A DNA stretch of 32,000 nucleotides from contig BAAFSQ010000069.1 of NCBI GenBank assembly GCA_054661495.1, positions 12,234 to 44,233 of the forward strand, given 5' to 3'. The stretch is from Zygophlyctis sp. KS116. Taxonomy: Eukaryota; Fungi; Chytridiomycota. Under the pieces are notes generated by a model. The model saw nothing but the letters and a program-made list of their open reading frames with translations. It had not been told where the DNA came from and made no database searches. Shown here piece after piece: positions 1-32,000 of the stretch (its first letter is position 1; every line of letters begins with the position of its first letter). Made by a program: the position numbers and the translations under genes.

Positions 1-72
1 AACATGCGAATGAGCGCCGGTTCTTTCCAGTCTTGTTAAATCCGAAGACTCGGGCGTCGCAGTGAAATTCAT
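1..72 (-). CDS. RVB2: RuvB-like AAA+ helicase 2, N-terminus only (continues off the left edge)
   Basis: Not in the ORF track. ATG at 72 reads MNFTATPESSDLTRLERTGAHSHV, matching the RUVBL2 N-terminal motif (T)RxERIGAHSHI. Confidence 0.88.
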   Translation of the reverse strand, partial: MNFTATPESSDLTRLERTGAHSHV

Positions 73-271
73 TTGTTCAACCCAGCCCTAATTTGGGAAT
101 TTTAATAACCTAGGACTTTGAACTAGATCTATGATTGTCTATAGCCTTTTATTAAATTACTTTTCTAGAAACATAAATATATTTCTTTTTGACATATAAT
201 TTGATTATTTTAGTAATATCTTTTCAATAAAGACAAGAGACCACCCAAGATGGGAAGTTGGGGAATCTAGG

Positions 272-1670
272 TTAATTTGCAAGTTTAATCTCCACAATAT
301 CTGGATCTTCACCAAAAATGCATTCTACAGCTGAATAATCATCCACTTTGAAAAATACAGAAATCCTATTTGGATGTCTGGAAAAATTGGTAGGCCGCCC
401 AGAAGTACTTTTACGGAAGTCAACAATTGCATAGTCAGCAGCTTCAAGCGCAACATATTTTCCATGAGGAGGCTCAAATCTACTGATATGTTCCCCAACA
501 CCATCTCCATTAACAAGTAATTCGATGCCCCACTGCAATTCACCATTCAAATAAAAGTCTATTTCCCCATTTACTGCCTGATCACTATTTTCAGAATTAA
601 TGTTTCCGCTCTGAAAGAAAAAGCTGCATTATAGTCTTTTCTGAAGGGTTTACGTCTTTTTCCAAATTGTCATTTAGAAAGTCCACAGATCTTCGCAACG
701 CACCAATGAGTCCACAACTTTCCTCTGCTATGAGGGTTTTTAATGTGTCAAATTGCATTTTCTGAGGCAAACCAATTACTGGTGATTCCAGAAACTTTAA
801 AGATTCATTGTAAGAAAGCAAAAAGTCTTTTCTCTCCAGTTTTGGAAGTTCTTCCATTTCAGCGGGACTTGGCGATTTTCCTCCAATCAGAAGATGTGTA
901 GATACAATGACAAATTTCATATTTTCTGGTAGCCATTTCGGAGACACCTTTATCAAATCTTCCCAAAACCCGATGTTATCATACTTTTCTTGAGCGTCAT
1001 CAATCAAAACAATAGTATCATTATGTCTAATTTCGTCCTTCACTGTCTTTTTTTTCAGATCAATTCCATTTGCCATAAACAATTCATTACAAGATGTTCC
1101 ATAAATTTTAAAAGAAATATAGATAATATGTTTATCTGGATAAGATTGCTCATATAATGATAATAATGATGTTTTTCCAGAACCAGCAGGAGAGGTCAAT
1201 CTAACAAACCGATTTCGATCAATCCGTGTCGCCAACTTTAAAACCAACTCAGGTCTTTTCATATGCTCTGTGCTAATGTCGATACTATTTAATTGAATGT
1301 TTGTAGATTTATGCTTCTTGGACATATCGATGAAACTGACAATAAGAGCATCCTTTTTTGACTTTCCAAGACCATCCACAGGTGAATCTTCCTCGAGCGG
1401 CTCTTCCTGTTTGTAAGATTTAAAATCATTTACCTTTTCTTCATTAGAATTTCTCTTATCAAATGATTGCTTGTTCTGAAAGACCAAGAGATCAGAAGGA
1501 CTTATTCCTTTGAGATGGCTGTCAGAGTAATTGACTTTGACAGCATCTCTAAACTGGTCAATATCAGAACCAATGGGAACTGAGACCTTGGTAGCAGTCG
1601 TTCCCTTGTATGGCTTTCCAGTCCCATGGTCATAGAGATGAAACCAAATGCGAGCATTGGAAGTCCAGAT
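272..1670 (-). pseudogene. Crinkler (CRN)-like gene: ubiquitin-like header + P-loop NTPase + restriction-endonuclease-fold C-terminus, with a frame break near 597-630; start codon unresolved
   Basis: Header IWFHLYDHGTGKPYKGTTATKV..DIDQFRDAVK..LLVF..EEPLEEDS; Walker A SPAGSGKTS; Walker B VLIDDAQ; C-terminal GEIDFYLNGELQWGIELL..EHISRF..GKY..YAIVDFR in a different frame. A 27-nt GT-AG intron lies at 1407-1433. Confidence 0.8.
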
Positions 1671-2066
1671 TTGTCTGTAAAAGTCCAATTTCCCCACTTT
1701 CAGCCCAAGAGATTGTCCGCTAAAGTTTTTAGAAATACAATGCAATCCTTTACTAAGAGGCCTGACATTTATAACCAATGCAAGAGTATTTGGCAGTCTA
1801 AAACTATAACTACTGACCAAGATCATTTCAACGCCAAAATTCGCGATTTCGGATCTGCGTCAAGATTAGATCATTGCTTTGTTTATTAATAAATACGATT
1901 TATATTCTCTGCAAAAAGAACAAATTTAAGCATTAGCATTAGATAGTCTTAAAGTTTAGCGTCAAGAAGAGAGTGTTATGAGGAGAGTGAGACAGAGAGT
2001 CTGGGTTTAATTCAGCATAAACCAAAGGCCTAAACTTGTAATTTGATCTGAATTCCTTTGATTTTT

Positions 2067-5000
2067 ATGTCTAGAGAAGCATCATTACTGGCAATATTAA
2101 CTTCAGGAAAGCCCGCCGTCACACATGGACCAGAGGCAAGAGGGAATAGACTGGGTCCGGGCCCAATCAAAATAACTCCGAGCGCCACATCAGGTTTGGT
2201 CTCTTCTGGATCGTTTGAAAGTCAGCAAATTACAATAATTTCTTCTAAATGCGAATATAAAATAGGACGGACGATTCAGGTCTCAAAAGATATTTTGGTC
2301 TATGGTATGAGAGGAGGGAAATTGAGAGTAATTGGATTAGCAAACGGTGAAACAGTGCTTTTACGGGAACATACTCAAACGCTATTGGATCTCAGTCTGG
2401 TGAATAACTTTTTGGCTACGACAAGTTTAGATGATACTTTTAGAGTTTGGAGAATTGATACGGTAGATTCTACAATTTCTACAAATTTGCTGCTCACGAT
2501 TCATGGTTATAAGACATCAAATGAGGTTGAAGCAACTTTTGGTTATTTAAACTGGCATCCAGTTCTGGAAAATGTGATTGCAATCACTACGTCTTTAAAG
2601 CAAGTCTGGATTTTTGACTTGAATGAAATTTGGAAAGATGAGCCACAAGGGAAATTATTGGATTTATCTGATTATCTATTGCAGGATATTGTTGGATTGA
2701 AGCGTATTGAACTTACAGAAGTAGGTTTAGTAATTTTATGTTTAGAATTTATCTCTGGTTTCTTGGTCTCCAGATGGAACAGTACTTTCTGTTGCGGGGA
2801 CATCAGGACATGTTTATTCTTATAATTCATGTGATTCCTATAAATTACTATCAAAATGTGCACCTTTTGGAGGTCAGTGGGTATTATTTTTTTAATCTTA
2901 AAAAAGGCGGTAGATTCATTGTTATTTGTTGATAGTTCTACAGCTATTCTTGGCTCGGATATGAATGTCTCTATTGTTTTGATGAATTTAGCAACAGGAA
3001 CTAAATATCATCATTTAAGTTTTGATAATCCTGGGACTGAAAAGGTTTTATTCAATGTTCCTGCGTTACATTTGGATTCCCAGACGCTGATACTAGGTTC
3101 AAGTATTTGTCCTTCGCTTTATAGTTTTCACTATAATATTCCAGCTGTTAAGAGCGATTTTGTGAATATGTCAAGTGCAGATATTTTTGAGTCAAAGGCA
3201 AACGTTTATTTGAATGATTCGCTTCGTTTTGGTACCGTTTTTTGAAAAATGGCTAATATTTTAGATTTTGGAATTCAATTTCCAGTTTCAGATGAAGTTT
3301 TAAGTCTTACAGCTGTTACAGACACAGAATCCTCATTGACAAGGAAAACCTCTGTATACTGTTTCCAGACATCAAATATTCAGAGGATGACGTTTGAGTC
3401 TAAAATTTCTAATCCCACTGATAGAGCATCATTGCCCTTGTATGAAATTCCATTGATTTCCAATACGGGAAACATTGTACCCGTAGAATCAACGGTAGCT
3501 TCTGAAAACGTGGTAGTGAATGAAAAAAGTTCTGTACCGCCCAATGGTTTCAAAATTTTGAAAAGAGATCCCGCTTCCAATAAGCCGAAAATGGGTACTC
3601 CTACGGTGATAACAGATGTTCCAGCTGCTACCTCACTTAGATCCGGAGTAGATGTTTTGAATATGCTTGTTCAGAATTCAGCAGAAATTGGTGATTCAAA
3701 TGAATCCTTCACTACTTATAGTACTCCTTTAACTTCTGTTGCTCCATTAGCTTCTGAAGATGTTTCCAAGACTGAAAAACCAAAGAAAATGAAAAAAGAA
3801 AATGTTGCCAAAATTAAAACGAATGTAGTGGAGTCTTCTAATGAAACCAGTGAAAAGAAGGGGGAAATTTCAAAAACTGCAGATAAAAGCATGATTGCCA
3901 TTACACTTGCGTTGAAAGAGATGGAATTGCGGCTAACTAAAAAGATTGAAGAAGAGTCTGCAGCACGAAAGATTTCCAAGGATCTTCATCAGATCTTATC
4001 TACAAGTGTACAGGAAAATCTTGCCAATATCTTCCCAATTGAGTTTAAAACGGTAGTTGCCTCTTCATTAGCAGAAATTATGGATAAGGAGATGAAAAAT
4101 GTACAATTTTTAAGAGTAATTTATAGGTGACCAAAAAAATGACATCAGACATTCATAAAGAGCTATCTCAAAAAAGCTTTGTATCATCACTTTCATCTAA
4201 CATTTCCTCTACACTTGTACCTGCTTTTGAAAAATCTGTGCGTGATTCATTCCACGACTCATTGATTCCTAAAATAGAAAAGGGCGTATCTGCAATGCTG
4301 GCTCAAATCCATGAAGTTCTAGATCAAGGTATCCGTGAGTTACTTCGATCTCAGAGCACTTCCTTTGAGAAATCTCAGCAGCCTATTTTAGAAAAATTGC
4401 AGTCAGATATAGATTCTATCGGCTCTTCTTTAAAGCAGTCATTATCTGCTTCTACTTTGGAAGGATTCTTTAGTCCTGGAGGTGTTTTCCAGTCGAATTT
4501 AACCTCGACATTGTCAAAAGAAATTAAAAAAGCTCTTTCAAGTCCTCCCCGACAAGACTCTATTAGCCGTCAAATATCTACGCATTCTATAATGTCTCCA
4601 TTTGATACCAAGGAAATTGATCTCAAGGCAGAAATAGATCGAGATGTAGAAAATGGTGCATATGAAAAGGCTTTTACTACAGCTTTAGGATCTACTGATT
4701 TATCAAATGTACTTGTAAGATTTTATTATAATAATTACAGTATTTGTGTCAGTCTGTTGACCCGAAGGTTATATTTAAGGGAAGTAAAGTAATGGTATCT
4801 CAAGCTAGTAAGACCTTCAATTTCTAATTTTAGTAATTTTATCTCTGATGCACCAAATTTCTTTAGATCTAGTTAAAAACACTGGACTTAAACTCTCTTG
4901 GCTCCAAGAATGTGCGATTAATCTTGTTCGCAGTGATCCTATAATTAGCGAACATGTCCCAAAGATTCTTGGAACCGTTCATAAAAGACTTCAAGATTTT

Positions 5001-5075
5001 CTAAACAGATTGGATGATCCTAATGCACCACATTTTAGAACAGCGAAAATGTTGCTCCTGATGACGTTTGCATAA
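2067..5075 (+). CDS. EDC4: Enhancer of mRNA decapping 4 (Ge-1/Pdc1/VARICOSE-like): WD40 + low-complexity linker + helical C-terminus
   Basis: Joined across introns 2721-2745, 2881-2906, 3232-3264, 4101-4126, 4715-4740 and 4808-4833. WD motifs (LATTSLDDTFRVW, LNWHP, SWSPDG); Ge-1-type C-terminus YEKAFTTALGSTDLSNVL..SQAIILSLMHQISLDL..KLSWLQECAINL..DPIISEHVPKIL. Confidence 0.85.
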
Positions 5076-5076
5076 A

Positions 5077-7090
5077 ATGTTTTGGAAAATTCCGCTTGAT
5101 GAGATAAAGTATTCTATGGATATGCTTATTTTAGGACAATTGAAATATTGCTCAAGGGGCATTTGGCGAATGATGTTTTTGTTGATTTTGTTTCCACTTT
5201 GAGTGTGCTGACTGATGCATTGAAGACTCCAATGAATTTTGAGTAATCGAAGGCCGATTATTCTAAAACATAGATATTTCATAAATCAAAAGATGCATTT
5301 CATACTGTTAAACATTCTAACTCTACGGCCTGAATTGCAACTGATCTTGCTGGAATTCTTTAGTCTTGAATGGGAATTCAACTCTAGCGCATTCATCAAA
5401 GACGATTTCTTGAATAACTTGCTTCAGGTAAAATGGAACTTGAAATCAGAAGATATTTCATACACTTTTCTCTCATTACTCAAACGTATCTCTGTTGGAC
5501 TCACTCCAGATATCCTGCTTATATTGTTTGATCCGGACTCGCCTGATTTTCCAATTTATAGCACTGCATTAAAGTTTTGGAAGCACCCAGATCCACTCAA
5601 CAGAACTAGTTGCTATACAATACTCTTAAATATTTTCAAGTTTGCAGATAATGAGCTTTTGGAATTCTTGCTGGACAAGAAGGCTGCAACAAAGCATTTT
5701 ATTAAAGGACTTACAAAGAAAGTTAAAAGTATTTCCTATTCAAATCTGGAAGATATCGATGGGATTTTGTATTTCTTAAAGGAACTATTATTGTTGAAAA
5801 AACAAGATTTATCGGATTCTGTTCGAGAATTGTTATTCAATACAATCATTGATAAAATATTTGTTGATGGATTTAAAAATAATGGTGAAGAGGAAGTCGC
5901 TTGGTCACTGATTATAATTGGGAAACTAATTGATATTTTGGAAGATCAAGTTGTTACTATTGGGATTTGTAATCGTTTATTTGGAAATTATGAATTATCT
6001 GTAGTCACGGATTCCAAATTGAATTTCTCAAAAAAATGGATAGATTTTCTAAAAAGGTCTCAAGGTTTTAATGTCTTAATCTCATATTCCTATGTTTTAC
6101 ATCTAGTTTGGTTGCATGGGTCTATTTTAGAATCTGTAAATTTAGAATCTTTTAGAGAATATCTTCACATTTTTATTCAAAGAGCATTTAGGGATAGTTA
6201 TACTCCAACAATTGTGCTTTTGGTTTGTTTCAATATGTCAATTGCCATTCAGGATTTTACGGCCGTCACAGTAACTAGAAATTTATAATTCATAGAAAAT
6301 CATTCAAGATAATAATGAAGCTGTAAAATTCATGATTGAAAGGGATGTTGTCAAGATGATGAGTTTACAAAGACTCTTCATCAATTCATACCGTCAATCA
6401 AAGAATTTTACAGCTTCAGCATTATTTGGCTCAAATAAAATTTGGATGAATACGAATTCTGAACCATCAAGTGATCAGTTGGATATAATGATTTTTGAAA
6501 GATGGCTAGTTTCAAACCAACTTTTATCTCCAAATTCTTTTGAAGCACTCGAGGCAATAATGGATCAAACTTTTGAAGGAGACTCGATAGATTTTCGTAT
6601 TTGAATATTTTATAATATCTGTAGGAAAGAAAAATGTCTGTCCTTGTCTAGTAGAGCTTTCAGGAGGCTACGCAAATACTTATTTCGTATTTGATAATGA
6701 TGACTTTATATTAGCGGATGCAGAGTAAATATTAAATATCTGAAATTATAGCCCTTTTCAGCTTGGGAAGGCTGTTATTAGAAAAAGAATCCCCTGGACG
6801 TCGACCGAGGTATTTTATTATTATTGAAGAATGGTTAGCTGACAGAAATTACGGATGAACCTTCATTCAAAATATCAAAAATATCTGTTGAGTATTCAAC
6901 GGTCCAGGCATATTTACGAACTTTTGAATGTTTTAAACGTGATCAAAACTGTGTATGGCGAGCAAAAGTCACTCTGGCTAAATCATCTACATCTGTAGAA
7001 CTGCAAAACAAAATTGTTCAAGCTCAAAAAGACGGATTTGATTTGATGAAATCAAAATTATTGTTATTTTTTAAGCTTATAGATCTATGA
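5077..7090 (+). CDS. CLEC16A/TT9 (FPL-domain) family protein
   Basis: ATG 5077 plus six 25-31 nt GT-AG introns gives a continuous frame: FEYFINQKMHFILLNIL, YTFLSLLKRISVGL..FPIYSTALKFWKHPDPLNRTSCYTILLNIFK (CLEC16A-type FPLY..AIKFFNH.ESMVR..LN). Stop TGA at 7088-7090. Confidence 0.75.
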
Positions 7091-9464
7091 AAACAACTTA
7101 ATTTCAGAATCTGCACCACAAGTAAATATCCATGGTTGAATAGGATGAAATTCATATGCCAATGCACCTTAAATTAAAACACTGAAATTATTACCTAAAT
7201 TATCTTCCATACGATGTGCTTGCAAGGATTTAACAGGAACAAGCAAAGGATTTCGCTCAAGATCGCTGTAGACCATACCGTGGAATAAGTTGACACTTCC
7301 ATCGTCGCTGGAGGAAGCAAAAAGAGGATATCTTTTATGGAATGCCACATCACGAATAGCCATTTTATGATATCTATTAAATAAGTTAGTCAAAGTTACC
7401 GTAGTGTTTTGTATGGCTTAGTCGATAAATCAGTATCAAACCAGCAAAGGCGTTTATCATAGCTTCCAATGATTATATTGTCCCCTATCAATTAAACATA
7501 CGTTGACAATTACCACCAGGATGAATATCAATAGAAGAAATCCATTTTACTCCAGATTGTAGCTTTTTAATCATCTCTTGCTTCATTAAATTATAGATTC
7601 GAACACTTTGTTGGGTGGCAACAAAGAATAATGGTTTGTTTGGATGGAATAAAACTCGCTGAATCAAACCCTTCAGCTTATTGAAAGGAGCTTGAGACTT
7701 GCCTTTCGACAACTGATGAACCAATGCAGCAGCGCCTGTACCTAAAAATATTATACAAGAAATAAAAATTTACCTTCTGTACAAACAGATGCAAAATAAT
7801 CCCCTTTCCTGTGCCAACAAAGATAGGAAGGCGACTATAAATTATTAGAATTTTAAAAAAAGCCTCAGAATGAATTATTTTCCGCATTGAATAACTAAAA
7901 TAGTGATTCTGAGCATTGCAGAATTCAAAAAGCATCACTGGCAAAAAATCACTTACCTGTTTCAATTCTACCTTGAGCAAGTGTCCATTTGATTTTTCAA
8001 TTGCAGATGGTTTAAGCCAAGTGCAACTCTTACTAGATGCCAATTCTATGATTTTTAGCTTGATATATCATACCTGAAGTCCACAAACTATCAATAAAAG
8101 CGCTCGTTGAATTTTTTACTGACTCATTACAAACTTCAGTTGCCATAATGTGTATATAGTTTCCACTGTATTTAAAACAATAAGACATTACCTCGCGACA
8201 GCCAAAACTGAAATATTCTTGTTTGGATTCCAAGCAACAAAGTTGACAGAATCTTCAAAAGTCCATTTTTTCACACAATATCCTGTACTAACTTCCCAAA
8301 TTCTCAGGGACTTGTCTTCTGATGCAGAAGCCAACCATAATCCAGTAGGATCTACTGAGATGCTACGGACTCTGCCAGTGTGCCCCTTATAGACGATTGC
8401 CAATGAAGATGGGAAAGGTTGCAAATCTTTTGGGCTGGGTAATTTCGGAATCAAAGATTCTGGATCAATATTGATCTATTTTTTTAAAATAATTGAAACA
8501 AACCTTATTCTTTTTCATTCTTGGGCATAAATAAAGATCCAAGCATCTTTGGAACCTCTCTTGTATAAATTGATCATACCCAGACACAGATCGTAAATTT
8601 GGAAACCTATGATTAACCACTTTAAAAGCATACTTTTTAGGAATAAAGTTAAATGGCCTATCTTGAGGATCTAAATCTTTCCATTCTTGTAACTCTTCAG
8701 GATTTAAAAGATATTCTGCTGGAGGATTATAAGACTCATTGTGATCTAAAATCTTAGCAGGATAATAAGTCATACCAGGAAGAGGTAATTTAGGAGCCGG
8801 AATATGCATTGGATGCTCTTTAATTTCTTCATCATTTTCATTCCATATTGCGAAATTTCTCTCCTTTTCCAATACTGGTGCCATTGTTATCCAACCCTTC
8901 TTTATTGCACCCGCAATCTTCATAATTTTCTTTGCCTCCATTTTTGAAGGAATAAATCTGGATTTTGGTTCCGTTACATTAATTAATGGATGGATTTCAA
9001 CTTTGCTAGTAAACCATTCAACAGTTGGCTAATTGTAAGATAAAATATTAAATTACCTGATAAGGATCAAAGTCTGCATCGGGAAATTCATTCTTCATTA
9101 TCCGCTTCATAATTTCTGCCTGCTCTTTAGTTAATGCAACATTTTTCTTTTCGACATCATCAAAAACTGTTCTTTGAGATTCAGGATCATCCATTGAAGC
9201 CAAAAACTCTTCCAGCTCATCGCCCTTAGCAGGCTTCAGAATTCGTTTCCCATCTACATCATACCCAATGTGAGGATAATCTTTGTACCATTCAAGTGGC
9301 ACATTCCCTACAGTATTGATCACAGATTCATCAGAAGAGTCTGATGCATAATCCGGCTCAATCATTGGAAGATCTTTTCTTCTGTAAACTTTAATATGAT
9401 CATCGGTGATGTCAAATGATGGATCTGTCTCTGCATTGAAGTTTGGAGCAAGTGTCGGTGGCAT
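7085..9464 (-). CDS. ERB1: Ribosome biogenesis protein Erb1/BOP1 (PeBoW complex)
   Basis: [73 protein letters not shown] and WD40 repeats to [14 protein letters not shown]. Eleven introns; stop TAG at 7087-7085. Confidence 0.97.
7862..7942 (-). ncRNA. Intronic box C/D snoRNA, predicted guide for 5.8S rRNA Gm75 (functionally like SNORD96)
   Basis: Inside the 122-nt ERB1 intron 7835-7956: terminal stem GCC/GGC, box C GTGATGC, guide TGAATTCTGCAAT (complement of fungal 5.8S ATTGCAGAATTCA), D' CTCA, C'-like ATGCGGA, box D CTGA. Confidence 0.85.
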
Positions 9465-9551
9465 TTTTTTCTAACTAAGCAAATTTTGCCGCAAAGAGCA
9501 AAAAGACCTTGAACTCACTTGCTAATCAGTGCCTAAAGATTAAATAATAAT

Positions 9552-9575
9552 TCTAAATCTAAATCTAAATCTAGA
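9552..9575. repeat. Short hexamer tandem repeat (TCTAAA)3TCTAGA in the ERB1/FAM135 divergent spacer
   Basis: Directly visible in the sequence. Confidence 0.8.
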
Positions 9576-9674
9576 TCAAAAATCAGCAATGAATCACTGA
9601 TCAGACAAGATCACTCTGCGCGAAAGAAATCTCCGTTATTTTGTTTTAATATTACACTTGTCCAATAGCCAAAA

Positions 9675-12464
9675 ATGAATTTGGAATCAGATATTCCTAA
9701 GAAATCAATATATTTTCTTTTGCAATTTGGAGATTTTGTTAATCATGATATATATCAAAAAGGGTAATATTTTGTCCGAACTCAATAAAGACTCTATAAT
9801 ATATCGGTTAGATTATTTACAAGAGATCCAACACATAAACATCCTGTAAGGATTGATGGCATTCCGATCGAATTGATTGATAGAGACCAAGGTAATCAAT
9901 ATATCTGATCAATTTGTAGAAGATTCAAGTATCGGACATCAAATGATGAAAAGAAAAAAGTGTAGCATTGATCATTCAAGATGCTCATGGAAATGTTCTC
10001 TAGAGGATAAAGATAATCAAGGAAATGATATTTATATATCTAGGAATTTTGAAATTTTATATCATGGAGATAGAGTATCTTTAAATTCAGGAGCAATATT
10101 TCAAATATCTGTGGATGATGTATCGGAGCCTAAAGCTGGAATAGATGCTTCAAATCCAGAATGTGATTATCAAGATATTCATTTGGAGTTTTCTTTGGGG
10201 TTTTCTAGTGATTACGAGTAAGATATTTCGGATTTAAGTTAGATCTGGAACTTTATCAGATTTGATACCAGTACAGACAAGAATCATAAGAATGCAGAAC
10301 ATTATTCTATCCAATGCGCTAAGTAAACCAAATATTCTACAGTATCACAGTTTGGAATTTAGTGGCATATATTTTTCAACCGTAGATGTAATACTTTCAC
10401 AGGCTACACTGGGATATAATCTTTCCAGATCAGCGAAAATTGATACTTCAACAATCCCAGCATTTTCTAAGAAAAGTGTTTGGTCTTGGATCACAAAGAA
10501 ATTGGGCTGGAATAATGCAATAGAGCCAAAAAATGAAGATGTTCAAGGAAAGAATGAAGATAATCGAGGGAAATCTGAGAAAGAGCCTTGTCGGTTAAGC
10601 GAATTCCCAATCCCAGTATTAAGGCTTGAAAATAGTCTTGATCATCTTATTACTCTACAACATTTGATATATCAGATGGTTTTTGAGTTAAGAATGTATT
10701 CTGATCAGGTAATGAGCACGTCTTACGTGTACGAGCACATTTACAAGGCGCTCAATCAATCTGAAATCCAGTTTGATCCAGGGAAAGAGATTAACATTGC
10801 TATTCGTCAAGAAATATATACAGAAATATTTCAAATGATCAAGAATTGGATGAAAGATTGCTATGATTCAAAAGAAGCGTTAAGAAAGATCGAGGATATT
10901 ATTCAATGTTTCTCAAATCTAGTACGTTTTTAAATCGGCTGATTCTATAGATTCAAAAATTATGGCGATCATTTGTTTCAGAAGTGGCAATTCTAAGTTC
11001 TGAGAAAATTAGCGCTCTAAGAAGTACTTGGAGTCGAATTCGTAATGCTCGGACATGCGAATATATCGTAAAAAAAGATGATCTTCCTATGCGAAAGATG
11101 TTGGATCAGTAATTAGTACTATATTTATGATTAGCGTTGAAAAACTGGTTCAGAGTAAATTCCCATTTAGTGCGATTATTGAAGAGACTACACACACATC
11201 TCCGATAATTATGGAATTGTCTAAAATTACAGACTCTAGTTCAATAATGGTCAAGAATCAAACCCGCTTATCAAGATCAAATTCAAAATCTATTAAAGAT
11301 CCAGATATAGCGACTGATTCACTTCAAGTCTCATCCATGAATATGAGAAGCCATAGTTATATCAGAGATGAACGCGAAAGTACCAGAGGCATGTTATCTC
11401 GAAGCACTTTTGATGATCAGGCATCATTTATTTATCCAATCAATCACAGATACTTGTTTGATATAGAAATGAATATTTCGAATTTATTTGAAGGTCCCAA
11501 AAGCTGTCATTTGATTGTATTTGTTCACGGACTATTGGGTAATTTTCAGGAATTTAATGATCAGGATCTTCATTTGATTTTAGACAATACAAAAACTGTT
11601 TAGAGAAAAATCTTTATTTACTTGGGGTGCAGGATCATCAAAAAGTATTTTTAATTTCTAGGAGCAATGAAGGAGAATCACTGGATGATCTCAATAAACA
11701 AGGACATCGTCTAGCAACAGAAGTCATTGATTTCATTAATGAGGGAAACTTGAATGTTGATCATATTAGTTTTGTTTGTCATTCACTCGGCGGACTTGTT
11801 GCGCGGTAATCAAATCACAATAATTCTTAGAATTGCTTTAACATCTAATTTATTGGGACCATTCAAAAACAAATTCTTTGAATTCGTTACTTTTGGATCA
11901 CCACATTTATCATTGATAAATCTGTCTCATACAATTCTAAACTCTTTTCTTGGAATTTATCAAACTATATCTAAATCACGATGCATTGATCAACTTCATT
12001 TAAAAGATTCTATCGATCCAAGACAATCTTTATTATACAAATTATCACAAGACACTTGCTTATCTTATTTTAAACATGTTAGACTTTATGGATCGGTAGC
12101 TGACCGTTACGTACCATTAAGTTCAACCTTGGTAATTCCAGAGGGAGCCGCCGAATCTAACAAGTCTCTAAACACTATAAAATACCGACAATCTCTACCA
12201 TCAATCCCTTCATCACATTATCCTGCAAACAAGTCTCCAAATCTTATCTATGAAGAAATGTTGGAGAATTTATCTAGCAAAATTGAAAATTCCGGCTGTT
12301 TAGAGAAATTCGAAATATGTTTCAGACCAGAGCATCAAGACTTTCTCGGCAGGAGAGCACATTTATCTCTTGTCCAAGATTCAGATGTTCTTGAAAGAGT
12401 TTTGATTGCAAATCGTTTCCACCTTTGCCCAGCTCCTGCCCAAGGCCTCGAAAATGCAACTTAA
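9675..12464 (+). CDS. FAM135-like protein with C-terminal DUF676 putative lipase (alpha/beta hydrolase)
   Basis: N-terminus FGDFVNHDIYQKGLYNI (FAM135 FYNVDLFQRG), ISRNFEILY; lipase motifs HLIVFVHGLLGSSFD, ISFVCHSLGGLVAR, FVTFGSPHL, DRYVPLSS, FLGRRAHL. Seven GT-AG introns. Confidence 0.85.
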
Positions 12465-12774
12465 GTCTAAATTGGATTGGAACAGCAAGAATGGCCTGCG
12501 CAACATTAATAAATTGAATCTTGAAGATAACCTGAAAGAAGACAGTCAAAATGACTTGTCCGAAAATTGTAATTTAGTTTCCTCACACTTAGTAAAATGT
12601 GCTATTAAATCTGAAGCTGCCTCATATCTGAGAGAGAAGTCCGATATTATTTTAGTCAAGGGATCGCAATCATTGAATGCCGATTATGAGAATATGTTGG
12701 ATCAGTCTGCATTAGAGTCAATGGTCATTTTACTCCAAGAGTTTATAAAGTCGACGCCGGAAATTTCTAAATGA
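12454..12774 (+). CDS. Small protein resembling Pol I upstream activation factor subunit Rrn10
   Basis: ATG 12454 in an A-rich context; probable in-frame 24-nt intron 12569-12592. LKCAIKSEAASYL...MLDQSALESMVILLQEF resembles the recalled Rrn10 pattern LLKAIH.YAS...DETALLA.GILLEE. Confidence 0.5.
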   Translation: MQLKSKLDWNSKNGLRNINKLNLEDNLKEDSQNDLSENCNLVSSHLVKCAIKSEAASYLREKSDIILVKGSQSLNADYENMLDQSALESMVILLQEFIKSTPEISK

Positions 12775-12787
12775 TGTCATAAACATT

Positions 12788-14083
12788 ATGAGGGAATATA
12801 CTCCAATCAAGGATATGACTAATGCTTCTAATACAACTCAGGAGATTGCTCGATTGGAAAATGAGACGTTTATGACACAGAGGGGTGGTAAATTGTAAGC
12901 AATTTGATAGTTTATGATTAAAGCATAGAAGATTCTTCCATTCCAAAAGTAAATATCTTTTTCTAAATTAGAGATGCCTGCAATTTTTGAAAATCATAGA
13001 ACTCTGCAATCTACTCTATTGTTGCAAAAGAAAAAGGAAATGGCTCATGTCCAGGATCAGTTGGAGAAGAAAAGGGCAGAATTTGCCATAAGAATGGAAG
13101 ATTGCAAATATAAACAAGAAGAGTTAAGGACAAAGGTATGATTAGTTAAATAATTCAAACACTAGCAAAAACAAGTTAGAGATCGAGTTCTAAAGTTTGA
13201 AAAGTTTTTGAAAGAGAATGATGCTAAAAGGCAAAGAGCGAATATTAAGGCTCAAACTGAGAGAAAAACGAGGGAATTGAAGGAATTGGAATTGGCTAAT
13301 TTACAAAAACATTTGGATGAAATTAGATTTAAATCCGAACGAATTGGTACCGTAATTAGTATTTATTGATGATTTAATTTTAGAAAAACATCAAATTTAT
13401 GAGGAATATCTCCAGTCAGTCGTAGACAATATTCCGCCCGATTACCTTGATATAAATGAACCTCATATAAATGATGTTCTAATGCGGCATAAAACATTAT
13501 TAGAAACAAATGAGGATTTAATACAAACTGTGCAAAAATTTCAGGATTCCATTGAAAAAGAACAGAATCAATTAGCGAATTTTATAAAGGTAAGAATATG
13601 CCTACTGAATGTAGGAAAAAAATGATCAAATTCTGGTTTACAACTCTTCATTAGGAACCTCACAGAAAAAATTAGAGAAGCTAAAGCAGGACGCTTCTTA
13701 TTTTGAGCAGCGATTAAAAGAAAGAGATAATACTGGAAAAGAAAGGGTAATAATTGATTTTCTCAAAATAGATGAGAATAATGGGCGAGGCTAAATTGGC
13801 TATCAATAATTTATTTAATCGGATTAATGGAAAATCAAAAGCCCGAAGTGATGAATCTGATAGCAAAATTGCCCCTTCTAGTAACCCCGTCGCTGCAAAA
13901 ATATTATTGGCTGATACAGTATCAAATTCAGATCCAGTAACAGTCAGGACTGGGCCCGCAAACACAGAAAGGAATATATCTGAAAAGTTAAATGTAATCC
14001 AGGATACAATAATAGATATGTCAGCGGTGGTTCAAAAAGTTGAGCAATTTCTTGCCAAAGAAAGAGATAAAGGCAGAACTTGA
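12788..14083 (+). CDS. CCDC42/CFAP73-like flagellar coiled-coil protein (DUF4200); 5' exons uncertain
   Basis: Mostly missing from the ORF track. Spliced frame reads QSTLLLQKKKEM..LEKKRAEF..VLKFEKFLKENDAKRQRAN..IYEEYLQSVVD..INDVLMRHKTL..ILVYNSSL. About six introns; alternative start at ATG ~12974. Confidence 0.8.
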
Positions 14084-14087
14084 TTTT

Positions 14088-16929
14088 TTATTTTTGTTCT
14101 TCTGCGAGTAAAGCTAAAAAGTTTAATACATCGATGTATGTGGGTAGATAGTAATGTGCGGCGGAGCTTTTGAGGCCTACGGTTACTGTCCAAACGGATC
14201 TCAAATTTGAGGCCCGCAATAACGTATCTATGAGTTTAGAAACATAATTTCAATTACCAAATCCTCGATTGATTTCTTCAATTACTGAAGGCTGATTTCC
14301 GCCTGGGGTCGACACTTCCACATAAGGAGAATGACTCGGTTCTGAGCCAGAGTTGGTCCTGGAATGGCCTTCGTCTCTTCTAAAATACTCAAACATTGGT
14401 TCATCTAGGCGATCATCTCCTATACAAATGATGCAGTCAATCCATTGACGCTTTACATCATGTGTTAAATTTGAATTTGGGAATATCTGACCCGGAGAGC
14501 TAACAATAAAAGCTGAATTTGGCTCTGGAGAGCTTTCTGAATCATAGAGCAATTTTTGTTTGGAGTTTGAAAACGCCTCAGAAGCAGATTTTGACCTATT
14601 TTTGAAGAATTCATCAGAAGTATTATAGCGTGAACGACGACCTTGATGGTATTCCAGAATTTTTTTAGTCGCTACACCTTTGCTAACCTAATTTTCTTAG
14701 AAAATATATATACATTTCTAGGCATAACTGAAACAGATGTTTTTTTGGCTATTGGATGAATGGCGTAAGTTGCTCCAAGTGAATTTTGAATATGATTCAA
14801 GCATTCGGCAGCTTGCCATTTTCCAAAGGTCAGATCAGCAAATCCAAAATGCCAAACTATAGATGTTTCTTTCTGCTCTATGTAAGATCCTGGAGTCCTG
14901 TCTGAATAATATTCAAATATTTCCAGGACTCCCTTTTTCCAAGATGTATCTATTTCAGGAAATAGTGGCGACCAGAAATTCTTATCGGCAAATTTGATAA
15001 AGCTTCCATTTTCAGCAGACATTCCCAAGTTTGGAATACTTTTGAAGATTTCCAACGCTTCTTTCCGTTTTGTACTCATCAAATATACTACATTTTTGTT
15101 GTCTGCTGCTAACCTGGCGAGCAAATCGTATATGGATTGCATTGATTTGGTATCAATCGACAGAAAATCATGTTCGTATACCTTCCAAAGGGTGCCATCA
15201 TCATCAATCAGCTAAATATTAATATATAATAAAAAATTTACTAAAAGCCTTTTTTGACTTTCAAGAAAGTCAGTCAAAACTTCTGAGTTTTTAAGTAGTT
15301 GAATATGGGATGGTAAATTCTCAGAGAGTTCCATATTTAAGCGACGCAACTCTTTTGTAAATTTCTCCACATAAATAGGAGCAGTGTTTGCCTGCACATT
15401 AGAGTATAGATGCTAAGATTAAAATTTGAAATAATATTACATGCCAGCGACTCTTCTTTTCTTCAAAAGACATTTCCAATGCTTCAAATATAGCTTCAGC
15501 GACTTCCTGTTTATCCCAAGGATTTACTCGAATAGCTGATCCAAAGCTACCATAGGTACCAGCAAATTCACTCATAATAAGTGGTGAATATTTCCCTTCC
15601 TGACAAACAACATATTCATGTGAAGTAAGATTCATACCATCTCTTAATGATGTAATAAGACACGCATCAGCAATCTAAACATATAAAAACAAAAAAGGTA
15701 CAGTTAAAAGAGCCAAATAATGAGCAAATGAAATATCTTGATGCAAATATACAACTGGTAGATATTCTATTGACCCAAATCTTGAATTTATCCTAGCTAC
15801 AACATCAGAAACAAAACATTCATTTTCATTTGCTTCTGTAGTAGATAAAGCCACTTGTATCAAAACCACTTTCCCAACCCATTCAGGATACAAGAATAAA
15901 AAGCGTTCAAAAGCCAAAAGTTTTTGACGAACTCCTTTAACATAATCAGACTTGTCTCTCCCAATAACAATCTTTTTCCCAGCAAACTTTTCTTTTAAAG
16001 ACGCAATCATCTCTGGAACTTTTGGATCAGTTCTAATTATAATTTTTTTCTTAAATTACCTCTTTTCATTTAGAGCCATAATATTTATTCCAATTGGAAA
16101 AATCCCAACTGAGACTATTGTATTATCCAATTGAATCCCTTTTGGGGTAGATTCAACTGATAATAATCTTGTACAAGTCATTAAAAAATGCCTTAAAAAA
16201 GAATAAGTCTGAAATCCAATCAAATCCGCTCCTAAAATCCCTTTTAGTATTTGCTGTCTAACATGTAGACATCTAAAAATTTCACTTGAAGGAAAAGGAA
16301 TATGCCAAGATTTTAAAATTATAAAACTTACAGAAAAAATCCAATTGGAGCACTCGACAATCTTTTACGAACCATTTCTGGAACCAACATTAAATGATAA
16401 TCATTTATCCAAACTATACAATGAGTTTTCTTAAAATACTTAAATCCCCCTCCTTATAACATTCCACTATTGCATCTGCAAACTTTTGATTAACTTGCAC
16501 ATACTGATCCCAAGAAGACTTATCATAGTCTACACAATTTGAATCTGCCAAGAATTGATAATGAAATGTTTTCCATAACAACTACCATTAATAGATCTAA
16601 AATACCCTTTTACAAAACTGATTATAATGACCATCCATTTCCTCATCAGACACAAAAACCGGAACCTGATCTATGGCATCCAACTTTTCTACCAATTGAC
16701 GAGTCTGCTCAATTGACATTTTCGGACTAGAGAGTCCCAAAGTTCCAATCCATTTTCTAGGAAGCAGATCTGAACTTAACGAAGAAATAGCATTTTGCAA
16801 GCCGATATTACCATGAGCATTCGGCACAAGATCCAACGTTTGACCAGGACTGACTGATGCATTGAGCGGTTGGTTTTCTGTTACAATGACTGTGCAAGGA
16901 AGGAAAAGCGACACAACCAACAAGCTCAT
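14088..16929 (-). CDS. TPS2: Trehalose-6-phosphate synthase/phosphatase (GT20 + HAD phosphatase), Tps2-type
   Basis: MSLLVVSLFLP, HYNQFCKRLLW, IWINDYHLMLVP, GFFL/HIPFPSSE, RDGMNLTSHEY, SEFAG, VNPWD, LIDDDGTL, SAENG, RTPGSYIEQKETSIVWH, CIGDDRLDEPMF. Nine introns, one apparently GT-TG. Confidence 0.9.
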
Positions 16930-16945
16930 CAAAAAAGACTAAAAA

Positions 16946-18289
16946 ATGTCCTTGTTCCCAAAAGAGTCTGCACAGACAATGGCAGAAAGCTTGGGACTTG
17001 CAATCTCTGATAATGTTGCTGCTCATCTAGTCCAAGATGCAGAGTATCGGCTCAGGGAAATCATTCATGAGGCAACTAAATTTATGAAAAGTTCAAAGAG
17101 GAGCAAATTGCTGCCTTGTGATATAAATTATGCTCTAAGAGTAAAGAATGTAGAGCCTTTGTATGGATATGATGTATCGGCTCCTTCAGAATTTAGAATG
17201 ACTAGCTCTGGATCGCATGTTTTGTATTATGCTGCTGATAAGGAATATGATTTAGAGGAATTAATATCGGCTGAATTACCTCCAATTCCTTTAGATGTTA
17301 CAATGTCGGCACATTGGTTAGCGATTGAAGGTGTTCAACCAAGGATTATACAAAATCCAACTCCAGCAGATTTAATGGATAGAGAAAAGAGATTGGTATT
17401 AAGTGGAGATGTAAGTTTATAATTTAATATGTAAGAAGCCAAATGTAACTGCAAATGGGGAAAAGAAGGATGGGGGACCATTGATTAAAACTGTACTCAC
17501 TAGGGAATTAGCATTATATTATTCAAAAATAATTGAAGCACTTCTTTCTAATGATGAAAATGTTAAGAAAAGTGGGATTGAAAGTATTGGACAAGATCCT
17601 GGAATTCAAGGTTTATTACCATATTTGGTAGATTTTCTATCCGAGACTGTAAATTTCTTTATTAACTCTAGATTTCTAAAAATATTTCAAATTTAAGAGT
17701 CATGTGGACAATGATGAGACTGATTAGAGCAATTTTATATAATCCTGATCTATTTGTTGAACCTTATCTACATCATTTAACTCCAAACATTTTATCTTGC
17801 TTATTGGCAAAAAAACTATCTGAAAATTCACTTTCTTCTGCAAATGATTGTAGAGTTTTTGCGTCTCAATTACTGTCTCATATTTGTTCTACATATGGAG
17901 ATGCATATCCTACTCTAGTTCCAAGAGTTACAAAAACACTTTTACGTGCATTTTTGGATTCTAGTAAATCTCTTGGGTACAGATATGGTGCTATTGTAGG
18001 TCTAGAAGGACTTGGACCAACAGTCTTAAAATCTGTTGTTCTCCCAAATGTTAAATCTTTTGCTGAAGAAATGCAGATTGCTATAACTACTCCTGATTTT
18101 GAAGCTGAAGGACAATCCTGTATTCAAGCCATGGAGAAATTACTAGTTTATTTGGCTAAATTTGAACTTAAATCCCGAATTGAACAAGGTGAACCTCCCT
18201 CTACAGCCCAGAATTATATTCATCGTACTCTTGGACCTCAACTGGGCTTGTATGAAAAGAGAGTTCTATCTCAAGTCTTGGAATCTTGA
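16946..18289 (+). CDS. TAF6: TFIID/SAGA subunit TAF6
   Basis: Histone fold MAESLG..DAEYRLREIIHEATKFM..DINYALRVKNVEPLYG, AHWLAIEGVQPRIIQNP, DPGIQGLLPY, LFVEPYLH, PRVTKTL. Introns 17411-17435 and 17649-17671. Confidence 0.96.
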
Positions 18290-18393
18290 TTCATGGATAT
18301 CATGGATTAGAAAAAAATAAATTGAAAATCCTGAAAAACTTTTTCTAATTATTGATTCTAGAGACACTTTTTCCCTTTAGAAATCTGTAATTC

Positions 18394-18828
18394 TTAAAAT
18401 CCTAATTCCATTATTAATAAAACCTTACTCAACTTTGTAAAAAACCACTTATTCTTTCCAGAATTGTATCTTTCTTCAAAAACCTTTCTGATTGCCTTTT
18501 TAGCTGCCTGACGCTGTGAAGGTTCCTTGAAAGATTCCATAGAGACAACTTGTTTCAAATCCATTTCCAAATTATATCTAGTAGGCATCATATGATTATA
18601 GTTGACAACTTTAATAAAAGGCTTAATCTTTGATCTTTTAGCAATCTTCTTTTTTCCCATTCCCTTTGTGATTGGACGAGGTGCCACTTCTACTCCGGCG
18701 ATAACAGCATGAGGAAAAGGTCTCGATGCAGTTCCCTCATCATAGTTTTTGACGACGACGGCCTTCTTACCAGCCTGTCTCCCATTCAACAATAGCACAA
18801 CTTTACTAGACTTGATCAACTTGACCAT
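18394..18828 (-). CDS. RPL27: 60S ribosomal protein eL27
   Basis: GRQAGKKAVVVK..KRSKIKPFIKVVNYNHMMPTRY..GKNKWFF. Removing the 27-nt intron 18402-18428 restores the canonical KLRF* end. Confidence 0.98.
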   Translation of the reverse strand: MVKLIKSSKVVLLLNGRQAGKKAVVVKNYDEGTASRPFPHAVIAGVEVAPRPITKGMGKKKIAKRSKIKPFIKVVNYNHMMPTRYNLEMDLKQVVSMESFKEPSQRQAAKKAIRKVFEERYNSGKNKWFFTKLSKVLLIMELGF

Positions 18829-18859
18829 TTTTTTTCTTCCTTGACCTTTTTACGGCTAT

Positions 18860-18901
18860 CCATAGGTCTTACCATAGGTCCTCCATAGGTCCTCCATAGG
18901 T
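18860..18901. promoter_or_regulatory. Four tandem CCATAGGT elements in the RPL27/RPL23 bidirectional promoter
   Basis: Copies start at 18860, 18872, 18883 and 18894. The repeat is certain; the regulatory role is inferred. Confidence 0.55.
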
Positions 18902-19013
18902 TAACCACGGGAGGGTGTGCAAAAAAGACACAGTCCCCAGTCAAAAACACTGGTGAGTGTCAGACTTTGCCACTCGTCGCATAGGAAAAAGGTTTAAAAA
19001 AGATTTTTTACTA

Positions 19014-19469
19014 ATGAGCAAATCTACAAGGTAATTTCAAAAGTTGTAATTATAAAGAGGTCGATCAGGTGCTACAGGAACTAAACTCAGAATGACCCTC
19101 GGTCTGCCAGTTGGAGCTGTCATGAATTGTGCTGACAACTCTGGAGCAAAGAACTTATATATTCTTGCTGTAAAGGGAATTCATGCCCGATTGAATCGTT
19201 TGCCAGCTGCTGGTGTTGGAGATATGGTCTTGGCTACCGTCAAAAAGGGAAAACCTGAATTGCGTAAAAAGGTTCATCCTGCTGTAGTGGTTCGTCAAAG
19301 AAAACCTTGGAGAAGGAGAGATGGGGTCTTTCTTTATTTTGAAGATAATGCAGGAGTTATTGTCAATCCTAAAGGTGAAATGAAGGGATCAGCAATTACA
19401 GGGCCTGTTGGAAAGGAATGTGCGGATATTTGGCCAAAAATTGCTTCATCTTCAGGAACAGTTGTTTAG
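19014..19469 (+). CDS. RPL23: 60S ribosomal protein uL14
   Basis: MSKSTR|[57 protein letters not shown]. Intron 19031-19057. Confidence 0.98.
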
Positions 19470-19580
19470 ATGGAAGCATAATAAAAATAAAGACTAAAGA
19501 AATCTTGAAATTTTTTCAATTTTTTTCAATTTTGCGAGATTAGACTGGTTTTCATTGTTAGAATGATATCTAGAATTTAA

Positions 19581-21082
19581 CTATATTCTTGTGTAAAAGA
19601 GCATGTAAACTTGACGATCACTCTTGTCTTGTAATACATCCTCCAGGGTGGATTTAGATAAAACAGTGTCATCTATAAGCATCCAGTCCTTGGAACCTAA
19701 TAAAACATGGCAAGTATAATGACCACCGGTAGACATTTTTCCATGATGATATACAACTATTATAAAGAATTATATTATTACCTCCAGACAAGTAGTATTC
19801 TGTACTTATTCCTTGGCTAGATTGTGATAGCATTTCTCGAGTTATTTTTAAATGAGATTCATAGTTTACGAATTTACAAAGTTTATGGGTAGCTTGAGTG
19901 CCAGGTTCAAATACAAACCTTTTTAAATGAAGGATAAGAATAGGTGGAAGACTTTCGATTAATGTTTGCTTGGTAGCTTCCACTGGGGTTTTGTTTGATC
20001 GATTGAATCCATGAAGATGTTCTGGTTCAGTCAAATGATGAAGGGCATCAATTATACTGTTCACGTGTAAAGGCTACAAGATAAATAGAAACAGAATATA
20101 CCGTTATATCTAATTGAAGAGATTGAAAAGGCTGTATTGTGACTGAATCTTTATTCCCAGAAGCTTTTACAACGGATCTCATAGAACCTCCAAAAAGAAG
20201 AGAAATAGGAGAGTCGTTTGAAGCCTTTTGTACAACAATTGGCTTATTTTTCGGACCAATTTCAGTCCATTCCTTTTGGATAATAGGCTGTTCTTGATCT
20301 TGATTCAGGGAAAGTAGCTCTTGTTCTAAACCATCTAATAGAAATCCCAGGAATTCTTCTGCGTCTTCTTGTCGCCCCTTCAATATTATCAATTACTTAG
20401 TCTACCTTTTGAGTATCAAACTTTTTCAAGTGATATAGAGCATCAAAAACATTTTGCGACAATGTCGATTCATCATCATCATCTTGAAATACTGTCTTGA
20501 ACTCCCCTAAAAATCCAATCCTAACTATGAATATGAAAATAATTACAGCGCCTTGACTAGATTTCCAGTACTACGACCGCTTTTAGCCAAATCGTCAAAG
20601 TAGTTATAGAATGGCGGACAGTGTATTAATGGTTGTAAGATTGAATTCATATAGCACATATTTCCCGTATTCACTAATCCTCTTGGTACTATTGGCCTCG
20701 GATTAAAATCTAGCTTTGGGTCTGTTTATATTATTAAATTAAAAATACATCTTGGTGTTTGATCTACGGATTCTCTTACAGTGACTTTTGATGTGCCATT
20801 AGAGTCTTCGCCTTGTGTTTTGAGAAGAGACGCCCATGTCTTTGGACATTTATCCGTAATCTCCACCTTTTCAGATTCTACACCATCAGTAGCGTTTTCC
20901 AGATCCAACGGTTCATCATTATTTATTTTGCAGCTGCTAGGCGGCGGTTGATCATTTGTCTTTGCAGTTGAAGGGAGTGAGCCAAAGGTTAATGATGCTT
21001 TAATGACTGGCGGTGCGCATGGATCATATCCACCAGTACTGGCAGGAAGAGAAAGTGGCAACTTAACATTACAAAAAATCAT
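19581..21082 (-). CDS. UBP3: Ubiquitin-specific protease, Ubp3/USP10 family; start uncertain (alternative ATG 21244)
   Basis: PKTWASLL, Cys box PRGLVNTGNMCYMNSILQPL, GRQEDAEEFLGFLLD, QPFQSLQLDI, LPPILILHLKRF, His box YHHGKMSTGGHYT, VYMLFY. Five introns. Confidence 0.9.
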
Positions 21083-21161
21083 ATTTTTACAGTTGGAAAT
21101 GTCTGACGTTTCAATACAGTTATCGATCCAAAGGTAATTGAGTTTGACTCCTGTTGAAAAT

Positions 21162-22650
21162 TCATTCCTTTGAGAAAAAGTCCAAAATGGTTTTTTTTCT
21201 TTTTTTGACGTGTGGTGGTGGGGGATCAGAGAGTTTGAGGGCATAATGCCAGTCCGAATGCTCCAATTTTTGATTCAAACGAATCATAGCAAAGCATTCG
21301 GGACACTGTACAAGATCTTTCTCTAGCCAATTTGACAAAAGTCCTTGTTTTGAATCAACAGCTTCTAAATTTGTCAGAGAAAATTCAATTCTTGAACACG
21401 GAAATTCTGCTCTTTCAATTTTAAAAAGAGAAAGTCCTTTAGCTGCAATCATTGAAGGTGAATCTATGATTCCTATAGGTCCTGAACGAGTTTTTTGCAC
21501 ATGATTAAGAGTCATGCATAATACTAGAGTTTTCGGTCTCCTAGAATTTGTTTCAAATTCATAAACAATTCTAGCATACAATTCAGATGATAGAATTTCA
21601 ATCCATGATTTTACTTGATCAGAATTAGTAAGATTTGGTCTAAATGTTTTGCATGCAGCCATAGATTTTACTAAATTATTTTCCACAACTTGAATTAGAA
21701 ATATAAAATACCTGGATCATCATCAATTCCACGAATTATATTATAAATCCAATCTCCAGAGTCTTTATCAATCACTTTCTTGAAATCATCAGCACTTTTA
21801 GACCACAAATCTCCACAATTTAAGATTCCAAAAGAAGATTCTAAAAGAGAACCTAATTTCCCTCCAAGTCCCTTAATTTTTGTAGCTGGCAATTCTCGTA
21901 AAAAATCTAAAACTTGAGACTGGCATAAAACAGACTGCTTATTAGGCTTATGCATTGAAGACACTAATTTGGCCAATGTCTTATTATGCGCAATTCCAGA
22001 AGAGCAAGTATAACCACATTCTTTAAATATTGCATCTCTGATATCTTGACAAATTTCTGCTCCTATTTTCAGTCTCCAATCACTACCAAAAGACTCTAAA
22101 TTATTCCCAATATAAAAAGTTCCACTAGAATCCCAATCTATCATTTCTTTCTGAGTCATTTTTAGCAATCATACCATTCTCAACCAAATCTTTAATCCTT
22201 TCATCTACTACTCCAGTTAAATCCGCGTACGCTTCATCAATCGAAGCTCTTTGAAAGACTGGACAGTATCTCTTTATAATTTTCATGATATCTTGACTAG
22301 CTTTCCTATAAAAATCCAATGAAACTTTATGTGTTTGATAAGAAACGTTAGAATGATAATTTGGAACAGATTCCCCTTGTGCATAAGTTGCAACATGCAC
22401 CAATTTCAATTCTAAAACTTTAAATATATAAATTACCTGGGCATTTTTCCAATGCTTCTTTTACATTACAATGCCTAGAAATCCCCTTTTCTCTTGCAGC
22501 ATAATTCACAGCAATCAATCCTTGCCATTGTTGCACAGCTATAATTAAAATTTAGAAATTACCTAGAGGAACATCAAATGGGATTCCAAGTCTTACATGT
22601 TCCACTTGAGTATAAAAAGCATCCATATCTATATGCAAAATCACCCTCAT
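21162..22650 (-). CDS. RAD30: DNA polymerase eta (Y family)
   Basis: HIDMDAFYTQVE, VQQWQGLIAVNYAAR, LVHVAT, KVSLDFYR, RASIDEAY, GIAHNKTLAKL, GLGGKLG; UBZ CPEC..EHSDWHYA; NLS KKRKK; PIP box TILDFF. Four introns. Confidence 0.95.
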
Positions 22651-22828
22651 GAAAAAATTTAAAAAAGATAAATCACTCAAATTTAAGAATTCAAAAATCT
22701 ATTATAAATATTTATAAAAAAGAGTGAAATTATAAGACTAAATTAGAATAGACTCAAAGAATGTGTTGAGAAAAGTTGGAATTTGGAGTAAAATTTTGCG
22801 TGGTTTGAGAATTTGCGCGGTTTTAAAA

Positions 22829-23783
22829 ATGTTTTCGAGAAGAGATTTCTCTGAAACGTTTAGAGCATTTCCAGTCTCTATGCTCCCAGGGAATGAACGA
22901 GAAAATGTTTTATATGGTGGAAAGAGTAAGATTTCTTTGGCTCAGTATAGTAATTTTACCCCCATCCTCTCTTTCAAAATTGGCAAGTTTAAATATTTCT
23001 TATCCAATGCTCTTTGAGCTTAATAATGATGTAAAGGCAAAAAGTACACATGCAGGTGTTTTAGAATTTATTGCTGAAGAGGGAAGAGTTTATGTTCCAT
23101 TATGGGTAAAGAATTGATATTATTTAAATAAAGATGATGAAATCTTTAGGACTAGAAGCTGGGAATTTTCTGCATATTAAGAGTATATCTCTTTCACTAG
23201 GGAAATTTGTGAAAATTCAACCGCAATCTGTCGATTTTTTAGATATTTCAGATCCTAAAGCAGTTTTAGAACAATCACTAAGGAATTTTTCTACTTTAAC
23301 TCAAGGAGATATCATTACAATTAAATACAATTCAAAGTTTTATGATATATTGATATTAGAAACAAAACCAGCTGGTAAAGGAATTTCAATCGTAGAAACT
23401 GATTTAGAGGTAAACATTATTATTAAATAAAGGTGGATTTCGCTCCTCCAGTTGGTTATGTAGAGCCTTCATATGCAAAAGAATATCAGCCAAGATCTAG
23501 TACAACTTCAATACGAGAACATACTTTTCAAGATAATACAGAATTTGAAGCCTTTGCTGGTCAAGGTGCAAGGCTATCTGGAAAAGAAAAGAATGAGTCA
23601 CTTTATCCTTCAAATACAGTCACGGATGCAAAGGACAAAATTCCAGAAGCTTTACGTTTACCTCCTGGAAAGTTCTTTTTTGGATATCAAGTTAAGCCTT
23701 TAAAGACGGGAGAGAAGGAGGATAATGATGCTTTCAAGGGGAAAGGAACATCGCTGAGAGAAGCAAGACTTGGAAAGACGTGA
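22829..23783 (+). CDS. UFD1: Ubiquitin fusion degradation protein 1
   Basis: YGGKIILPPS, YPMLF, THAGVLEFIAEEGRVYVPLWMM, QPQSVDFLDISDPKAVLE, ETDLEVDFAPPVGY, SHP boxes FAGQGARL and FKGKGTSL. Three introns. Confidence 0.97.
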
Positions 23784-23800
23784 TTTATTCTTTTATTTTG

Positions 23801-24965
23801 TTAGAAATTAAGGCCTGGAGGTGCTTCCATTCCAAGTCCTGGAGGTGCCTCTAATCCCATTCCAGGAGGTGCTTCCATTCCAAGTCCAGGAGGTGCGTCT
23901 ATTCCCATTCCAGGAGGTGCTTCATCATCTGATTGATCTTGATTCATTACATCATCGTCCATGGGCTCACCACCAATTTGAGCCTGATACCAATTGTAAA
24001 ATATAGTATAGTCTTGAAGAGTATATTCAGGCTCTTTCGGGGCATCATCTTCTGCTGATCCAAACTGATTAAAACTTGGCTAAAAATTAAAACTTTCAGT
24101 CGTCTTACAAGCAATCCAGTCTTTTCCAAAATAATATTTTTGACAATTTCTAATGCATTTGGAGGTCCTGTCAATGTGATATCTCTTTCTGACCCAGAAG
24201 GCTGTTCAATCGTAATTCTAATCCCATATTGCTGATTTAAACTCTTTATAGTTTCACCACCTAATATTAATTATATAAACTACCTTTTCCGATAACTAAG
24301 CCAACCTTGTCATTTGGAATCTTTAAAACCTCTGTAGTCCCTGCAACCTATTATGATAAATCTCTAAAATATCTTACTGTAGTCCCAATAACCTCCTTGA
24401 TCATCTCTTTTGCCTTTGCAATTGCAGCAGGACTACCTTGAATTGTAACACTTTTATCATTAGAAGTCCTTTCTTGAGAATCTAGTATAATTTTTGCACC
24501 AGATTTAGACTGTAAAGAAGTAATAGTTTCCCCTCCTTTACCAATGATGAGACCGACTTTATTTCCAGGGATTAAAATTGAGACAGAATCACTTTGTTCA
24601 TTAGACAAAAGATTCATTGGTATTGATCCAGTCTTTATGATATCCTGTATAACTTGTTTAACTTGCGCAACATCGTGCGGATCTCCCGAAATTTGGAGTT
24701 TTCCTTCCCTGTCTGATGCTTTCAATGTAATTTCTACATTATATCCCCTCTCAATCAGCTTGAGAGTTTCTCCATTCTTTCCAGAGACTAGCCCAACATA
24801 TTGTCCAGATATATGCATTTCATCTACAAAACTAGAAAACTTCCTTTTGGGATCTGGAGCCTGAATAGCATCTTGGGCCGGTCGTTTGTATGAAGGTATA
24901 GAATCTGTTACAGCTAATTGTGCTGCTATTGCCTTTGCCCGATCTATAGCGTCTTGGACATTCAT
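23801..24965 (-). CDS. Three-KH-domain RNA/ssDNA-binding protein (FUBP/KHSRP-like)
   Basis: N-terminal helix DAIDRAKAIAAQL; KH loops VGLVSGKNGET, VGLIIGKGGETI, VGLVIGKGGETI; three introns; C-terminal APPG repeats; stop TAA at 23803-23801. Confidence 0.85.
23813..23923 (-). repeat. Coding 24-nt tandem repeat, five (E/D)APPG(M/L) units
   Basis: Translates as EAPPGMGI-DAPPGLGM-EAPPGMGL-EAPPGLGM-EAPPGLNF. Confidence 0.9.
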
Positions 24966-25135
24966 GTAAAAAACAACAGACCACAACCTAAGCGAATGAT
25001 TGCCTTGAGCATTCTTGATCATTGATCTTGTTTTATCATTGAGTTTCAGTCAATGCATCCATGCATTCATCTGTGGTAGATTGCTAATAAACGATTACAA
25101 ACGGCATCAAAAGTCTCGGGATTTTCGGAAACAAA

Positions 25136-25402
25136 ATGGACGTTCAAGTTCTGCAAACGCTCCTGTTAAAGTTAAAAGTGCTGGAATTCTCTTCATCTGG
25201 ACCCGAAGATGATGTCGGACAGGCATTATTGTATATTTAAAATTTAAGATTTAGGAGCTTTTTAGAGTCTTTAACAGAGTCCAAGAAATTGGAACTAGAT
25301 ATAGTAGAGACAGAGTTAGCAAAATACGCTGGATTGGGGCAAGAATTTAAAGATATTGCACAAGAGTACTCAAAAATAGCATTCAAAAAAGAAAAGAATT
25401 AG
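25136..25402 (+). CDS. 80-aa protein resembling the HAUS4 (augmin subunit 4) C-terminal region
   Basis: Not in the ORF track. With intron 25231-25254 it reads MDVQVLQTLLLKLKVLEF..ELAKYAGLGQEFKDIAQEYSKI, like the recalled HAUS4 LKLR.LE...L..YE.LG.EF..LV.EY. In-frame TAA upstream at 25088. Confidence 0.6.
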
Positions 25403-25440
25403 AAAATTAGCTTTAGCTTCTATTGATAACAACTAAATGT

Positions 25441-26241
25441 TTAAGCATCCCAAGAAGCAACAGCATCAGTAGGTTCAGCTCCCCATTCTACAGTAGTCTC
25501 AGCTGCAGCCCAGTCTCCAGGAGCAGCAGATACTCCAGCCATGGCCCAGTCTTCTCCTGCACCTTCTTCTTGAGTCCATTCTGCTTCAGCCTTTTCCACT
25601 TCTTCCTTTTCAACTTCTTCAGGATCTCTATAAAAGAACATATCAACCATGATATCCCAAGGTTCAGATCTAGAAAGAGTTCCACGTAAACGTAAAACTT
25701 CTCTAGATAGCAAGTAATAAGCCAAACCAATTGAATGTTTACCCTTATTATTGATTGGGATAGCTACATCCACAAATTTCAATGGAGAATCAGAGTCACA
25801 AAGAGCAATCACTGGAATGTTAACATAAGAAGCCTCAGTAATAGCCTGATGATCAGTTCTGGGATCAGTGACAATAATCAATCTAGGTTCACGGAAAGAT
25901 CTGGTAATATAATTTGTCAAAGTACCAGGAGTAAATCTTCCAGCAATAGCCTGAGCCCCAGTGTACATTGCAAATTTGAGAGCGGCTCTTTGTCCATAAG
26001 GACGAGCAGACACAATACAGACATCAGCAGGATTTTCAATTGTGGCAATAATCCGGGCAGCAAGCAGTAATTTTTCCCAAGTTTTTCCAATGTTTAAGAT
26101 GTGAACTCCATCATTTCTTTGCTTCCAGATGTAGGGAAGCATTGCCTTTTCAATATTTTTTGTTCCTAAATGCGCCTGAGCAGCCAAAAGCATTTGGATA
26201 TCAGTTTCATTTGGTGATAGAATCGCAGGTACTTTACTCAT
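25441..26241 (-). CDS. RPS0: 40S ribosomal protein uS2
   Basis: [46 protein letters not shown], acidic Trp-repeat tail; CDS has no intron. Confidence 0.99.
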
Positions 26242-26293
26242 TTTTAAAATTGCAAATTAGTTCTTATTCTTCTTTAAGTAATGACAAGGAGTA

Positions 26294-26321
26294 CTAGAGA
26301 TTAGTCAATCTTGAGACTTAC
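26294..26321 (-). other. Probable 5'-UTR intron of RPS0
   Basis: GTAAGT-ctcaagattg-ACTAAT-ctc-TAG, 28 nt, ending 52 nt upstream of the ATG. Confidence 0.6.
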
Positions 26322-26423
26322 ACAAAATCCTTTTTTGCCGTTTTTAGGTGAAATTGCGCCACAACTTTTACAGTTGAAATCAACCACAACCTACTTTAGA
26401 AACACAAACACTATACAGAGAAA

Positions 26424-26647
26424 ATGCTCCCGTCGTACTTTCCTCTCACAACAAAGAAATGTAAAGATGTTTCTCAAGTGTTTTTTGGATGCTTTGAATC
26501 CGAATCTATTCCTAATGGTGTAATAATCTTTTTTAAATAAACTAATAGGATCCACAAGTTGCTAAAAAGGCTGTACTGACCTGCCAAGAACAATTAAATG
26601 CATACAAGGAATGCATGGATAAATTCAAAACTCCAAAATGGCACTAA
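26424..26647 (+). CDS. Small twin-CX9C protein (mitochondrial intermembrane space type)
   Basis: Not in the ORF track. MLPSYFPLTTKK-CKDVSQVFFGC-FESESIPNG|[32 protein letters not shown]; intron 26520-26548. Confidence 0.8.
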
Positions 26648-27497
26648 TGATCTCCCATAGAGTATTTTGCCTTTTCAGATCTCTGCCAGCGAGAATATTC
26701 AATACTTGTCATGCCTTTAATATCTTTGATTTAGTTTTTTTCTACATACTTAAAATCCAATGAAAATGCAATAAATAGGATAAATAAGTCCATACTATAG
26801 TACAAAAGGTTGTAAAAAGAATGCAAAGAGTCAGAATAGTAGGTATAGAGAGATTATAAGCAGTTTCTAATAGAATGAGAGTAGAAAAGTTACGGATTTT
26901 CATGAAGAATGTTGAGTCTGTGAAATATGTAGAAAATACATAGACACTAGTACAAAAATTCATAAAACTAAAAGCACATAATAATATCATGCTGGTTATA
27001 TAGATTCTAGTACTTTAAATAAGAAAAATTACTTGTAATTGGATCTTGCAATGCAATTATTAACGTAAAAACAATGATGATCTAGTCTATAGACACACTT
27101 GTTACAGTATTTACAATGAAGAGATTCCATATGCCTATTATTAAACATGGAAAATTACACATTTGCCTTGCAAACTAGACAGTATCTAGTTTCAAGAGTA
27201 GAATTGGTTTTCAAATATATTCTCTTGTCTGCAGGATCAGAGAAAATTAGAATTATAGCTGATATAATTAGTAAGCTCCATAGTATAGAGAGAATAAGAG
27301 TTACTGGAACGCGTGTCGACAAGAGTGAAATAAATGGATCATAGAGAGAATAATAGAATGGACCAGATCCTAGGACAAAGATCCATGAAAATATAAAATG
27401 GATAGATAATGGCCTATAGATTATATTAAATATTGTACAGTTGGCATCCGTGTTTTCTAGCCTTTCTTTTTAATAAACTTTCCAAATCTATATCCAT
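26644..27497 (-). CDS. DHHC palmitoyltransferase (ZDHHC1/11-like)
   Basis: RKHGCQLPL..W, two TM segments, [46 protein letters not shown], two TM segments, [13 protein letters not shown]. Four introns. Confidence 0.92.
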
Positions 27498-27625
27498 TTT
27501 GTCTCTTGGTTTATTTGGGTTTTTTTGGATTCTAGTGCTTGGAATGAAGAGTGAAAGTTTTTGTAATTATTCCGTGAATCTTGTAGGGGTTTATTGGTTT
27601 TAGGTTCTGGGCAAACAGAGTCAAA

Positions 27626-28176
27626 ATGTGGAAAGTGAAGAGAGATTCTCCATTAATCCCTCTTCTAGACCAGCTATATTTAGAATATACGCTAGTAGAC
27701 TCTCCTCTTGACCTTTCTGGTCCTGATTTTAGTGTTTTATATTTCTCTAAATCCTCTTGTTTTAATGATTTAAATAATAAACGTTTAATTGTCCTTGTTG
27801 ATATGAGATTTATCAAAGATTTATCAATTCTTAGCATGAATCTATTCAGGGATGCTCTAGTAGATGAAATAATTCCAATCTTTTCTCAACAAGACTTAAA
27901 GGAATACCTATCATTCCTTACTCTCAAAGAACCAGAAAATGAGAAATTACTTGATCATTTAGAGTCTAAATTAATCATGGATTGGATGAATATGCTACAA
28001 GTGTCTAGTCATGGTAATTTTTTATAAAATAACAAACAGAGTCTTTAATTCTACAAGAGGAATTTGGGAATTTTATTAATATCTCTAATGCAACGATTCA
28101 AGATTTTAGAGATTTGTCACTAGACAAAACATGTGCAACTCTTGTTTATGAAATGTTTTCATTTAAAAAAATTTGA
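27626..28176 (+). CDS. Small ERCC1/XPF-like fold + HhH protein, possibly SPO16/SCRE (or FAAP24-like)
   Basis: Intron 28014-28039 extends the ORF to HESLILQEEFGNFINISNATIQDFRDLSLDKTCATLVYEMF, an (HhH)2-type tail. Family assignment is tentative. Confidence 0.5.
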
Positions 28177-28439
28177 ATGAAGAGTGGAGTACAAAGGCAA
28201 GTTTTACTCTTGTACAAGGATTTCTTGAAAGAGATTAGTCTAAAGGAATTTGATTCTCAGAAAAGATTTAAAGAGTATATAAGATCTGAATTTAAGAGAA
28301 ATTTAGAAATTCCAAAAAATGAATTTAATACTATTGAATATCTCATTAGGTAACTTTGAGAGTATTTGATCTATCTAGACAGGGAAGAAAGAAACTTGAA
28401 ATCTTTAAAGATAAATCTTGCACAGACATTTCAATTTAG
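28177..28439 (+). CDS. SDH6: Succinate dehydrogenase assembly factor 1 (LYR motif)
   Basis: Not in the ORF track. MKSGVQRQVLLLYKDFL..IRSEFKRN..EFNTIEYLIR|QGRKKLE; intron 28350-28378. Confidence 0.9.
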
Positions 28440-28675
28440 ACTCTCTGCATCTCTAGGCTTTCCAGGTTTAGGTCCAGGTTGAAACTTGCAGTGATCTACT
28501 TTCTCATGATTATCCTGTCATGGTAGGAGTATTTTGAAGAATGAGGAATTTGAAATTATTAGGTAATGCTTGAAAATAAAAACTCGAGAATTACTAGATA
28601 ATTTTGACAAATTTTAGAATTTTATAAATTATCGGGAATAAAATAAGAATAAAAATCTAATAAAAATCGAAAAAA

Positions 28676-29092
28676 ATGCTCAAAATGAGATTTCTCAAGA
28701 CAACATTTTCCACAAAAAGTCATTTACTAAAAGACTCTCTTCAGACAAAGACTTGGTCCCTCTCCCAACAATCTAAAAGCAAAGCAATGTCTGGTCCAAG
28801 GTATTTTTCTAAAGTTTAATTCTAGATTTGAACAAACAGATTTCCAAGTCCAAGTAAGTCTAATAATGTTTAAAATTAGCCTAATCCCCCAATCGCTCAA
28901 GAACTCATTGCTAATGTTCCTGTTAATTTTGTAGATGCGCGAGTCGTTGCCTGTGATGGAGGAGACCTGGGACATCCAAAAGTATTCTTGAATTTGGATC
29001 AGGGTAAACCAATGTCATGTGGTATATCAAATATTTTTTTAAAAAACTATATAGGATACTGTGGACTCCGTTATCAAAGAAGAGAACATTAA
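28676..29092 (+). CDS. NDUFS6: Complex I 13-kDa zinc-finger subunit (zf-CHCC)
   Basis: Not in the ORF track. Presequence-like N-terminus, TWSLSQ..AMSGPRFEQTD..QPNPQSAQELIA..VVACDGGDLGHPKVFLNLD..CGYCGLRY. Three introns. Confidence 0.93.
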
Positions 29093-29487
29093 GGATTTTC
29101 ATTTAGAAATTCACGAACAAGTTGGAATAGTTCAGTCTTTATAGATTCAGGAACTTTGGCTAATCTTTAATAAATTCTCTCTTACCTCTGGCATGAGGGG
29201 TGATCTCTTGGATTAATTTTTCAACAGAAACTGTCTCAAGTCCCTTGGTTTGAATATAATCTAGCATTAAACCTTGACCTAAACACACCTTTACAGTAGC
29301 TCTTGATTTCTTCTCTCCATCCACACTCTGATAGCTTTATTCTTAGGTATTCTTTTAATCTGAGGTTAGTTTAGAGGATAAACCTTTCTTTTTCTCCAGA
29401 TTTTGATAGTTTCTGGTCAATAATATTTCTAAAGTTTCTATTATCTGATCTAAGATTAAATAAAAGTAAAAGATAATACTCTGACAT
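29089..29487 (-). CDS. SUS1: SAGA/TREX-2 subunit Sus1/ENY2
   Basis: Not in the ORF track. [57 protein letters not shown]. Four introns; first coding exon is 8 nt. Confidence 0.93.
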
Positions 29488-29521
29488 TTTCCCCGTCAAT
29501 TTAATTTTTCAAAAAACAAAT

Positions 29522-30480
29522 TTAAGCTTTATTTTCCACAACTGGCGCTGATTCAGATTTTTCTTGATTTTTTTCTGCTTCTCGCAATTCAAGTTTATTA
29601 TCAATCAATCCATGAAGAGAAATAACAGACCGAACCATAGATGACAGATAAATTGCTAGCATTTCATCATTAGTTGTAACTGCAAAAGATTTAATGACTT
29701 CAGATATGTTCAAGTTTGGTAATAAATTGAAAATATCTTGCAACTGGATCAAGATTTCATGATTGACTGGTAATCTTCCATCAACAACTTTTGCTAAATA
29801 TTCACGAATCTCTTCTAAATGAAGTCCAAGGCCTTTCAAAGATTCAATACGAGAAGAAATTTTAGTTGAGAGGGTCCCAACTGAAATATCCTTGATATCG
29901 CGAAGTAAATGCTCAACTCCGATTTCTTCAGCTTCTTCAGCTTCAATCGAAGAAGGTACATGGTTAAAAGTACGAGTATTAGCAGTTCCATCCTAAACTT
30001 ATATTTAGAAACTTACATCGTGGATTTCTTCAACAGAATAGTAAGCATCTGTTGGAATACCGAGATCAGTTGGCTGAACATTTATGATAACCAGAACAGG
30101 ATTGGAAGTATACTTTTTAAACATTTCATTAATTTCAAGATCTGAACTTTTCAACTTTGGCCCAGAGTGATACCATCCAATCATCTTTTCTTTTGCTAGA
30201 ATTTTTGAGATTAGAAATACTTACCATTGACCTTCTTAAACATTTCATACATTGCCTCATGATAATTATGGTCAATGAACCAAACAGAAGGATCTTTTTC
30301 ATCCTCTTCAAAGGGGAGAGCGTAGCTATTTGCAACATTTACATCGCCATTGATATTTTGTCCCAGCAGAATCCCCAGCACCCTTTTTTTGGTATTTTTT
30401 GCGACTCTGTTGTAGTGGTCTACGACTGACAGGAGAACAAGAGGATGAATCACAACGTTTGAAATTGAGACTTGAACCAT
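29522..30480 (-). CDS. RPN8: 26S proteasome lid subunit Rpn8
   Basis: [70 protein letters not shown]. Two introns. Confidence 0.97.
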
Positions 30481-30971
30481 TTTTACTGAAACGCGCTCTA
30501 CCCAGCACCCTACCCTTGGATTGGACCGTTGAATAAATTTGTATAGAGTTTTGGCTGTATTAATTCACTTTAAAAAAAGATAAGTTCATTCATAATTTAT
30601 TTGCCGATTATTAAAGTATTTTATCTAGAAATCTTGCCAAATGAAGAAAAATTTAGAGTGATGCCATAGGAGAACCTGCTATAATTGGAAGAGCGTACCA
30701 TGCTTCTAGTCATCCTTAATTTGAATGTTAGGAGAGCCTGAGTTCAGGCTTATCAGAAGGAGCCGCACCAAATGGATATCTGACTCTTTACTTTGTTGGA
30801 ATGGCTGGAGACAATATTACTCTGGAAATATCCAACATGTAGAATAGAGGACCAAAACACTGGACAATATATATACGTAATTTATGTTGTTGATTATAGC
30901 TGCCGTTAAAGTCGATGCAGAGTTTATCTTTTCATTAAAAAATCTCCTTGATACTAAAAACCAGTTCTTAC

Positions 30972-31262
30972 TATATCTTTATTATTTTCTTCTGAGCCTG
31001 AGGCGATCAGTTCGCCGTCATATGATACGCTTATTGTTCTAACAGGCCATCTACACTTGAAAACAACAAAAGTTACTCTAATTTCCCAAAAGTCCGAAAA
31101 CATGATAGGTTATCCAAATCCCATACAGAGGCCAATGCATCAGCGCCTCTAAAAGCAATATATCTCCCTTTGGTATCAATACAATAAATATTAGAAGAAT
31201 GAGCCTGAACTTCGTTAATCATTAATAATTAGACAGATTACCAGAAGATAATCCCATCAAAA
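30972..31262 (-). pseudogene. Internal fragment of a THOC3/TEX1-like WD40 gene
   Basis: QAHSSNIYCIDTKGRYIAFRGADALASVWDLDNLSCFRTFGKLE|WPVRTISVSYDGELIASGSEE; retains intron 31050-31075; no recoverable N- or C-terminus. Confidence 0.7.
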
Positions 31263-31715
31263 TCGAATTATATACGAAGAAAAACTTCGGAACAAATCAA
31301 CGATATTTATTTAATAAATATCATAAATTTTAGGGCCTTTGAATCGAAAAGATACATAGAATACCAAAATATACATGGAAGAAAAGGCAGTTTTCAAGAT
31401 TACCTATACAAAAGTAGCATGCAAGAATCAAATCATTTCCAATGCGTTTGGTACACTGAAGGCAAAGCAAAGATGAAAATTGATCAATTGCACGGAGAAA
31501 GCTAAAATCAGCTTATATATTGGAAAATAATCCAGATCCAAATGATATCGTGAACAGTACTCACTGTAAAGAAGATTTTCATGAAAACAATATAAATCAT
31601 TGCCCTTTGATTCTACTCAGTTTCAAACTGAGGAACAAAGAAATTTTCCAGAAGCTAAAAATTATCTTATCAATTTCTCCATCTGAGTAAATTTCGGACT
31701 ATAGCCTGGGGGCCT

Positions 31716-31843
31716 CCACTCAGCCGCACCCTGCTTTAAACCGTGCAATGATCTGACCAATTTAAGAAATCTGCGAGTTCCATCTTCGTACCCTTTCGGC
31801 TGTTCCATACAGAGCTCAAACTTAGAAATGCAGTTGAAATATT
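31716..31843 (-). mobile_element. Ty1/copia reverse-transcriptase relic
   Basis: NISTAFL, a frameshift, then ELCMEQPKGYEDGTRRFLKLVRSLHGLKQGAAEW (RVT_2 pattern DVKTAFL..IYMEQPEGF..LKKSLYGLKQ...W). Confidence 0.85.
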
Positions 31844-32000
31844 AATAATATTTGCCATCAGATCCAATTCTTATTATCATCAATGTATCGTCAAAGTCTC
31901 AAAGGATTTACTTAGACACAAAGGCAAACAACAATTAAAAAGATTATCCATCAATATGGATTAAATCAGAAAGTTGTGCGAATTTCTCTTGTTGGAGACT

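Follow-up and report, generated by a model that had tools for sequence, protein, structure and literature searches.

How can a nuclear gene be expressed when its start codon follows the stop codon of the preceding gene without a single nucleotide between them? The question is raised by a locus in the window (by which we mean the whole 32,000-nucleotide stretch of DNA that was analysed, taken from an assembly of 12.7 Mb in 1175 contigs), where SDH6, a gene of the LYR family, begins directly behind another gene on the same strand that we call X. A first-pass annotation of this DNA saw in the arrangement the best candidate for an undescribed operon-like expression system, and offered three mechanisms for it: a dicistronic mRNA with termination-reinitiation, a readthrough fusion, or a promoter for SDH6 buried in the upstream coding sequence. 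Below, we describe the junction and its counterpart in a diverged relative, the spacing of genes elsewhere in the genome, and the readings that these observations favour or disfavour. Taken together, the zero-spacer junction of X and SDH6 looks more like the product of a shrinking genome than like an operon system of a new kind.

The junction and its genes

The window is AT-rich (31-39% GC) and gene-dense. The features around the junction are as follows.

26644-27497, minus strand: five-exon gene (gene finder)
27498-27625, between divergent genes: spacer of 128 nt, presumed promoter region of X (gene finder)
27626-28013, plus strand: X exon 1, an open reading frame of 129 codons plus 1 nt
28014-28039, plus strand: X intron, 26 nt, GTAATT...ACAG, donor score +3.9, of modal length
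28040-28176, plus strand: X exon 2, with the TGA stop at 28174-28176
28177-28349, plus strand: exon 1 of SDH6 (LYR family, resembling SDHAF1), Pfam PF05347 Complex1_LYR
28350-28378, plus strand: SDH6 intron, 29 nt (splice scoring and gene finder)
28379-28439, plus strand: SDH6 exon 2, with the TAG stop at 28437-28439; the protein terminus is ...IEYLIRQGRKKLEIFKDKSCTDISI
28440-28675, plus strand: spacer from SDH6 to the zf-CHCC gene, 236 nt
28676-28800, 28826-28853, 28880-29021 and 29055-29092, plus strand: the four exons of the zf-CHCC gene (resembling NDUFS6), Pfam PF10276, E = 2.5e-11

On the plus strand the junction reads ...TTT AAA AAA ATT TGA ATG AAG AGT..., in which the TGA of X (28174-28176) is followed immediately and in the same frame by the ATG of SDH6 (28177-28179). 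The zero-spacer, in-frame junction reported at first pass is thus confirmed, both by direct reading of the sequence and by the agreement of the gene models. TGA is an ordinary stop codon in this organism, ending 27 of 127 confident genes. An identical junction is present in four assemblies, namely the window itself, a Logan contig (L002, 100% identity) and contigs from a second and a third lake metagenome (L003, 99.6%, and L001, 93-96%, respectively); because L001, L002 and L003 derive from other samples than the window, the junction is no assembly artefact. Compared with L001, the 128-nt spacer upstream of X has both indels and substitutions, with its coding flanks conserved, and the 236-nt spacer downstream of SDH6 is variable. 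Near the X intron the two sequences differ at only two positions, both intronic. The end of SDH6 exon 1 is AG in the window and CG in L001, which is synonymous under the modelled splice (AGA to CGA), and the two differences in SDH6 exon 2 are also synonymous.

X is a two-exon gene spanning 27626-28176 and specifying 174 amino acids, and SDH6 a two-exon gene spanning 28177-28439 and specifying 77, both on the plus strand. A self-trained ab initio gene finder (a 3-periodic Markov model combined with splice-site matrices and dynamic programming), to which neither gene had been supplied, called both exactly as in the hand models. The 26-nt intron of X falls within the modal size class of the genome (24-30 nt). 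A longer version of this intron, extending to 28057, had been implied by the first-pass annotation and would also be in frame, but the 26-nt model scores better; we prefer the latter on three grounds, which are the prevalence of 24-30 nt introns beginning GTA, the score, and the retention in a diverged relative (L005) of the six extra residues that it encodes. The peptide joined over the intron is kept, as SH-E-SLILQEEFGNF in the window and SH-E-ALLLQEYFGNF in L005.

As regards membership of the LYR family the label SDH6 is sound, the protein scoring 30.2 bits (E = 4.4e-7) with PF05347 over residues 7-57, where the curated cut-off is 24.8, and a profile search of the genome recovers the locus above that cut-off. 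The Pfam, PDB, Atlas, protein and fold queries described here consisted of the separate exons of X and SDH6. With SDH6, the closest Atlas clusters are all generic LYR and the PDB search gave no match. The translation contains LYK at residues 12-14 together with a IEYLIRQGRKKL block, and these fit what we take to be the hallmarks of SDHAF1/Sdh6, an N-terminal L-Y-R/K and a C-terminal IE-x-L-x-R-x-G-x-K/R-x-L. For X, an exon-by-exon search found no Pfam family, exon queries gave no PDB sequence match at E < 0.6 and no usable Atlas match, and the AlphaFold model of an exon was poor (pLDDT 44). The first-pass label for X, SPO16-like, which would imply likeness to SPO16 or to the ERCC1 central domain with a helix-hairpin-helix tail, is neither supported nor contradicted by these results. 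A word and HMMER search with exon 1 through collections of 5.8 billion and 1.8 billion proteins returned only two relatives, P0001 (98% identity) and P0003 (38%), beyond which a profile-based word search found no others. A JGI metagenome scan with X gave no matches, and a metagenome scan with an exon of the zf-CHCC gene gave 80 distant loci, none of them with X or SDH6 alongside. The protein collections that were searched held no transcript-derived spliced protein for the locus.

The diverged relative, L005, is a metagenome contig of 2 kb from a different sample of the same lake series, in which X, SDH6 and the zf-CHCC gene occur in the same order. Its X protein, P0003, is 35-38% identical to that of the window in exon 1 and 60% in exon 2, and has the same MW start, an intron at the matching position and the same ...KK-x-stop C-terminus; the MKSG N-terminus of SDH6 is likewise conserved. 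In L005, X and SDH6 overlap as ATGA, with the SDH6 ATG at 1339-1341 and the X TGA at 1340-1342, so that the two reading frames differ, and SDH6 overlaps the zf-CHCC gene by 8 nt (zf-CHCC ATG at 1619-1621, SDH6 TAG at 1624-1626). The gap between X and SDH6 is therefore 0 nt in the window and -4 nt in L005, and that between SDH6 and zf-CHCC is 236 nt and -8 nt, respectively. Synteny in a relative had been suggested as a check on the locus; the gene order proves to be the same, with X and SDH6 still tight, and judged by these sequences the pair is kept tight over considerable divergence. That the gap between SDH6 and zf-CHCC can be either 236 or -8 nt implies that loss of spacer DNA is ongoing and tolerated.

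Some further features of the locus may be mentioned. A weak A/U hairpin, UUCAUUUAA...UUUGAAUGAA, at 28159-28180 surrounds the UGA-AUG junction of the window and is not conserved in L005. The SDH6 start in the window is flanked within 14 nt by stops in all three frames (TAA 28164, TGA 28174, TGA 28178), an arrangement that L005 does not conserve. The five-exon minus-strand gene at 26644-27497 encodes about 250 amino acids, apparently a membrane protein; it occupies a seemingly ORF-poor stretch with a ribosomal protein SA gene on one side and X on the other, and a counterpart is kept in L005 (337-697).

Gene spacing and signals in the wider genome

Gap statistics were collected over 232 kb (the window plus 200 kb, L006-L025), amounting to 1.8% of the genome, and rest on the gene finder described above, by which at least one gene (HEATR5) was wrongly split. 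In this sample 170 genes were called and genes span 89% of the DNA. A histogram of same-strand stop-to-start distances, which the first-pass annotation had recommended with a peak near zero in mind, does contain a cluster at -4 to +1; it comprises nine of 97 junctions, one of them the falsely split HEATR5, or about 8%, and there is a possible dip at +2 to +9 between this cluster and the bulk. Abutment is, however, equal in convergent pairs, so that the cluster is not peculiar to genes on one strand. Five of the other eight are confirmed by Pfam as pairs of unrelated families, namely COG4/HDAC, malate synthase/unidentified, CDC45/WD40, NMD3/glycosyltransferase and Pol eta/next gene, the last partner having no Pfam match on the exon tested. 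Such junctions join unrelated, mostly large genes, and functional coupling is not apparent. At one of them (window 21162-21165, minus strand) the stop of the Pol eta-like gene, which has IMS_C plus UBZ domains, overlaps the next same-strand ATG as ATGA, and a TCGGAC motif lies 91 nt upstream, within the Pol eta coding sequence.

Median gaps depend on orientation, being 182-185 nt for divergent, 82-87 nt for same-strand and 22-32 nt for convergent pairs (Mann-Whitney p values for the differences of 7e-4, 0.049 and 4e-4). The gaps are additive, which implies about 90 nt of upstream control region belonging to each gene and almost no 3' region; the pattern fits a monocistronic organisation as the rule, in which most genes have an upstream control region of their own. 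Stops overlap in five of 34 convergent pairs (as TTAA, CTAA or TTAG), each time by exactly 4 nt, and same-strand and divergent pairs also touch within the 232-kb sample. Convergent pairs cannot share an mRNA, and abutment that is independent of orientation is what deletion up to the coding edge predicts and an operon mechanism does not. The proposal of an undescribed operon-like expression system is accordingly not upheld, in view of the equal abutment of convergent genes and of a ranking of gaps (divergent, then same-strand, then convergent) that points to one promoter per gene. Examples of overlapping convergent stops are found at window 29089-29092 and 26644-26647, and at L019:5655-5658 and L021:4712-4715. 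About 400 spliceosomal introns were predicted in the 232 kb; almost all measure 24-30 nt, and they begin with a nearly invariant GTA and end in AG.

The LYR family itself provides a further comparison. The genome has six other LYR loci (among them L106:1489-1712, L112:1477-1840 and loci in L107, L109 and L110), and convergent genes touch or overlap four of these, at gaps of -4, -4, 0 and 0; of the remaining two, one is separated by 1 nt from the same-strand gene that follows it and the other by 8 nt from the same-strand gene that precedes it. A special tie between small mitochondrial LYR genes and dicistrons was considered and rejected, since LYR genes abut their neighbours in every orientation.

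If genes have their own control regions, these might be recognizable where genes are tightly packed. The motif GTCCGAT(C)/ATCGGAC is enriched 5-15 times ahead of start codons, where it occurs in both orientations and for the most part at a distance of 20-70 nt (example sites are L021:3312 and L019:8856); among genes whose upstream gap is roomy, 33% have it there, and coding sequence contains it at a rate of 8.5% per 150 nt. In five of 28 tight same-strand pairs it lies in the coding sequence of the upstream neighbour, twice at -38/-39, an enrichment that is marginal (p about 0.05-0.09; 0.085 against the coding background). From these occurrences inside upstream coding sequences it seems probable that the genome contains buried promoters. 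In the 150 nt that precede the SDH6 ATG there is no motif of the GTCCGAT type, as is also the case for two thirds of ordinary genes. A conserved AACGATTCAAGA block in X exon 2 was tried as a variant promoter motif and rejected, as it is not enriched upstream of genes. A general A-run leader was rejected too, since a run of at least six A's precedes just 5% of starts and is missing from every other tight pair, and no depletion of ATG was seen in the last 40 nt of the upstream genes of tight pairs. The hexamer ACGCGT, which resembles the fungal MluI cell-cycle box, shows a 38-fold enrichment upstream of genes over coding sequence; one ACGCGT site lies within the minus-strand gene at 26644-27497, at 27321-27326.

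Signals for 3' ends were sought too. None of AATAAA, TAATAA, TAATTA and ATTAAA occurs between the stop of X and the stop of SDH6. Downstream of the X stop, AATAAA is found only in the 236-nt spacer (at 28575, 28637, 28648 and 28659), and in L005 the first AATAAA after the X stop, and the sole one along the three-gene chain, is 8 nt past the stop of the third gene. Since no such hexamer lies between the two stops, the RNA of X probably continues through SDH6. Across the sample, A/T-rich hexamers are most frequent within 50 nt past stops, tight pairs included; AATAAA as a positional marker of 3' ends was found to be too weak, as it follows only about 14% of stops.

How SDH6 may be expressed

The reading to which we incline, with a confidence only a little above the balance, is that the zero-spacer junction reflects extreme genome compaction with overlapping transcription units, the start site of SDH6 being buried in X. 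Deletions would have stripped away intergenic DNA until the coding sequences of X and SDH6 touched, and shrinkage would halt at this point because any further deletion would alter the proteins. The mRNA of X would start in the 128-nt divergent spacer, continue through SDH6 and end at the AATAAA cluster at 28575-28664. SDH6 would be expressed from a transcript of its own with a very short leader, the start site and core promoter lying inside the last exon or the intron of X; both this start site, which would have to fall in exon 2 of X or close to it, and the 3' end of X are positions that we infer from sequence. The two transcripts would overlap and have a common 3' end, SDH6 forming untranslated 3' sequence in the RNA of X, and each protein would be translated from the first open reading frame of its own RNA. 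Direct results are the models of the genes, the junction itself, the fact that it persists in a relative as diverged as L005, and the pattern of gaps across the sampled genome; this pattern has the property expected from compaction, in that intergenic DNA is nearly absent in every orientation, convergent pairs included. Among the three mechanisms originally put forward, the promoter buried in upstream coding sequence is therefore the best supported, and the readthrough fusion is the one that fails, the reading frames of L005 being different. It should be noted that the tightness of X and SDH6 (0 and -4 nt) at only 35-38% identity in exon 1 would also be explained by selection for translational coupling.

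Such coupling is the essence of the chief alternative, a nuclear mRNA with two cistrons (or three, in the lineage of L005) in which a capped transcript from the X promoter is translated twice, with reinitiation at the AUG that follows the UGA. Viral UAAUG and AUGA restart sites are cases of termination-reinitiation, and the zero spacer of the window and the ATGA of L005 are both classic geometries for it, with stop and restart codons in close proximity. The junction stays tight across a large divergence, canonical poly(A) hexamers are absent from the X stop to the end of SDH6 and, in L005, until the end of the third gene, and an A7 run (Lys-Lys) stands just 5' of the AUG in both lineages. There are also precedents: fungal reinitiation after a full-length reading frame has been demonstrated over a 9-bp spacer (PMC10352335), and polycistronic transcripts have been reported from Agaricomycetes (PMC4503453) and green algae (PMC11291117). 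Against this stand the convergent pairs, which abut in the same manner, and the gap pattern, which fits one promoter per gene. X has 174 codons, and reinitiation after long reading frames is normally inefficient; moreover, a bare stop followed by the next reading frame without a spacer element yielded no downstream protein in the fungal experiments (PMC10352335). Sought as enhancers of reinitiation, a conserved 18S-complementary motif or a folded structure did not emerge: TGGGA, resembling TURBS motif 1, at 28065-28069 reads TTGGA in L005, no stable conserved RNA structure was found (folding z = -1.8 and -0.1, with predicted structures unlike each other), and the T at position -3 gives SDH6 a weak start context. 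Finally, the spacing of SDH6 and zf-CHCC, 236 against -8 nt in the two lineages, argues that tightness is not required there. On balance we regard a dicistronic mRNA as unlikely, albeit a serious contender. Its most far-reaching form, in which X-SDH6 (X-SDH6-zf-CHCC in L005) would be a conserved polycistronic nuclear mRNA of an early-diverging fungus, with spacer-free UGA-AUG/AUGA reinitiation yielding the mitochondrial assembly factor and, in L005, a protein like a complex I subunit, and the 8% of junctions at -4 to +1 would be a genome-wide class of the same kind, seems to us more doubtful again.

The remaining explanations are much less probable than either compaction or a dicistron. The first is that the junction is an artefact of gene modelling, X being unreal or ending elsewhere, or SDH6 starting elsewhere. 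The lack of a known family for X, its two relatives only and its low pLDDT could be taken in this sense. However, L005 keeps the MW start, the intron position and the ...KK-x-stop end at 35-60% identity and with many synonymous changes, from which we conclude that X is a real gene, with an orphan protein; the independent ab initio run recovers both genes, and the MKSG at the start of SDH6 is conserved. We accordingly think an artefact very improbable.

Still less is to be said for a fusion protein of X and SDH6, made either by readthrough of the UGA or by removal of stop and start in an intron. The two reading frames of the window are indeed in register, and a GT..AG pair at 28155-28184 (30 nt), the only in-frame one across the junction, would join them. 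This putative intron nevertheless has a donor, GTTTTC, scoring -3.5 and an acceptor scoring -2.5, as against +2.6 to +3.9 for real donors, which are almost all GTA, and the N-terminus of SDH6, MKSG, is conserved. We know of no readthrough context in which UGA is followed by A. Because the frames differ in L005, where the junction is ATGA, an in-frame readthrough fusion is in any case not a conserved feature, and it would be surprising if it operated in the window.

A dicistronic mRNA translated by leaky scanning, in the style of green algae, agrees with the algal loci (PMC11291117) only in the short distance between the reading frames and in the small mitochondrial product. The start of X (AAAATGT) has A at -3 and is in good context, and X contains 14 internal ATGs, compared with 9.4 +/- 2.8 in shuffled sequences, so that there is no depletion; in the algal system, restoring one ATG to a methionine-less upstream reporter reading frame brought downstream output to background (PMC11291117). 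Given these three observations, leaky scanning is considered excluded. Nematodes and kinetoplastids resolve polycistronic precursors by spliced-leader trans-splicing. Such a mechanism here has the tight same-strand spacing in its favour and nothing else; the nearest AG 5' of the SDH6 ATG is about 53 nt away (28123-28124), the other tight junctions are without an acceptor just before the ATG, and the idea can hardly be entertained. To our knowledge, spliced-leader trans-splicing is not known from fungi.

Comparison with known systems

The closest parallels to compaction with overlapping transcripts come from microsporidia, where transcripts overlap, beginning within the upstream gene or terminating within the downstream one, and 5' UTRs rank with the shortest on record (PMC3629993, citing Williams 2005 and Corradi 2008). 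In microsporidia (Encephalitozoon, Antonospora) and in nucleomorphs, as here, hardly any intergenic DNA is left whatever the orientation of the genes, and adjacent coding sequences abut or overlap by a few bases, which forces the signals for promoters and 3' ends into the neighbouring genes. There are differences nonetheless. The present organism is a chytrid-like fungus, of free-living type or parasitic, with a 12.7-Mb assembly and a full set of respiratory-chain genes, and it has kept many introns, shrunk to 24-30 nt. Overlapping transcripts have been observed in microsporidia, whereas here they are deduced from DNA.

Three other systems bear on a dicistronic reading. In Glarea lozoyensis, IGG1 with its 9-bp IGG6 element supports termination-reinitiation, and works in yeasts and Aspergillus (PMC10352335). 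The adjacent or overlapping stop and start codons and the A-rich leader of the fungal reinitiation dicistrons are matched at the X-SDH6 junction, but the latter has no spacer element and no conserved upstream motif or structure; the resemblance is one of DNA sequence. Agaricomycetes have polycistronic transcripts identified from long reads (Gordon et al. 2015, PMC4503453), and there too the genes concerned are fungal same-strand neighbours, which may share one RNA; those transcripts are defined by RNA reads, in contrast to the present pair, which is known from DNA and has zero spacer. Green-algal polycistronic loci are translated by leaky scanning (Gallaher 2021; PMC11291117). They resemble the present locus in having the gene for a small mitochondrial protein tight beside a same-strand reading frame, in some cases with stop/start overlap, and differ from it in that the start context of X is strong, that X contains 14 ATGs internally and that the small protein is encoded here by the downstream reading frame, behind a longer one.

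Were the compaction reading to be correct, the locus would be a clear and conserved case of shrinkage of a fungal nuclear genome with retention of introns, in which promoters, leaders and 3' ends are written within neighbouring coding sequence. Signals so placed would constrain the termini of proteins and make gene calling harder in metagenome-assembled fungal genomes, and the organism would offer a test bed for minimal eukaryotic promoters. Were the pair instead a true dicistron, it would be a case, on a cellular mRNA of a fungus, of spacer-free reinitiation after a 174-codon reading frame, and a relative would have a version of it with three genes. Under either reading the differences in spacing between the window (0 and 236 nt) and L005 (-4 and -8 nt) constitute a natural experiment. 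As a candidate polycistron, the chain of three same-strand genes at L005:728-2005, with its overlaps of 4 and 8 nt, is better than the pair in the window.
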